Below are positions 1 to 64,000 of a stretch of 64,000 bases of DNA, in pieces. Each line of letters starts with the position of its first letter. The stretch's first letter is position 1. Where the stretch lies: IMG/VR virus record IMGVR_UViG_3300017917_002228, positions 1 through 64,000 of that record; one strand, given 5' to 3'. The notes below the pieces were generated by a model. The model was not told where the DNA came from. It ran no database searches and saw nothing but the letters and a program-made list of their open reading frames with translations. Source of the DNA: a virus. Position numbers and translations under genes: made by a program.

Positions 1-3000
1 GCTAATGAACTATTTGGTGAACAGGCCATAGTCACAGGTTCTTTAGATCTTGGTGGTGCACTTATAGCAGATGGTTCTCCTGGTACGTCTGGTCAAGTAC
101 TTAAAACTAATGGTAATTTTGTATTCTGGGATGATGAAGCAGGAGGTGGAGCAGGTAATGGATTCACTGGTTCTGTAGGCCGTCCATCAAAATCAGAGAC
201 ATTTGTTTATAACGGAACTAATCCTTCTCCTACCAGTGATTTCATTGGATCCCCAGAGTATGCTCTTGTTATAGTTAACGGTCTTATTCAGATACCTGCA
301 GAAGATTACACTACTGGCCTTGATGGTATTACGTGGATTAACGAGCCGCCAATTGGTTCAGATGTCGAAATAAGATATTTTGGTAATGTTGTCGGTGATG
401 CTGGCTTTACTGGATCTGTAGGATTTAGAGGATCTGTAGGTGAGACTGGATTCACCGGTTCTGTAGGATTCACTGGTTCAGTTGGTACAGTTGGATTTAC
501 AGGCTCTGTTGGTTTTTCTGGTTCACAAGGTGATGTAGGTTTTAACGGTTCTGTAGGATTCACAGGATCAGTAGGAACACCTGGTTATACTGGTTCAGAA
601 GGCTTCATAGGCTCTGCTGGTTTCACTGGATCGGTAGGTTATGTTGGATCTGCAGGTGATGATGGTCCTGTAGGTTATAGAGGTTCTGTTGGTTATTCTG
701 GCTCAGTAGGTGATATAGGACCAGAAGGTTATAGAGGATCAGCAGGTGAGGTAGGTTATAGAGGCTCTGTAGGTGAGCAAGGACCTTCAGGGGGCGCAGA
801 CGGTTACACTGGCTCACAAGGTGATTTGGGATATACTGGTTCACAAGGCCTTCCAGGTGAATATGGCGGGGTAGGATTTACCGGCTCTAGAGGTGATACT
901 GGTTTTGTAGGGTCAGTTGGTTTTGCTGGTTCAGGCGGATTAGGTTATACTGGTTCTAGAGGCTTTAACGGCTCACGCGGTGACGTAGGTTACGTTGGTT
1001 CTAGAGGCGATCTAGGTTATACAGGTTCATTAGGTTACTACGGTTCTACCGGCTTTACTGGATCGGTAGGAGCTGGATTTACTGGTTCTCAAGGTACTAC
1101 AGGATTTACTGGATCAGTTGGCCCATCTGGTCCTTCTGGTGGTCTAGCAGTACCTAGTGAATTTCAAACATTCGTAGCTACTGGTGCATCAACATACAAT
1201 CTATCAAAATATGTTGAAGAAGCAGTTAACATCATCGTCTCTGTTAATGGTCTAGTTCAAATACCAGATGCTGATTATACTATATCTGGTTTAGGAGTGC
1301 TAGAGTTTAATGACGTTCCTAATGAGAATTCTGATATCGAAATTAGATATTTCGGCCCTTCTGTAGGTAGCGAAGGATATACCGGTTCGGCAGGGTTTAC
1401 AGGTTCAAGTGGAGCTACAGGCTTTACAGGGTCAGCTGGTACACTAGGTGCACAAGGACCTACAGGGTTTAGAGGTTCAGGTGGCTTTAGAGGATCAGCA
1501 GGTTATTCTGGATCAAAAGGTCAAGATGGTGCTCCTGGTGGCCCTACTGGTTACACAGGTTCTGGTGGCTTTACAGGTTCAAAGGGCAACGTCGGTTTTA
1601 CCGGCTCAAGAGGAACTCTAGGCTTTGTAGGCTCTAGAGGTAATTTAGGCTTTACTGGTTCTATTGGTTATACCGGCTCTCAAGGTATCCCAGGCGAATA
1701 TGCTGCTCTAGGTTATACAGGATCTGTAGGTTTTGTTGGCTCAAGAGGCGCTACAGGCTTTACTGGATCTAGAGGACAAATTGGTTACACAGGATCTAGA
1801 GGTACGACCGGTTTTGCAGGCTCTGTTGGTAATACTGGGCCAGTAGGATTTACAGGTTCATTAGGTACTATAGGTCTAACAGGCTCGGTTGGCTTTACTG
1901 GTTCTATAGGTGGTATAGGTAATACAGGCTTTACCGGATCACAAGGTATACCTGGTGAGTTTGCTGCATTAGGTTATACTGGTTCGGTAGGACATACTGG
2001 ATCTATCGGTGCAACTGGACCGCAAGGTAATACCGGATTTACTGGATCGCGTGGTGCATACGATGCTGTAGGCTTTACAGGATCGGTAGGGTTTGCTGGC
2101 TCTAAAGGTGATACTGGGTTTGCAGGGTCAGTAGGATATACCGGGTCAGTAGGCTTTGTAGGATCTCAAGGTGCAGGCTTTACTGGTTCGCAAGGTGAAA
2201 CCGGCTTTACTGGATCACGTGGTGCATTTGATGCAATCGGATTTACTGGATCAGAAGGTTATACAGGTTCAGTAGGCTTTGCGGGTTCTAGAGGGTCGAA
2301 GGGTGATGCAGGTTTTGCAGGATCGGTTGGTAATACTGGTCCTGTAGGCTTTACAGGTTCTATTGGCGGAGTTGGATTTACAGGCTCTGTTGGCTTTGTA
2401 GGTTCGGTTGGCTTTGCTGGATCACAAGGTGATGTAGGTTATACAGGATCATCTGGCGCTGCAGTAGATAAAGGTTATACTGGATCACAAGGTGAAGTTG
2501 GTTTTGCAGGCTCTATAGGTGATTTAGGTTATACAGGGTCAGCCGGTGATAATGGCCAGACTGGTTATACAGGATCAGCAGGAGCTGGTTATACCGGTTC
2601 ACAAGGTGAGACTGGATATGCAGGTTCATCAGGTGAATATGGTGCAATAGGATTTACAGGATCAATAGGGTTTACTGGTTCAGAAGGTAGCACCGGTAAT
2701 ACCGGCTTTACAGGCTCATCAGGCTTTGCTGGATCAATAGGTGATCTCGGCTATACCGGTTCAATAGGTTATACTGGTTCAGTAGGACCTACCGGCTTTG
2801 TAGGATCTACAGGTATTATAACTGGTGTTCCATTTAGATTTAATGCAGCATCATTTGTACATGATGATCCAGGACCAGGTGCATTTACTTTTGATACTTT
2901 TGATCCTTCAACTGCAGTTGAGATGCATATTAGTAATCTTGACATCAATAATAGAACGATGTTAGGTTTTATTGAATACTGGGGTAGCAGTACTTCTGGA

Positions 3001-4842
3001 GATAAAGGCTATCTAACATTCTATAATGCATTAACAGGGCTTCCAAGTTATGTGGCATCCATTACCTCTGTGAGTGTAGGGGTTAACTGGCATACTGTGT
3101 ATATTGAGTATGTAAATATTAATGCATTAACTTCTAATACAGTATATAATATTGCATTCAGTAAGACTGGTGATGCAGGTGATTATGCAGCAGTAGGGTT
3201 TGTAGGCTCGGTAGGGTTTGTAGGATCAAGAGGTCAACTAGGCTATACAGGTTCTTCTGGAGCTGCAGCTGCAGTAGGATTTACTGGATCAGCTGGTAAT
3301 ACAGGTTTTACAGGCTCTATTGGTTATTCTGGCTCTGTAGGTAATACTGGCTTTACAGGATCAAGAGGTGCTTATGATGCTGTTGGATTTACAGGTTCAG
3401 TAGGCTTTACAGGATCTGCAGGCACATCTGGTGCTAATGGTGTGAATGGATTCACAGGCTCTATCGGATTTACTGGTTCAAGAGGGTATTCTGGATCAGG
3501 AGGATCTGCCTTTGTAGATAGTGTTGCACCACCTGCTGTAACTAATAGTAATGCATTATGGTTTGATTCTGATACTGGAATATTAAGCATATATTATCAA
3601 CCAGAATCAACCTGGGTTGCCCTTAATACAGGTGCTCCTGGCTTTACAGGCTCAATAGGTTATTCAGGTTCTACTGGAGCTGGGTTTGTAGGATCACAAG
3701 GTACCACAGGGTTTGTAGGTTCTCTGGGATACACAGGCTCAAAAGGTGATATAGGATATACTGGTTCGCTTGGAAATATTAACGGTATAACTTATCGATA
3801 TGCTAGTGATATAACCACACCTACTCTTCCAGGCACAGGTTTCTTTGGTTTTAACTCATCAAATATAGGTACCGGTAATCAAATCTATATTAGTTCAAAA
3901 GATTTAAATAACCTAAGCAAAAACAATTTTATTGGATATTGGGGTAATAGCACATCTACTTCAAGTAAAGGTTTCTTAACCTTTTACTCTGCTAGTGGAA
4001 ATGCAGTAGCAACAGTATCAGTATCTAATACTCAATATCAACAAAACACAGCAGCTGATTGGTACATAATTAATTATGTTCCTCTTGCAAATTATACATT
4101 TACTAATTTTGAAGTGTTTAGAATTGATTTTTCTAGAACAGGTGATTCAGGAGATTATGCTGCTATAGGATTCACAGGCTCACAAGGCTCTCAAGGCAAT
4201 GTAGGTTTTGTAGGTTCTCAAGGTGATACAGGATATACTGGTTCTAAAGGCGATACTGGATTTACAGGCTCTCAAGGCAATGTAGGTTTTGTAGGTTCTC
4301 AAGGTGATATAGGATATACTGGTTCTAAAGGCGATACTGGATTTACCGGATCTTTTGGTAATACCGGGTTCACCGGTTCGTCCGGCTTTACTGGATCAAT
4401 AGGAAGCTTTGACGCTAACACTGCATATGCATTTGCTAACGTAACATCATTTAGTAGTAATGTAAACTTTAGCGGGCTTACTACATTCCAGCAAGTTAAT
4501 GAAGTCATAGTTCCTCTATCACTTGCAACAGGTGTAGTTACCCATAACTATGCAAACGGATCTACATTCTTCCATAGTAGTATTGCTGCTAACTTTACTG
4601 CTAACTTCACTAACGTACCTACTACTGATAATAGAGCGACAAACTTTGCTCTAATATTAAATCAAGGTGCAACTGGTTACTATGCTAATGCAGTACTAAT
4701 TGGAGGGGTAGCACAGACAATAAGATGGGCAAGTGGTACTACACCAACACCAGGTACTAATAAGATAGAAATTCAATCTATTTCACTAGTAAGATCAGGT
4801 GCTACTTGGTATGTACTAAGTGCTATTAACCCTTATGCGTGA
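1..4842 (+). CDS. Giant collagen-like (G-[FY]-T-G-S-x repeat) tail fibre, 5'-truncated; frame is open from base 1, upstream of the ORF-track start at 826
   Basis: Frame +1 reads ANELFGEQ...GFTGSVG without stops from base 1; long Gly-X-Y runs interrupted by duplicated globular modules; C-terminal fibre-type domain. Confidence 0.85.
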   Translation, partial: ANELFGEQAIVTGSLDLGGALIADGSPGTSGQVLKTNGNFVFWDDEAGGGAGNGFTGSVGRPSKSETFVYNGTNPSPTSDFIGSPEYALVIVNGLIQIPAEDYTTGLDGITWINEPPIGSDVEIRYFGNVVGDAGFTGSVGFRGSVGETGFTGSVGFTGSVGTVGFTGSVGFSGSQGDVGFNGSVGFTGSVGTPGYTGSEGFIGSAGFTGSVGYVGSAGDDGPVGYRGSVGYSGSVGDIGPEGYRGSAGEVGYRGSVGEQGPSGGADGYTGSQGDLGYTGSQGLPGEYGGVGFTGSRGDTGFVGSVGFAGSGGLGYTGSRGFNGSRGDVGYVGSRGDLGYTGSLGYYGSTGFTGSVGAGFTGSQGTTGFTGSVGPSGPSGGLAVPSEFQTFVATGASTYNLSKYVEEAVNIIVSVNGLVQIPDADYTISGLGVLEFNDVPNENSDIEIRYFGPSVGSEGYTGSAGFTGSSGATGFTGSAGTLGAQGPTGFRGSGGFRGSAGYSGSKGQDGAPGGPTGYTGSGGFTGSKGNVGFTGSRGTLGFVGSRGNLGFTGSIGYTGSQGIPGEYAALGYTGSVGFVGSRGATGFTGSRGQIGYTGSRGTTGFAGSVGNTGPVGFTGSLGTIGLTGSVGFTGSIGGIGNTGFTGSQGIPGEFAALGYTGSVGHTGSIGATGPQGNTGFTGSRGAYDAVGFTGSVGFAGSKGDTGFAGSVGYTGSVGFVGSQGAGFTGSQGETGFTGSRGAFDAIGFTGSEGYTGSVGFAGSRGSKGDAGFAGSVGNTGPVGFTGSIGGVGFTGSVGFVGSVGFAGSQGDVGYTGSSGAAVDKGYTGSQGEVGFAGSIGDLGYTGSAGDNGQTGYTGSAGAGYTGSQGETGYAGSSGEYGAIGFTGSIGFTGSEGSTGNTGFTGSSGFAGSIGDLGYTGSIGYTGSVGPTGFVGSTGIITGVPFRFNAASFVHDDPGPGAFTFDTFDPSTAVEMHISNLDINNRTMLGFIEYWGSSTSGDKGYLTFYNALTGLPSYVASITSVSVGVNWHTVYIEYVNINALTSNTVYNIAFSKTGDAGDYAAVGFVGSVGFVGSRGQLGYTGSSGAAAAVGFTGSAGNTGFTGSIGYSGSVGNTGFTGSRGAYDAVGFTGSVGFTGSAGTSGANGVNGFTGSIGFTGSRGYSGSGGSAFVDSVAPPAVTNSNALWFDSDTGILSIYYQPESTWVALNTGAPGFTGSIGYSGSTGAGFVGSQGTTGFVGSLGYTGSKGDIGYTGSLGNINGITYRYASDITTPTLPGTGFFGFNSSNIGTGNQIYISSKDLNNLSKNNFIGYWGNSTSTSSKGFLTFYSASGNAVATVSVSNTQYQQNTAADWYIINYVPLANYTFTNFEVFRIDFSRTGDSGDYAAIGFTGSQGSQGNVGFVGSQGDTGYTGSKGDTGFTGSQGNVGFVGSQGDIGYTGSKGDTGFTGSFGNTGFTGSSGFTGSIGSFDANTAYAFANVTSFSSNVNFSGLTTFQQVNEVIVPLSLATGVVTHNYANGSTFFHSSIAANFTANFTNVPTTDNRATNFALILNQGATGYYANAVLIGGVAQTIRWASGTTPTPGTNKIEIQSISLVRSGATWYVLSAINPYA
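4186..4347 (+). repeat. In-frame 81-bp tandem duplication (2 copies, 2 mismatches)
   Basis: 4186-4266 and 4267-4347 both read ggctctcaaggcaatgtaggttttgtagg...ggatttac. Confidence 0.95.
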
Positions 4843-4850
4843 GTTAGTTG

Positions 4851-5705
4851 ATGCCATTTTTTGGACGTTTTAGCAATAGTTTTGGTATAAGAAAAAATAT
4901 ACCGCCTCCTGCTAAAGGGCAGCAATTGTTTAGCTCTAGTGGCAACTTTACTGTTCCTGCGGATGTAACTACTATATGTGCGGTGTGCGTAGGTGGTGGA
5001 GGAGGTGGGTATCAAACCACTGGCACTGGTAACGGAGGCGGAGGTGCTGGTTTAAGATATATTAATAATCTACCAGTTACACCAGGTGAAGTACTTACAG
5101 TAGTAGTAGGAGCAGGAGGAGCATCAAGTTCTTCGTTAGGAGCTGATCCATCTTGGGGAAATAATACTACTTTAAGAAGAGGTGCTAACACCTTAGTGTT
5201 TGCTGAAGGAGGAGCTCCAGGGCAGTTCAGTGATGCTAGAGGAGGTACGGGTTCTTCAATAGGATCTGGTACCTATGGAGGCACTATAGGCGGTGGTGAC
5301 GGTGGAACTAGCTTCGCAGGACTGTCTAATAATAACCCATCTGGCGGTGGTGGTGCTGGTGGTTATAGCGGTACTGGAGGTTATGGAGCATACGGCAGCT
5401 CTTTTGGCGCAGGAAGTGGAGGCGGAGGTGCTGGAGGAAACGGTTTCGGTTCTAGTGGGTCTGGTATAGGAGGCGGCGGTACAGGGTTGTATGGACAGGG
5501 TACATCCGGCTCTACTAACGGCTCTGGAGGATCTGGTGGAGGGAACGGCTTCGGAGATGGTGTAGGAGGCACATACGGGGGTGGTGCCGGAGGAAGAGAT
5601 TCTGCTACTTATGTTAACGGTGCTAATAAAGGTGGAGATGGTGGCTTAAGAATTATATGGGGTGCTGGAAGAGCATTTCCAAGTACTAATACAACAGATG
5701 TATAA
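4851..5705 (+). CDS. Glycine-rich domain virion/tail protein
   Basis: FTVPADVTTICAVCVGGGGGG, VTPGEVLTVVVGAGG and GGDGGLRIIW are typical phage Gly-rich domain motifs. Confidence 0.75.
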   Translation: MPFFGRFSNSFGIRKNIPPPAKGQQLFSSSGNFTVPADVTTICAVCVGGGGGGYQTTGTGNGGGGAGLRYINNLPVTPGEVLTVVVGAGGASSSSLGADPSWGNNTTLRRGANTLVFAEGGAPGQFSDARGGTGSSIGSGTYGGTIGGGDGGTSFAGLSNNNPSGGGGAGGYSGTGGYGAYGSSFGAGSGGGGAGGNGFGSSGSGIGGGGTGLYGQGTSGSTNGSGGSGGGNGFGDGVGGTYGGGAGGRDSATYVNGANKGGDGGLRIIWGAGRAFPSTNTTDV

Positions 5706-5739
5706 TAAATATTGAGATAGATAAAAACAAAGGTTTAAA

Positions 5740-6723
5740 ATGGCTTTAATCTTTCCAGATAATCCACAATTAAATGATCAGACTACCACAGGAGGTAGAC
5801 TGTGGATATGGGATGGAGTCCGCTGGGTTCCGCAAAATCCAGTCGGTTATACAGGTTCTGTTGGCTTTGTAGGATCAGTAGGTTTCGCAGGCTCTAAAGG
5901 TGATATTGGTTTTACCGGATCACGAGGCGCATTCGATGCAATAGGATTTACAGGATCAAAAGGTGATCAAGGTTCTACTGGATTCACAGGCTCACAAGGT
6001 TCTGTAGGATTTACCGGTTCGATAGGTAATATAGGTCCTACCGGCTTTACCGGTTCAATAGGAAGTACCGGATTTACAGGAAGCCAAGGTAATTTAGGAT
6101 ATACTGGTTCAAAAGGTGATCAAGGCGGTACCGGCTATCAGGGTTCAGAAGGTATACAAGGACCTGTAGGGTTTACTGGATCGGCTGGTTATTTTGGTTC
6201 TACAGGTTATAGAGGATCAGAAGGATACAAAGGATCTGAAGGTTATAGAGGATCAGTAGGGTTCACAGGATCAGTAGGATTTACAGGATCGGCTGGTGAT
6301 ACTGGATTTAGAGGTTCAGTTGGTGCTAACGGTGTTACAGGATTTTCAGGTTCAACTGGACTCTATGATCAAACCTTTACTATAGCATTAACCAACGAAA
6401 CGGATACTATAGCCGGTGGTACATATATAACAAGTTTTAGAGCGCCTTTTGCTTTAACACTTACCGACATTCCAAGAAGTTCTCTATCTAATTCCTCATC
6501 TGCAGGTGTAGTAACTGTTGATATTAATTTAAATGGTACTTCTATTTTAGGTGCTAATAAATTATCAATTGACGTGAATGAAAAAACATCTAAGACTGCA
6601 GCAACTCCTACTACACTAGCAACAACTAGCGTCGCAGATGACGATGAAATTTCATTTGATATAGATGCTCCAGGTACAAATGCTAAAGGTCTAAAAGTAA
6701 CTCTTTATTTTAGAAGACCATAA
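5740..6723 (+). CDS. Collagen-like tail fibre protein
   Basis: N-terminal FPxxP..W.WDG..W module, GFTGS repeats, globular C-terminus. Confidence 0.75.
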   Translation: MALIFPDNPQLNDQTTTGGRLWIWDGVRWVPQNPVGYTGSVGFVGSVGFAGSKGDIGFTGSRGAFDAIGFTGSKGDQGSTGFTGSQGSVGFTGSIGNIGPTGFTGSIGSTGFTGSQGNLGYTGSKGDQGGTGYQGSEGIQGPVGFTGSAGYFGSTGYRGSEGYKGSEGYRGSVGFTGSVGFTGSAGDTGFRGSVGANGVTGFSGSTGLYDQTFTIALTNETDTIAGGTYITSFRAPFALTLTDIPRSSLSNSSSAGVVTVDINLNGTSILGANKLSIDVNEKTSKTAATPTTLATTSVADDDEISFDIDAPGTNAKGLKVTLYFRRP

Positions 6724-6727
6724 TAAT

Positions 6728-8542
6728 ATGACAGCTTCGTTAATTAACTCTGCAATATATCCTAAGCTTATCAACTCTAGTCTTTTTCTAGTTGGAGGCG
6801 GAGGCGCAGGCGGCACTGGTAACGGTGGAGGCGGCGGTGGAGGGGGTTTAGTAACTTCAAACATAACTATATATTCTACTGCAACAGCTAACATAACTAT
6901 TGGTCAAGGTGGTGTAGGAAACACTTCTTTAGGACCAGGAGGTAATGGTGGTGATACTATATTTGCAGGTGCTGGCGGGTATTTACTTACAGCTAAAGGT
7001 GGAGGCGGAGGCGGTCGCGCTATTGATAGTACTTCAGGTTACGGTGTTGATGGTGGAAGCGGTGGAGGCGCTGGTGGTCGTACTAGCGTAGGTACTAACT
7101 TCGGTGGTGCTAATCTTTCTGTACAAGGCTTTAGAGGTGGTAATACTACATCCTCTTCTATATATACTACTGGAGGTGGTGGAGGAGGAGGAGCTGGTGG
7201 GCAAGGTAGTTCACCCACCACACAATCTGGATATACTTTTCCTAACCAAGGTGGAAACGGAGGCGCTGCAAGTTTTTATACTATAGGTTCATCAATAGTG
7301 TCATACTTTGCTGGAGGTGGTGGAGGCTCAGTAGGTCAAAGTGGGTCTGGAGGAGGTACGGGAGGAATCGGAGGTGGAACCGGATCTTTTAATAACGCTA
7401 CTTCTCCTACAGAAGGTACAGTTAATACCGGTGGAGGGGGCGGAGGTGGATTTAACATTACATATAGAGGGGCAAATGGAGGAAGCGGTTATGCTCTCAT
7501 GCAATATAACTACACTAACACCGCTTCAAATCCCTTACAGCTTTTCATAGGCGGAAATGTATATAATAGAGGTGGTAATGTATACCATGAGTTTATATCT
7601 AACGGATTTATTAGTCCGTATACTGGTAGCGGTTATATAACAGCTGATGTAATGTTAGTTGCAGGTGGCGGTGGTGGTGGCGTAAGAGGTGGTGGAGGCG
7701 GTGGTGGAGGTATGCTATTTTACCCTAACACTATTATTAACTCTACTGCTACTTACACAATCACAGTAGGAGGAGGAGGAACTGGATCTTCTTCTGCTTC
7801 CTTAAATGGTTCTAATGGAACTGATACTATTTTAACTGGTGGCAACTTTAATGCAATTTATTTTAAAGATAAAGAGTTAGCAACAGCAAAAGGAGGTGGG
7901 GGAGGAGGATCAACTTCTGCTTCTTCTGATGGTGCTGGATCTATTGGTGGTTGTAGTGGCGGAATGGCAGAAAAGCAAGCAGATCTAACCTCTACATTTG
8001 TAAACCCAATATTTAATTTTTTAATATATGATCAGTACAACATTACAGGATATCACGGAGGTTCCGGAGGTATACGATCTGCAACATCAACAGAAATTAG
8101 TTCTGCTTCCGGTGGAGGAGGAGCTGGTTCAAATGCTGCATCAGTAAATCGTAATCAAAACCCCGGAGGTAACGGCGGAGCAGGAAGATATAATTCTATA
8201 TCAGGAGCTAATACTGCTTATGGTGGCGGAGGTGGTGGAACTACCTCTAATAGTAGAACTACAGCTACACAAGGCGGCACAGGGGGTGTAGGCGGAGGTG
8301 GTAATGGTGGGTGGAGAAATAGCTCTACTCTTAACGGAGGAGGAGCTGGTACTACTAACTTAGGTGGCGGAGGAGGAGGCGGTGCTGGTACTTCTGCAGG
8401 ACAAATAGGCGGTAACGGAGGCAGTGGCGTCTTTATTATCTCTTATAGAGGTAATCCTAGATTCACCGGCGGCACTATAACAATAGTAGGCACTAATACA
8501 GTTCATACATTTACATCAACCGGAACACTTACTCCAGTATAG
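6728..8542 (+). CDS. Tandem two-domain glycine-rich virion protein
   Basis: Two copies of the LV[AG]GGG...[YF][AG]GGGGG...GGSG..I.Y...H.F module. Confidence 0.75.
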   Translation: MTASLINSAIYPKLINSSLFLVGGGGAGGTGNGGGGGGGGLVTSNITIYSTATANITIGQGGVGNTSLGPGGNGGDTIFAGAGGYLLTAKGGGGGGRAIDSTSGYGVDGGSGGGAGGRTSVGTNFGGANLSVQGFRGGNTTSSSIYTTGGGGGGGAGGQGSSPTTQSGYTFPNQGGNGGAASFYTIGSSIVSYFAGGGGGSVGQSGSGGGTGGIGGGTGSFNNATSPTEGTVNTGGGGGGGFNITYRGANGGSGYALMQYNYTNTASNPLQLFIGGNVYNRGGNVYHEFISNGFISPYTGSGYITADVMLVAGGGGGGVRGGGGGGGGMLFYPNTIINSTATYTITVGGGGTGSSSASLNGSNGTDTILTGGNFNAIYFKDKELATAKGGGGGGSTSASSDGAGSIGGCSGGMAEKQADLTSTFVNPIFNFLIYDQYNITGYHGGSGGIRSATSTEISSASGGGGAGSNAASVNRNQNPGGNGGAGRYNSISGANTAYGGGGGGTTSNSRTTATQGGTGGVGGGGNGGWRNSSTLNGGGAGTTNLGGGGGGGAGTSAGQIGGNGGSGVFIISYRGNPRFTGGTITIVGTNTVHTFTSTGTLTPV

Positions 8543-8576
8543 GATAAATACTAGAGAATTCAATTAGGATAAACCA

Positions 8577-9593
8577 ATGCCAACAAAAATTTTCGTATCA
8601 CAGATTGATGCTACTAATCCAGACGGCTCTATAGCTAATGCTAATTCATATGTTAAGCTAACTAATTCTGGCGCTGTTTGGGCTCCTATATCTGATCTTG
8701 CATCTGCAGGTGCAGTAGGGTATACAGGATCAGCTGGCAATAAAGGTGAAACTGGTTATATGGGATCTGAGGGTGAATCAGGTCTAGACGGGTTTCAGGG
8801 ATCGGCAGGTGAAAGAGGTGAGCCAGGATACTCTGGATCGCAAGGTGATAGAGGTGAAACTGGCTTTACTGGTTCGGTTGGATTTACAGGTTCTGTTGGT
8901 TTCTCAGGTTCTATGGGCTTTACTGGTTTCACAGGATCGATTGGTGATAGAGGTTTAAATGGATTTGATGGTTCAGTTGGTTATACCGGTTCTGCTGGTG
9001 ATGTTGGATATAGAGGATCAGCTGGTGAGACAGGATCACTAAGCGGTATTCTTGCTTTTACTGAACTTGTAGATGTTCCTCAAGATTATACCGGTGCAGC
9101 TGGTCAGTTTGTTGTTGTTAATGAAGCTGAAGACGCTCTAGAATTTAGCGATGCTGTATATCTAACTAATAATATATCTACTAATGTTGCTTTCAATGGC
9201 TTTCAAATTACTAATCCTTTATTGGTAGGCTTTGGTGAAGAAGTTATAACAAAAGATGGTTCACTCAACCCTACTATTAATCCTTTGGAATCTAACATCT
9301 ATAGAATTAATTTAGATACACCTGTAACTACTATAACCATGAATGCATCTGGATTGACTCCAGGTAAGTTTTATTACACTTCGTTTATCTTAAAACAAGA
9401 CGGAGCAGGAAGTAGAACGGTCGACTGGTCCGGTCAAACAATTTACTGGCCAGGAGCTGAAAATATAGTAGGTCCAGAAGGCCCAGCACTATCAACTGAA
9501 GCAAACTACACTGATGTGGTTACACTTTATACATTTAATCAGGGAACATATTGGCTAGGCGTATTGTCCGGTAAAGGTTTCCCAACTGCATAA
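8577..9593 (+). CDS. Collagen-like tail fibre protein
   Basis: GYTGS/GFTGS repeats; C-terminal LKQDGAGSRTVDW...DVVTLYT fibre domain. Confidence 0.75.
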   Translation: MPTKIFVSQIDATNPDGSIANANSYVKLTNSGAVWAPISDLASAGAVGYTGSAGNKGETGYMGSEGESGLDGFQGSAGERGEPGYSGSQGDRGETGFTGSVGFTGSVGFSGSMGFTGFTGSIGDRGLNGFDGSVGYTGSAGDVGYRGSAGETGSLSGILAFTELVDVPQDYTGAAGQFVVVNEAEDALEFSDAVYLTNNISTNVAFNGFQITNPLLVGFGEEVITKDGSLNPTINPLESNIYRINLDTPVTTITMNASGLTPGKFYYTSFILKQDGAGSRTVDWSGQTIYWPGAENIVGPEGPALSTEANYTDVVTLYTFNQGTYWLGVLSGKGFPTA

Positions 9594-9601
9594 GGTGAAT
9601 T

Positions 9602-11092
9602 ATGCCTGCTAGCTCTTCTTTATTCAGAAGTATTTACACTAAAAACGATCCTGACAAATTACCGTATGTACCAGATTATGCGGTTTTATTTTGGCACGCA
9701 CCTGATGGTTTATGGGGTAAAACAACTACAGAAAATGGTAGTTTTGACGGAGCATATAATCCTCAATACTATAGACGTTTTGAGTCAGTTTCAAGATTTC
9801 CAGCATACAATGACCCAAAAGTAGTTTCTTATCCAGTTGTTAAGTGTGTAGCAGATGATGCTAGTTGGACTACAGAAACTGGAAAACTAGAAGATCCTTT
9901 TGTTAGCATTGCAAACACTGTAGCTACTCTTTTAGAAGTTGCAGGACCTCATAACCCCTTAACAATGCTTAGAACTAATATATACACAACATCTGGGTTT
10001 GCAGCTGGAGATACTGCATCTACTAATTTAACATATGTTTATAAAGAAAAAACCGGCTCACAAGCAGGACATTCTCATTTTGTGGATAATGTAAGAGATT
10101 TAATTTATAGTATTAACTACGGTAATTATAAAAATACTGTTAATACAGATGCGCAATATGTTCCTAGCGGTATGCAAACTCTTCAAGTTGATCTATTAAT
10201 ACGAGATCCTAAATTATCAGGCGCTGATAAAAAATTAAATTGGTTACCTAAAAACGTAATAGTATTTGGTTCAACACTTCCAGATCCTTATTATGTAAGA
10301 ACAGATGTACTAACCGCTTCTAACCAAAAACTAGCTGATGGTAAAAAGTATTTACCTTTATTAGCTAAACATCCACATGTTGGTGTAGAAGGTGATGATG
10401 CTGAGTTAATTACTTTTTATGGCAGTTCTAGTTTTTCTAATAACCACACTCATGATAAGCTACCTGTAGCTAATAAGAGCCTATCAAACAAGACCAATCA
10501 GACAGGCTATTTGTATCTGCCTGCAGGTGCACATAATCATGTGGTTGAATATAAAGTTGAAACATTTATTAAGTCTAAGCTACTTAAAGCATGGGTAACT
10601 ACAGAAGATAAAACACCTATTGCTGATGGTGTAATTTTAGCTTTAGCAATAGGACCTGGCACTGGTTATAGCGGCAGTTTTGATAATTCAGATATACTTC
10701 CTCCTAACTGGCATTTTTGTGATGGTACAAACGGTACTCCCGATCTAAGAGATTATTACGTGATGGCAAATTTTGCTGATAGTGATCATGATGTTATTAA
10801 TAGTCCTGGAAATGAAGCTACTGTAGTTTCTATTACTACATCTGCAAACGGTAATCATTCTCACTACTCTGCAGGTCCATTTACTGGTTTTAACGGTACT
10901 ATGATTGATATTGGCGGGCATGGATTTGAAGATAGCTTAAATCACACTCATACTGTCTCAGTTCAACCTTCGTTCAAAAAGAGACCTACAGACTCTACTA
11001 ACGTAACCAACTTTAGAAATTTATTTGAATTTGAGTATGCTCCTCCTACAGTATCGTTAGCATTTATAATGTATAACGAAAATATCGAATAG
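9602..11092 (+). CDS. Tail fibre with collar-like motif and HxH metal-binding motifs
   Basis: LPPNWHFCDGTNGTPDLRD collar motif; GHSH, NHTH, AHNH, NHSH, NHTH. Confidence 0.7.
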   Translation: MPASSSLFRSIYTKNDPDKLPYVPDYAVLFWHAPDGLWGKTTTENGSFDGAYNPQYYRRFESVSRFPAYNDPKVVSYPVVKCVADDASWTTETGKLEDPFVSIANTVATLLEVAGPHNPLTMLRTNIYTTSGFAAGDTASTNLTYVYKEKTGSQAGHSHFVDNVRDLIYSINYGNYKNTVNTDAQYVPSGMQTLQVDLLIRDPKLSGADKKLNWLPKNVIVFGSTLPDPYYVRTDVLTASNQKLADGKKYLPLLAKHPHVGVEGDDAELITFYGSSSFSNNHTHDKLPVANKSLSNKTNQTGYLYLPAGAHNHVVEYKVETFIKSKLLKAWVTTEDKTPIADGVILALAIGPGTGYSGSFDNSDILPPNWHFCDGTNGTPDLRDYYVMANFADSDHDVINSPGNEATVVSITTSANGNHSHYSAGPFTGFNGTMIDIGGHGFEDSLNHTHTVSVQPSFKKRPTDSTNVTNFRNLFEFEYAPPTVSLAFIMYNENIE

Positions 11093-11099
11093 GATTAAA

Positions 11100-11714
11100 A
11101 TGTTTACACAAGAAGATATTTTTAGCGCTTTTCCTAACGCAAAACCAGATATAGTAGATGCACTAGTTAATAGTATTGACTTGCTTGCTAGTGACTACGG
11201 TATCGATACACCTATGAAAATGGCTCATTTTTTAGCTCAGACCGCTCATGAGTCTGGCGGATTTAGACTAATGGAAGAAAATTTAAATTATTCTTCTGAT
11301 CGTCTTGTAGCAGTCTTTCCAAAATATTTTAGAAATGTTGATGCACGTGCTTATCATAGACAACCTGAAAAGATTGCTAATAGAGTGTATGCAAACAGAA
11401 TGGGTAACGGTGATGAAGAAACCGGTGATGGTTATCATTTTAGAGGTCGTGGTTTAATTCAGCTCACCGGTAGAAACAACTATACAATGTTTGCAGAAGA
11501 TAATAATTTAGAATTAGAAGATGCTGTTAACTTCTTAACATCTCCAGAAGGGTCTGTTCAGTCAGCAGCATGGTTCTGGGATAAAGCAAATATTAATCCA
11601 TTAGCAGAAGATGATAATGTAGTCGCCGTTACCAAGAAAATTAATGGTGGTACAAACGGTTTAGAAGAGCGTAAAAAATATACTAACAAGTTTAAAGATC
11701 TTCTAGGTGCATAA
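11100..11714 (+). CDS. Glycoside hydrolase family 19 endolysin/lysozyme
   Basis: HFLAQTAHESGGF, ENLNYS, FRGRGLIQLTGRNNY, TKKINGGTNGL. Confidence 0.92.
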   Translation: MFTQEDIFSAFPNAKPDIVDALVNSIDLLASDYGIDTPMKMAHFLAQTAHESGGFRLMEENLNYSSDRLVAVFPKYFRNVDARAYHRQPEKIANRVYANRMGNGDEETGDGYHFRGRGLIQLTGRNNYTMFAEDNNLELEDAVNFLTSPEGSVQSAAWFWDKANINPLAEDDNVVAVTKKINGGTNGLEERKKYTNKFKDLLGA

Positions 11715-12052
11715 TGGCACAGCAACCGGTAGCTCGTTTAGGAGATGTAAGTAGTCACGGCGGTGTTATAATATCGGTACTTTCTGTAACTACCGATACT
11801 AATAATATAAAAACTGCTCGTGTAACTGATTTACATTTTTGTCCTAAAAGAGGTCATGGTATTACACCTATCGTAAACGGTTCTGGAAATTTTAGAGCTG
11901 AAGGTAAAATAGTGGCAGTTAGAGGTAGTGTTTGTGGTTGCGGTGCATTAATAACTACTGGTAGTGGAAATACTTTTGCTCCGTTAGAATCTCCTAGAGG
12001 AGCATTTATTGTTAGTCAAGATCAGTTAAATAGAGGTATTTGGTTAGGATGA
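11714..12052 (+). CDS. PAAR tail-spike tip protein (T4 gp5.4-like)
   Basis: [37 protein letters not shown]. Confidence 0.88.
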
Positions 12053-13035
12053 AAATTTTTGTTCAAGGTGAGATTTTAACTGCAGAAGATCTTAACGCTA
12101 ACTTTCGTAAAGCGTCTACACCTGAGTTAGATTATCGCTATTATGGTGGTGTGTTTACTGAGCCGTGGAGTGTGTTTAGAGCTGGGTCTAATAGTGATCT
12201 AGTTTACGAGCAGATTAATGATGCTGCTATAGGCGACTATATTATTCGTACTGACAAGTATGTTTGGGCTATTGGTAATTTAGTTCCTCTTGATCCAACT
12301 CAAGATTATGAATGTGAGATGTGGATTAGAAGAATATCAGGTTCTGGTGCTGGTACTCATTATATGGTTGTTGCTCAATTTGATGGTGATGGTAATAGAA
12401 TAAGTCAAGATGGTACTGACTATTATTATCCAGTATCAGATCAACCAATGTCAAGTATACCTACTACTTGGACAAAATACAAGTATTTAGTAGGACCAAG
12501 AGCATCTAGAGGACATCACCCTAACGCTAAATTTATTGCAATAGGGTTTATAGTAAACTATCCGTTTCAACCAAACTATGTTGTTGAGATGTGCGGATTT
12601 AAGTGTCGTACTAATTCTATAGGTTATACTGGTTCTTTCGGATATACAGGATCACAAGGCATCCAAGGTATACAAGGAATTCCTGGACCGCAAGGTGTTC
12701 AAGGTATACAGGGACCTCAAGGTCCACAAGGACCACAGGGTGCGCAAGGCCCTGCTGGTGCTTCTGGATCAGGAGGCATAACAACTGCAACTGGATTAGT
12801 AACTAATTTTACTGTAGGAACTTATATAACCGCTGGTTCTACCATAATTGCTTATGGAAACGAAGCTATATCATTTTATACTTTACATGGAGTAATGTAT
12901 TTGCAAGACCCGAACGTCTGGGGTGATCAAGGTGGTTATACTTTCTCAAATACCTCTTTACCATATTATGGGTTTATATTAATGCCGGGTACATGGGCAA
13001 GAAGAGGCGTAGGATTATTTCAGAGGATTGCATAA
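12049..13035 (+). CDS. Tail fibre protein with short true collagen (GPQ) segment
   Basis: N-terminal [16 protein letters not shown]; GIQ/GPQ triplets; ATGA overlap with the PAAR stop. Confidence 0.65.
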
Positions 13036-13304
13036 TGATAGTTATTAATATTAAAAATGTTAAAAAATTTTGGAACGGTAGTTATAATTTAGTTGCAGAC
13101 TTTGAAACATCTGATGGTGTTTTTACTGCTCCTTTTTGCTTATCACCTATTGATAGTGCACCTGCAGCTGCAATAATAAAAGAGATGATCGATAACGGTG
13201 AATATGAAGGTAGTATAGAATTTGTGCCTGAACCAGCTCCAGAAGAAATAAATACATTAAGAGAACGTATTCAAGCAGAGATAAAAACTAATGGCAATCC
13301 ATAG
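13035..13304 (+). CDS. Small protein, possible tail-fibre chaperone
   Basis: TAATG-coupled to the upstream fibre gene; size and position typical. Confidence 0.45.
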   Translation: MIVINIKNVKKFWNGSYNLVADFETSDGVFTAPFCLSPIDSAPAAAIIKEMIDNGEYEGSIEFVPEPAPEEINTLRERIQAEIKTNGNP

Positions 13305-14028
13305 TAGAGAAGAATTTAAAGAGTATTGCCTTAGAAAGTTAGGCAAACCAGTTATTGAAATCAACGTAGATGACGATCAAGTTGAAGATCGTATTGATGA
13401 AGCGTTGAAATATTACTGGGACTATCACTTTGATGGTACAGAAAAGATTTACTATAAGCACCAGATTACAGAACAAGATGTAACTAACAAGTACATCACA
13501 TTACCAAACAACATCATTGGTGCTGTAAGTATTTTCGACATAGGCGATTATATATCAGTTAATAATATTTTCAACATAAGATATCAGATTGCACTAAACG
13601 ATTTGTATACATTGACATATCAGTCAATGGTTCCATACTACATGGCATTCCAGCACATTCAGTTATTAGAACAGCTTTTAGTAGGTAAACAACCAATTCG
13701 TTATAACAGACGCACTAATAAGCTTTACATAGATGTAAACTGGGAAAAAGTAACACCAGGTTATTACTTAGTTGTAGAAGCATACCAGATTGTAGATCCA
13801 ACTGAATATCAAGATGTATGGAACGATTGGTGGTTACAGCGTTATGCAACCCAGCTTATTAAGAAGCAATGGGGTACTAATTTAACTAAATTTACTGGCA
13901 TGTCTTTACCAGGTGGTGTACAATTTAACGGTGAAAAAATTTATAATGATGCTCATGAAGATATTGAGAAACTTGAAGCTGAAATGATTAACAGCTACAG
14001 CTTGCCTGTTGCAGATATGATAGGCTGA
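13291..14028 (+). CDS. gp13: Neck protein gp13
   Basis: YCLRKLGKPVIEINVDDDQVEDRIDEAL; KKQWGTNL.KF.G..LPGGV. Confidence 0.95.
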   Translation: MAIHSREEFKEYCLRKLGKPVIEINVDDDQVEDRIDEALKYYWDYHFDGTEKIYYKHQITEQDVTNKYITLPNNIIGAVSIFDIGDYISVNNIFNIRYQIALNDLYTLTYQSMVPYYMAFQHIQLLEQLLVGKQPIRYNRRTNKLYIDVNWEKVTPGYYLVVEAYQIVDPTEYQDVWNDWWLQRYATQLIKKQWGTNLTKFTGMSLPGGVQFNGEKIYNDAHEDIEKLEAEMINSYSLPVADMIG

Positions 14029-14756
14029 TGGCTACTAACTTTTACTTTAATAACTTCTCTTCGTCTGGTGAACAGGCTCTCATAGAAAATCTTATCATAG
14101 AATCTATTAAGATCTATGGTGTAGAAAACTATTACATTCCTCGTAAGATTGTTAATAAAGATACTACATTTAGAGAGCAAGAGTTTGCTGAGTACGGTGA
14201 AGCTATTAATGTTGAAATGTATATTAGAAACTTTGATGGTTTCGAAGGTGATGGAGAATTCTTATCTAAGTTTGGCGTACAGGTAAGAGATCAGATTACC
14301 TTTACAATTGCTATGAGAGTGTTTGAGGCGGAAGTAGGTAGAAATATTCAACGTGATCGTCCTCTAGAAAACGATCTAGTTTGGTTTCCATTTAATAAAG
14401 CACTATATCAAATCAAGTATGTTAATAAGAAGCCTGTCTTTTATCAGATGGGCGCGTTGCAGATGTATGATGTTGTTTGTGAATTATACGAGTATTCAAA
14501 CGAAGTGTTTAATACCGGTATTGACATTATCGACGAGACATATAATGCATTCCTCACAACAACTGATCCATATTTAATTACTACTGAAAATGGCGCATCT
14601 ATATTTACAGAAAATAGCTACGCTATTATTGAAGAAGAATATAGTATCGATTATCTAGACGGTAATGCTCAAAACGAAAGCTTTGAACAGCAAGCTATTG
14701 AGTTCTTAGATTTTTCTGAACGTGATCCGTTCAGTGAGTTAGATAGGAGAGCTTAA
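14028..14756 (+). CDS. gp14: Neck protein gp14
   Basis: ESIKIYG...YYIPR; GFEGDGEFLSKFG; FSERDPF. Confidence 0.95.
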   Translation: MATNFYFNNFSSSGEQALIENLIIESIKIYGVENYYIPRKIVNKDTTFREQEFAEYGEAINVEMYIRNFDGFEGDGEFLSKFGVQVRDQITFTIAMRVFEAEVGRNIQRDRPLENDLVWFPFNKALYQIKYVNKKPVFYQMGALQMYDVVCELYEYSNEVFNTGIDIIDETYNAFLTTTDPYLITTENGASIFTENSYAIIEEEYSIDYLDGNAQNESFEQQAIEFLDFSERDPFSELDRRA

Positions 14757-15565
14757 TGCTTAACGTTCCATTTTATAATTCTCTCTTTAAAAAATATGTT
14801 ATTATATTCGGCACCCTTTTTAACAATATTAAAATTGAGAGAAAAAATACTGACGGTACATTAGAGCAAACATTTACAGTTCCAATTGCATATGGACCTA
14901 GAGAAAAGTTTCTTGCTCGTATTGAAGAAAACCCAGATGCAGCTATGCTAACTGCTATCAAATTACCTCGTATGGCATTTGAAATAACAGGAGTTAATTA
15001 TGCAGCTGATAGAAAGCTACAGACAGTAAATAAGATAGCTTCGAAGAAAAATATTAACGGTAAAAACGTTTATAGTAAAGTTTATAATCCAGCTCCATAT
15101 GATATTGAGTTTCAATTAGATATTATGTCTAAAACTATGGAAGATGGTCTACGTATTGTAGAGCAAATTCTTCCATACTTCACTCCTGAATGGACTGTAT
15201 CAGCAAAGTTGTTAGGCGCTGATTTTGATAATGTCACTGATATTCCTTTGGTACTTGATAGTGTCGCTATTGATGATAGTTATGCTGCTGACTTTATTAC
15301 AAGACGAGTCTTAATATTTACTCTTCGTTTTACTATGAAGTGTTACTTCTATGGACCAGTAACTGAGAGCAAGCTAATTAAATTAGTAGACGTAAGATTA
15401 TATGCCAACCCAACTGCCAATAATGGCATTGTTACAACAACAATAAGACCAGGTCTAACAGCTGACGGGCAACCTACTTCTAATGCTGATCTTTCAGTAG
15501 CGTTAGCAATGATAGATGAAGATGATAATTATGGATTTATTGTGACTGTGGAAGATAATGCATGA
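14756..15565 (+). CDS. gp15: Tail sheath stabilizer/terminator gp15
   Basis: FGTLFNNI; VPIAYGPREKFL; LPRMAFE; IVEQILPYFTP. Confidence 0.95.
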   Translation: MLNVPFYNSLFKKYVIIFGTLFNNIKIERKNTDGTLEQTFTVPIAYGPREKFLARIEENPDAAMLTAIKLPRMAFEITGVNYAADRKLQTVNKIASKKNINGKNVYSKVYNPAPYDIEFQLDIMSKTMEDGLRIVEQILPYFTPEWTVSAKLLGADFDNVTDIPLVLDSVAIDDSYAADFITRRVLIFTLRFTMKCYFYGPVTESKLIKLVDVRLYANPTANNGIVTTTIRPGLTADGQPTSNADLSVALAMIDEDDNYGFIVTVEDNA

Positions 15566-15960
15566 GTGATAAAAAAATAGCACAATCTCTTGGAATGGAT
15601 CCTTTAGTGGATCAACCTAATAAAGTAATTCTACCTCCTAAAAAAGTTCCAGAGAATAACGATTATGAATATGCTCGTCAGAATATGTACAATATTCTTG
15701 AACGAGGTACAGATGCTTTGGAAGAAATGCTTGAGATTGCCAAACAATCAGAGAGTGCTAGAGCGTTTGAAGTAGTAAGTAATCTTATTAAGACGCTTGC
15801 TGAGACTAACAAAGATCTATTAGATCTTGCTAAGAAGCAAAAAGATCTAGTCAAAGAAGAAGATGGTCCTCAAAAGACTGTCACTAACAACAATCTATTT
15901 GTAGGGTCATCTACAGAACTATTGAAAATGATTAAAAAGTCTTCAGAAACTGAGGAGTGA
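15562..15960 (+). CDS. gp16: Terminase small subunit gp16
   Basis: DYEYAR; ARAFEV; NNNLFVGSSTELLKMI. Confidence 0.92.
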   Translation: MSDKKIAQSLGMDPLVDQPNKVILPPKKVPENNDYEYARQNMYNILERGTDALEEMLEIAKQSESARAFEVVSNLIKTLAETNKDLLDLAKKQKDLVKEEDGPQKTVTNNNLFVGSSTELLKMIKKSSETEE

Positions 15961-15966
15961 TTTGTT

Positions 15967-16686
15967 ATGATTGATCTAAGGCTTATTCAATCCATTAATT
16001 TGGATCTTTTCCCTGTACCTGTTACAGTTATTCAGCTTGGTGAACAAAGCCGGGAAATGAATAAAAAAATTATTGAAGCTATTATGGAAGAAAAAAATAA
16101 TAGCGAATATAAAATTCTTCGTTCAGGTATTAATGTTTGGCAAAGCAAATACGATTTAGAAAAGCGTTATGATATTTTTGCTGCTCTAAAAGAGAGATTT
16201 TCAGAGCTAATTAAACCCGCATTAAATAGAGCAGGTTTTTCTAACGACATATCTTCTTATCTAGAAGTAGAAGAGTTCTGGGCAAACGTAGATGAAACAT
16301 CTTACGGTTTTACTGCCCCTCATATTCATGGTGTAGGTAATACAGCGTATGCAGGTGTTTATTATCCTACAAGCGGTTTAAAAAACGGTAAGAGTATTTC
16401 AGAAGATGAAAATTTAAATACTCCTAAAGATATTTTAGAGGCATCTTCTAGACCTAAACCTGGCTCATTAGTTTTAATGGATCCAGGTATGAATACTAAA
16501 TCACTAGTAATGCCTCATAGAGATGACTTTAGACGTTATCCTTATTATGGGTTGCCGTTTTGTATTACTCCAAGAGAGGGAACACTAGTTCTTTTTCCTG
16601 CATACTTAATGCACTACGTTTCACCAGTTGAGCAGGATGACTTTACAAGAATTAGTATAGCATTTAGTGTAAATATTAAGAGATGA
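15967..16686 (+). CDS. Putative 2OG-Fe(II) oxygenase (TIGR02466-like)
   Basis: LFPVPV; WANV; HIH; GVYY; EGTLVLFPAYLMHYV; RISIAF. Confidence 0.8.
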   Translation: MIDLRLIQSINLDLFPVPVTVIQLGEQSREMNKKIIEAIMEEKNNSEYKILRSGINVWQSKYDLEKRYDIFAALKERFSELIKPALNRAGFSNDISSYLEVEEFWANVDETSYGFTAPHIHGVGNTAYAGVYYPTSGLKNGKSISEDENLNTPKDILEASSRPKPGSLVLMDPGMNTKSLVMPHRDDFRRYPYYGLPFCITPREGTLVLFPAYLMHYVSPVEQDDFTRISIAFSVNIKR

Positions 16687-18284
16687 ACAATACAGATTTT
16701 TATCTTGGAAATAAAAACTTAAAACGATCTGACGTCAGGATCGAATTTACAAAAGAACAAATTCAAGAGTACATAAAGTGCGCTGAGGATGTAGAATACT
16801 TTTGTGAAAAATATGTTAAGATTGTTAGCGTAGATAGAGGTCTAGTCCCATTTAAACCTTTTGAATATCAGAAGAAGATGTTCAAGACGTTTGATGATAA
16901 CCGCTTTACAATTTGTAAGATGCCTCGTCAGGTTGGTAAAACAACAGGCGTTGTAGGTTATCTACTCCATAAAGTTCTCTTTAACGAGAACTATAACATC
17001 GCTGTTCTAGCTAACAAACAACAACAGGCCAGAGAAATCTTATCCAGGGTTCAGTTAGCATACGAATGGCTACCAAAATGGCTGCAACAAGGAGTAGTAG
17101 AATGGAACAAAGGAAACTTAGAACTTGAAAACGGTTCAAAGATTCTTGCATCGTCTACATCCTCATCTGCTATTCGTGGACAATCCTATAACCTAATTTA
17201 TCTAGACGAGTTTGCGTTCGTTCCTCGCAACATGCAAGATAGCTTCTTTGCATCGGTCTTCCCTACCATTACATCTGGTACATCATCTAAACTGCTCATA
17301 ACATCTACACCTAACGGTATGAATCTATTTTATAAGATATGGATGGATAGCGTTAATGGTGAAAACAGTTATGCAAGAGTAGACGTTCACTGGTCAGACG
17401 TTCCAGGGAGAGATGAAGCCTGGAAAGAACTGATGATACGAAGCACATCAGTAGATCAGTTCAGACAAGAGTTTGAATGTGAGTTCTTAGGTTCATCTAA
17501 CACTCTTATCCACCCATCTGTGTTATCTAGATTGGCATATGTACCTGCTTTAAGACAGCAGCATGGTGTAAAAATATACAAAGAGCCTATTAAAGGTCAT
17601 GTCTATGCAATGTGTGTAGATGTATCTGAAGGATTAGGTTTAGATAGTAGCGCGTTCACTATTGTAGATAGTAGCGTAATGCCTTATGAGGTAGTAGCAA
17701 CTTATAAAGATGCAAACATGAGTCAGCTTATGTTTCCTACCTTAATAGCATCGATAGCCAAATACTATAATGAAGCAGCCGTGTTAGTAGAAATTAATAC
17801 TGGACAACAGGTCGTAACATTATTACAGCAAGATCTAGAGTACGAAAACGTTGTTATGACCAAAGTAAATGGCCGTAAAGGTATTAACATAGGTTTAGAT
17901 GCTGGTAAGTCTAGATTTGGTATTAAAACTACTGCTGTTACTAAAAGAATAGGTTGTGCAAACTTAAAAACTATAATAGAAGCCGATAAAATTGTTCTTA
18001 ATGATTATGATATTATACATGAGCTTTCTACATATGTGGTAGACAAGAACACATATAATGCAGAAGAAGGTTATCATGATGATCTTGTGATGTGCCTTGT
18101 TCTGTTTGCTTGGATGGTTAGTCAAAACTACTTTAAAGAAGCTTCTAACACTGACGTCAGACGTCAACTTGAACAGGAAGTAGAAGATGACTATACACCT
18201 TTCGGCATTATCGATGATGGAATGCCAGATGATTTTGAGAAACCTATGTCTCAAGATCAATTTGAGCGTTGGCTCCTAAACTAA
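16683..18284 (+). CDS. gp17: Terminase large subunit gp17
   Basis: PRQVGKTT Walker A; LDEFAFV Walker B; TSTPNG; HDDLVM. Confidence 0.97.
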   Translation: MNNTDFYLGNKNLKRSDVRIEFTKEQIQEYIKCAEDVEYFCEKYVKIVSVDRGLVPFKPFEYQKKMFKTFDDNRFTICKMPRQVGKTTGVVGYLLHKVLFNENYNIAVLANKQQQAREILSRVQLAYEWLPKWLQQGVVEWNKGNLELENGSKILASSTSSSAIRGQSYNLIYLDEFAFVPRNMQDSFFASVFPTITSGTSSKLLITSTPNGMNLFYKIWMDSVNGENSYARVDVHWSDVPGRDEAWKELMIRSTSVDQFRQEFECEFLGSSNTLIHPSVLSRLAYVPALRQQHGVKIYKEPIKGHVYAMCVDVSEGLGLDSSAFTIVDSSVMPYEVVATYKDANMSQLMFPTLIASIAKYYNEAAVLVEINTGQQVVTLLQQDLEYENVVMTKVNGRKGINIGLDAGKSRFGIKTTAVTKRIGCANLKTIIEADKIVLNDYDIIHELSTYVVDKNTYNAEEGYHDDLVMCLVLFAWMVSQNYFKEASNTDVRRQLEQEVEDDYTPFGIIDDGMPDDFEKPMSQDQFERWLLN

Positions 18285-18289
18285 GAAAA

Positions 18290-18297
18290 TATAAATA
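18290..18297 (+). promoter_or_regulatory. T4-type late promoter TATAAATA; related NATAAATA boxes at 5704, 8543, 21034, 22643, 26634, 26643, 27722, 34260, 41364 and on the minus strand at 55318-55325
   Basis: Motif lies just upstream of late genes; gp55 is encoded in the window. Confidence 0.8.
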
Positions 18298-18340
18298 AAC
18301 AACAAGATATTGAACTGTTTTTATTATAAAGGAGAAACCA

Positions 18341-20440
18341 ATGCCATTCCAAGTAAGCCCTGGTGTTAACGTATCAGAGATTGACTTAACTACCGTAGTG
18401 CCTGCTGTATCTACTACAGAAGGTGCAATTGGCGGTGTGTTTAAGTGGGGTCCAATCGAAGAGCGCGTGCTTATCTCTAACGAAGATGAGCTAGTTAGCG
18501 TATACGGTAAGCCAACATCAAACAATCACGAAACATTTTTCGTAGCTGCAAACTTCCTAGCATACGGCAACCAGCTATATGTATCAAGAGCAGCTGCAAA
18601 TGCTTTCAATGCTGTAGCTAATACTGGTGAAGTAGCTAACACAACAGCTGATAATCTGTTAATCAAAGGTAGTATTGATTACCAAGCAACTAAATCAACT
18701 TATGAAACAGCTGCTTATGCTAACGTTCAGTTTGCTGCAAAGTATGCTGGTGTTCTGGGCAACTCACTAAAAATTTCAATTTGCGCTGATGCAGATGCTT
18801 ATAGCAAAAATATCAAAGCATATAATGGATCAAACACAGATCTATCTACATCAAACACTTCAATTACATTCTCTGTAAACGTAGGTGAAAGATTTGCTAA
18901 TATTGCTGTAACAAGCTTAGTAAACACAGCATTTGCTTCTGCAATTGCATCAGATATTGCTAGCCTTCTAAATGAAGGCGACTTAATTGAAGTAGGTGAT
19001 TCAATAAGCGGCATTCAATATATGCATGTATCATCTATTGATCCGGTTTTCAATAACCTATCAGTACCATCTCCAACAAGCCAGTCTTATATTAGAGTCA
19101 ATTTCTCTGATGCTTATAAGCAGAAAACTTCAGTAAGCAAGACACTTCTAGCTACTTCTGCTGATACCCTATTCAAGAGAAACTGGGAATACTTTAACCT
19201 AGTAGATGCTGCTCCTGGCATGTCAAACTATGTTGCTTCTCGTACTACCACTACAGTAAACGATGAAGTGCACGTAGTCGTTGTAGACAAGAACGGTGCA
19301 TTTACAGGTGTTCCTAATCAGGTTCTTGAAGTGTGGTCAAACCTATCACGTGCTACTGATGCTAGAAGCGATCAAGGTAATTCAATTTACTACCGTGATG
19401 CTCTAAACAATAATTCACGTTATGTTTGGTCAACAAGAGATTATCTAGGAAGCTCTGCAACAAGTGATAACTTTGCAGCACTCAATATTTCTGGTCCAAA
19501 GCAGTTTACATTCGTAGATGGTCAAGATGGTGAAGATGAGAATACTATTGAAGTAGCAAAACTAGCTGCTGCTTACGATGTATTTAAGTCACCAGAAGAT
19601 GTAGAAGTATCACTAATTCTTGCTGGTAAAGCAAGAGGTGGAATCGGAGAAGTTCTAGCAAACTATATCATTGATAATATCTGCGAAGTAAGAAAAGATT
19701 GTATCGCATTTATTTCTCCAGATATTAATGATACAGTTAACGTGCCTGGCAATGAACTCACAAACGTAACTGCATTTAGAAATCAGCTACGTTCTACATC
19801 TTATGCTGTTCTTGACTCTGGTTATAAGTATCAGTACGACAAGTATAACGATGTGTATCGTTGGGTTCCACTAAATGGTGATATTGCAGGTCTTTGCGTA
19901 CGCACAGACAGTGTAAGAGATCCTTGGTTCTCACCAGCTGGCTTTAACCGTGGTAACATTAAGAACATTGTTAAGCTAGCATACAATCCAGATAAGGCTG
20001 ACCGTGATGTTCTATACCGTGCTGGAGTAAATCCAGTAGTAACATTCATGGGTCAAGGAACAGTGCTTTATGGTGATAAAACACTTCTAGCTCGTCCTTC
20101 AGCATTTGACCGTATTAACGTACGTAGACTATTCATCGTACTTGAAAAGGCAATTGCAAAGTCTGCACAGTCTGCTCTCTTCGAATTCAATGATGACTTC
20201 ACAAGAGCTGCATTCCGCAACTTGATCGAGCCTTATCTAAGAGATGTACAAGGACGTCGTGGCATTTATGACTTCAAGGTAGTTTGTGACACTACAAACA
20301 ATACACCGGAAGTTATTGATCGCAACGAGTTCCGTGGCGACATCTATATTAAACCAGCCCGTTCAATCAATTTCATCCAGCTTAACTTCGTTGCAGTACG
20401 CACCGGCGTCGAGTTTGAAGAAATTGTTGGTCGCTTCTAA
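18341..20440 (+). CDS. gp18: Tail sheath protein gp18
   Basis: SPGVNVSEIDLT; PWFSPAGFNRG; FDRINVRRLF. Confidence 0.97.
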   Translation: MPFQVSPGVNVSEIDLTTVVPAVSTTEGAIGGVFKWGPIEERVLISNEDELVSVYGKPTSNNHETFFVAANFLAYGNQLYVSRAAANAFNAVANTGEVANTTADNLLIKGSIDYQATKSTYETAAYANVQFAAKYAGVLGNSLKISICADADAYSKNIKAYNGSNTDLSTSNTSITFSVNVGERFANIAVTSLVNTAFASAIASDIASLLNEGDLIEVGDSISGIQYMHVSSIDPVFNNLSVPSPTSQSYIRVNFSDAYKQKTSVSKTLLATSADTLFKRNWEYFNLVDAAPGMSNYVASRTTTTVNDEVHVVVVDKNGAFTGVPNQVLEVWSNLSRATDARSDQGNSIYYRDALNNNSRYVWSTRDYLGSSATSDNFAALNISGPKQFTFVDGQDGEDENTIEVAKLAAAYDVFKSPEDVEVSLILAGKARGGIGEVLANYIIDNICEVRKDCIAFISPDINDTVNVPGNELTNVTAFRNQLRSTSYAVLDSGYKYQYDKYNDVYRWVPLNGDIAGLCVRTDSVRDPWFSPAGFNRGNIKNIVKLAYNPDKADRDVLYRAGVNPVVTFMGQGTVLYGDKTLLARPSAFDRINVRRLFIVLEKAIAKSAQSALFEFNDDFTRAAFRNLIEPYLRDVQGRRGIYDFKVVCDTTNNTPEVIDRNEFRGDIYIKPARSINFIQLNFVAVRTGVEFEEIVGRF

Positions 20441-20460
20441 GGTAAAGGGAGGAAAGTAAA

Positions 20461-21012
20461 ATGGCTTTCAACATTAATGACATTCGCTCCCAGCTTGCTT
20501 TTGGTGGCGCTAGACCAAGTCTATTCCAAGTAATCATCAGCAACCCAATCAATCCGGTTGCTGATATTAAAGTTCCTTTCCTATGTAAGGTAGCTCAAAT
20601 TCCTAGCTCACAACTAGGTCTAATTGAAGTACCTTACTTTGGAAGAAAGCTTAAGATTGCTGGTGATAGAAGATATGATCCATGGACAGTCACAATCATC
20701 AACGATGAAGACTTCCAGGTCCGTAATGCTATGGAACAGTGGAATAACTTCATCAACTTGTATGAGCAAAACGTTACTGCTCTTCCAAATGGTGCACCTG
20801 GTTTCTACAAGTCCCAGGCTACTGTTACACAGTTTGGTAAAGCTGGTGAAGTTCTAAGAACATATCAGTTCAACGGAATCTATCCAGAATCTATCGCTCC
20901 AATTGATCTTGCTTGGGCTTCAGTAGATGAAATCGAAGAATTCCAAGTAACATTCCAGTATGACACTTTTGAAATTGTTGATGGTGTTACTGGTAACGCT
21001 GGTGGCGCTTAA
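20461..21012 (+). CDS. gp19: Tail tube protein gp19
   Basis: GGARPSLFQV; GRKLKIAGDR; WTVTIINDEDF. Confidence 0.95.
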   Translation: MAFNINDIRSQLAFGGARPSLFQVIISNPINPVADIKVPFLCKVAQIPSSQLGLIEVPYFGRKLKIAGDRRYDPWTVTIINDEDFQVRNAMEQWNNFINLYEQNVTALPNGAPGFYKSQATVTQFGKAGEVLRTYQFNGIYPESIAPIDLAWASVDEIEEFQVTFQYDTFEIVDGVTGNAGGA

Positions 21013-21023
21013 TAATTAAGGTT

Positions 21024-21060
21024 AGAGAGCTGCTATAAATACTACTAGCAGCTCTCTTTT
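21024..21060 (+). terminator. Terminator-like hairpin after gp19 containing a late promoter
   Basis: agagagctgcta/tagcagctctct 12-bp stem plus short T tract; TATAAATA at 21034-21041. Confidence 0.7.
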
Positions 21061-21074
21061 CTTAAGGACATATT

Positions 21075-22640
21075 ATGGTACAGCTTTTTGGTTTTGAAAT
21101 TAAACGTAAAGATGAAGAAGAACCAGTTCAGTCGTTTGCTCCGGAAATAAAGGACGACGGCGCTGTTGTTGTAGCTGCTGGTGGAGCTTATGGTACTTTT
21201 GTCGATCTTGACGGTACTGCTCGCACAGAAGCAGAATTAGTTTCCAAATACAGAGAAATCTCATTACAACCAGAAATAGAACAAGCCGTTGATGATATCG
21301 TCAACGAAGCTATTGATACTGATGCTGATGAGATTGTAACTCTTAATACAGATAAGCTTGAATATTCTGAAAATGTTAAAGAAAGAATCAGAGAAGAGTT
21401 TGACCTGATTAAGGAACTTCTAAACTTTCAGAACGAAGCTTATGAACTTTTCAGACGTTGGTACATTGATGGTAGAATGTACTATCACGTTATTATTGAC
21501 GAGAAGAACCCTCGTTTAGGTATCAAAGAGCTTCGTTATCTTGATCCTAGAAAGATTCGTAAAGTAAGAGAAATTAAGAAAGTTCCAAAAGGACCTATTA
21601 CTGTTACTGAAACTAAAAGAGAATACTTTGTATATAATGATCGTAGCTATTTACCTGCCGGTGGTAATGCTGGCATGCCGATGGATAGTAACGTAACAAG
21701 CGGTATTCGTATTGCTACTGACTCCATCTTACATTGCACTTCTGGTTTAATGGATAAGAACAACATGCTTGTTTATTCTTATCTACAAAAAGCAATTAGA
21801 CCTCTTAACCAGTTACGCACTCTAGAAGATGCAACGGTCATTTATCGTATCTCAAGAGCACCTGAACGTAGAATTTTCTATATTGATATTGGTAACCTGC
21901 CTAAGGTAAAGGCAGAACAATATCTAAGAGATATGATGGTTCGTCATAAGAATCGTCTCGTATATGATGCTACTACTGGTGAAGTGAGAGACGACCGTAA
22001 GTATATGACTATGCTTGAAGATTACTGGCTACCAAGAAGGGAAGGTAACCGTGGAACAGAAATCACCACTCTACCTGCAGGACAGAATCTTGGAGAACTT
22101 CAAGACGTTCAATACTTTCAACGAAAACTTTATCAAGCACTCAATGTTCCTATGTCTCGACTTGAACCTGGCAGTGCTGGCTTCAATCTTGGTAGGTCAG
22201 CTGAAATTAGCAGAGACGAAGTCAAGTTCACCAAGTTCGTGGGAAGACTACGTAGAAGATTCTCTCAGCTTTTCCTCAAGGCTCTTGAGAAGCAACTTGT
22301 GCTCAAAGGCATAGTTTCAGAGCAAGAATGGCCTGAGATTGCAAATAAGATTAACTTCGACTTCCAAATAGATAACCACTTTGAAGAGTTTAAGGAAGCA
22401 GAAGTATTACAGAATAGACTACAGCTTCTTAATCAAATGCAACCGTTTATCGGACGTTATTATTCAATGGAATGGGTTCGTAAGAACGTTCTTAAGATGT
22501 CAGATGAAGATATCGAAGAGATGGATACACAGATTAAAGAAGAACCTCCGCTTATGGCAGATGAGAATGGTAACTTTATACCACCTTCTCCACATGAACC
22601 GGTCATTAAGAGCTTTAGTAACAACAGTTCAAGTAGTTAA
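21075..22640 (+). CDS. gp20: Portal vertex protein gp20
   Basis: YRISRAPERRIFYID; EDYWLPRREG.RGTEITTL. Confidence 0.97.
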   Translation: MVQLFGFEIKRKDEEEPVQSFAPEIKDDGAVVVAAGGAYGTFVDLDGTARTEAELVSKYREISLQPEIEQAVDDIVNEAIDTDADEIVTLNTDKLEYSENVKERIREEFDLIKELLNFQNEAYELFRRWYIDGRMYYHVIIDEKNPRLGIKELRYLDPRKIRKVREIKKVPKGPITVTETKREYFVYNDRSYLPAGGNAGMPMDSNVTSGIRIATDSILHCTSGLMDKNNMLVYSYLQKAIRPLNQLRTLEDATVIYRISRAPERRIFYIDIGNLPKVKAEQYLRDMMVRHKNRLVYDATTGEVRDDRKYMTMLEDYWLPRREGNRGTEITTLPAGQNLGELQDVQYFQRKLYQALNVPMSRLEPGSAGFNLGRSAEISRDEVKFTKFVGRLRRRFSQLFLKALEKQLVLKGIVSEQEWPEIANKINFDFQIDNHFEEFKEAEVLQNRLQLLNQMQPFIGRYYSMEWVRKNVLKMSDEDIEEMDTQIKEEPPLMADENGNFIPPSPHEPVIKSFSNNSSSS

Positions 22641-22675
22641 AAGATAAATATATTATTAGGATTTTGGAGAAAACC

Positions 22676-22885
22676 ATGGAAAACGAAAACATTCAGGACA
22701 TCCTAGCTTATGCTTGGAACGGCGATATGGAAAACTTGAAGGCTACTCTCGATACAGAGATGCAGGCCCGAGTAGCTGTTGAAGTAGATAATATGACTGC
22801 TGAAGTAGCTCAGAGTATTTTTAATCCTGAGGTTGAGCAAGAAGATATTACATCAGACGAGGAAGTAACAGATGAAGTCGTTTAA
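22676..22885 (+). CDS. Small acidic prohead core protein (gp67-like)
   Basis: Directly after gp20, acidic, GGAG RBS and late promoter. Confidence 0.6.
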   Translation: MENENIQDILAYAWNGDMENLKATLDTEMQARVAVEVDNMTAEVAQSIFNPEVEQEDITSDEEVTDEVV

Positions 22886-24275
22886 GGATTATATCCAAGA
22901 AGTAGCTCAGCCTCTATCTCAAGGCGAACGCAACTTTAAAGAATTACATGGTAGCTTAGAACCTACCAATAGAGATATGGTACCAGGTGTTACCGATCAA
23001 GATTTTCTATTCAAAGGCCATGCGCGTGCTATGGACCCTAAGACAGCTTCTTATGAAACTGAAGACGAAGCTATCAAGCAATATGATAAGAATCTACAGA
23101 TTCATCCACAGACTACTGAAAATGATCTTAAGCAGATGGGTGAAGAGATAAAGGATCCGCTAAAATTTAAAAATTTTACACTTCCTCCTCAGCAAGGCGC
23201 TAAAAAAGGCGTAAAGGTCGGAGGCGAAGAGCAGGTTCATGTTGGTAAATATTCTGTTGCTGAAGATTATAAGCCGCCTGAGAGAGATATTGATTCTCAT
23301 TTTAAAAAGCAATCTAAAAAGATGCAAGATGCTATTAACTTACATTTACGTAAAGGAAATAGCTATTGGGATTCTTATAGAAAAGCTAAAGTACATGTTA
23401 AAGAAGGTTGGGTTGCTCTTGGACCAGCTACAAAGCCAGGCGAAAAGCCTAAGTCACCTTTTAATAAATTAGGTAACCCAAACCCAGGTACTACAATTTA
23501 TGGTGATCGTCCTGAACTTAAACCATCAGGAAGAAGCGATAACCGTAAGTCAGCTGCTTATGATAAGCAACGTATTGGTGAAGAAGTAGAGTTAGATGAA
23601 AAGACTCTCACTCCTGCTGAAATGAGAAAGCGTGAAGAAATAGTTAAAGCAATGAAGCGCAAAGGTGCTGATAAGTCATCTAGAACTTATGCTATTGCTA
23701 CAGCAGCTGCCAAGCGAGTTGCAGAAGAAGTAGAAATGGATTATGAAGGCGAAATGGCTAAAGCAGAACTAAATGCTATTTGTGATAAGGCAGGTGTTCT
23801 AGCTGAAATGATGTCTGATGATATGCAGCTTGAAGCATGGTTACAGTCAAAGATCACAAAAGCCAAGTATATGATCGATTCAGTATATGATTATCTCATG
23901 TACAACGAGAAGATGGCTGATAAAGAAGAAGACGAAATGCCTTCACAGTCAAATGCTATGGCTTCTAACTATGGCTCTTTCCTAACACGTATGGGTGAAG
24001 AAGTAGAGTTACAAGAAAAAGTAACAGCCAGTGATTATAAAGTAGGTGCAGAAAAGTCTCAGTTTGGTGGTTATACTCCTTATGTAAAGCATAAGGCAAG
24101 AGGCACTACAATGTATAGCGGTGCTGCACAATATAAGAAAGTAGAACATGCTATGGGTCATGCACATGCTTATCTAAAAGGCTATTCAGAAGCCGGGGAG
24201 AATGGTGCTAACAGAGCTACTCGTCATTACGTAGAGAAGAATAAAGATCACCTATACAAAAAGGACGAGAAATGA
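22872..24275 (+). CDS. Modular prohead core/internal head protein
   Basis: Between portal and protease; basic modules separated by EEVELDE-type linkers. Confidence 0.6.
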   Translation: MKSFKDYIQEVAQPLSQGERNFKELHGSLEPTNRDMVPGVTDQDFLFKGHARAMDPKTASYETEDEAIKQYDKNLQIHPQTTENDLKQMGEEIKDPLKFKNFTLPPQQGAKKGVKVGGEEQVHVGKYSVAEDYKPPERDIDSHFKKQSKKMQDAINLHLRKGNSYWDSYRKAKVHVKEGWVALGPATKPGEKPKSPFNKLGNPNPGTTIYGDRPELKPSGRSDNRKSAAYDKQRIGEEVELDEKTLTPAEMRKREEIVKAMKRKGADKSSRTYAIATAAAKRVAEEVEMDYEGEMAKAELNAICDKAGVLAEMMSDDMQLEAWLQSKITKAKYMIDSVYDYLMYNEKMADKEEDEMPSQSNAMASNYGSFLTRMGEEVELQEKVTASDYKVGAEKSQFGGYTPYVKHKARGTTMYSGAAQYKKVEHAMGHAHAYLKGYSEAGENGANRATRHYVEKNKDHLYKKDEK

Positions 24276-25726
24276 GCGACGATATCTTAAACGAAGCTGA
24301 TTATAGCGGCAAAGAAGGTAACAATCCTCAGTTTAATGATGATGTACCTGCTATGCTTAAAGACCTTAAGTCTAAAAAAGTATCTCATCCAGATATGCGC
24401 CGTACATATGGTGCTAGCTGGAAAAGATTAGAGCGTCATGCTATTAGAAAACATGGTGATAGATTTACTACAAAACATCTAATAGACGTTGCGCATGATC
24501 ATATAGATCATCTAAAAAGTATGAAAGAAGAAACAGAGCAGCTTGACGAACTATCAAAGAAGACTCTAGGCAGCTATATTAAGAAATCTACAGAAAAAGT
24601 TCATAAGTCATCTTTTCTGGCTGCTAGAGATAAGCCAGAAAATGCTGCTAAGCATGGTATGGATGCCTATAAACGTATTGAAGGTATACGTAAAGCTACT
24701 GATCGTCTAACTAAAGAAGATCATGATATTGATGAAGCTATGAGTTTATCTCAATCTAGTGCTGCGAAGAAAATTATAGGTGATGTAGCTAAAAAAACAC
24801 CTACCGGTAAAGTACCTTTCCAGTCTATCGTTTATACAAAATCTGGTAAACAGGTTACTCATGGATATCATGATTCAGAAGGTAACAAAGTTGTAACCAA
24901 AGTTACTAAAGAAGAGATAGAGTTAGATGAGGCTCGTCGCGGTCGTCCTCGCAAAGATGGTTCAAAGCCAGAAGGTGAAGAAGATGGTGGTCGTGATCAT
25001 ATCATCATGCAACTACGTAAGGTAGTTAACCTTCGTGGTCAGAAGAAGGTAGAGTTCAACGATGACTCTAAGCATGATATTGATGTTGCACACGCTAAGA
25101 AAGCATTAGCACGTCATGACTCAATGCATAAGGCTGCTGATAAGCAAGACTATGCTAACAAGCTTGCTAAGTCACACGCTTCATTTAAACAGACAGTAAG
25201 TGAAGCTGCTGATCCATCAACAATGAGATCAGATAGAGGCGATGTAAAAGCTGGTACTATGATGGGTGCTGATGGTCGAGTTAAAGTATTTAAGCATAGA
25301 GAGCCTCGTAAGCCTATTAAAGTAGGTCAAGTGCCAAAGTATGCCAACGAAGAAGTAGAAGTATATGAGATGGACTTTGAAGAGCTAGATGAAGCTCTAA
25401 AAGGCAATCAACATAAAATCGACGCCAATAAAAATGGTAAAGTTGACTCACATGACTTTAAACTTCTAAGAGCTAAAAAGCATATTAAAGAAGCTCTTAA
25501 AGGTGCACAGCATAAGCTAGATGCTAATAAGAATAAGAGAATTGATTCTCATGATTTTGAGCTTCTTCGTAAGAAGAAAGAAATGAAAGAAACCTCTGAA
25601 GAAGAATCCCTAAATAAACTATATGAAAGTTTATCTGAAGATAATAGAGAGAAGTTTCTTCGTACTTTAGAGACAGATGAAGGTAAAGAAGCTCTTCTAA
25701 GATTTGCCAGGGAGCAAGGATTCTAA
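24272..25726 (+). CDS. Modular prohead core/internal head protein with AT-hook and EF-hand-like repeats
   Basis: RRGRPRK; two HK[IL]DANKN..[VI]DSHDF.LLR repeats; EE..LDE linkers. Confidence 0.6.
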   Translation: MSDDILNEADYSGKEGNNPQFNDDVPAMLKDLKSKKVSHPDMRRTYGASWKRLERHAIRKHGDRFTTKHLIDVAHDHIDHLKSMKEETEQLDELSKKTLGSYIKKSTEKVHKSSFLAARDKPENAAKHGMDAYKRIEGIRKATDRLTKEDHDIDEAMSLSQSSAAKKIIGDVAKKTPTGKVPFQSIVYTKSGKQVTHGYHDSEGNKVVTKVTKEEIELDEARRGRPRKDGSKPEGEEDGGRDHIIMQLRKVVNLRGQKKVEFNDDSKHDIDVAHAKKALARHDSMHKAADKQDYANKLAKSHASFKQTVSEAADPSTMRSDRGDVKAGTMMGADGRVKVFKHREPRKPIKVGQVPKYANEEVEVYEMDFEELDEALKGNQHKIDANKNGKVDSHDFKLLRAKKHIKEALKGAQHKLDANKNKRIDSHDFELLRKKKEMKETSEEESLNKLYESLSEDNREKFLRTLETDEGKEALLRFAREQGF

Positions 25727-25974
25727 TGTCAAGCGTATACAAATTCAGAGGACCTGAGATTTCTATTGCTTCTGCTAACACAGTAAGCTTAGCAAATCTT
25801 GTAAGAGTTTATAACTCAGGATCAGCTGCTATTCTTAATATGGCTTATGCTAACGGTCAGATTTATGCTAACTGCACTGTAGCTCAATATGAGTCTATTA
25901 CAATTGAGAAAGCAACAACTGATACTCTAACCGGTGCCAATATGAGAGGCGCCCCTATTGCTTATAGGAACTAA
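25726..25974 (+). CDS. Small head-region protein
   Basis: TAATG-coupled; immediately before gp21. Confidence 0.55.
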   Translation: MSSVYKFRGPEISIASANTVSLANLVRVYNSGSAAILNMAYANGQIYANCTVAQYESITIEKATTDTLTGANMRGAPIAYRN

Positions 25975-25975
25975 G

Positions 25976-26638
25976 ATGAAACTCATCACAGAAGTAACAG
26001 AAGAAGTTAGATATATTGCTGAAGAAGGTACTGAAGGTAAAGGTAAAAGCCTTTACATCGAAGGTATCTTTCTACAAGGCGGTATCACTAACAGAAATGG
26101 TCGTAGATATCCTACGCAGACTCTTGCTAAAGAAGTAGCAAGATATCATGCTGAGCAGATCGATAAGGGTCGTGCTTATGGTGAATTAGGACATCCATCA
26201 GGACCTACAATCAATCTAGAACGTGTTTGCATGATGATTAAATCACTTAAGCAAGAGGGTGATAACTTTATTGGCCGTGCTAAAATCATGGATACTCCAT
26301 ACGGTAATATCGTTAAAAATCTCATGAACGAAGGCGCACGTCTAGGTGTTTCTTCTCGCGGTATGGGTTCTATTAGAGAAGTAAACGGTATTAATGAAGT
26401 ACAGGATGATTTTTTCCTAGCTACAGCAGCTGATATCGTAGCCGATCCTTCAGCACCAGATGCCTTTGTAAATGGTATTATGGAAGGTGTGGAGTGGGTA
26501 TGGGATAACGGTGTTCTCAAAGCTCAGCAGTTAGAAAAAGCTAAGAAGCATTTAAACGAATCTGCTAAAAAGGTCTCTAAACATGAGTTAGAAGAGGCTA
26601 AGGTTCGCGTATTCCAACATTTCCTATCAAAACTATAA
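25976..26638 (+). CDS. gp21: Prohead protease gp21
   Basis: MKLITE; GELGHP; GVSSRGMGS; DIVADPSAPDAFV. Confidence 0.96.
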   Translation: MKLITEVTEEVRYIAEEGTEGKGKSLYIEGIFLQGGITNRNGRRYPTQTLAKEVARYHAEQIDKGRAYGELGHPSGPTINLERVCMMIKSLKQEGDNFIGRAKIMDTPYGNIVKNLMNEGARLGVSSRGMGSIREVNGINEVQDDFFLATAADIVADPSAPDAFVNGIMEGVEWVWDNGVLKAQQLEKAKKHLNESAKKVSKHELEEAKVRVFQHFLSKL

Positions 26639-26678
26639 ATACCATAAATATATTACAAATATCCTTAAGGAGAAGATA

Positions 26679-27716
26679 ATGTCTGATAACGAACTAAATC
26701 AAGAAGTGGTTGACGAAGGCACTGAGATTGTAACAGAAGGTAATGCTGATACAATCGCTGCTAAGCCAACCGGCATTTCACGTTCAGATCTGATTTCAAA
26801 GATGGTTGCTTATGCATCTAAGATGGATAAGGAATCTCTAGCTCAGGCTGTTGAGACAATCACAAAGTCACCAGATGAAATCTACAACACAGTTGCAGAC
26901 AATACAACAGGTGATGCTTCAGGTAAGAACAAGGCTTCTATCAAGTCATCAGGCGCCAAGGGCGATGCAATGGCTTCAGTTAAGGAAGATCTTGGTCTAC
27001 TATTTGGCGACTCAACAGATCTATCTGAAGAGTTTCGTATGAAGACAGAAGCTCTATTTGAAGCAGCTGTCTCAACAAGAGTTAATATGGAAATTGCAAG
27101 ACTCGAAGAAGAATATGAAGAAAAGCTTAACGAGTCTGTTGAAGAAGTTAAGAATGATATGGTTGAGAATATCGACCGTTATCTTAACGTTGCAGTGGCA
27201 GAATGGGTTGCAGAGAACAAGCTAGCAGTTAAGAGCAGCATCCGTACACAGATGGCTGAATCTTTCCTAACAGGTATGAAGTCTCTGTTTGAAGAACACT
27301 ATGTTTCAATTCCTGAAGAACAAGCTGATGTTGTTGAATCTCTAACTGATCGTCTAGAAGCTCTAGAAGCTGCATTAGAAGAGTCAACCTCAGCTGCTGT
27401 AGAACTAGCTAAGGCTCTTAACGAGAAAGAAGTTAAGGAAGTAGCTGATTCACTATCTGAAGGAATGACAGATACTCAGAAGGATAAGTTTACTAAGCTT
27501 CTAGAAGCTACAAGCTATTCTTCTGCAGAAGAATTCCGTAAGAAAGCTTCTATCATCAAAGAAACATACTTCAATGGCAAGCCAGAAGTAAAGGTTGTTG
27601 AAGATCAGCTTATTACAGAAAGTGTTGAAGAAGAGCCAGCTGAAAAGCCAGCCGGTTATCAGAACCCAGAGATGGCTGCTTACGTCGCTTCTCTATCAAG
27701 ATCAATCAAAAGATAA
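26679..27716 (+). CDS. gp22: Prohead scaffolding protein gp22
   Basis: LSEEF...LFEAAV; AESFL.GMK.LFEEHY; position before the MCP. Confidence 0.92.
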   Translation: MSDNELNQEVVDEGTEIVTEGNADTIAAKPTGISRSDLISKMVAYASKMDKESLAQAVETITKSPDEIYNTVADNTTGDASGKNKASIKSSGAKGDAMASVKEDLGLLFGDSTDLSEEFRMKTEALFEAAVSTRVNMEIARLEEEYEEKLNESVEEVKNDMVENIDRYLNVAVAEWVAENKLAVKSSIRTQMAESFLTGMKSLFEEHYVSIPEEQADVVESLTDRLEALEAALEESTSAAVELAKALNEKEVKEVADSLSEGMTDTQKDKFTKLLEATSYSSAEEFRKKASIIKETYFNGKPEVKVVEDQLITESVEEEPAEKPAGYQNPEMAAYVASLSRSIKR

Positions 27717-27756
27717 GTTTTAATAAATACTATTACAACTCTAAAAGGAGAAACCA

Positions 27757-29097
27757 ATGAATAGTCTTAATGAAGAGTTAATTGCTAAGTGGAAGCCAGT
27801 TCTTGAGCATCCTGAACTCAACGAGATCAAGGATCCTCATCGCCGTAACGTCACTGCTGTTCTTCTTGAGAACACAGAGAAGGCGATCCGTGAACAGGCA
27901 GCTTTCAATCCTCAGTCACTTCTAACCGAAACACCAACTAACGCAGCTGGTACAGGCGGTTATTCTTCAGCTGGTGGAACAGGCGTTGCTGGTTACGACC
28001 CAATCCTAATTTCACTAATTCGTCGTTCAATGCCTAACCTAATTGCTTATGATCTCTGCGGCGTTCAGCCAATGACAGGTCCAACAGGCCTAATCTTCGC
28101 AATGCGTTCACAGTATGCTAACAGCACTGCAAAAGGCGCTGAAACATTCTATGACGAAGTTAACACTGAAGCTTCAACAATTCGCGCTGGTACAAACGCA
28201 ATTGGTGAAAAGCAAACAGGTACAGCTCCAGCTGGTTCAGCTGCATCATACAACTTCGCTGGTGGTATGACAACTGCTGATTCTGAAGCTCTTGGTTCAA
28301 GCCAAGTGTTCCCAGAAATGGCATTCAGCATTGATAAGGTTTCTGTAACAGCTCGTTCACGTGCTCTAAAAGCTGAGTACACAATGGAACTAGCACAGGA
28401 CCTAAAGGCAATCCATGGTCTAGATGCTGAAACAGAACTAGCCAACATCCTTCAGTCAGAAATTCTAGCTGAAATCAACCGTGAAGTAGTTCGTACAATC
28501 AACCTATCAGCTGTAACAGGTGCTCAGGAAGGCACAACAACTGCAGGTACATTCGACCTAGATACAGACTCAAACGGCCGTTGGTCAGTTGAAAAGTTCA
28601 AGGGCCTAATGTTCCAGGTAGAGCGTGAAGCTAACAAAGTTGCCAAGGACACACGTCGTGGTAAAGCTAACCTAATCATCTGTTCATCAGACGTTGCTTC
28701 AGCACTTCAGATGGCTGGTGTTCTAGATTACACACCTGCTCTAAACAGCAACAATCTACAGGTTGACGACACAGGCAACACTTTCGCTGGTGTTCTAAAT
28801 GGTCGCTTCCGCGTTTACATTGACCCATATACAACTGGCAACTACATGACAGTTGGCTATAAGGGCGCCAATGCATTCGACGCTGGTATCTTCTACTGCC
28901 CATATGTACCACTACAGATGGTTCGTGCAGTTGGTCAAGATACATTCCAGCCAAAGATTGGTTTCAAAACTCGTTACGGAATGGTAGCAAATCCATTTGC
29001 TCGTTCAGTAGTAGGTACACCAAACCTATCAGACGGCTCAATCACTGTAAACTCAAACGCTTATTATCGTCGCGTTCAAGTTGCAAACATTATGTAA
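27757..29097 (+). CDS. gp23: Major capsid protein gp23
   Basis: GVQPMTGPTGLIFAMR; RALKAEYTMELAQDLKAIHGLDAE; FQPKIGFKTRYG. Confidence 0.98.
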   Translation: MNSLNEELIAKWKPVLEHPELNEIKDPHRRNVTAVLLENTEKAIREQAAFNPQSLLTETPTNAAGTGGYSSAGGTGVAGYDPILISLIRRSMPNLIAYDLCGVQPMTGPTGLIFAMRSQYANSTAKGAETFYDEVNTEASTIRAGTNAIGEKQTGTAPAGSAASYNFAGGMTTADSEALGSSQVFPEMAFSIDKVSVTARSRALKAEYTMELAQDLKAIHGLDAETELANILQSEILAEINREVVRTINLSAVTGAQEGTTTAGTFDLDTDSNGRWSVEKFKGLMFQVEREANKVAKDTRRGKANLIICSSDVASALQMAGVLDYTPALNSNNLQVDDTGNTFAGVLNGRFRVYIDPYTTGNYMTVGYKGANAFDAGIFYCPYVPLQMVRAVGQDTFQPKIGFKTRYGMVANPFARSVVGTPNLSDGSITVNSNAYYRRVQVANIM

Positions 29098-29138
29098 TGT
29101 TTAAGCAGGCTCGACCTGCGTGCTCGAAAGAGCTGACT

Positions 29139-29164
29139 AAGGGGGCTTCGGCCCCCTTTTTTTT
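29139..29164 (+). terminator. Rho-independent terminator after gp23 (probably bidirectional)
   Basis: aagggggc-ttcg-gccccc followed by a T run, between convergent genes. Confidence 0.92.
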
Positions 29165-29369
29165 ATAGACGCTGTTCGTCTACGTTCTCTTCTTGTTCCC
29201 AAAAGCGCATATGAAATACTTTAGCTTCAATAAGATCATTAAGAAGCTTTCTTGGGTAGCCTTCTTCGACTAACCACTGATGTATCTCATCTTGACGTTC
29301 TCTTGGAAGCACTTTAGGAAATCCATACTTCCATCCTTCAGGTGGATCAACAATAATTACTTTAGCCAT
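29163..29369 (-). CDS. Hypothetical early protein
   Basis: VDPPEGWKYGFPK; GGAGG RBS; packed in the leftward operon. Confidence 0.7.
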   Translation of the reverse strand: MAKVIIVDPPEGWKYGFPKVLPRERQDEIHQWLVEEGYPRKLLNDLIEAKVFHMRFWEQEENVDEQRL

Positions 29370-29712
29370 TCATAGCCTCCTGAATATGTCTACACGTTCT
29401 ACGGAATTGAAATCCGCTACAAGAACAGTTATTACCTTTATCTGATAGTTCTACTGTATAGACATTACCTTTAGAACCATTAATCTGTACTACACGTACA
29501 ACAGGTTTAAGAGTAATAGTTTCTTCACCATCTAGAGTAATAATATCTTCTTTAGCAATAATACGCATACGAAACTTGCCTGACTCATTAGTAGTCATAG
29601 CAATAGCGTCGTACGGAACCCAAGAAGGAGTAGCTACTAGCTCTCCAACATAGGTATACGTATCTTTACCAAATGTATTATGCTTAGTGGGATTACGAAT
29701 AGTTACCTGCAT
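29362..29712 (-). CDS. SWIM zinc-finger protein
   Basis: GSKGNVYTV...CSCSGFQFRRTCRHI. Confidence 0.75.
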   Translation of the reverse strand: MQVTIRNPTKHNTFGKDTYTYVGELVATPSWVPYDAIAMTTNESGKFRMRIIAKEDIITLDGEETITLKPVVRVVQINGSKGNVYTVELSDKGNNCSCSGFQFRRTCRHIQEAMNG

Positions 29713-29968
29713 AGGATGGTACCTCGTCAATCATATTAGCTAATTCAGCATGAGGTATTATACCAGGTATTAGATTTTTATGCCAGGCTTGAAGAAAGTT
29801 ATAGAGGTGTGCATAGTTTTTACCAGATAGTGTAATATCGGTAGTACCATCTGGTTTAGCTGTATAGTTTTCAATTGTTAAACCAAACTCAAGAGTTTGA
29901 TCCACGAAGGCTCTCGCCTTCGTGATCTTTGTTTTAACAGTAACTGTAGTAGCGAATCTCTTGCTCAT
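29693..29968 (-). CDS. Hypothetical protein
   Basis: Operon packing; start moved to MSKRF. Confidence 0.55.
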   Translation of the reverse strand: MSKRFATTVTVKTKITKARAFVDQTLEFGLTIENYTAKPDGTTDITLSGKNYAHLYNFLQAWHKNLIPGIIPHAELANMIDEVPSYAGNYS

Positions 29969-29976
29969 ACTATTAC

Positions 29977-30291
29977 TTATGCTGCTGCAAGGTTGCAGAA
30001 CTCGCCAGGTTCTAAACCATAACAACGCCATACCACATTTCCATCTTGACAGAATTTAGGAGCTGCTCCTAAAACTTGTTCATAGATGAGAAGCGAGTCA
30101 GGCCCTTGAGTGTCAGGAGAGTCACCCATTTCTTCTGCTAGAGCGTTAAGCTCTAAGGCTTCATCGGTAACACCCCAATCACGCTGACGGAAAGCGTTTG
30201 CTGCAGAAACTGCTTCGTTTAAAGTAGCATATACTCCGAGCAGGTATTCGCCTTCGTATTCGATACCTTCGTTGAGAACATAAACACGCAT
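29977..30291 (-). CDS. Hypothetical protein
   Basis: MRVYVL..GIEYEGEYLLGVYAT; GAGGAG RBS. Confidence 0.65.
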   Translation of the reverse strand: MRVYVLNEGIEYEGEYLLGVYATLNEAVSAANAFRQRDWGVTDEALELNALAEEMGDSPDTQGPDSLLIYEQVLGAAPKFCQDGNVVWRCYGLEPGEFCNLAAA

Positions 30292-30292
30292 C

Positions 30293-30487
30293 TTACTTCT
30301 CCTCGTTATTGAGAATCTCTTTAGAGATGGTATTGAGAACAATCATCATAGCAGTTGTAGCTGCCATCTCTCCGTCCGGACCAAGCCGACGGAAGACTTC
30401 GAACGCGTAGTCGACAGCATCCTTAACTGTATTGCGATCTGCAAACAGTTTATGACGAATGCTCAATGCGAGTTCTTGATTAGTCAT
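30293..30487 (-). CDS. Hypothetical protein
   Basis: GAGGA RBS, operon packing. Confidence 0.65.
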   Translation of the reverse strand: MTNQELALSIRHKLFADRNTVKDAVDYAFEVFRRLGPDGEMAATTAMMIVLNTISKEILNNEEK

Positions 30488-30497
30488 TGTTTTTTCC

Positions 30498-30755
30498 TCA
30501 GTCGAAGTAAACGGTCATTGCACGGTCTTTGCCGTACGAGATATTCATATAGGTATCACACTTGTCGAGAAAGTTACCACTTTCAGTAACATGTGCTTCG
30601 AAGTTATAATTCTCGGCCATTTTTATAAAACGTGCAAGCCGTTTTTCAAACATCGGCTCACCTCGTCTAACATACTCGCCTGCACAACCACAGCGGCAGA
30701 TACGATCACGGCCGAGATAGATCTGAGTAACATCTTCAGCTTTGAACTTAGACAT
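30498..30755 (-). CDS. Hypothetical protein (CRCGC motif)
   Basis: AAGGA RBS; own sigma70-like promoter at 30784-30811. Confidence 0.65.
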   Translation of the reverse strand: MSKFKAEDVTQIYLGRDRICRCGCAGEYVRRGEPMFEKRLARFIKMAENYNFEAHVTESGNFLDKCDTYMNISYGKDRAMTVYFD

Positions 30756-30812
30756 CTTGATCATCCTTAACATCACATATCTGATTATAGCGAGCTTCGT
30801 AATAAGTGCAAC

Positions 30813-31106
30813 TTAGAAACTCACCACTTTCAGATCCTTTACAGGTATCATTTCACGGTCATGTCGAACGATGATGCGGCGATTCTTCAGATCAATTTCT
30901 ATGAAACCGTCATCCATCAGAATCTGCATAGGAGCACGATCCTTAAGTCTCGTAAAGTAGTCTTCGACGTCATAGTTGTTGCTCAGAATACGGACGTAGT
31001 CTGCTTTATTGGGTTTTCCCCTACCACGGAAACGAGCAACAAAGTTTCCCGTGTACGTGAGATAACCACCGTGATATTCGAAAAGCTTTTTATCGAAGCG
31101 AGTCAT
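30813..31106 (-). CDS. Hypothetical protein
   Basis: GAGGAG RBS; operon packing. Confidence 0.65.
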   Translation of the reverse strand: MTRFDKKLFEYHGGYLTYTGNFVARFRGRGKPNKADYVRILSNNYDVEDYFTRLKDRAPMQILMDDGFIEIDLKNRRIIVRHDREMIPVKDLKVVSF

Positions 31107-31116
31107 CTATATCTCC

Positions 31117-31200
31117 TCAGAAGAAGTTTTCTACGATGATGATAGGAATGAGGGAAATGATGATTGATAGGATAGGGTGGTTATAGATGAAGTTAAACAT
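31117..31200 (-). CDS. 27-aa hydrophobic peptide MFNFIYNHPILSIIISLIPIIIVENFF (not in ORF track)
   Basis: AAGGAG RBS; first gene after the leftward promoter. Confidence 0.65.
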   Translation of the reverse strand: MFNFIYNHPILSIIISLIPIIIVENFF

Positions 31201-31224
31201 TTCGTATCTCCTTACCATACACAT

Positions 31225-31253
31225 ATAATAGCCTTTAATGAAAAATTGTGCAA
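31225..31253 (-). promoter_or_regulatory. Leftward early sigma70-type promoter TTGCAC-N17-TATTAT
   Basis: Matches the window-wide TTG[CA]NN-N16/17-TANNNT family. Confidence 0.75.
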
Positions 31254-31258
31254 CTCTG

Positions 31259-31390
31259 TAAATCATTGAAATCATTGAACTTTTAAAAAAAGTGCACTTT
31301 TCTATAACTCATTGATATTATTGTACTTTTTTAACCTATTGAAATCATTGATGTTTTTCTATGCAGAAACCACTGTTTCTATGCTAAACC
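31259..31390. repeat. Cluster of AA[AC]TCATTGA-type repeats (IHF-like sites) and a TTTCTATGC direct repeat
   Basis: Five related 13-mers; 31305-31317 reverse complement TATCAATGAGTTA matches WATCAANNNNTTR. Confidence 0.55.
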
Positions 31391-31418
31391 CTTGTGTTTC
31401 TTAGTGAAAAAATAAAGG

Positions 31419-31446
31419 TTGCATTAATAACTAAGCTAGCTATAAT
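31419..31446 (+). promoter_or_regulatory. Rightward early promoter TTGCAT-N16-TATAAT; same family at 31691, 33354, 37065, 43491, 52357, 52684, 53706, 54673
   Basis: Repeated -35/-10 pairs with 16-17 bp spacing upstream of early-type genes. Confidence 0.75.
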
Positions 31447-31480
31447 CATATTTGTGATGATCAAACAAAGGTACTTAGAT

Positions 31481-31699
31481 ATGACTGACAACTGGAACGA
31501 AGAAGATATGGAATGGTACAGCCGTTGGCTTAATAACCAAGCTAAGGCTACAATGGTAGCGTACTTGTTTGGTGCAACGCTCGAGCGTACTTATGAATTT
31601 GTACGTGAGATTATTCAGGACGAGATCGACGAAGATTATGTCCGTATGATCTATACGGAAGCTTCAAGTCAGACTCCTGAAGTTGTGATGTTGCATTAA
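31481..31699 (+). CDS. Hypothetical early protein
   Basis: Downstream of the promoter; start moved to MTDNW. Confidence 0.6.
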   Translation: MTDNWNEEDMEWYSRWLNNQAKATMVAYLFGATLERTYEFVREIIQDEIDEDYVRMIYTEASSQTPEVVMLH

Positions 31700-31755
31700 T
31701 TCTCGAAATAGCATACATTGATCAAGTGAACAGACATACAGAAAGGAACTCTACA

Positions 31756-32034
31756 ATGTCTAAGATTCTTCACGCCTCTAAGATCGTTGAGTCCAATCCT
31801 GAGCTCAACAAGAAAGACCTCGTTGCTCTTATTGAGAAAGAGCTCGGAGTGACTAAGGCTAATGCTCGCGTTTATCTCTATAATGTAGGTAAGCGTAAGG
31901 AAAAGCCTGCTAAGAATATGCACGCTGCATCCAACAAGTTAATCTCGGATGCTATCAAGCGTGATCCTTCTCTTGGTAAGGTTAAGCGTTCTAAGGACTC
32001 TAAAGTTCTTGAGCCCGTTGCAACAGCAGCGTAA
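31756..32034 (+). CDS. Small basic protein, possibly DNA-binding
   Basis: AAGGA RBS; Lys-rich; helical IEKELGVTKANARVYLY. Confidence 0.6.
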   Translation: MSKILHASKIVESNPELNKKDLVALIEKELGVTKANARVYLYNVGKRKEKPAKNMHAASNKLISDAIKRDPSLGKVKRSKDSKVLEPVATAA

Positions 32035-32073
32035 AGCAGCTATATATGGAGACAGCTTTGGCTGTCTCTTCAC

Positions 32074-32121
32074 GGGTGCATCAGGGTTGACCACCACAAC
32101 CTCCTTGACCTTGGTGCATCT
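32074..32121 (+). ncRNA. Candidate sRNA hairpin with anti-Shine-Dalgarno loop
   Basis: 17-bp stem rich in G-U pairs; loop CCACCACAACCUCC. Confidence 0.45.
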
Positions 32122-32136
32122 CTGTAGAGACAGTTC

Positions 32137-32212
32137 GGGTGATTAGCTCAGTGGTAGTAGCGTCTGCTTTACACGCAGAATGTCGGGAGTTCGACCCTCT
32201 CATCACCCACCA
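32137..32212 (+). tRNA. tRNA-Val(UAC)
   Basis: Cloverleaf; tctgc-tt-TAC-ac-gcaga; TTCGA; CCA. Confidence 0.95.
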
Positions 32213-32277
32213 TCTAGAAGCAACATGTTTGTCCGAGTGTTGTGGATTTACGCTGTTAAATGGTACAGCATCGGACT

Positions 32278-32399
32278 CCATTATAACTGATGAACACTAG
32301 GCTATCATACCGATTCACCGAAATCGTGACAACAGGCAAAGGTGGCGGGTACCACCGATGCAGGATGGGAAACCCTCTAGTGTTCTTCTGTTATAATGG
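32278..32399 (+). ncRNA. Candidate structured RNA (long closing stems, multibranched core)
   Basis: ccattataac/gttataatgg, gaacactag/ctagtgttc; inner hairpins cgatt/aatcg and ggtgg/ccacc. Confidence 0.5.
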
Positions 32400-32482
32400 G
32401 AAAGTGTCCCGAGCGGCAAAGGGGGAGGACTGTAAATCCTTTGGCTAAGCCTTCGTAGGTTCGAGTCCTACCTTTCCCACCA
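32398..32482 (+). tRNA. tRNA-Tyr(GUA)
   Basis: gagga-ct-GTA-aa-tcctt; variable arm; CCA. Confidence 0.95.
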
Positions 32483-32483
32483 T

Positions 32484-32559
32484 TGGAGTATAGCTCAGTT
32501 GGTAGAGCAAACGCTTGATAAGCGTTAGGTCACTGGTTCGAGCCCAGTTACTCCAACCA
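32484..32559 (+). tRNA. tRNA-Ile(GAU)
   Basis: aacgc-tt-GAT-aa-gcgtt; CCA. Confidence 0.95.
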
Positions 32560-32565
32560 AAATAT

Positions 32566-32642
32566 GGTTCGGTAGCTCAACTGAATAGAGCATCGGAATA
32601 CGACTCCGAAGGTTGAGGGTTTGAATCCTTCCCGAACCTCCA
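32566..32642 (+). tRNA. tRNA-Arg(ACG), non-canonical A32 and U56
   Basis: tcgga-at-ACG-ac-tccga; T-loop TTTGAAT; CCA. Confidence 0.88.
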
Positions 32643-32647
32643 TATAT

Positions 32648-32739
32648 GGGCGTGGGTGTTGGTACACAGGGAGAGCTTATACCTCTTCTAGCGGCAGATT
32701 ACCGTTCTCGACAGGGTTCGAATCCTTGCACGCCCACCA
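32648..32739 (+). tRNA. tRNA-Ile(UAU) with long variable arm and 4-nt D-loop
   Basis: gggcgtg/cacgccc acceptor; ggagag-ct-TAT-ac-ctcttc; TTCGAAT; ACCA. Confidence 0.8.
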
Positions 32740-32745
32740 TACTAT

Positions 32746-32819
32746 GCTGTCTTGGTGTAAAGGTAGCACACGAGTTTGTGGCACTCGTAGCACTGGATCG
32801 TTACCAGTAGACAGTACCA
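32746..32819 (+). tRNA. tRNA-His(GUG), alphaproteobacterial type (no G-1, G1-U72, A73)
   Basis: cgagt-tt-GTG-gc-actcg; acceptor gctgtct/agacagt-A-CCA; T-loop ATCGTTA. Confidence 0.88.
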
Positions 32820-32824
32820 TAGGT

Positions 32825-32983
32825 GTACCGTAAGACACAACGCTACTGAAGTGACTGGTCATCACGGGTAGGGTAGCTGGAAGACTTACGCTCTCTGGTG
32901 TTGGAAATTGACCGCCAACATTCGTAAGTTAGAGAGGCGCTGTAGCCGAGCAGCAGGCAACCGTAGGAGATACGGATCGGTAC
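32825..32983 (+). ncRNA. Candidate ~160-nt highly structured RNA
   Basis: Eight helices, crossing pairings and loop-loop complementarity (see findings). Confidence 0.6.
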
Positions 32984-33062
32984 TAATTAGTCCTTACACT
33001 CATTGGGACTTTAATGTTTATGTGTATGTTATACACAGAGTCCCAATGAGCATAATGATTTT

Positions 33063-33139
33063 GGCCTGGTAGTTCAGTTGGTTAGAGCACTAGCCTGTCA
33101 CGCTAGAAGTCGCCGGTTCGAGCCCGGTCCAGGTCGCCA
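33063..33139 (+). tRNA. tRNA-Asp(GUC)
   Basis: ctagc-ct-GTC-ac-gctag; GCCA end. Confidence 0.95.
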
Positions 33140-33184
33140 TTATTATCTGTATAGCGTATAATATGTGAGTGAAAGGAACACACT

Positions 33185-33361
33185 ATGTATGAACCTCATT
33201 TTATCTATACAGTAAAGGTTTCCAAGGGCAAGCTTGTGCTCTTGAACAAGAAGTTCGATAGCTATATCCAAGCTATGGACTATTGTGACTTTGTAGAAGA
33301 TCGTTACGGTAAGAAACTGTTTAAGATCGAGTTTACTACAAAGCGCAAGAAAGTTGCCTAA
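33185..33361 (+). CDS. 58-aa hypothetical protein (not in ORF track)
   Basis: AAGGA RBS; MYEPHFIYTVKV...KRKKVA. Confidence 0.65.
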   Translation: MYEPHFIYTVKVSKGKLVLLNKKFDSYIQAMDYCDFVEDRYGKKLFKIEFTTKRKKVA

Positions 33362-33428
33362 TTTTAGTAGGTATACTACTATTAGGTGTGAAATAATTCA
33401 CAATCTTAACAATGAAAAGGTGATATAC

Positions 33429-33695
33429 ATGACTAACGAAACTCAGACTACTCGCGTTCTTGAAGCTTTCATGAACGGTGACAACCTCACTTCTAAGCAG
33501 ATTTCTGCTCGTTTCAATATTGCTAATCCTCGCGCAGTTGTCCATCAGCTTCGTGAACAGGGTTATGCAATCTATCTCAACAAGCATCGCGATACGAAGG
33601 GCCGTGAGACGATGAAGTATCGTCTTGGTACTCCTTCGCGTAAGCTTATTGCCGCTGGCTATGCTGCACTCGGTGCAGAAGGCTTCAGCCGCTAA
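33429..33695 (+). CDS. Winged helix-turn-helix DNA-binding protein
   Basis: LTSKQISARFNIANPRAVVHQLREQGYAIY; own promoter, followed by hairpin 33706-33725. Confidence 0.75.
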   Translation: MTNETQTTRVLEAFMNGDNLTSKQISARFNIANPRAVVHQLREQGYAIYLNKHRDTKGRETMKYRLGTPSRKLIAAGYAALGAEGFSR

Positions 33696-33834
33696 GCTAT
33701 ATACTGGAGAGCCTTCGGGCTCTCCTTTCACGGATACACTACGGCCCACAGTGCGGACCTATGTAAGGGGTGTGAATGTGAAAATAAACCGTAATAATAT
33801 CACCAGTATAGTGTATCCTTGTAAGGAGAGTACG

Positions 33835-34212
33835 ATGATTAAAGCAATTCTTCTAGCTACAGGTATTATAGCATTTGCTTCTACAGTAGCGGAAGCTCAG
33901 CAACGTCAATATAACCGAGGTGGTTATTCACAAAACTACCGCGGTGGTAATTATTATCGTAATAATGGAAACCGTTATGTCCAAAATAACTTTTACGGTA
34001 ATCGCGGCTATTATGGTGGTGGTAACGGTGCTGCTTGGGCTGCTGGCATTGGAGGTTTAGCAGTAGGAGCTATTTTAGGTAGCGCATTATCTCAACCAAC
34101 ATATGCATATCCAGCTCCTGTTTACCCAGTAGCGCCTGTTGCTACTTCTTGTTTTAGACAGTATGTAACACTAGCTAATGGTCAAACAATTTTAGCTACT
34201 GTGTGTCCTTAA
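33835..34212 (+). CDS. Secreted Gly/Tyr-rich protein resembling rhizobial BA14K-type proteins
   Basis: Signal peptide; GGLAVGAILGSAL Gly-zipper; Pro/Tyr tract; two C-terminal Cys; AAGGAG RBS. Confidence 0.55.
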   Translation: MIKAILLATGIIAFASTVAEAQQRQYNRGGYSQNYRGGNYYRNNGNRYVQNNFYGNRGYYGGGNGAAWAAGIGGLAVGAILGSALSQPTYAYPAPVYPVAPVATSCFRQYVTLANGQTILATVCP

Positions 34213-34230
34213 TTTAAATTACATTGAGTA

Positions 34231-34257
34231 AAGGCCGGCTTATGCCGGCTTTTTTTA
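34231..34257 (+). terminator. Rho-independent terminator
   Basis: gccggc-ttat-gccggc followed by a T run. Confidence 0.85.
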
Positions 34258-34297
34258 TGGATAAATACCTTATATGGTATTATTATAAGAGATCAGA

Positions 34298-34819
34298 ATG
34301 CCTATACTGCACAATCAACCAGACAATATTAACTTCTTATCTCCATTAGGATTTAAGTTTACGCTCACGCGTGCTCCTAACTTGAACTTTTTTGCAACAG
34401 ATGTTAATATACCATCTATCACTTTAGGTTTCATTGAATTGCCTACACCGTTCAAAATCATTGAACTACCTGGTGATAAGCTTGACTTTGGTGATCTCAT
34501 GGTTACATTTAGAGTAGATGAAGACTTTGCTAATTACTTTGAAATATATAACTGGATTAGAGCACTAGGTTTTCCTGATGAGTTTGGTCAGTATAAAAAG
34601 ATAAGAGATTCTAATCCTGGTGAAAAGGATACTATCTATTCCGATGCTACTCTTACCGTTATGAATAGTGCAATGATACCTAATATTGAAGTACGCTTTC
34701 AGGATCTGTTTCCAGTATCTATTAGTGATATAAACTTTACTGCAACAGATACATCAGTTAACTATGTAACTAATACAGCATCGTTTAAGTTTAAAAAATT
34801 TGACGTCGTGAAAATCTAA
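34298..34819 (+). CDS. gp3: Tail completion/sheath stabilizer gp3
   Basis: NFLSPLGFKF; PGDKL.FGDL.VTFRVDED..NY.EIYNWI. Confidence 0.85.
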   Translation: MPILHNQPDNINFLSPLGFKFTLTRAPNLNFFATDVNIPSITLGFIELPTPFKIIELPGDKLDFGDLMVTFRVDEDFANYFEIYNWIRALGFPDEFGQYKKIRDSNPGEKDTIYSDATLTVMNSAMIPNIEVRFQDLFPVSISDINFTATDTSVNYVTNTASFKFKKFDVVKI

Positions 34820-34836
34820 CCTTAAAAGGTTTTGTT

Positions 34837-35271
34837 ATGAAGCTTGATGAAATCCATGCATTGTGGGATGAAGACTGTAATATTGACCGTACTGAACTTG
34901 GTGAAGAGTCTCTTCGCATACCTAAGCTACATAGTAAGTATTTGCAAATTTATTCCACAGAGCGCTTACAGTTACGTAGACTAGAAGAAGAACGTAAAGA
35001 GCTAGTAAAGCTTAAACATGATTATTATCGCGGCGTGTTGCCGGAAGAGGATTTAAAAGCAAATGGTTGGACGCCTTTTCAGTTATCTGTACTCAAGTCC
35101 GATGTACCGCTCTACCTTGATGCAGACCAGGATCTCATCAAACTCAATCTTAAAATTTCTGTTCAACAGGAAAAAGTAGATACATTGGAAGCGATTGTTC
35201 GTTCTATCAGTAATCGAGGTTACTTGATAAAGAATGCAATCGAGTATGAAAAGTTTAAAGTTGGCGCGTGA
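34837..35271 (+). CDS. uvsY: Recombination mediator UvsY
   Basis: W.ED..ID...L..ESL.IPKLHSKY; IKNAIEY.KF. Confidence 0.92.
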   Translation: MKLDEIHALWDEDCNIDRTELGEESLRIPKLHSKYLQIYSTERLQLRRLEEERKELVKLKHDYYRGVLPEEDLKANGWTPFQLSVLKSDVPLYLDADQDLIKLNLKISVQQEKVDTLEAIVRSISNRGYLIKNAIEYEKFKVGA

Positions 35272-36694
35272 TATAGTTCATCTCAGAAAAATTAATGAAG
35301 TATTCTTACAGGTACAAGCAGAGCCTTCCATACTGCAAGAGCTATCCGACCAGCTGACATTCTTAGTACCAGGCGCAAAATTTATGCCTGCAGTACGAAA
35401 CAAATATTGGGATGGTAAAATAAGACTCCTGAATACTATGACAGGATTGACTTATGTTGGTCTTGTTCATTTTATTCGGGAGTTTTGTTATCAGCGTAAC
35501 TATCAGTTATCGTTAGATGATAACTTAGTTATTGCAACAGATGATACTCCTCCTAAGCTACCAAAAAGTCTTACAAAAGAACCTCGTGATTATCAGCTTG
35601 CTGCTCTTAAGAAAGCTGTTGATGCTACCAGAGGTATTTTTCTTTCACCTACTGCATCAGGTAAGAGTCTTATCATTTATCTCATCTCATGCTTTTATAA
35701 AAAGAAAACTCTTATCATAGTACCAACTGTATCACTTGTGATGCAGATGAAAAAAGACTTTGAGGATTATGCAGGTAAAGCTCTAGACATTTACTGCATT
35801 ACAGCTGGTGTCGATAAAGTATCAGACAGCCCTATTGTAATTAGTACATGGCAGTCTATCTACAAAATGCCAAAGAACTGGTTCAAACAGTTCGATGTAG
35901 TCATAGGCGATGAAGTGCATATCTTTAAAGCAACGTCGCTCAAGTCTATTATGGAAAAGCTCGAAGACTGTAAGTATCGTTTTGGATTTACAGGTACACT
36001 AGATGGTTCACTGACTAATAGAGTGACGCTCGAAGGACTATTTGGACCGGTACAACAAGTTACAACTACTTCTGAGCTCATGGAACAGAATCATGTTGCC
36101 ACTTTGAAAATAAAAGCTATAATACTACAGTACAATCAAGATATAAGAAAACAAGCTAAAGACTTTACGTACCAAGATGAGATTGACTTCCTTGTTAGAT
36201 ATGAACCTCGTAACAAATTTATCCGTAATCTTGCTCTTAATCTTAACGGTAATACATTGGTTTTATTTCAATACGTAGAAAAGCATGGTAAGCTACTCTA
36301 TGATATGATGAGAGATAAAGATGAAAAGCGTAAAATACTTTTTATTCATGGTGGTGTAGATGCAGAAGATAGAGAGTCAGTCAGAGCAATTGTTGAGAAA
36401 GAAAATGACGCAATTATTATTGCCTCTTATGGTACTTTCTCCACAGGTATTAACATACGTAATTTACATAATGTTGTGTTTAGTTCTCCAACTAAAAGTC
36501 GCGTAAGAACTTTACAGTCTATTGGACGTGGTCTAAGAATATCAGAAACAAAAGATGCAGTAACAGTATACGATATTGCTGACGATCTCAAATATAAAAC
36601 GCGTATGAACTTTACACTACAGCATTTTGCTGAGAGACTAAATATCTACAATAGCGAGAATTTTGAATACAAGATTCATAATACGGAGATTTAG
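35234..36694 (+). CDS. uvsW: UvsW helicase (start uncertain, 35234-35261)
   Basis: SPTASGKS; GDEVH; GFTGT; QSIGRGLR. Confidence 0.95.
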   Translation: MQSSMKSLKLARDIVHLRKINEVFLQVQAEPSILQELSDQLTFLVPGAKFMPAVRNKYWDGKIRLLNTMTGLTYVGLVHFIREFCYQRNYQLSLDDNLVIATDDTPPKLPKSLTKEPRDYQLAALKKAVDATRGIFLSPTASGKSLIIYLISCFYKKKTLIIVPTVSLVMQMKKDFEDYAGKALDIYCITAGVDKVSDSPIVISTWQSIYKMPKNWFKQFDVVIGDEVHIFKATSLKSIMEKLEDCKYRFGFTGTLDGSLTNRVTLEGLFGPVQQVTTTSELMEQNHVATLKIKAIILQYNQDIRKQAKDFTYQDEIDFLVRYEPRNKFIRNLALNLNGNTLVLFQYVEKHGKLLYDMMRDKDEKRKILFIHGGVDAEDRESVRAIVEKENDAIIIASYGTFSTGINIRNLHNVVFSSPTKSRVRTLQSIGRGLRISETKDAVTVYDIADDLKYKTRMNFTLQHFAERLNIYNSENFEYKIHNTEI

Positions 36695-36695
36695 T

Positions 36696-37061
36696 ATGAG
36701 CAACGTTGTTATGATATCTGTAAATTCAAGCTACCCGGTCATCGGTAAAAAAATAGAAGAGGATGATTTTATTATTATCCTCGAATATCCTATTTCTATT
36801 TTTAAAGATAATCCAAACGTATATACAACACAATATATGCCTTTCGCTGACGGTGGTCTAGTATCTTTCTTTAAAAATAATATTATCAGTGTAGCTAACG
36901 TTCAAGAAAATATTGAGAAGTACTACCAAAAAGCTGTTGATTATTATAAAACAACTAAACCAGTTACGTATGAGATGCATAACGGTGATGAACCAGAAGA
37001 TGAAGCTACAGCAGAATTAATAGAGTCAGTAATATCAAAACTAACTAAAACTCTACATTAG
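36696..37061 (+). CDS. Hypothetical protein between uvsW and gp55
   Basis: GGAG RBS; operon packing. Confidence 0.6.
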   Translation: MSNVVMISVNSSYPVIGKKIEEDDFIIILEYPISIFKDNPNVYTTQYMPFADGGLVSFFKNNIISVANVQENIEKYYQKAVDYYKTTKPVTYEMHNGDEPEDEATAELIESVISKLTKTLH

Positions 37062-37124
37062 TGCTTGCAATTATTCTAATAACATATTAGTATTATAATT
37101 ATATTTCGCATTTAGGTAATTGTA

Positions 37125-37679
37125 ATGAGCACTAAAACTGGTAAACACTATATCGATAATAAAAAATTCTATACTGCTATAATTCATCATAAGCAGGCAG
37201 TAGAAGCTGCACGTGCAGCTGGTAAAGAAGAGCCTCGCATCCCAGCTTATATTGGTGAATGTCTTTTTAAAATTGCTACACGCCTATCTCTTAAACCAAA
37301 CTTTATTAGTTATACGTTTAGAGACGAGATGATATCAGACGGACTAGAAAACTGTATCAACTATCTTAATAATTTTGATCCAGAAAAGTCTGATAATCCT
37401 TTTGCCTACTTCACACAAATTATCTGGTTTGCTTTCTTACGTCGAATAGACAAAGAGAAAAAACATCTCTATGTTAAACAAAAGACGTTGGAAAATTTTT
37501 ATTTTGAAGGTATACTAGCAGAACAAGCTTTTGATGATGAAAAGAGTGTATCGGTCAATCTAGATAACGAGTATATGAAAAATCTAGTTGAATCTTACGA
37601 TAAGAAGCAAGCAGAGAAACAAAGAAAGAATAAAGCAAAAAAAGTTGGAGTGGAGAAGTTCTACGATGAACAAGAATAG
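37125..37679 (+). CDS. gp55: Late sigma factor gp55
   Basis: HYIDNKKF; YIGECL.KIA; EMISDGLENC; NPFAYFTQI. Confidence 0.95.
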   Translation: MSTKTGKHYIDNKKFYTAIIHHKQAVEAARAAGKEEPRIPAYIGECLFKIATRLSLKPNFISYTFRDEMISDGLENCINYLNNFDPEKSDNPFAYFTQIIWFAFLRRIDKEKKHLYVKQKTLENFYFEGILAEQAFDDEKSVSVNLDNEYMKNLVESYDKKQAEKQRKNKAKKVGVEKFYDEQE

Positions 37680-37860
37680 AATGCATATGATTCCCCAAGT
37701 TATTATTGACTGCGCTGAGAACTTTGTTAATACAAAGAATGAAAATTCGCGTGTTGCTTACGAGACTAGACTTATTGCTATTAAAGAGTATTGTGACTTT
37801 ATGCTTAAGCAACGTTCTAGCATTACTGATACATTTGGTAATAAGAGAAGCCGTAAATGA
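37666..37860 (+). CDS. Hypothetical protein
   Basis: Fills the gp55-gp47 gap with overlaps. Confidence 0.55.
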   Translation: MNKNRMHMIPQVIIDCAENFVNTKNENSRVAYETRLIAIKEYCDFMLKQRSSITDTFGNKRSRK

Positions 37861-38921
37861 AAATTGCACTCATTACTGATACGCACTGGGGAGTCCGAAA
37901 CGACTCTCCGGTGATGCATAATTATATGAAAAGGTTTCTGGATAATGTCTTCTTTCCTCAATTGGATGCTAATGATGTGGAGTATATTATCCATCTTGGT
38001 GATTTGGTTGATCGCCGTAAGTTCATTAATTATAGCACTGCGTCACGTCTTCGAAAAGATTTTTTAGATCCAATTGCTCATTCAGGAAGACATTTATACA
38101 TTATTGCTGGTAATCACGACACATATTATAAAAACACAAATGAGCTCAACTCTCTTCGTGAAATATTGTGGGGCTACAATAATGTTTTTATATATGATAA
38201 TGAACCTGATATTATTGAATTTGATGATTTAAAAATTCTTATGCTTCCTTGGATATGCGCAGAAAATAAAGACATATGCATGAAAGCAATTGAGAAAACT
38301 GATGCTCCTATTTTAATGGGTCATCTTGAACTTAACGGCTTTGAGATGTATAGAGGACATATTAATGACCATGGTGACGATCCGAAACTATTTGATAAGT
38401 TCGATATTGTCTGTTCTGGCCACTACCACACTCGCAGTAATAATGGTAACATTTATTATCTTGGGACTCCTTGCGAGTACACTTGGTCTGATTACAACGA
38501 CCCTAAAGGCTTTCATATCTTGGATACTGAGACCAGACAGTTACAGTTTATTCCTAATCCTGATACTCTTTTTGTTAAGCATCATTATGATGACTTAAAT
38601 AAAGAGATGGATGATGTGCTTTTATTCGACGATAAAGACTTTAAGGGTAAATACGTTAAGGTTATTATCCGAAACAAGACTAATCCGTATTGGTTCGATA
38701 CTGTAATTGATCGTATGGAAAAGATTGGTGTAGCTGATCTACAAGTAGTTGAAGATCACTTCCATCTCGATCTTGAAGAAGATTCTGATATTGTAAACGA
38801 AGCAGAAGATACTATGACTATTCTTCGTAAGTTTATTACAGGTCTTCAGTTTAATACGGATAAGAAAAGAGTTGAAAACATTATTCAAAACCTCTATATT
38901 GAAGCACAGGCCATTGAGTAA
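37857..38921 (+). CDS. gp47: Recombination endonuclease gp47 (Mre11-like)
   Basis: DTHWG; GDLVD; GNHD; SGHYH. Confidence 0.95.
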   Translation: MKIALITDTHWGVRNDSPVMHNYMKRFLDNVFFPQLDANDVEYIIHLGDLVDRRKFINYSTASRLRKDFLDPIAHSGRHLYIIAGNHDTYYKNTNELNSLREILWGYNNVFIYDNEPDIIEFDDLKILMLPWICAENKDICMKAIEKTDAPILMGHLELNGFEMYRGHINDHGDDPKLFDKFDIVCSGHYHTRSNNGNIYYLGTPCEYTWSDYNDPKGFHILDTETRQLQFIPNPDTLFVKHHYDDLNKEMDDVLLFDDKDFKGKYVKVIIRNKTNPYWFDTVIDRMEKIGVADLQVVEDHFHLDLEEDSDIVNEAEDTMTILRKFITGLQFNTDKKRVENIIQNLYIEAQAIE

Positions 38922-38927
38922 TATTGC

Positions 38928-40643
38928 ATGATTTTGTTTAATACCATTCGTTGGAAGAACTTTCTATCTACAGGAAATAGCTTTACTGAGATTAATCTCA
39001 ATAAAGCTCCTACGACTCTAATTGTTGGTGAGAATGGTGCAGGGAAGTCAACTATGCTTGACGCCCTTTCTTTTGTTCTCTATAATAAGCCATTTCGTAA
39101 GATCAATAAGCCCCAGCTACTCAATTCGATTAACAAAAAAGATCTTCGGGTCGAGATTGAGTTTAGTATTGGGCCAGGCAAATATAAGATCATTCGTGGT
39201 CTTAAGCCTGCTGTATTTGAAGTTTACCAGAACGGTAAATTACTTAACCAGGATGCTGACAGTAAAGACTATCAGGAGGTTCTCGAGAAGCAAATTCTCA
39301 AACTGAATCATAAGTCTTTCTGTCAGGTTGTGGTGCTTGGTAGCGCGTCTTTTGTTCCTTTCATGCAGCTATCAGCACAGAATCGTCGAGAAGTTATTGA
39401 AGACCTTTTGGATATTCAAATCTTCTCGACGATGAACTCTTTGCTTAAACAGAAGATAAACGATAACAGCAGCACGCTGATGAAGGTCGAATATGATTAT
39501 GATTTGGTCTCCGAAAAAATTAAGATGCAACAAGCACACATCGATGCAATGCAGAAAAATACCGAAGAGCAGATCGCCAAGCTTAAATCCGATTTATCCG
39601 ATTACACCCAGCAGATCGACAGTGAAAAGGCTCTTGCTGACGAAAAGGATAGGGCTATACAATCTCTCCAGATCACAATTAGCGATAAAGAGTTGGTTGA
39701 AAAGAAACATGAAAAGCTTAAAGACCTCGAACGTCAACTCAAAGACAAAATTAAAAAGATACAAAACGAAACAGAGTTCTTCTCCTCTCACGATAACTGC
39801 CCTACGTGCAAACAAACTATTGATGATAGATTTAAGTGTGAAACATTATTGGAGAAAGAAAATCAGAGTCGAGAAGTATCAGACGGTATCGAAAAACTCC
39901 AGCAGGAGATTAAGGCTATCGTGGATAGAATCAGTGAGATATCTCAGATCACTTCTCAAATAACTGATTTGAATATTGAGAAAATTACTCATCATAACAG
40001 CGTGCAAGGCTTAATGAAGCAATGTAAAAAGATTGCTACAGAGATTGAAGAACTACAGAAGAAGTCTGATGATTACGCTATCAACGATGATATGATGAAA
40101 GAGCTTGACGATAAGCTTAACTCACTTTCAAACGAGAAGGCAGAACTGCTTCGTGATAAAGATGCATTACAAGTCGCTTCTATTATCCTAAAAGATACTG
40201 GCATTAAGGCTCGTATTATTAAGCAGTATGTACCTGTTATTAATAAACTAATTAACAAGTATTTGGCTGCAATGGACTTCTTCGTTAACTTTGAACTGGA
40301 TGAGAACTTCAATGAAACTATCAAGTCGAGATTTAGAGACGAATTCTCGTATGCCTCTTTCTCAGAGGGTGAAAAGATGCGTATTAACTTGGCTATACTT
40401 TTCACCTGGCGAGCTGTTGCTAAGCTTCGCAATAGCGCTAGCACTAACCTTCTTATCATGGACGAAGTATTGGACGGTTCATTAGACTCAAATGGTACAG
40501 ATGAGTTCCTAAAGATCCTAAACAACTTGACTATTGATACAAATACCTTTATAATTAGTCACAAAGTTGATACTATGTATGATAAGTTTGCAAACGTAAT
40601 CAAGTTTGAAAAACACAAAAACTTTTCGAGGATGGCAGCATGA
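38928..40643 (+). CDS. gp46: Recombination ATPase gp46 (Rad50-like)
   Basis: GENGAGKS; CPTC hook; FSEGEK; MDEVLDGSLD. Confidence 0.96.
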   Translation: MILFNTIRWKNFLSTGNSFTEINLNKAPTTLIVGENGAGKSTMLDALSFVLYNKPFRKINKPQLLNSINKKDLRVEIEFSIGPGKYKIIRGLKPAVFEVYQNGKLLNQDADSKDYQEVLEKQILKLNHKSFCQVVVLGSASFVPFMQLSAQNRREVIEDLLDIQIFSTMNSLLKQKINDNSSTLMKVEYDYDLVSEKIKMQQAHIDAMQKNTEEQIAKLKSDLSDYTQQIDSEKALADEKDRAIQSLQITISDKELVEKKHEKLKDLERQLKDKIKKIQNETEFFSSHDNCPTCKQTIDDRFKCETLLEKENQSREVSDGIEKLQQEIKAIVDRISEISQITSQITDLNIEKITHHNSVQGLMKQCKKIATEIEELQKKSDDYAINDDMMKELDDKLNSLSNEKAELLRDKDALQVASIILKDTGIKARIIKQYVPVINKLINKYLAAMDFFVNFELDENFNETIKSRFRDEFSYASFSEGEKMRINLAILFTWRAVAKLRNSASTNLLIMDEVLDGSLDSNGTDEFLKILNNLTIDTNTFIISHKVDTMYDKFANVIKFEKHKNFSRMAA

Positions 40644-40933
40644 GTAGAGATTACGAAAGAGGTTATAGTGACGGCTTTGAAGCCGGCTTTAAAATGGCCG
40701 AACGTTTTCATAATAATAAAATAACCGAACATAAGCAAGTTATCGCTCCTGATTATAAATGTATTAAGTGTGGTAAAGTTTTTGAAGCAAATAAAGTATA
40801 TAATTTTGTTTGTGCACATCCACAATGTCCATCTATAATGACATGTCTTACCTCAACAACAATGGGTGCAGTAGGATCATCAGAATATCCAACAACACCA
40901 CCAGGCGCAGTAGGAGCAGCAGGACCTGTATGA
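40640..40933 (+). CDS. Hypothetical Zn-ribbon protein
   Basis: CIKC...CAHPQC; ATGA-coupled. Confidence 0.55.
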   Translation: MSRDYERGYSDGFEAGFKMAERFHNNKITEHKQVIAPDYKCIKCGKVFEANKVYNFVCAHPQCPSIMTCLTSTTMGAVGSSEYPTTPPGAVGAAGPV

Positions 40934-41115
40934 GTAATTTTGAAGAAGAATATAGAAACTGGCACACACGTCTTTCATATATTAAGTCAGCAGCTCGTAT
41001 TGGTGGTTGTGTAGGAGTAATTTTTATTACCCATGCTACTCTACTACCAGTAACTATTTTAGCAACATCATTTTTAGTAGCAGAAATTATTGGTATAGCA
41101 GAGGAATGGGTATAA
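40930..41115 (+). CDS. Small membrane protein
   Basis: Hydrophobic C-terminal half; ATGA-coupled. Confidence 0.6.
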   Translation: MSNFEEEYRNWHTRLSYIKSAARIGGCVGVIFITHATLLPVTILATSFLVAEIIGIAEEWV

Positions 41116-41372
41116 TGACTGATATCGATAAAAAAACCGGCTTTAGAGTGGGCGATTATTTTGTTTCGTTTCCTGAAGATGAATTTATTAAAGAAGATCC
41201 AGAAACAGGCGGTATGTATGTGCTTGTAGATATATTCAGACTCGACCGTGATAATAATGCGTTCAGAGTTGAACAAAGTGATATAACACCAGAGATTGAA
41301 CATCTTGTCAATACAGAAATTAATAAAATGTTGACAGCAGCAATAGCCGAGCTTGAGAAGGCAGATAAATAG
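41115..41372 (+). CDS. Hypothetical acidic protein
   Basis: TAATG-coupled; GAGG RBS. Confidence 0.6.
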   Translation: MTDIDKKTGFRVGDYFVSFPEDEFIKEDPETGGMYVLVDIFRLDRDNNAFRVEQSDITPEIEHLVNTEINKMLTAAIAELEKADK

Positions 41373-41417
41373 TTTACCAGTGCCCTTCCACTGGTCAACC
41401 AAAACTAGGAGCAATCA

Positions 41418-42263
41418 ATGTCTAAAATTAAAGTAGCTGAACTGTTTTACTCACTTCAAGGTGAGGGACAGTACTTAGGAACTCCAAGCATTTTTCTAAG
41501 AGTGTTTGGATGTAACTTTCAATGCGCAGGCTTTTCTATGCCTCGCGGTCAAAAATCAGAAGAACGTTTAGCAGTAGATCCTTCTAAGTATGAACGCTAT
41601 GAGGACCTTCCTCTTGTTCACACAGGGTGTGATTCATATGCTTCTTGGGATGTGCGCTTTAAAAAGCTCTCACCAATGCTTTCTGTTCAGCAGATTGTAG
41701 ATAAGATGGAAGAACTACTACCTGATGGTAAGTTTGGTAATGATAAGCATCTTATTCTTACAGGTGGTGAACCTCTTCTTGGATGGCAGCGTTCATATAT
41801 TGATCTCTTTGAAGAGATTAAAAGTCGTAGAATGAATCTTACTCATATTACGTTTGAGACAAATGGCACTCAGCCTCTTCAAGAAGAACTTTTACAATAT
41901 CTAAACACCGGTCCTTTTGATGTGACGTTTAGTGTATCATCAAAGCTTCCTTCATCTGGTGAAGCTTGGGAAGATGCAATTAAACCGGAAATTATTAATC
42001 AATACTATTGGGCTGGAACGTTAACCTATTTTAAATGGGTTGTATCTTCGCAAGATGATTATGATGATGTTATTCGTGCTGTAGAAGAATACGGCAAGGT
42101 GTGTGATATGGATGATATTCCTGTTTACCTTATGCCTGCTGGTGGTACTACAATGCACTATGATAATAATGAGAAGTGGGTTGCTGATCTTGCTATGAAA
42201 AATGGCTGGCGTTACTCGCCGCGTCTACAAGTTCAGCTTTGGAAGAATATGTGGGGTACGTAA
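41418..42263 (+). CDS. queE: 7-carboxy-7-deazaguanine synthase (radical SAM)
   Basis: ELFYSLQGEG; GCNFQC...GCDS; LTGGEP; ETNGT; PRLQ. Confidence 0.92.
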   Translation: MSKIKVAELFYSLQGEGQYLGTPSIFLRVFGCNFQCAGFSMPRGQKSEERLAVDPSKYERYEDLPLVHTGCDSYASWDVRFKKLSPMLSVQQIVDKMEELLPDGKFGNDKHLILTGGEPLLGWQRSYIDLFEEIKSRRMNLTHITFETNGTQPLQEELLQYLNTGPFDVTFSVSSKLPSSGEAWEDAIKPEIINQYYWAGTLTYFKWVVSSQDDYDDVIRAVEEYGKVCDMDDIPVYLMPAGGTTMHYDNNEKWVADLAMKNGWRYSPRLQVQLWKNMWGT

Positions 42264-42808
42264 TGGAATACATTGATACAAATATCACTAAATCTCCAAC
42301 AATGGAAGCAAGAATCCCTCGTACATACAAATACGTTTCAACAAAAGAATATCATGATGCATTTCCGTGCGCATATCGTCAATGGAGAGCTGATAGCCAT
42401 TGTAATTTGATTCATGGCTACAGCTTCTCTATGAAGTTTTATTTTGGTACAGATCATCTAGACGTTCGTAACTGGGTTGCTGATTATGGCGGTTTGAAAG
42501 AACTCAAGAAAGTTCTCGAAGATCAGTTTGATCATACACTACTAGTCGCTCAAGACGATCCTCATTTCGATGTATATAAGTTGCTCGAAGAAAAGAACTT
42601 GGCTAAATTAACGGTATTGCCTAAACTAGGATGTGAAGGGCTAGCTGATATGCTTTACAAATATGTAAACGGAGTCTACATTCCTGATATGTGGGGCCCT
42701 GGTGAAGCTGATCGTTTGTGGTGCTTCAGAGTTGAAGTACGTGAAACGCAGGCTAACATGGCATATCGAGTTGGTCATAGAGAATGGAATGAGGATTTGT
42801 TTGAATGA
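42263..42808 (+). CDS. queD: 6-carboxy-5,6,7,8-tetrahydropterin synthase
   Basis: HCNLIHGY; DYGGLK; FDHT; GCEGLA; VRET. Confidence 0.9.
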   Translation: MEYIDTNITKSPTMEARIPRTYKYVSTKEYHDAFPCAYRQWRADSHCNLIHGYSFSMKFYFGTDHLDVRNWVADYGGLKELKKVLEDQFDHTLLVAQDDPHFDVYKLLEEKNLAKLTVLPKLGCEGLADMLYKYVNGVYIPDMWGPGEADRLWCFRVEVRETQANMAYRVGHREWNEDLFE

Positions 42809-43494
42809 GTATATCTGAAAAGATTAAAAAAAGGATTAAAGATGCAGGCGCTCGCTTTCATGCCAATGATAACATTAGCGAATTTATTCGTGATAATGAG
42901 CGTGATGCACTCATTGAGGAACTAGCAACTAAGTTTGACGGGGTACTTCGTTCACTTATTATTGACGTTGATACTGATCCTAACTCAAAAGGAACAGCAA
43001 AGCGTCTTGCTAAGATGTATGTGAACGAGATTATGGAAGGCCGTTATTGGCCTGCTCCAGCTGTTGCAGCATTTCCTAACGATGGTTCTCACGGCACAGA
43101 TCCTTACAAGGGCATGCTCGTAGTACGTGCAGAACTAAAGTCAATGTGCTCACATCATCATCAGCCAGTTACAGGTACTGCATACATCGGTATCATTCCG
43201 AGCGGTAAAGTAATTGGATTGAGCAAATATATTCGTATTGCTCAGCATTGTGCACGTCGTGGTACATTACAAGAAGAACTGTGCGGTGATATTGCACAAG
43301 CTATTATGGAAGCAACTTCTTCTGGTAACGTAGCAGTTTACATTGAAGCTAAGCACGGATGCTGTGAGAATCGTGGTGTAATGGCTTCGAACAGTACTAC
43401 TCAAACTACAGTGCTCCATGGTATGTTCCACGATGCTGGTGTTAAATCAGAGTTCTATTCGAACATTCGACTACAGAAGTATAATTGCAGTTGA
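42805..43494 (+). CDS. folE: GTP cyclohydrolase I
   Basis: SMCSHHHQP; GLSK..R; LQEE; HGCCENRG. Confidence 0.95.
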   Translation: MSISEKIKKRIKDAGARFHANDNISEFIRDNERDALIEELATKFDGVLRSLIIDVDTDPNSKGTAKRLAKMYVNEIMEGRYWPAPAVAAFPNDGSHGTDPYKGMLVVRAELKSMCSHHHQPVTGTAYIGIIPSGKVIGLSKYIRIAQHCARRGTLQEELCGDIAQAIMEATSSGNVAVYIEAKHGCCENRGVMASNSTTQTTVLHGMFHDAGVKSEFYSNIRLQKYNCS

Positions 43495-43539
43495 TTTTAT
43501 TATGCTCCTATACTAGTATTAGAGGTATAGGAGATCGTT

Positions 43540-43752
43540 ATGAAAAACTTGACATCTGAACTGAAAAGCATCTACGGCGAACGTGATCTGAATAAGAAGA
43601 GAGAGCTTGCTAAACGGTTGATCGAAAATTCGCATGCGAAAACGACAACCAAAAATCAAGCTCTCTTTCTTGTTATGAATAAGTTGAGCGTAGATAAGAT
43701 TGACCGTTTTATGACAAATTATGTTTTGTCAGGTGAAGGTATGAAGGTATGA
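43540..43752 (+). CDS. Small basic hypothetical protein
   Basis: Own promoter and AGGAG RBS inside hairpin 43505-43533. Confidence 0.65.
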   Translation: MKNLTSELKSIYGERDLNKKRELAKRLIENSHAKTTTKNQALFLVMNKLSVDKIDRFMTNYVLSGEGMKV

Positions 43753-44273
43753 TCGTTAAAAAAATACCTTATGATGATGATGTTAGGAAAGCTATTTGGC
43801 CTTCCTTCAAATTATCTCTAGAAGAAAAGCATGGTAACTCAGGCGCTATCGGTCAACGAGGCGAAGAGAATGCTATTAATTTAATTCAAGAACATTTTCC
43901 TAATATGTTTCAAGTATGCTACGATCATTCAGAAGACGTAGCAGCTCAATACCGTGGTATAGACTTGACTCTTTTTCATCGACAGGGTATTATGACTGTT
44001 GATGTTAAATCAGGTAAGACTGGTCTATACTGGGATAGAGATAACAAATACTGGTATATTACTCTACGTGAAGACTTTTTTAACAAGCGCAAAAACAATA
44101 ATGCAATCATGCATGTAGGGCCTAAGGGTGATCTTTTTGCGCTCTATAATAAATCAGAAATGGAAAAGTTCTTTATTAGTAATGAAGAGCTTTTTATAAA
44201 AGATGAATATGGCTATCGTTTAAGTATGGATGATTGGCCTGACTTTATACAGCATAACCTCCGGAGATATTAA
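43749..44273 (+). CDS. Putative PD-(D/E)XK nuclease-fold protein
   Basis: GQRGE helix; GIDL; TVDVKS. Confidence 0.5.
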   Translation: MIVKKIPYDDDVRKAIWPSFKLSLEEKHGNSGAIGQRGEENAINLIQEHFPNMFQVCYDHSEDVAAQYRGIDLTLFHRQGIMTVDVKSGKTGLYWDRDNKYWYITLREDFFNKRKNNNAIMHVGPKGDLFALYNKSEMEKFFISNEELFIKDEYGYRLSMDDWPDFIQHNLRRY

Positions 44274-45052
44274 TGAAGATAGCACATGAGGCTCCTAAAT
44301 CTATTTTTGCACACGTCCAGCGCAAGACGGATTACGATTATGCGCTAGTGCATTTGTTTGAGACTGATCCAGTCTACTATCGCTTGTTTAAAGATGCAGT
44401 TATTCAAGGACGTGAAGTTATTCTCGATAACTCTATCTTTGAATTAGGTACAGCGTTTAGTGGCGACAAGTATTACAAGTGGATTAACGAACTTAAACCT
44501 ACTTGGTATATTATTCCAGATGTTCTAGGCGATAGAACAGCTACCATGGAAAGCATGGATAGATGGCTTTCTACTTATAAAGTAGAGGGTGTAAAGTCTA
44601 TTGGTGTTGTTCAAGGCAGCAATTATGATGAGGTTGTTAGATGTTATCTTGAACTAGCTCCTAAGGTTGATAAGGTTGCTATCTCATTTGATTATCAGTT
44701 CTTTGTTTCTGGTATTAATAACAAGTACGTAGACTATATGGCAGGTCGTATTAGTCTTATTAAACGTCTTTTAGATGAAAAAATTATTGATGAGAATAAA
44801 CCTCATCATCTACTCGGTTGCGGTCTACCTCAAGAGTTTCAATTTTATCGTGATATGAAATATACATTTATCGATAGCATTGATACATCTAATCCAGTTG
44901 TTCACGGATTAAATCGTATTCGTTATACACCAACAGGCTTGGCAGATAAAGTTCCTACAAAGCTTATTGAATATATGGACGAAGAAGTAACTAAAGATCA
45001 ACTTAAAGATATTGATTACAACATCGCAATGTTTAGAGAATTTTGCAAATGA
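44273..45052 (+). CDS. dpdA: DpdA-like (TGT-fold) 7-deazaguanine transglycosylase
   Basis: VILDNS; IIPDV; GVVQG; HHLLG; DSIDTS; embedded among que genes. Confidence 0.75.
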   Translation: MKIAHEAPKSIFAHVQRKTDYDYALVHLFETDPVYYRLFKDAVIQGREVILDNSIFELGTAFSGDKYYKWINELKPTWYIIPDVLGDRTATMESMDRWLSTYKVEGVKSIGVVQGSNYDEVVRCYLELAPKVDKVAISFDYQFFVSGINNKYVDYMAGRISLIKRLLDEKIIDENKPHHLLGCGLPQEFQFYRDMKYTFIDSIDTSNPVVHGLNRIRYTPTGLADKVPTKLIEYMDEEVTKDQLKDIDYNIAMFREFCK

Positions 45053-45573
45053 AATGGATAGCATTATTCAGCCAAACAGGAAGTGAGATTAACCGTATTG
45101 CAGAAGCATTAGGCCGTTGGCCTGACGCAGTTTTGACTAATAATCGCGATCTTAACGACTGGGAAGATTATATAGATCTTACCGAAACCTCTGTGTTTAT
45201 TTCTAATACAGAAGGTATTAATAATGCACTCCGTAAAGCAGATCGTGCATTTGTAACGCTACACGGATATCTTCGTATTATACCAGCCGATATTTGTAAA
45301 CGTCATAAAATATATAACGGGCACCCTGCTCTTATTAGTGAGTATCCAGAACTAAAAGGTAAAGATCCTCAAGAGCGAGTCTGGTTAGCAGGTAAGGAAA
45401 TTTATCCTAATATAGGTTCTGTAGTACATGAGTGTACACCAGAGCTTGATGGTGGTAAGATTATTAGTGTTGCGATGGATTTTAATCATTGCAATACTAA
45501 GCAAGAGTTGTATAATAAGCTTAAAGAGACTTCTCTCAAAGCTTGGACTTTCTTTCTGGAGACGCGTCTATGA
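45049..45573 (+). CDS. PurN-like formyltransferase, candidate preQ1 formyltransferase (DpdN-type)
   Basis: ALFSQTGS; LHGYLRII; NGHPAL...LKG; VH..TPELDGG.II. Confidence 0.8.
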   Translation: MKWIALFSQTGSEINRIAEALGRWPDAVLTNNRDLNDWEDYIDLTETSVFISNTEGINNALRKADRAFVTLHGYLRIIPADICKRHKIYNGHPALISEYPELKGKDPQERVWLAGKEIYPNIGSVVHECTPELDGGKIISVAMDFNHCNTKQELYNKLKETSLKAWTFFLETRL

Positions 45574-45815
45574 CTAAGAATGCTATTCGTCCTTCTCATT
45601 ATAAGGCAGACGGCTGTAAGTATGAGTGTATTGAAGTAATTGAAGAGTTGTGCGGTCTGTCTAATAATGATCGTTTTACTGATTATAATCGCTTTCAGGC
45701 ATTTAAGTACGTATGGCGTGCTGGTATGAAAGATCCTGTGTTGCAGGATTTAAAGAAGGCTAAACAGTTTATTGAATTTGCTATTGCTTACGAGGAAAAT
45801 AAAAATGTCAAGTGA
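45570..45815 (+). CDS. DUF3310 / T7 gp1.7-like putative nucleotide kinase
   Basis: RPSHY; ECIEVI; AFKYVWRAGMK; QDLKKA. Confidence 0.75.
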   Translation: MTKNAIRPSHYKADGCKYECIEVIEELCGLSNNDRFTDYNRFQAFKYVWRAGMKDPVLQDLKKAKQFIEFAIAYEENKNVK

Positions 45816-46728
45816 TATTATTAATCAACTAGCCAGCGTACATCTAGGTAAAGCGGGAGATGGTAGCGTTGTCAAACCGTATGTTACTCCTGATAATATT
45901 GATCCTTCTCTTCTTGTGCCTGTGCCTCGCCATCTTAATCGTACCGGGTACGGTATTGAAGACAATAATCTACCTTTTATTGGGTATGATACTTGGAACT
46001 GCTATGAGTTTAGTACTTTAACAAATAATGGCTTCCCAGTATCCGGTGTCATTCGAATTGTATATTCTTCTTATCAACCAAATATTGTTGAGTCAAAGTC
46101 GCTTAAGCTTTATTTGAACTCGTTCAATATGCATAAGAGTGGCACTACTATTCAAGACGTTATTGAGTTTGTAGAAGACCAGATTGAAGTAGATCTTCAG
46201 GGTATTGGTATTAGTGCATCAGCATGCTTTCATGATGAGACTGCAATCGTCACTCAACCTATTCAGGGTGACTTTTTGACTCTCGAAAACTTCTGCGACG
46301 TTGAGTCTATGACGTTTGACCACTATAATGAAGATCCGGCTATTCTTGAAGTAATTGATAATCCAGACTACTATGATAGTTGGAAGTCGCATTCATTGCG
46401 TTCAAACTGTCGTGTAACTAATCAGCCGGACTGGGGTGATGTTTATATTCATATTGGTGGTGATAAGACAGTAACTCCTGAATCACTCTTGCAGTACATT
46501 GTATCGATGCGTAAAGAGAATCACTTCCACGAAGAAATTTGTGAGTGTATCTACAAGCGTCTTCTCGATACTTTGAATCCAGAAGAGCTTATGGTTGCAT
46601 GTCTCTATACTCGTCGTGGTGGTATCGATATTAATCCTGTACGTGCAAAGAGTAACAGCACTTTGTTTAAGTATGCAGGTAATCTTATTCAACCAGACTT
46701 CCTTAATTATAAGACAATGAGACAATAA
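45805..46728 (+). CDS. queF: NADPH-dependent preQ0 reductase, bimodular type
   Basis: WNCYEFS; IVESKSLKLYLNSF; LRSNCRVTNQPDWG; FHEEICE; YTRRGGIDINP. Confidence 0.95.
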   Translation: MSSDIINQLASVHLGKAGDGSVVKPYVTPDNIDPSLLVPVPRHLNRTGYGIEDNNLPFIGYDTWNCYEFSTLTNNGFPVSGVIRIVYSSYQPNIVESKSLKLYLNSFNMHKSGTTIQDVIEFVEDQIEVDLQGIGISASACFHDETAIVTQPIQGDFLTLENFCDVESMTFDHYNEDPAILEVIDNPDYYDSWKSHSLRSNCRVTNQPDWGDVYIHIGGDKTVTPESLLQYIVSMRKENHFHEEICECIYKRLLDTLNPEELMVACLYTRRGGIDINPVRAKSNSTLFKYAGNLIQPDFLNYKTMRQ

Positions 46729-47477
46729 TGAATCTACAACAAGCGCTTGATAAACTTCCCAACACTGATCAGAACGTAGTATCGGTCCTCTCCGGAGGAC
46801 TCGACTCTACTATTATGACTTACATTCTTGTCAAGAAATATGGCAAGGATAGAGTTTTTGCTTTATCATACGACTATGGACAGAAGCAAAAGATTGAATT
46901 AGATATGGCTCGTCGTACTTGTATGTACCTCGGCATTAGTCATAAAATTCTCGATCTAGGTATTTTAGGTGAGATAGTAAAAAATGTTTCTGCTAACATT
47001 AATGGTACTGATGTCGCGATGCCTACCATTAGAGACGTTCTAGGTGATCCTCAACCGAAAACCTATGTACCGTTTCGTAATATGATCTTGAATGCTCTTG
47101 CATTCTCTTATGCAGAAGCAAATAAAGCATCTCATGTTTTTACCGGTCTTCAAGTTCACGATGAGTATGGCTACTGGGATACTACTCAGAAGTTTGTAGA
47201 TGCAATGAATGCAGTTGCTGATCAAAACCGTACTCATAAAGTTAAGATGGAAGCACCTTTTAGTCTACTATCTAAGTATGACGAATTAAAGATTGCTAAT
47301 GAACTAGGTGGAGTTAAATTAGAATATACTCTAACATGTTATAATCCGGATGAACAGGGTCGTTCATGTGGTATGTGTCCATCATGTTCAGAACGTATTC
47401 AGAACTTTATTAAAGCTGGTATGCGCGACCCGATTCCATATTCTATAGGTATTGAATGGGAAAGGTTTGTTAAGTAA
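46728..47477 (+). CDS. queC: 7-cyano-7-deazaguanine synthase
   Basis: LSGGLDS; DYGQ; YVPFRN; TCY...CGMCPSCSER. Confidence 0.95.
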   Translation: MNLQQALDKLPNTDQNVVSVLSGGLDSTIMTYILVKKYGKDRVFALSYDYGQKQKIELDMARRTCMYLGISHKILDLGILGEIVKNVSANINGTDVAMPTIRDVLGDPQPKTYVPFRNMILNALAFSYAEANKASHVFTGLQVHDEYGYWDTTQKFVDAMNAVADQNRTHKVKMEAPFSLLSKYDELKIANELGGVKLEYTLTCYNPDEQGRSCGMCPSCSERIQNFIKAGMRDPIPYSIGIEWERFVK

Positions 47478-48109
47478 TGTGTTCTATCACAGGGTCATTC
47501 TCTAAAGAAGTTGTAGCTGCGCTTGCGCAGCTCAACGCATATCGTGGTCAGCATTCACACTCAGTTTACGTCTTTGAACGTTTTACAAATAGAGTGTTGT
47601 ATGCGCATCGCGATCTAGGCGAACTTAATTTGGAAGATCATAATCTTCCAGATGGTTATATTGTAGTGCATCAACAAGCACCCACTACTGACAATAAGGA
47701 TGAGTCTTCGATTCATCCAGCTCAGATTAACGAAAACCTTTTGTGGCATAATGGTATCGTAAAAGCAGAAGAGATTAAAAATCTACAGAGTGAGTTAGAG
47801 TCTACTATTTCATGGGATACTAAACTAATTCTCCTCAAACTTATGCTATATAATTCAGTAAAGGACATTGATGGTACCTTTAGCTGTTTATGGTATGATG
47901 GAACTAATATGTTCCTATTTCGTAATGAGATTAGTCCAATGTTTATTGACGCGGACGGAAACATTTCTTCTACAAAGTTTCCAGGCTCTGAGCCTATCGA
48001 TCCAAACTTCCTCTGGATTTTTAACCCATCCTATCCTACACTAACAGAATACTTGGAAGAATTTAACACAGTTGAGAACCCTTATTTTTTTGCGGATGAA
48101 CAGAAATGA
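47477..48109 (+). CDS. Stand-alone class II (Ntn) glutamine amidotransferase
   Basis: N-terminal MCSITG; YRG; HP; WHNG; WDT; DGTF; RNEISP. Confidence 0.8.
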   Translation: MCSITGSFSKEVVAALAQLNAYRGQHSHSVYVFERFTNRVLYAHRDLGELNLEDHNLPDGYIVVHQQAPTTDNKDESSIHPAQINENLLWHNGIVKAEEIKNLQSELESTISWDTKLILLKLMLYNSVKDIDGTFSCLWYDGTNMFLFRNEISPMFIDADGNISSTKFPGSEPIDPNFLWIFNPSYPTLTEYLEEFNTVENPYFFADEQK

Positions 48110-48603
48110 TGTTGCATATTATGTCCGGTGAAACTGGATCTACACTTACTGAAGTACAAGAAGAAGATATTCAGCCTAACGCAGTTGATCTTCGTGTTGC
48201 TAAGATCTTTAAAATTAAAGAAGAAGATTTTATTATTGATAATGAAACAAAAACTCATCGTGGTTCAGAAGAGATTCATCCATACCCTTCAGGTATGTGG
48301 TATCTTAAACCAGGTACCTATGAGATTGTGATGGAGAATATTATCCATGTCGGTGAAGACGAAGCTGGTTGGGTTATTACACGATCCACTCTTAATCGTA
48401 ATGGTGTGTTTATTACTTCTGGTCTTTATGATAGTGGTTATCATGGCGTAATGGCTGGCGCTATGCATGTGACTACTGGACCGATGTGGATTAAAAAAGG
48501 AACTCGAGTAGGTCAGTTCCTTCTCTTTAAGTCACAAGCACTAAAGAAGTATGATGGTGATTATGGTATCGGCAAAGCGCACGATCAAAAGTACGGAGTA
48601 TAA
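48106..48603 (+). CDS. dcd: dCTP deaminase/dUTPase family protein
   Basis: IQPNAVDLR; RSTLNRNG; YDSGYHG; YDGDY. Confidence 0.85.
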   Translation: MMLHIMSGETGSTLTEVQEEDIQPNAVDLRVAKIFKIKEEDFIIDNETKTHRGSEEIHPYPSGMWYLKPGTYEIVMENIIHVGEDEAGWVITRSTLNRNGVFITSGLYDSGYHGVMAGAMHVTTGPMWIKKGTRVGQFLLFKSQALKKYDGDYGIGKAHDQKYGV

Positions 48604-48605
48604 TT

Positions 48606-49676
48606 ATGGAAATTAAAATTGATATTGACTCGCTGCGTAAGCGTAAGTTGTTTGTTGCAACACCAATGTATGGTGGTAACTGCAACGGTATGTATACCCG
48701 CTCACTTTGTGATTTGACTGCACTTTGTGTTCGCTATGGTATTGAGATTCGTTCCTACTTTTTGTTTAACGAATCACTCATTACACGCGCACGCAACTAC
48801 TGCGTAGATGAGTTCCTTCGTAGTGATGCAGAACATCTCTTGTTTATCGACTCTGATATTGGATTCAATCCACAAGACGTTATTGCGATGATGGCATTAC
48901 AGACTCCGGAATCTGAATATGATGTTATTGCAGGCCCTTATCCTAAGAAGTGTATCACTTGGGAAAAGATTAAAGCAGCAATTGACAAAGGTGTTGCAGA
49001 TCAAAACCCAAATGTTCTAGAAGACTTTGTCGGTGACTTTGTTTTTAATCCTGCAATGGAACCTGGTGAGACTTCTAAAACAATTCAGCTTGATCAGCCA
49101 GCAGAAGTTCTAGAAGCTGGTACTGGCTTTATGATGATTCGTCGTAAGACATTTGAAAAGTATCTTGCTGCTTATCCTGAAATTCAGTATCGTCCTGATC
49201 ACGTCCGTACAGAAGCATTTGACGGGTCGCGTGAGATCGGAATGTATTTCCAGGCAGAAGTCGATAAGTATAGTCCTGAAAAGGACTATGAAGAAATGCT
49301 TCGTCGTATTCAGAATGGCGGTACAGTTACTGCTAATGAAGCAGCGCTTGCTATTAAGTCAACACGTGATAAGATTCAAGCTTCTACTAAGCGTTATCTT
49401 TCAGAAGATTATCTTTTCTGTCAGAACGTTCGTAAGATGGGTGGTAAGGTCTGGTTGTGTCCGTGGATGCATCTACAGCATGCTGGTACCTACGTCTTTG
49501 CTGGCAAGCTTGCAGCTCTTGCAGCAGTTGGTGCTTCTGCAACAGCAGATGCAGACTTGATTAAGAAGCATCGTGATGCTGGCAGAACACCGCATCCAGC
49601 TATTGCAATACCTAAACCGGTTAAACCAGTAGCACCAAGCTCAGAGCTCTTGAAGAAGTTTAAGACTGTTAAGTGA
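48606..49676 (+). CDS. GT-A fold glycosyltransferase-like protein
   Basis: ATPMYGG; ESLITRARN; LFIDSD; GTGFMMI; LSEDYLFC; LQHAG. Confidence 0.75.
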   Translation: MEIKIDIDSLRKRKLFVATPMYGGNCNGMYTRSLCDLTALCVRYGIEIRSYFLFNESLITRARNYCVDEFLRSDAEHLLFIDSDIGFNPQDVIAMMALQTPESEYDVIAGPYPKKCITWEKIKAAIDKGVADQNPNVLEDFVGDFVFNPAMEPGETSKTIQLDQPAEVLEAGTGFMMIRRKTFEKYLAAYPEIQYRPDHVRTEAFDGSREIGMYFQAEVDKYSPEKDYEEMLRRIQNGGTVTANEAALAIKSTRDKIQASTKRYLSEDYLFCQNVRKMGGKVWLCPWMHLQHAGTYVFAGKLAALAAVGASATADADLIKKHRDAGRTPHPAIAIPKPVKPVAPSSELLKKFKTVK

Positions 49677-49691
49677 TAGGAAATTTATATT

Positions 49692-50339
49692 ATGAAACTA
49701 AGTGAACAAACTATTAATATTCTCAAGAACTTTGCAACCATTAATCCTTCTCTGCTAGTAAAGCCTGGTAACTTTCTTAATACAGTTGCAATTAACCGTA
49801 GCATCTTTGCTAAGTGTAACGTAGAAGAAAAGTTTCCTAAGCAGTTTGCTATCTACGATCTTCCTAAGTTTCTAGGTGTGGTTTCTCTCTTTAAGGAGCC
49901 AGACCTAGAGTTTATGAAGAGCCAGCTACGTATTACTTCTGGTAGACAGTCAGTAAACTTTACCTATGCAGAACCTAATACAATTGTTGCACCTACATCT
50001 GATACGATTAAGTTTCCAACTGCAGATGTAGAGTTTGAACTATCACAGGAAGAACTGCAGCGTCTTATTCGCGCTGCAGGTATTCTTCAGTTACCTCATA
50101 TTGTAGTGACTGGTGATGGCTCAAACGTTAAAGTAGCAGCATCAGATGCAAAGAACCCTACAACAGATACATTTAGCGTTGAAGTAGGTACAACTAATAA
50201 AGAGTTTAGTACTGTGTTTAAAACAGAAAACATTCTTAAGTTGCTTTCTACTAACTATAATGTTAAAATGACAATTAAGGGTCTTGCTCAGTTTACATCT
50301 GATCAAGTTACCTATTTTGTTGCAGCAGAAAAAGTATAA
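49692..50339 (+). CDS. gp45: Sliding clamp gp45
   Basis: MKLSEQTINILKNFATIN; FAIYDL..FL. Confidence 0.93.
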   Translation: MKLSEQTINILKNFATINPSLLVKPGNFLNTVAINRSIFAKCNVEEKFPKQFAIYDLPKFLGVVSLFKEPDLEFMKSQLRITSGRQSVNFTYAEPNTIVAPTSDTIKFPTADVEFELSQEELQRLIRAAGILQLPHIVVTGDGSNVKVAASDAKNPTTDTFSVEVGTTNKEFSTVFKTENILKLLSTNYNVKMTIKGLAQFTSDQVTYFVAAEKV

Positions 50340-50347
50340 GGTGATAA

Positions 50348-51289
50348 ATGGAACACGCAGAATTTCTTTGGGTTGAAAAATATCGCCCAAGAAAGATTGA
50401 AGATTGTATACTCACACCGGAGCTGAAGTCAACCTTCAGCTCTTTTGTTGAGAAGGGTGAGATACCTAATTTGCTTCTGACTGGATCTTCAGGTGTTGGT
50501 AAAACAACAGTTGCACGTGCTATGTTGGATGAAATCGATGCAGATTATATTATTGTTAACGGATCGATGAATGGTAACATTGATACGTTACGTACAGAAA
50601 TTATGCAATTTGCTTCTACAATTTCTTTTAGAGGAAGTAGGAAATATGTCATACTCGACGAAGCTGATTATCTCAATGCCAATTCAACGCAACCCGCCTT
50701 ACGTAATTTCATGGAAGAATTTTCCAGTAACTGCGGGTTCATCCTTACCTGTAACTTCGTCAATCGAATCATTGAACCGCTACACTCCCGTTGCTCTGTC
50801 ATTAACTTCTCTGTCAACAAACAAGAACTTCCGCAACTAGCAGCTCGCTTCTTTAAGCGAGTAGTTAATATTCTTAATGCAGAGAATGTAGAGTTTGACA
50901 AGCAGGTAGTAGCTGAACTTATTAACAAGCATGTGCCTGATTGGCGAAGAGTATTAAACGAACTACAAAGGTATTCACATAATGGAAAGATTGACTCAGG
51001 TATCTTTGTTAACATCGGTGATGAATCGTTTAAGACACTTATCGGCTATCTCAAAGCTAAAAACTTTACAGAGATGCGTAAGTGGGTCGCGGAGAACTCG
51101 GATAGCGATAGTACTGCTTTATTTCGTAAGCTGTATGATAGCGCTTATTTACATGTTAAGCCTAACAGCATTCCACAACTAGTTCTCATTCTCGCAGACT
51201 ACCAATATAAAGATGCGTTTGTAGCTGATAAAGAAATAAATATTGTAGCTGCAATGACGCAGATTATGGTAGATGTTGAGTTTGTTTAA
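50348..51289 (+). CDS. gp44: Clamp loader ATPase gp44
   Basis: WVEKYRP; GVGKTT; ILDEAD; LHSRC. Confidence 0.96.
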   Translation: MEHAEFLWVEKYRPRKIEDCILTPELKSTFSSFVEKGEIPNLLLTGSSGVGKTTVARAMLDEIDADYIIVNGSMNGNIDTLRTEIMQFASTISFRGSRKYVILDEADYLNANSTQPALRNFMEEFSSNCGFILTCNFVNRIIEPLHSRCSVINFSVNKQELPQLAARFFKRVVNILNAENVEFDKQVVAELINKHVPDWRRVLNELQRYSHNGKIDSGIFVNIGDESFKTLIGYLKAKNFTEMRKWVAENSDSDSTALFRKLYDSAYLHVKPNSIPQLVLILADYQYKDAFVADKEINIVAAMTQIMVDVEFV

Positions 51290-51507
51290 TGGCTGGGATA
51301 TCAGAATATACCACTGCAAAAGATACTAAAGTATGTGATGGATGTTCTAAACTGATATATCCAGATGAGACCTACGTTCATTCTAGATTCACACTTAATG
51401 ACCCGGGCAGCAATGTTGTCCGGTTTATTTCTGTTTTTATATGTAATGAATGCTTATTTGACTTTGATGACTTTGCTCACGGTGCTAATAACGAGATAAC
51501 TACATGA
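51289..51507 (+). CDS. Hypothetical Zn-finger protein
   Basis: CDGC...CNEC; coupled to genes on both sides. Confidence 0.55.
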   Translation: MAGISEYTTAKDTKVCDGCSKLIYPDETYVHSRFTLNDPGSNVVRFISVFICNECLFDFDDFAHGANNEITT

Positions 51508-51923
51508 ACCCTTTTGATTATGTTAATGCGATTAATTCTAATAAAGATATTATCAGAAACTCTAATAACCCTGAACTAGCAGAAAAGTTATACCAGCCCT
51601 TTATTATTAATAGAGCGCTATCATATCATATAGATACAATTCTATATGCTAATGAGATGAATATATATTCAGAAATACCCGCTATTATGCAAAATGACTA
51701 TTACCTAAATAGTATACGTCCAAAAAAGAGATATGCTAAGTGGCATAAAAAATTGCAGGATGAAGCTATTGAGGTAATACAAGAGTTTTATGGCGTTAGT
51801 ATGGCAAAAGCATTAGATATATATAAAGTGCTAACAGAAGATCAGATAGACGCCATAAAACAGAAAATATTTAAAGGCGGGAATAATGTTCAATATCAGT
51901 CAATTAGTAGAAGTAAGACTTAA
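51504..51923 (+). CDS. gp62: Clamp loader subunit gp62
   Basis: PFDYVNAIN; Y.PFIINRALS; ANEMN; KKRYAKW. Confidence 0.92.
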   Translation: MNPFDYVNAINSNKDIIRNSNNPELAEKLYQPFIINRALSYHIDTILYANEMNIYSEIPAIMQNDYYLNSIRPKKRYAKWHKKLQDEAIEVIQEFYGVSMAKALDIYKVLTEDQIDAIKQKIFKGGNNVQYQSISRSKT

Positions 51924-52281
51924 AAATACAGAAGACTTCTTGAAAATAAGAGAAACCCTTTCTCGTATAGGTCTTGCATCTAAAAAAGATAATACTCTAT
52001 ATCAATCATGCCACATCCTGCATAAACAGGGTAAGTATTATATTGTGCACTTTAAAGAGCTGTTTATGCTCGATGGTAAAGAATCTAATTTCTCAGAAGG
52101 CGATATCGCTAGACGTAATAGAATTGCTAACCTTCTTGAAGAGTGGGAACTACTAGAAGTAGTTGATCCACAGAAGATACAAGAACCACAATCACCACTT
52201 AATCAGATTAAGATTATACCATTTAGAGACAAGAACAAGTGGAATCTAGTTACAAAGTATACTATAGGTAACAAATATTAA
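51886..52281 (+). CDS. regA: Translational repressor RegA
   Basis: DFLKIRETLSRIG; LYQSCHILHKQGKYYIVHFKELF. Confidence 0.96.
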   Translation: MFNISQLVEVRLKNTEDFLKIRETLSRIGLASKKDNTLYQSCHILHKQGKYYIVHFKELFMLDGKESNFSEGDIARRNRIANLLEEWELLEVVDPQKIQEPQSPLNQIKIIPFRDKNKWNLVTKYTIGNKY

Positions 52282-52406
52282 AAACTATAGTATTCTCAAT
52301 AGTTTCAATACTTTAAGTCCTTGGAAAACAAGGACTTTTTTTTGTGAAGAAAACTGTTGCTTTAATTATAAAAACACCGTATTCTGTTATTATGAAAACA
52401 AAGGAC

Positions 52407-52682
52407 ATGATGATGAAATCGAAGATTGTGCCGTGCAATGTACCTGGTAAACACCGTACAGGTACTCTCGATGATATGAATGTTAAAGCGATTAGTGAAG
52501 TGCTCGGTTTCGCTCCTAACGTAAAAGATGATGAAGATAAGGTGAAATACTCCTGGGGCTTCACATACGAAGGTATTCCGTGCGGCATCTGGGACTATAA
52601 AGGTTCGAGCGAGTTCGGAGCATTCTCTACTTTCGGGCCTGATATTGTGTTCGAAAAGCTTTTTCCTCACAACTACGTCTGA
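52407..52682 (+). CDS. Hypothetical early protein
   Basis: Promoter at 52357; AAGGA RBS; DDEDKVKYSW..IWDYK. Confidence 0.65.
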   Translation: MMMKSKIVPCNVPGKHRTGTLDDMNVKAISEVLGFAPNVKDDEDKVKYSWGFTYEGIPCGIWDYKGSSEFGAFSTFGPDIVFEKLFPHNYV

Positions 52683-52743
52683 GTTGCTTTAATTAAAAAA
52701 GCAGCGTATAATCTTATTATTGAAACAGTGAAAGGAACGTAAC

Positions 52744-53679
52744 ATGGCTCATATGATAGAAACGATGGCCTACGCCGGTGAAACTCCCTGGCACGGCCTT
52801 GGTAAGCGAGTGATTAGCGATCTGACTCCTGCTCAGATGCTTGTAGAAGCTCAACTTGATTGGACTGTTGAAAAGCGTCCGTTGAGCTTTATTAAGAATG
52901 ACGGTACAATGGAAATGTCTGAGAGTTCAGCACTTGTGCGCTCTTCTGACGAATCAGTACTCTCGGTGGTGAGCAATGACTGGAATCCTGTCCAAAATGA
53001 AACTGCCTTTGAGTTCTTCCATGACTTCGTTATGGCAGGCGATATGGAAATGCACACCGCAGGATCAATCCGAGATGGTAAAAACGTCTGGGCTCTCGCA
53101 AAAGTTAAAGACAGTTTTGAAATTCTCGGTGGTGATCGTGTTGATTCCTATCTTCTTTTTAGTAATCCTCATGAGTACGGCAAATGCATTGATATTCGGT
53201 TTACTCCGATTCGCGTTGTATGTAATAACACTCTTACTCTTGCTCTTGGTAATCGCTCTGATCTTATGGTACGGCTTAATCATCGTCGGGAGTTTGATAG
53301 TGCTATGGTGAAGCAGACTCTCGGTATTGCTCAGACTAAGATGGGTAATTACAAAGAGATGGCTGAGTTTCTTTCATCTCGTCAGTATACTGATCAGACT
53401 GTTGTTGAATATCTCAAGGAAGTGTTTCCTTCTGCTTCTAAGAAAGATGCAAAGCTTTCACGTCCTGCAGAAACTGCATTCAGCGTTCTCGAGACGCAAC
53501 CAGGTAACGAGTTCGGTAAGAACAGCTGGTGGCAAGCTTTCAATGCAGTAACCTACTCGACCGATCATTTGCTCGGTCGTTCTCAAGAGACTCGTTTGCA
53601 GAGCTCCTGGTACGGTGTTAACCGCCAGAAGAAACTTGCAGCTCTTGAGAAGGCAGTCGAATACGCTGAGGCTGCTTAA
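52744..53679 (+). CDS. DUF932/DUF945 family phage/plasmid protein
   Basis: ETPWHGLG; VQN..AF.FF; TAGSI..GK.VW; TPIRVVCNNTL. Confidence 0.88.
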   Translation: MAHMIETMAYAGETPWHGLGKRVISDLTPAQMLVEAQLDWTVEKRPLSFIKNDGTMEMSESSALVRSSDESVLSVVSNDWNPVQNETAFEFFHDFVMAGDMEMHTAGSIRDGKNVWALAKVKDSFEILGGDRVDSYLLFSNPHEYGKCIDIRFTPIRVVCNNTLTLALGNRSDLMVRLNHRREFDSAMVKQTLGIAQTKMGNYKEMAEFLSSRQYTDQTVVEYLKEVFPSASKKDAKLSRPAETAFSVLETQPGNEFGKNSWWQAFNAVTYSTDHLLGRSQETRLQSSWYGVNRQKKLAALEKAVEYAEAA

Positions 53680-53681
53680 TA

Positions 53682-53702
53682 GAGGGGGCTACGGCCCCTT
53701 CT
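53682..53702 (+). terminator. Terminator-like hairpin
   Basis: gagggggc-tacg-gccccttc. Confidence 0.7.
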
Positions 53703-53742
53703 CACTTGCTTTTATATTCTCTCCAGCTATAATAGGTGAATC

Positions 53743-53970
53743 ATGCATTGGAACCATCGTGTAATGAAGGGTACTACAGAATCGGGTGAAACCTACTACT
53801 CTATTCATGAGGTTTATTACGATTTAGAAGAGCCTGGTAATAAAGGATGGACCAATAATCCAGTTGAAGCAGTTGGTGAATCGCTAGAAGAGCTCCGTGA
53901 AAGTCTTAAACGTATGCTCGAAGCTACCTATACGCCAATTTTAGATTATGAAACTGGTAAAGAAATATGA
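53743..53970 (+). CDS. Hypothetical protein
   Basis: WNHRV...IHEVYYD; own promoter. Confidence 0.7.
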   Translation: MHWNHRVMKGTTESGETYYSIHEVYYDLEEPGNKGWTNNPVEAVGESLEELRESLKRMLEATYTPILDYETGKEI

Positions 53971-54025
53971 AGCACCCTTCCTCGTCTAAATATGATTATG
54001 AAACACCCGGTGATGGAGAGATGCA

Positions 54026-54211
54026 ATGGACTGTGATACTCGTGTTTACTATGGTTTTGTTGTTGGTATGGGCGCTGCTATAACAGTCTTTTGGCCTATC
54101 CTAGCACTTCTAGTGCTCGGGTTTACACGTAAACGGCCTTTTGAAGCTGAGCGTGAAACTATTATTCGTAATATGAATGAGGCTATGGGTATTAAAAATG
54201 GCAAGCGTTGA
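54026..54211 (+). CDS. Small membrane protein
   Basis: GGAG RBS; one hydrophobic segment. Confidence 0.5.
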   Translation: MDCDTRVYYGFVVGMGAAITVFWPILALLVLGFTRKRPFEAERETIIRNMNEAMGIKNGKR

Positions 54212-54398
54212 TCATCTCCCTATCGGAGAACCTATGACACAATTTTCTCGTCTTGATGTTAAGTATAAGCAGCTTCTTCAAGAATATTATGATGCAGAGT
54301 TTGAGGACAATAAAGAAAAAATCCATACGCTTCGCCAACAGCTAGATACACTAGAACTAAGAATGCAGCTTGGCGAAGAGTATGAGGTTCCTTTCTAA
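54198..54398 (+). CDS. Hypothetical protein
   Basis: Operon packing. Confidence 0.6.
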   Translation: MASVDHLPIGEPMTQFSRLDVKYKQLLQEYYDAEFEDNKEKIHTLRQQLDTLELRMQLGEEYEVPF

Positions 54399-54676
54399 TG
54401 GCTAATGAAGAATTGTTTCAGAGGGCGAGTAGCTTAAAGGTGAAGCCGGCCGCTCATAACGGTCTGAGTGTAGGTTCGAGTCCTACCTCGCCCACCAGCT
54501 TTCCTAATTCAGTTAACGATCAGATTACAGATGCTGTGACACAATCACAGATTACTGATTCAGTTACACTTGAAAGAGAAAAGCCAAAACTTAAAGACAT
54601 AATTACTTTACTAATTATTAACCCTATCGCAGTTATTGCAATTATAGGAATAGTGCTCTATCATTTTTTTGGTTGA
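54398..54676 (+). CDS. ORF spanning a tRNA gene, with RebB-like motif and C-terminal TM helix
   Basis: TAATG coupling; GAGG RBS; FPNSVNDQITDAVTQ. Confidence 0.45.
   Translation: MANEELFQRASSLKVKPAAHNGLSVGSSPTSPTSFPNSVNDQITDAVTQSQITDSVTLEREKPKLKDIITLLIINPIAVIAIIGIVLYHFFG
54423..54497 (+). tRNA. tRNA with CAU anticodon, most likely tRNA-Ile2 (lysidine type)
   Basis: gggcgag/ctcgccc-A-CCA; arm ggccg-ct-CAT-aa-cggtc resembles bacterial Ile2; no initiator features. Confidence 0.85.
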
Positions 54677-54727
54677 TTTTCATTTAATAAGTTCGTATAA
54701 TATGAACACTAGATGAGGAGACTGAAA

Positions 54728-54925
54728 ATGTCGTACTACCCTGGTTCTTATAAGTATGTCGTCGAGTTTGAAAAGGTACTCAAAAAAGGAGTACTGAACG
54801 GTCTTACTGTTAAAGATCGTTTACACTTTGTAAATGAAAAAGATGCTCGACGTTGGGTAAGAGATGTGCAAGCGTTCGATAGGAACTCACAGTATACTAA
54901 CTTTGAAGTTAAGGCTGTGGCTTAG
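54728..54925 (+). CDS. Hypothetical early protein
   Basis: Promoter at 54673; GAGGAG RBS. Confidence 0.65.
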   Translation: MSYYPGSYKYVVEFEKVLKKGVLNGLTVKDRLHFVNEKDARRWVRDVQAFDRNSQYTNFEVKAVA

Positions 54926-55287
54926 TCCCGGCCTTTTTCATTTGCTACAAAGTTAGTAGGAGCAGGTTTGTTATATCTTGGCTTAATAGTCTCTTCTTCA
55001 TACAATCTATACTTCTCGAGGTTTTCCTTACCTCTAGACCAAGAAGTAACACCTAGAATAGCTCCCATAGCCATATGAAATACACCACCGCCTCCTAAAG
55101 TAAGAGGCTGCCATTCACCAAATTTAGCCACATCTTTTGTATAGTAAGCATACCATGCATAGAAGAGTGGTCCTAGTATAAAATCAAATACACAGATACC
55201 CATATACATCCATGCCATAGTAGGACGCCATATTCTACTAAACCAAGGTTCTTCGCTAGGCAACATAACTTTTTTGGGGTCTGACAT
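54922..55287 (-). CDS. Holin, 3TM GTA-type family
   Basis: WRP.MAW.Y..IC.FDF; WQPLTL.GGG.FH.AMGAILG; CATAAATA late box upstream on the minus strand. Confidence 0.75.
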   Translation of the reverse strand: MSDPKKVMLPSEEPWFSRIWRPTMAWMYMGICVFDFILGPLFYAWYAYYTKDVAKFGEWQPLTLGGGGVFHMAMGAILGVTSWSRGKENLEKYRLYEEETIKPRYNKPAPTNFVANEKGRD

Positions 55288-55324
55288 ATTGATTTCTCAT
55301 AGCTAACGACACATATATATTTAT

Positions 55325-55378
55325 GTCAGTGCCTAATGGGCTGACTAATCAAACCTTGCTTAATAGGAGGACTATATG
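55325..55378 (+). promoter_or_regulatory. ROSE-like RNA thermometer in the hsp20 leader
   Basis: CCUUGCU-uaau-AGGAGG hairpin with bulged G over the SD; upstream gtcag/ctgac hairpin. Confidence 0.65.
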
Positions 55379-55909
55379 AACTGGAAAGTTTCTGATACTG
55401 CATTTAATCCTTTTGGCGACCTAGCCAAGCTCGACAAGTACTTTGTTGGTTTCGAAGATCTACATAACCGTCTAACAAAGTCAGTCACAGAATATACAAA
55501 AAATGTAACAAACTATCCTCCATACAATATCGTCAAGACAGACGAGAATAAGTATGTGATTGAGATGGCTGTTGCAGGTTTTGGTAAACACAATCTTGAA
55601 CTAGAACTCAATGATGGTGTACTTACCATTGTAGGCAATACAACAGTAAGCGATCTAGTCAAAGAAGGACTAGAGAATGCTTATATCTATAAAGGTATTG
55701 CTGACCGCTCTTTCACCCGCAAGTTTACACTTGCAGATACCGTTGAAATTAAGAACGCTGAATTGATCAACGGCATGCTTCGCGTATGGCTAGAGAATAT
55801 TATTCCGGATTCGAAAAAGCCAAAGAAGATCAATATTAACGATTCTACGGACGATTCGAATCCTCCGTATTCAAATCCGCAATTCCTAGCAGAAAAAAAA
55901 AGTAAGTAA
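55376..55909 (+). CDS. Small heat-shock protein (Hsp20/IbpA-like)
   Basis: NYPPYNI; IEMAVAGF; KGIADRSFTRKFTLA; NGML. Confidence 0.95.
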   Translation: MNWKVSDTAFNPFGDLAKLDKYFVGFEDLHNRLTKSVTEYTKNVTNYPPYNIVKTDENKYVIEMAVAGFGKHNLELELNDGVLTIVGNTTVSDLVKEGLENAYIYKGIADRSFTRKFTLADTVEIKNAELINGMLRVWLENIIPDSKKPKKININDSTDDSNPPYSNPQFLAEKKSK

Positions 55910-55913
55910 TAAA

Positions 55914-56084
55914 ATGACAAAAATTCTAAAGAAAGTGCAGAGAACAATCTCTGCACGCAAAAACTATTTGGCTACTATCCATGAACTAAATCGTCTAAGT
56001 GATAGAGAACTTAACGATATTGGTATTCATAGATGTGATATTGAATTCGTTGCTCGTAAGTTCGCAAAGAAGAATGCAGCATGA
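55914..56084 (+). CDS. DUF1127 (YjiS-like) small protein (not in ORF track)
   Basis: ELNRLSDRELNDIGIHRCDI signature. Confidence 0.85.
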   Translation: MTKILKKVQRTISARKNYLATIHELNRLSDRELNDIGIHRCDIEFVARKFAKKNAA

Positions 56085-56182
56085 TAGCATTCTTTAAAAA
56101 GATTTACGAAGCATTAATCGAAGCACAGGAACTCAGAGTCAAAATGTTTATGCAAAATAGACATTGGCCAACAGGAGAATAA
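56081..56182 (+). CDS. 33-aa peptide MIAFFKKIYEALIEAQELRVKMFMQNRHWPTGE
   Basis: ATGA-coupled to the DUF1127 gene. Confidence 0.5.
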   Translation: MIAFFKKIYEALIEAQELRVKMFMQNRHWPTGE

Positions 56183-56183
56183 A

Positions 56184-56234
56184 ATGTGGCCTTACAACGA
56201 AGAAGAGCTTGAGATAATTAACAAAGGTTGTTAA
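56184..56234 (+). CDS. 16-aa micro-ORF MWPYNEEELEIINKGC
   Basis: AGGAG RBS 6 nt upstream; followed by a terminator. Confidence 0.45.
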   Translation: MWPYNEEELEIINKGC

Positions 56235-56237
56235 TAT

Positions 56238-56266
56238 AAGGGGGTAGAGATGCCCCCTTTCTCTTT
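56238..56266 (+). terminator. Terminator closing the hsp20 cassette
   Basis: aagggggta-gaga-tgccccctt-tctcttt. Confidence 0.8.
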
Positions 56267-56275
56267 AGGTGAACA

Positions 56276-56464
56276 ATGAGTGATGACTTTAAAGATATTC
56301 CTATTCTAGATGTTGACTATCATCTCCGTGAATATGATCGAGAAGATATAGTTGTGCGGCTAGGTAATGTAGGTGGCTTTGATGAGTTAGCTGAGCTGTG
56401 TAGTGAAGCACGAAGTGAAATTATCAGGTTACGTGAGCAGATTAAACAATTGGTACAGCAATGA
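56276..56464 (+). CDS. Hypothetical protein
   Basis: DIVVRL...EARSEIIRLR; ATGA overlap with gp43. Confidence 0.65.
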   Translation: MSDDFKDIPILDVDYHLREYDREDIVVRLGNVGGFDELAELCSEARSEIIRLREQIKQLVQQ

Positions 56465-58980
56465 AGTTTTATACTAACGTCACACTTAAAGGAAATAATA
56501 TTCTGCTACGCGGCTATGAGAATGGCCAGCGAGTGCAGCATACCATTCCTTACAGACCTTATCTCTTTATTCATTCTAAGAGCGGCGATTCAGTTTACCG
56601 TAACCTTAAAGGTAAAGGTGTTGATCGTATGGATTTTGACTCACCATCTGATGCTCGTGATTTTGTAAAACGTCATGGTGGAGTAGAAGGTCTTACTATT
56701 TACGGTTTGACTAACTGGGTATATACTTTTATCAACGATTACTATCCTGGTGAAATTGATTATGATCCTTCTCTTATCTCAAAAGTAAATATCGATATCG
56801 AAGTCGCGGCTGATGAAGGCTTTCCTAACATTCAGACCGCCGATAAAGAAATTACTGCTATCACGATGAAGAAGAATGACATGTATGTAGTTCTTGGTTG
56901 TGGTGAGTTTACAACAGACGATCCTAAAGTAAAGTATGTTCGTTGTGCTGATGAAGCAGAACTGCTTATGAAGTTTCTAGATGTATGGAGAAGTAAATGG
57001 CTATCTCCTGATCTAGTAACAGGATGGAACGTAGAGTTCTTCGATATTCCTTACATCGTGAACCGCATTACTCGTGTGCTTGGTGGTCGGATGGCTAAGA
57101 AACTCTCTCCGTGGGAAATCCTGGAAGAAAGAAAGATCGTCATTGCCGGTCGCGAGAACCAAGTTTATATTCCTGCAGGCATTTCTATTCTAGACTATAT
57201 GCAGATGTATAAGAAGTTTACCTTTACTATGCAGGAGTCTTATCGTCTTGACCATATTGCCAACATCGAGCTCGGTGAACGTAAACTCGATTACTCAGAA
57301 TACGATAACCTGTTTGACCTCTATAAGAAAAACTATCAGCTATTCATCGAGTATAACATCAAGGACGTTGACCTCGTAGACCGTCTAGACGAAAAGCTAA
57401 AACTAATCGAACAAGTATTTGCTATCGCATATGATGGTAAAGTCAACTATCAAGATACCTTTACATCGGTGCGTATGTGGGATGTTATTATTCATAACTA
57501 TCTTCTTAACCAACGTATTGTTGTTCCTCAATTTAACGGCAATATTAAAGATAGACAGATCATTGGTGCATATGTTAAGGATCCTCAGGTCGGTATACAT
57601 AAGTGGGTCGTATCTTTTGACTTGAATTCTCTCTATCCTCATCTCATTATGCAGTATAATATCTCACCAGAGACTTATACCGGTCACGTATCTGCAATTA
57701 ATGGTGATGATGGTGTAGAGAAGATCTTGAATGGTTATCTAAACGAACCATCTATTCGTAATCAGCTTGTATCACAGAACGTAACTGTAGCTGCTAGCGG
57801 ATGTATGTTTGATAAAGACTATCAAGGCTTCCTTCCTAAGCTTATGCAGCGTATGTATGATGACCGTGTTGTCTATAAACAACGCATGCTTGAAGCAAAG
57901 CAGGCTCAAGAAGATAATCCTTCTGAGGAAAATATTAAAGCAATTGCACGTAACCATAACATGCAGCTTGCTAAGAAGATTCAGCTTAACTCAGCATATG
58001 GTGCATTGTCTAACCAATACTTTCGCTGGTTTGATAATAAACTTGCCGAGTCGATTACTCTTTCCGGTCAGCTTTCCATTAAGTGGATGGAGCGTGAGAT
58101 GAATAAATATCTCAATAAGCTGCTTAAAACGGAAGGTGTAGATTATGTCCTGGCATGCGATACGGATTCTATGTACATTACGCTTGACGCTCTGGTCAAT
58201 CAACTCCCTAACAAGAGCCTTGAAACTTCAGAGATCGTCAAAATCGTTGACAAATTCTGCGTTAATAAGCTTGAACCGTATATTGATGCGTGTTACGGAC
58301 AGCTTAGCGAATATGTTAACGCCTACGACCAAAAAATGAAGATGAAGCGAGAAGCAATCGCTGATAAAGGTATTTGGACTGCCAAGAAAAGATATATACT
58401 CAACGTATGGAACAATGAAGGAGTTTCATACAACGAACCTAAGCTAAAGATGATGGGCATCGAAGCTGTTCGTTCCTCCACTCCAGCATCCTGTCGCGAT
58501 AACATTAAAAAGTGTATTAATGTGATCATGAATAAAGACGAAGATGCAACAATAGAGTTTATTGAAAACTTTAGAAAAGAATTCTCTAAACTTCCTTTCG
58601 AGGAGGTAGCGTTTCCTCGTGGCTGTAAGAGCTTAATGGAATATGCTGATCGTGATAACATTTATAGAAAAGCTACTCCTATTCATGTAAGAGGTGCTCT
58701 TCTCTATAACAAACTGCTCAAGGATAAGCAACTAGATAAACGTTTCCCGCTTATTCAAGACGGTGATAAAATTAAGTTCTGTTATCTTCGTCTACCTAAC
58801 CCTATTAGGGAAAATGTTATCGCGTGTCCTAACACGCTACCAAGGCAATTAGGTATTGATCAGTATATTGATTATGAGCTACAATACGATAAAGCTTTCG
58901 TTGAGCCGATCAGAACCATTCTAGATGCTATTGGTTGGCAAGTTGAAAAAACGGCTACATTGGATCAATGGTTCGCATAA
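56461..58980 (+). CDS. gp43: Family B DNA polymerase gp43
   Basis: DIEV; GWNVEFFD; SFDLNSLYP; KIQLNSAYG; CDTDS; KKRY. Confidence 0.98.
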   Translation: MKFYTNVTLKGNNILLRGYENGQRVQHTIPYRPYLFIHSKSGDSVYRNLKGKGVDRMDFDSPSDARDFVKRHGGVEGLTIYGLTNWVYTFINDYYPGEIDYDPSLISKVNIDIEVAADEGFPNIQTADKEITAITMKKNDMYVVLGCGEFTTDDPKVKYVRCADEAELLMKFLDVWRSKWLSPDLVTGWNVEFFDIPYIVNRITRVLGGRMAKKLSPWEILEERKIVIAGRENQVYIPAGISILDYMQMYKKFTFTMQESYRLDHIANIELGERKLDYSEYDNLFDLYKKNYQLFIEYNIKDVDLVDRLDEKLKLIEQVFAIAYDGKVNYQDTFTSVRMWDVIIHNYLLNQRIVVPQFNGNIKDRQIIGAYVKDPQVGIHKWVVSFDLNSLYPHLIMQYNISPETYTGHVSAINGDDGVEKILNGYLNEPSIRNQLVSQNVTVAASGCMFDKDYQGFLPKLMQRMYDDRVVYKQRMLEAKQAQEDNPSEENIKAIARNHNMQLAKKIQLNSAYGALSNQYFRWFDNKLAESITLSGQLSIKWMEREMNKYLNKLLKTEGVDYVLACDTDSMYITLDALVNQLPNKSLETSEIVKIVDKFCVNKLEPYIDACYGQLSEYVNAYDQKMKMKREAIADKGIWTAKKRYILNVWNNEGVSYNEPKLKMMGIEAVRSSTPASCRDNIKKCINVIMNKDEDATIEFIENFRKEFSKLPFEEVAFPRGCKSLMEYADRDNIYRKATPIHVRGALLYNKLLKDKQLDKRFPLIQDGDKIKFCYLRLPNPIRENVIACPNTLPRQLGIDQYIDYELQYDKAFVEPIRTILDAIGWQVEKTATLDQWFA

Positions 58981-58994
58981 GGAAAAAAATAGTC

Positions 58995-59288
58995 ATGAGA
59001 GAGCAAGTTAAACCAGAAGTAACTTTTGATTTCGGCTTCTCTGCTGTATCAGAAGATGAACTAAAAGAGTATGAGCGTCAACAGATTGATGAGCTTGCCA
59101 AGCGTTCATCATCAGTAACTCAAGAAGCTCTTGTTTATAAAAATCGTCTAGAGACAATGTATAAGATGATTCTGCCTCTTCTTGTATCTTTGCAAAAAGA
59201 TCCTCAGAAAGAATATATTTTGTGGCCAAACCGTGAAGCTAAAATTAGAGAGTTTAAACAGAAGTTAGATCAATTAGTAAATGATTAA
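58995..59288 (+). CDS. Hypothetical protein
   Basis: FDFGFSAV; NP/DP.KEYILWPNR-type motif. Confidence 0.7.
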   Translation: MREQVKPEVTFDFGFSAVSEDELKEYERQQIDELAKRSSSVTQEALVYKNRLETMYKMILPLLVSLQKDPQKEYILWPNREAKIREFKQKLDQLVND

Positions 59289-60165
59289 CCTATTAGCTTT
59301 ACTTACCGCGCTCGGTATATCAGCCGTTGCCGCTTACTATTCTATTATTGGACTAACAACCATCTTTGCAGGTGCATTTTATCCTATCCTTATTATGGGT
59401 AGTGCACTTGAGATTGGTAAGCTTGTAACTATTTCCTGGCTGTATAGAAACTGGCATAAGATTTCTTTTGGTGTTAAATCTTATCTCAGTGTATGTGTAT
59501 TCATTCTGATGTTCATTACCTCTATGGGCATCTTTGGGTTTCTATCAAAGTCCCATATTGAACAGACAATGAACATTGCTAATTCACAATCAGGTCAGAT
59601 AGAAGTTATCAATCAGCAAATTGAACTTAACTCTACTAAAGTTGTTGATCTCGATAAGCAGATAGTAAACATTGACGGTGCTATTAGTAAACTGCTCGAG
59701 AAAGGTCAGGCACAGACTTCTCTTCGTGCAGCTGATCAACAAAGAAAGAATAGAGATGCTCTCGTTAAACAAAGAGACCAACTTAATAATACTCTTGCTG
59801 ATTTAAAAACTCAGAAGATCAAACAAGAAATAGAAATTAAAAAACTAGAAGCTGAAGTTGGTCCTCTTAAGTATATCGCAGAACTAATATATGGGAAAGA
59901 TGATGCGAAATCTCATTTTGATAGTGCTGTACGCCTTGTCATTATCATTCTTATTCTGGTATTCGATCCTCTGGCCGTAGTGCTCCTACTTGGTATTAAC
60001 CAAGTTACAACCAGAAAAGAAGAGCAAGTTGAAACATTATATGTAGAGCAACCAGTTATAAAAAGAGGTCGACCTCCTAAAGAAAAAGAAGATGTGCAGT
60101 TGCAAAGTGCAAAGAGAAAGTCTACAATAGAGATTGATAGGGATAGTATCTTCGAAATTAAGTAA
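59281..60165 (+). CDS. Membrane protein with coiled coil
   Basis: Three N-terminal TM helices, coiled coil, EVGPLKYIAE, C-terminal TM. Confidence 0.75.
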   Translation: MINLLALLTALGISAVAAYYSIIGLTTIFAGAFYPILIMGSALEIGKLVTISWLYRNWHKISFGVKSYLSVCVFILMFITSMGIFGFLSKSHIEQTMNIANSQSGQIEVINQQIELNSTKVVDLDKQIVNIDGAISKLLEKGQAQTSLRAADQQRKNRDALVKQRDQLNNTLADLKTQKIKQEIEIKKLEAEVGPLKYIAELIYGKDDAKSHFDSAVRLVIIILILVFDPLAVVLLLGINQVTTRKEEQVETLYVEQPVIKRGRPPKEKEDVQLQSAKRKSTIEIDRDSIFEIK

Positions 60166-60176
60166 AGGGTTATATT

Positions 60177-61223
60177 ATGTCATTGGTGAATCGACTTCTT
60201 AAGAATTCTACAATCAAAGAAGCAGCAGTGCTGTCTGAGTCTAAGATCTACAGCACTAAAGATATGGTTACTACTAACGTTCCAATGGTGAACGTTGCAC
60301 TCTCAGGTCGTGTTGATGGTGGACTGACTCCTGGACTTACAGTCTTGGCTGGTCCATCTAAACACTTTAAGTCGGCCTTTTCTCTCCTTATGGCATCGGC
60401 TTATCTGAAACAGTACCCTGAGAGTGTTCTTCTATTCTACGATTCAGAGTTTGGTACTCCTCAAGGTTACTTTGAGTCGTTCGGTATTGATATGGACCGA
60501 GTTGTTCATACTCCTATTACCGATATCGAACAGCTTAAGTTTGATATTATGAAACAGCTTGGTGAACTTGAACGTTCAGATAAAGTTGTTATCGTAATCG
60601 ACTCTGTTGGTAACTTGGCTTCTAAGAAAGAAGTCGAGGATGCCGAAAACCAGAAGTCAGTTGCTGACATGAGCCGTGCAAAGAGTCTTAAGTCACTCTT
60701 CCGTATGGTTACACCTCATCTCACTCTCAAAGATATTCCGCTCATTGTTGTTAATCACACTTATATGGAAATCGGGATGTTCCCGAAGGCTATTGTAGGT
60801 GGTGGTACGGGCATTTATTATTCTGCAGATACGATCTGGATTCTAGGACGTCAGCAGGATAAGGATGGTGGTGAGATCGCTGGTTACCACTTTATTATTA
60901 ACGTGGAGAAGAGTCGTTTTGTCAAAGAGAAAGCAAAGATTCCTATTACAGTTTCTTACGAAGGTGGAATTAATCGATGGAGTGGTTTGCTTGATATTGC
61001 TCTCGACGGCGGTTATATTGCTAAGCCTTCCAACGGATGGTATCAAGTCGTCGACAAAGCAACAGGTGAACTTGTTGGAAGCAAGATGCGGGCTGCTGAC
61101 GTCGAAAATAACGGGCCCTTCTGGAAAAAGCTTTTGACAGAAACTGATCTTGCAGACTTTATCAAGAACAAGTATTCTCTAGTAAGTGGTGGTTCTTTGG
61201 TAAGTGAAGATGAGGATGATTGA
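60177..61223 (+). CDS. uvsX: RecA-like recombinase UvsX
   Basis: AGPSKHFKS; YDSEFG; IDSVGNLASKKE. Confidence 0.96.
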   Translation: MSLVNRLLKNSTIKEAAVLSESKIYSTKDMVTTNVPMVNVALSGRVDGGLTPGLTVLAGPSKHFKSAFSLLMASAYLKQYPESVLLFYDSEFGTPQGYFESFGIDMDRVVHTPITDIEQLKFDIMKQLGELERSDKVVIVIDSVGNLASKKEVEDAENQKSVADMSRAKSLKSLFRMVTPHLTLKDIPLIVVNHTYMEIGMFPKAIVGGGTGIYYSADTIWILGRQQDKDGGEIAGYHFIINVEKSRFVKEKAKIPITVSYEGGINRWSGLLDIALDGGYIAKPSNGWYQVVDKATGELVGSKMRAADVENNGPFWKKLLTETDLADFIKNKYSLVSGGSLVSEDEDD

Positions 61224-62266
61224 TGACTAAACGTGTCTTAATTACTGGCGGTGCAGGATTTATTGGACATCACATCATAGATTTGTTGTTACAAAAAACT
61301 GATTGGGAAATTGTTTCTTTAGATCGTTTAGATTATTCTGGTAATTTAAATAGACTTGATGATGTTGTAAGAAAATATCCAGCTGATCAGCGTAAACGAT
61401 TAAAAATTGTATGGCATGATCTAAAAGCTGAAATTCAAAATCTTACAGCAAACATGATCGGCGATATTAATATAATTCTTCATGTTGCAGCTGCATCACA
61501 TGTTGATCGTTCGATATCTTATCCTATGGAATTTTTAATGGATAACACAGTCGGGACAGTCAATACTCTTAATTTTGCACGCAGATTTAAAAATCTTGAG
61601 CGTTTTGTTTACTTCTCAACAGATGAAGTTTTTGGTATTGCTCCTAATGATGTTGCTTATCGCGAACGTGACCGATATAATTCAACAAATCCATATTCAG
61701 CTTCGAAAGCTGCTGCTGAGGAGTTTTGTGTTGCATATGAAAATACATACAAATTACCAATATTTATTACACATACAATGAATGTTTTTGGTGAACGTCA
61801 ACACTCAGAAAAATTTATTCCTATGTCTATTCGTAAGATCAGGAATGGTGAAACAATACAAATTCATTCAGACCCAACAAAAACAATTCCTGGATCACGT
61901 TTTTATATTCACGCAAAAGATGTTGCTGATGCTTTGTATTTTATACTACATCTAAACGAAGAACAGCTTAAAAAGGTTTACGTGCCTGATTATGGTGGTG
62001 CAAAATGTCCAAAGTTTAATATTGTTGGTAAAGAAGAAATTAATAATTTACAAATGGTTCAGTTGATCGCAAGCGCACAAAACAAAACAGCAAAATATGA
62101 AATGGTTGACTTTCACAGTTCTCGTCCAGGACATGATCTTCGATATGCATTATCTGGCGATTTTATGCGTGAACTTGGCTGGGAACCAAGACACAGTTTA
62201 AATGATCGTATAAAAGAAGTTGTAGAATGGTCCTTGGCAAATCCTGAGTGGATTGAAATTGCATAA
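61223..62266 (+). CDS. NDP-sugar 4,6-dehydratase (RmlB-like extended SDR)
   Basis: TGGAGFIG; SHVDRSI; STDEVFG; PYSASKA; RPGHDLRYA. Confidence 0.9.
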   Translation: MTKRVLITGGAGFIGHHIIDLLLQKTDWEIVSLDRLDYSGNLNRLDDVVRKYPADQRKRLKIVWHDLKAEIQNLTANMIGDINIILHVAAASHVDRSISYPMEFLMDNTVGTVNTLNFARRFKNLERFVYFSTDEVFGIAPNDVAYRERDRYNSTNPYSASKAAAEEFCVAYENTYKLPIFITHTMNVFGERQHSEKFIPMSIRKIRNGETIQIHSDPTKTIPGSRFYIHAKDVADALYFILHLNEEQLKKVYVPDYGGAKCPKFNIVGKEEINNLQMVQLIASAQNKTAKYEMVDFHSSRPGHDLRYALSGDFMRELGWEPRHSLNDRIKEVVEWSLANPEWIEIA

Positions 62267-62289
62267 CAAGTATAACCAGAGGTGAAGTG

Positions 62290-62496
62290 ATGAAAATATG
62301 GCACGTTCTTGAGAACGCAGAAGAAGTAAAAACAATGCTTGATGGCAAGAAGTATGAAATGGGTGGAGTCACTACACACCCTGTTACATTTGCCCCTCAT
62401 GTTTATATCAAAGTAGAAAAATGGCGTGACGAGGAAGGTGGTGAAGTCGTGTTCATTGTTCCATTAGAGCTGGTGCAGCGAGATGTTAGTAACTGA
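62290..62496 (+). CDS. Hypothetical protein
   Basis: GAGGTG RBS. Confidence 0.55.
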   Translation: MKIWHVLENAEEVKTMLDGKKYEMGGVTTHPVTFAPHVYIKVEKWRDEEGGEVVFIVPLELVQRDVSN

Positions 62497-62689
62497 AGTA
62501 ACTCGCAATCGACTGTCTACTCGTCGCTTTCATCGCAACTTGAAGAAGCAGGGCTATCGACCAGTCGACGAGTTTGGCTGCGCTGTCATCTGGGAAATGT
62601 CCAGAGGCTCTATCACGAACCACAAGATCAAAGATGTTGTGATTGACATTGAAGGCAAGAGTCTGTGGGTTAAGACTGGAGTAGAGTGA
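62483..62689 (+). CDS. Hypothetical protein
   Basis: Operon packing. Confidence 0.5.
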   Translation: MLVTEVTRNRLSTRRFHRNLKKQGYRPVDEFGCAVIWEMSRGSITNHKIKDVVIDIEGKSLWVKTGVE

Positions 62690-62907
62690 TGGGTGATACT
62701 TGGCATATAATAATGGAACGTGATGCTTTATCTTCTATGTTAAAAGATGTTCAAAAAGAGTGTATAGAGTTGCGTCAAGAAAATGAGCTGCTGCGTAATT
62801 GGCTTATCAACATTAAAGGTGATGTTTTACATATCGCTGATAATTGCGATAGGCTTGCTGACGAAATTGAAAAGTTACTTATTGGAAAATTGGAGAATGA
62901 ACAATGA
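62689..62907 (+). CDS. Hypothetical coiled-coil protein
   Basis: GGAG RBS; TGATG coupling. Confidence 0.55.
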   Translation: MGDTWHIIMERDALSSMLKDVQKECIELRQENELLRNWLINIKGDVLHIADNCDRLADEIEKLLIGKLENEQ

Positions 62908-63194
62908 ATAAGCGTATTAGAGAATTGCTAATTGAGGAAACTTTAAATAACAATCCAATTGAACTTTCAACTTCGTTTTTTCTTATTGAAATTACTGATG
63001 ATAAAGGAACAAAGACTGTTGCACGCATTCCAACAGAGTTCTGTGAGAAGTTCGCTGAGGTAGTTATTCGAGAATGCACCAATAGAATTAGCAAATGGGG
63101 AACGGCTCACATCGATGATAATGGAAAAGTTCATCATGGTGAGATCGGTAAAGATATCGTTGAAGACATTAACAAACACTTTGGGATTGAGTGA
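62904..63194 (+). CDS. Hypothetical protein
   Basis: MNKRIREL...EKFAE..IREC...KHFGIE. Confidence 0.65.
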   Translation: MNKRIRELLIEETLNNNPIELSTSFFLIEITDDKGTKTVARIPTEFCEKFAEVVIRECTNRISKWGTAHIDDNGKVHHGEIGKDIVEDINKHFGIE

Positions 63195-63200
63195 TGCTGA

Positions 63201-64000
63201 ATGATTGAGAAGACAATACTATCTCATCTTATCTTTAATGAACCCTATGCACGTAAGGTTCTACCTTTTTTAAGAGAAGAGTACTTTCAGAATTTATCAG
63301 ACAAGACTGTCTATAAGCTTATTAACGATTATGTTAGTAAGTATAATGGTACTCCTACTCGCGAAGTTCTTCAGCTTGAGTTGAAGAACAAAGAAGGTAT
63401 TTCTGAGACAACATATAAAGAATCAAAAGACATTATTGATAACCTCTCTTCAGAGGAAAGTGACATTAACTGGTTGCTTGACTCTACAGAGAAGTTCTGT
63501 CAAGATAGGGCTATTTACAATGCAATTATGGCTTCGATTAAAATCCTGGATGATAAAAAAGGATCGGAGAGCACAGGAGCTATTCCCGGTCTGCTATCAG
63601 ACGCTCTCGGGGTTAGTTTTGATATTACTATCGGTCATGATTACTTTGATAATGCTGATAGCCGATATGATTTTTATCATCGGAGGGAGGAACATATTCC
63701 CTTTGACTTGGATTATTTCAATAAGATCACAAAAGGCGGTCTTGTTCGGAAAACTCTCAACGTTGCCTTGGCAGGTACGGGCGTTGGTAAATCTCTCTTT
63801 ATGTGTCATTGTGCTTCTTACAATCTTACCCAAGGTAAAAATGTACTTTATATAACTATGGAAATGGCAGAAGAGAAGATTGCAGAACGTATTGACGCAA
63901 ACCTTCTTAACGTAACAGTAGATGAGTTAGCTGTTCTACCTAAGGACGTCTATGATAAGAAAATTAACCGTGTGAAAGAGAAGACTGTTGGTAAGCTTAT
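63201..64000 (+). CDS. gp41: Replicative helicase gp41, 3'-truncated (not in ORF track)
   Basis: MIEKTILSHLIFNEPYARKVLPFL; GHDYF; ALAGTGVGKSLFMCH; TMEMAEEKIAERIDAN. Confidence 0.95.
   Translation, partial: MIEKTILSHLIFNEPYARKVLPFLREEYFQNLSDKTVYKLINDYVSKYNGTPTREVLQLELKNKEGISETTYKESKDIIDNLSSEESDINWLLDSTEKFCQDRAIYNAIMASIKILDDKKGSESTGAIPGLLSDALGVSFDITIGHDYFDNADSRYDFYHRREEHIPFDLDYFNKITKGGLVRKTLNVALAGTGVGKSLFMCHCASYNLTQGKNVLYITMEMAEEKIAERIDANLLNVTVDELAVLPKDVYDKKINRVKEKTVGKL

Follow-up and report, generated by a model that had tools for sequence, protein, structure and literature searches.

Within the tRNA array of a T4-like phage lies a gene for a small RNA which, judged by the compensatory changes between its copies, is a genuine structured non-coding RNA with a nested multi-arm fold. 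Where the initial annotation had seen a candidate for a new class of non-coding RNA, the analysis upholds a new family among the orphan RNAs of phage tRNA arrays, and does not uphold a new kind of system. The RNA appears to exist in two forms, as a cassette in arrays and as a transcription unit of its own. It is small enough for direct probing, imaging and assay, and its corrected structure defines targets for mutation. A partner protein, catalysis, a ligand or self-assembly would each, if true, reveal a new function for a phage RNA.

The RNA gene and its setting

The window, that is the whole 64,000-nucleotide stretch analysed, covers the opening 64 kb of a virus record that is complete at 160,495 bases. 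By sequence the phage is T4-like: its major capsid protein shares 72% identity with that of Stenotrophomonas phage DLP6 and 62–65% with pelagiphage, Methylophilales-phage and cyanophage proteins. The virus is described as freshwater-type, and one of its close relatives comes from a freshwater metagenome. The record has genes for 23 tRNAs and for a tmRNA in two pieces (L488, record G000, 128254–128681), which matches the alphaproteobacterial tmRNA model with 118 bits and so suggests that the host is probably an alphaproteobacterium; the same model is also matched by the related T4-like records G002, G030 and G015. The RNA gene and its neighbours are arranged as follows:

32746–32819, plus strand: tRNA-His with encoded CCA, 5 nt before the RNA
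32825–32983, plus strand: structured non-coding RNA gene (conserved body about 32827–32982; mature ends approximate)
32989–33060, plus strand: long hairpin, AT-rich, separating the RNA from tRNA-Asp; here in one insert with the RNA, not present beside the homologues
33063–33139, plus strand: tRNA-Asp, downstream of the RNA

The RNA thus sits where it had been placed, at a point where tRNA processing could free its 5′-end. The tRNA-His carries an unusual T-loop, AUCGUUA, which is common to the clade and was used as a marker for finding relatives. The hairpin at 32989–33060 (−28.4 kcal/mol) is unique in the genome and was not found at the other loci examined; it may serve as a stem for processing or hold a promoter in an inverted repeat. 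Between close relatives the tRNA-Asp is strongly diverged at the same position (33063–33139 against 1828–1904 of the relative L227), which suggests that RNA, hairpin and tRNA-Asp may have arrived as one swapped module.

Two full homologues were found, L313 and L398, both inside the tRNA arrays of other phages. They are respectively 77 and 76% identical to the window copy (76–80% pairwise among the three copies), and a model for which the window copy was the sole input gives them 132 and 134 bits. The L313 copy (E 1.5e-27), in a record reached by a scan for the clade's tRNA-His, lies 2.3 kb away, between another RNA and the tRNA-Ser that it precedes. The L398 copy was reached with a pattern of the bases common to the window copy and L313; it lies between tRNA-Val and tRNA-Ser in a 26-tRNA array, in a T4-like phage with a capsid protein 74% identical. 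At the array end, the syntenic contig L352 opens on the final 30 bases of a further copy. All three full copies are on the same strand as the tRNAs, separated from them by short AU-rich spacers, with neighbours that differ from phage to phage. Among relatives reached through neighbouring proteins the RNA is accessory, most close ones having no copy: tRNA-His is followed after 7 nt by tRNA-Asp in four of them (L227, L348, L349 and L353) and by a promoter in two (L220 and L357).

Family size is to be read as a lower bound, the collection scans dating from before the better model. No relative of the RNA was found by blastn among cultured phages and plasmids, and initial pattern scans gave chance matches or none. 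Run on 66 related T4-like records, mostly fragments, models R1 and R2 gave two matches, both copies already known, and a pattern of the 3′-module had none in 401 alphaproteobacterial genomes.

The arrays hold other uncatalogued elements. A second accessory structured RNA, at 32279–32399 of the window, is closed by a long stem and stands directly before tRNA-Tyr; it is absent in L227 and, together with its tRNA-Tyr, 96% identical in L398 (region 32245–32397: folding z −3.56, no Rfam match). A mini-RNA of about 55–65 nt, which has the stem GUCCGA/UCGGAC and ends 3′ in UCCA, is 87–94% identical in three phages (window 32214–32281, L227 1435–1499, L398 5894–5959) and has no Rfam match either. A 92-nt gene at 32648–32739 has a long arm and is called tRNA-Ile(UAU)-like by ARAGORN, but scores under the tRNA cut-off of Rfam; it is conserved in L310, L312, L313 and L398. 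Further orphan cassettes occur in related arrays (L227 1125–1430; L313 and L398 5700–5800), and one of them, with a closing GAGAG/CUCUC stem, is common to L227, L313 and L398, its inserts differing greatly in length. Elsewhere in the window, ORFs with QueE-, QueD-, FolE-, QueF- and QueC-like N-terminal sequences (41418–48603) look like a 7-deazaguanine/queuosine pathway cluster, suggesting DNA modification. In a related phage (L228 13431–16657), genes for ClpX, IF3, ribosomal protein S21, HSP20 and ClpS stand in a row.

A nested four-arm fold with a kissing loop

The RNA is richer in GC than the DNA around it (53% against 39% for the window), in line with the initial annotation, and has no match in Rfam at E ≤ 10. 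Protein coding is rejected: in no copy is a frame of the RNA strand open across the gene, and stops occur in all plus-strand frames. Antisense action on the phage's own genes is rejected as well, the longest complement in the genome being 12 nt, as is mimicry of a tRNA, there being no acceptor stem, no T-loop and no CCA.

Folding energy does not single the RNA out. The window copy has a z of −0.94, with 30 of 200 shuffles folding equally well, and the L313 and L398 homologues have z values of 0.37 and −0.15; comparison with homologues was therefore needed. Given the three copies, RNAalifold returned a four-arm nested fold unaided. Completed by the kissing loop, this corrected fold has 98.5% of cells paired and 10 compensatory pairs, against 30–48% of cells in slid controls. 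None of 500 shuffles was as good, in a test that kinship can inflate, the set being three full, related copies. It is because of these compensatory pairs that the nested fold is accepted. Its parts are:

32829–32890, plus strand: P2 arm; base helix 32829–32834 with 32885–32890, reusing strand A of the initial annotation
between the base helix and P2a: 8 × 8 internal loop, invariant
32843–32847 with 32872–32876, plus strand: helix P2a
32851–32854 with 32862–32865, plus strand: helix P2b, 2 compensatory pairs
32855–32861, plus strand: loop L2, first kissing partner
32891–32936, plus strand: P3 arm, helix B/B′ continued by hairpin C
32891–32896 with 32931–32936, plus strand: helix B/B′, 5 of 6 pairs compensatory
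32897–32904 with 32915–32922, plus strand: hairpin C, 2 of 8 pairs compensatory
32905–32914, plus strand: loop L3, second kissing partner (32909–32914 pairs with 32856–32861)
32923–32930, plus strand: A′ of the initial annotation, a variable bulge of P3 in which only the first three bases, CGU, are kept
32939–32954, plus strand: P4 hairpin, 5 pairs, variable 6-nt loop, 1 compensatory pair
32955–32975, plus strand: linker AGGCARC and P5 hairpin with a GRAGA pentaloop, the most conserved module
32976–32983, plus strand: 3′-tail, forming a 6-pair stem with the 5′-end in the window copy only; no CCA end

The P2 base helix is invariant, with a pair probability of 0.85–0.91 in the homologues and 0.36 in the window copy. 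Only three full copies exist and P2, P2a and P5 do not vary among them, so that these helices show no covariation there; energy and conservation argue for them. A GAA/GUA internal loop in the P2 arm may be loop-E-like. Pairing of the 5′-end with the 3′-strand of P5 was rejected as an alternative fold, being 4–6 kcal/mol worse in all three copies. Variation falls in B, C, P2b, the P4 loop and the ends, and invariant unpaired bases are concentrated in the P2 loops and the linker; in a core chosen after the fact, 79 of 81 columns are invariant against 34 of 83 outside it.

The initial annotation had arranged its helices differently. All of those it named are present in the sequence (A at 32883, A′ at 32923, B at 32891, B′ at 32931, C and the two 3′-hairpins), and from their order, A-B-C-C′-A′-B′, it had deduced a pseudoknot or two-state switch; a 6-pair stem, gtaccg/cggtac, was to close the whole. 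Every one of these pairs can form in the window copy, where A/A′ belongs to the minimum-energy fold and has a pair probability of 0.53 against 0.36 for P2. The homologues tell otherwise. Even in the most favourable register, 4 of the 8 A/A′ pairs are left in each of them, with only ACG/CGU common, and strand A pairs instead with the invariant 32829–32834; the closing stem is 61% paired across copies and peculiar to the window copy; a closing helix of 3–4 pairs can be drawn in each copy, but it shifts register from one to the next. The whole earlier model has 81% of cells paired (A/A′ 45%) against the 98.5% of the corrected fold, and its zero-length linkers would make simultaneous A/A′ and B/B′ pairing difficult. 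Since neither A/A′ nor the closing stem is conserved, the pseudoknot or switch is rejected, and we rate it as highly improbable; the competition from A/A′ is most likely a quirk of the window copy. The CGU of the A′ bulge could pair with an ACG in the P2 internal loop rather than with strand A. Checked for covariation, B/B′ was thus confirmed with 5 compensatory pairs, A/A′ was not conserved, and the kiss was paired without compensatory change. The arm and first hairpin of the initial annotation, C and both 3′-hairpins are likewise kept in the homologues.

That the loops L2 and L3 are complementary had also been noticed, and this holds: there are 6 pairs in the window copy, including one G-U, and across the three close copies 100% of cells are paired, four of the pairs being invariant, two having one-sided changes and none being compensatory. 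Random loops of equal size, taken two at a time, match over 6 pairs in about 0.7% of trials, or a few percent when the choice of loops is allowed for. The kissing loop is retained as a pairing supported by the sequences, with a geometry that is proposed.

A probable distant copy, L466, comes from the 3′-module pattern, one of whose 36 matches lies in an unrelated 44-kb phage; selected by this pattern search, it scores 29.9 bits, against at most 13.3 for 34 other sites picked by the same pattern. The AGGCARC linker and P5, also present in L352, are joined here to P4 as in the full copies, with a compensatory change in P5. The B′ strand is purine-rich, 7–8 pairs form a closing stem, and the loops of two hairpins are perfectly complementary over 6 pairs, in a sequence unlike that of the close copies. 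In a tRNA-free lysis region, L466 takes up the 282 nt that separate a small gene from a lysozyme gene; it runs antisense to them and has a sigma70-like site directly upstream. Relatives of the small gene have no corresponding gap for an RNA. A second copy, 99% identical, has one change that keeps the pairing, a near-identical pair that adds little. The arms differ in length from those of the close copies and the 5′-half folds in more than one way, and membership of the family is therefore held to be probable, not more.

What the RNA may do

The likelihoods given to the following readings are judgements, not computations. We tentatively favour a stand-alone RNA, in architecture like the lysine riboswitch, that would be cut from the tRNA transcript and bind a macromolecular partner in trans. 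Placement on the tRNA strand, short AU-rich spacers and differing neighbours are the reasons for seeing a stand-alone gene, and the probable copy with its own sigma70-like site counts for it too; the changing neighbours exclude a riboswitch acting in cis. Such a gene would behave like a tRNA cassette, co-transcribed with the array. [quoted passage not shown] The long P2 arm would then bend and bring L2 onto L3, and the GRAGA loop would probably dock on an internal loop. Invariant unpaired bases in the P2 loops and linker are what a surface for binding or catalysis would show, and the surface made of the P2 internal loops, the AGGCARC linker and P5 may bind the partner, most likely a host or phage protein for which the RNA would be a decoy or regulator. 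The patchy distribution suggests that the RNA may help only in some hosts.

Covariation cannot separate intramolecular from intermolecular pairing, and the loops might instead join separate molecules into rings or cages like those of manA, ROOL and GOLLD, which would be compatible with binding in trans. There are precedents: kissing loops between molecules join manA RNAs of less than 200 nt into pentamers and cages (10.64898/2026.07.01.735769), and GOLLD and ROOL lie near tRNA islands, a ROOL kiss predicted as tertiary having turned out quaternary (PMC12286853). P2 and P3, joined without a linker, could point apart. A single loop pair was found, however, manA (RF01745) and EGFOA (RF02955) models gave no match, and the arm lengths (about 18 steps, a turn and 4 pairs against 14 pairs) would also suit a kiss within one molecule; we consider self-assembly rather unlikely. 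A new self-cleaving or processing ribozyme helping to cut the array, in keeping with a compact fold rich in invariant unpaired bases, is more doubtful still. Theta ribozymes process phage tRNAs in gut phages, mostly next to CCA-less tRNAs (PMC10879173), and like these and other HDV-like ribozymes the RNA sits 3′ of phage tRNAs, close behind the CCA end in all three arrays. But its neighbours already encode CCA, and the first conserved base follows after 7, 7 and 10 nt, not directly as with theta ribozymes. The P4-linker-P5 module resembles P1/J1-4/P4 of the HDV-like model at chance level (13.2 bits, E 7.4), as a short look-alike of P1-GGCAAC-P4; its P1-like helix, which shows covariation, encloses no more than a 6-nt loop, with no room for P2, P3 or L3, and where HDV-like ribozymes have the catalytic cytosine, at the start of J4/2, every copy has U or A. 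Our own descriptor of the nested double pseudoknot (P1, P1.1, P2, P3, P4), run without a positive control, threaded none of four copies, and RF02682 had no match in the genomes of the window phage and of L398. Identity with the HDV-F. prausnitzii (RF02682) and theta ribozymes is rejected on topology, catalytic base and position, and as no known ribozyme core fits, the earlier description of the fold as ribozyme-grade is not supported. Moreover, most relatives process the same tRNAs without the RNA, and L466 has no tRNA.

Invariant junction bases and an architecture like that of the lysine riboswitch recall an aptamer, which if free could be a sponge or sensor in trans for an amino acid, a nucleotide signal or an ion. 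With no RF00168 or RF01051 match, no expression platform and no consistent downstream gene, this is improbable, and we know of no natural precedent for a free trans aptamer. Its variant in which the aptamer, released in quantity from the array, binds and neutralises a small molecule of the host, for instance an immune or stress signal, is a little less probable again. The T-box antiterminator bulge captures the 3′ CCA end of tRNA, and the UGGA of the P2 internal loop, invariant at 32878–32881 and matched by UGG at the corresponding place in L466, might likewise capture the end of uncharged tRNAs or of tRNA-like RNAs such as the UCCA-ended mini-RNA of the same array. A motif of 3–4 bases is expected by chance, though, and there is neither a T-box match nor a specifier arm; little likelihood is left for this. 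Just as little is left for a functionless relic travelling with tRNA modules: the RNA is rare and patchy, and the neighbouring module, 96% identical between the window phage and L398, must have been exchanged recently, but at 20–24% divergence nearly all helix changes preserve pairing.

Comparison with known RNAs

The lysine riboswitch aptamer has a multi-way junction, an L2-L3 kiss, a loop-E-like motif and a pentaloop; its five-way junction is closed by P1, and it is found ahead of lysine metabolism genes, in their 5′ leader. The RNA is of similar size and has a similar plan: a long P2 arm that is interrupted by internal loops and ends in a 4-pair helix, a 6-pair L2-L3 kiss, and two short 3′-hairpins. 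In contrast, its GAA/GUA motif has its strands the other way round from the riboswitch, and it has no conserved P1 (3–4 pairs in shifting registers), its supported elements being four arms and the kiss. It does not precede lysine genes, being followed by tRNAs or a hairpin, and it carries no expression platform. RF00168 had no match at E ≤ 10 in the three carrier genomes, where positive controls matched, and membership is rejected on model and genomic context alike.

Bacterial Y RNA combines a conserved 5′/3′ Ro-binding stem with a tRNA-like domain, whereas the closing stem of the RNA is not conserved; the YrlA model (RF02553) had no match in the region, and no Ro60/TROVE gene was found in the three carriers, one of them 70% complete. 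The raiA motif (RF03072) and c-di-GMP-I riboswitch (RF01051) models had no match, and in the absence of matches manA, EGFOA, raiA, c-di-GMP-I and YrlA identities are all rejected. Like manA, EGFOA, GOLLD and ROOL, some of which oligomerise, the RNA is a phage-borne structured RNA with kissing loops; its secondary structure differs from theirs, and GOLLD and ROOL are several times larger.

Closest in genre are the T4 species 1 and 2 RNAs (rnaC and rnaD), which like the RNA are 120–160 nt non-tRNA genes in the tRNA cluster of a T4-like phage, expressed late and of unknown function (PMC9697503). Model R2 matched neither the T4 tRNA cluster, with filters off, nor the T4 genome, and homology is rejected. 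No description of the motif was found in the literature covered, outside which lie most subscription papers and motif supplements, and the family is apparently undescribed. Unlike rnaC and rnaD, the RNA is accessory, mobile within arrays and found in a different host group, and with it the orphan RNAs of T4-like tRNA arrays, a known genre in which function has been a standing question since T4 species 1 and 2, gain an uncatalogued fold.
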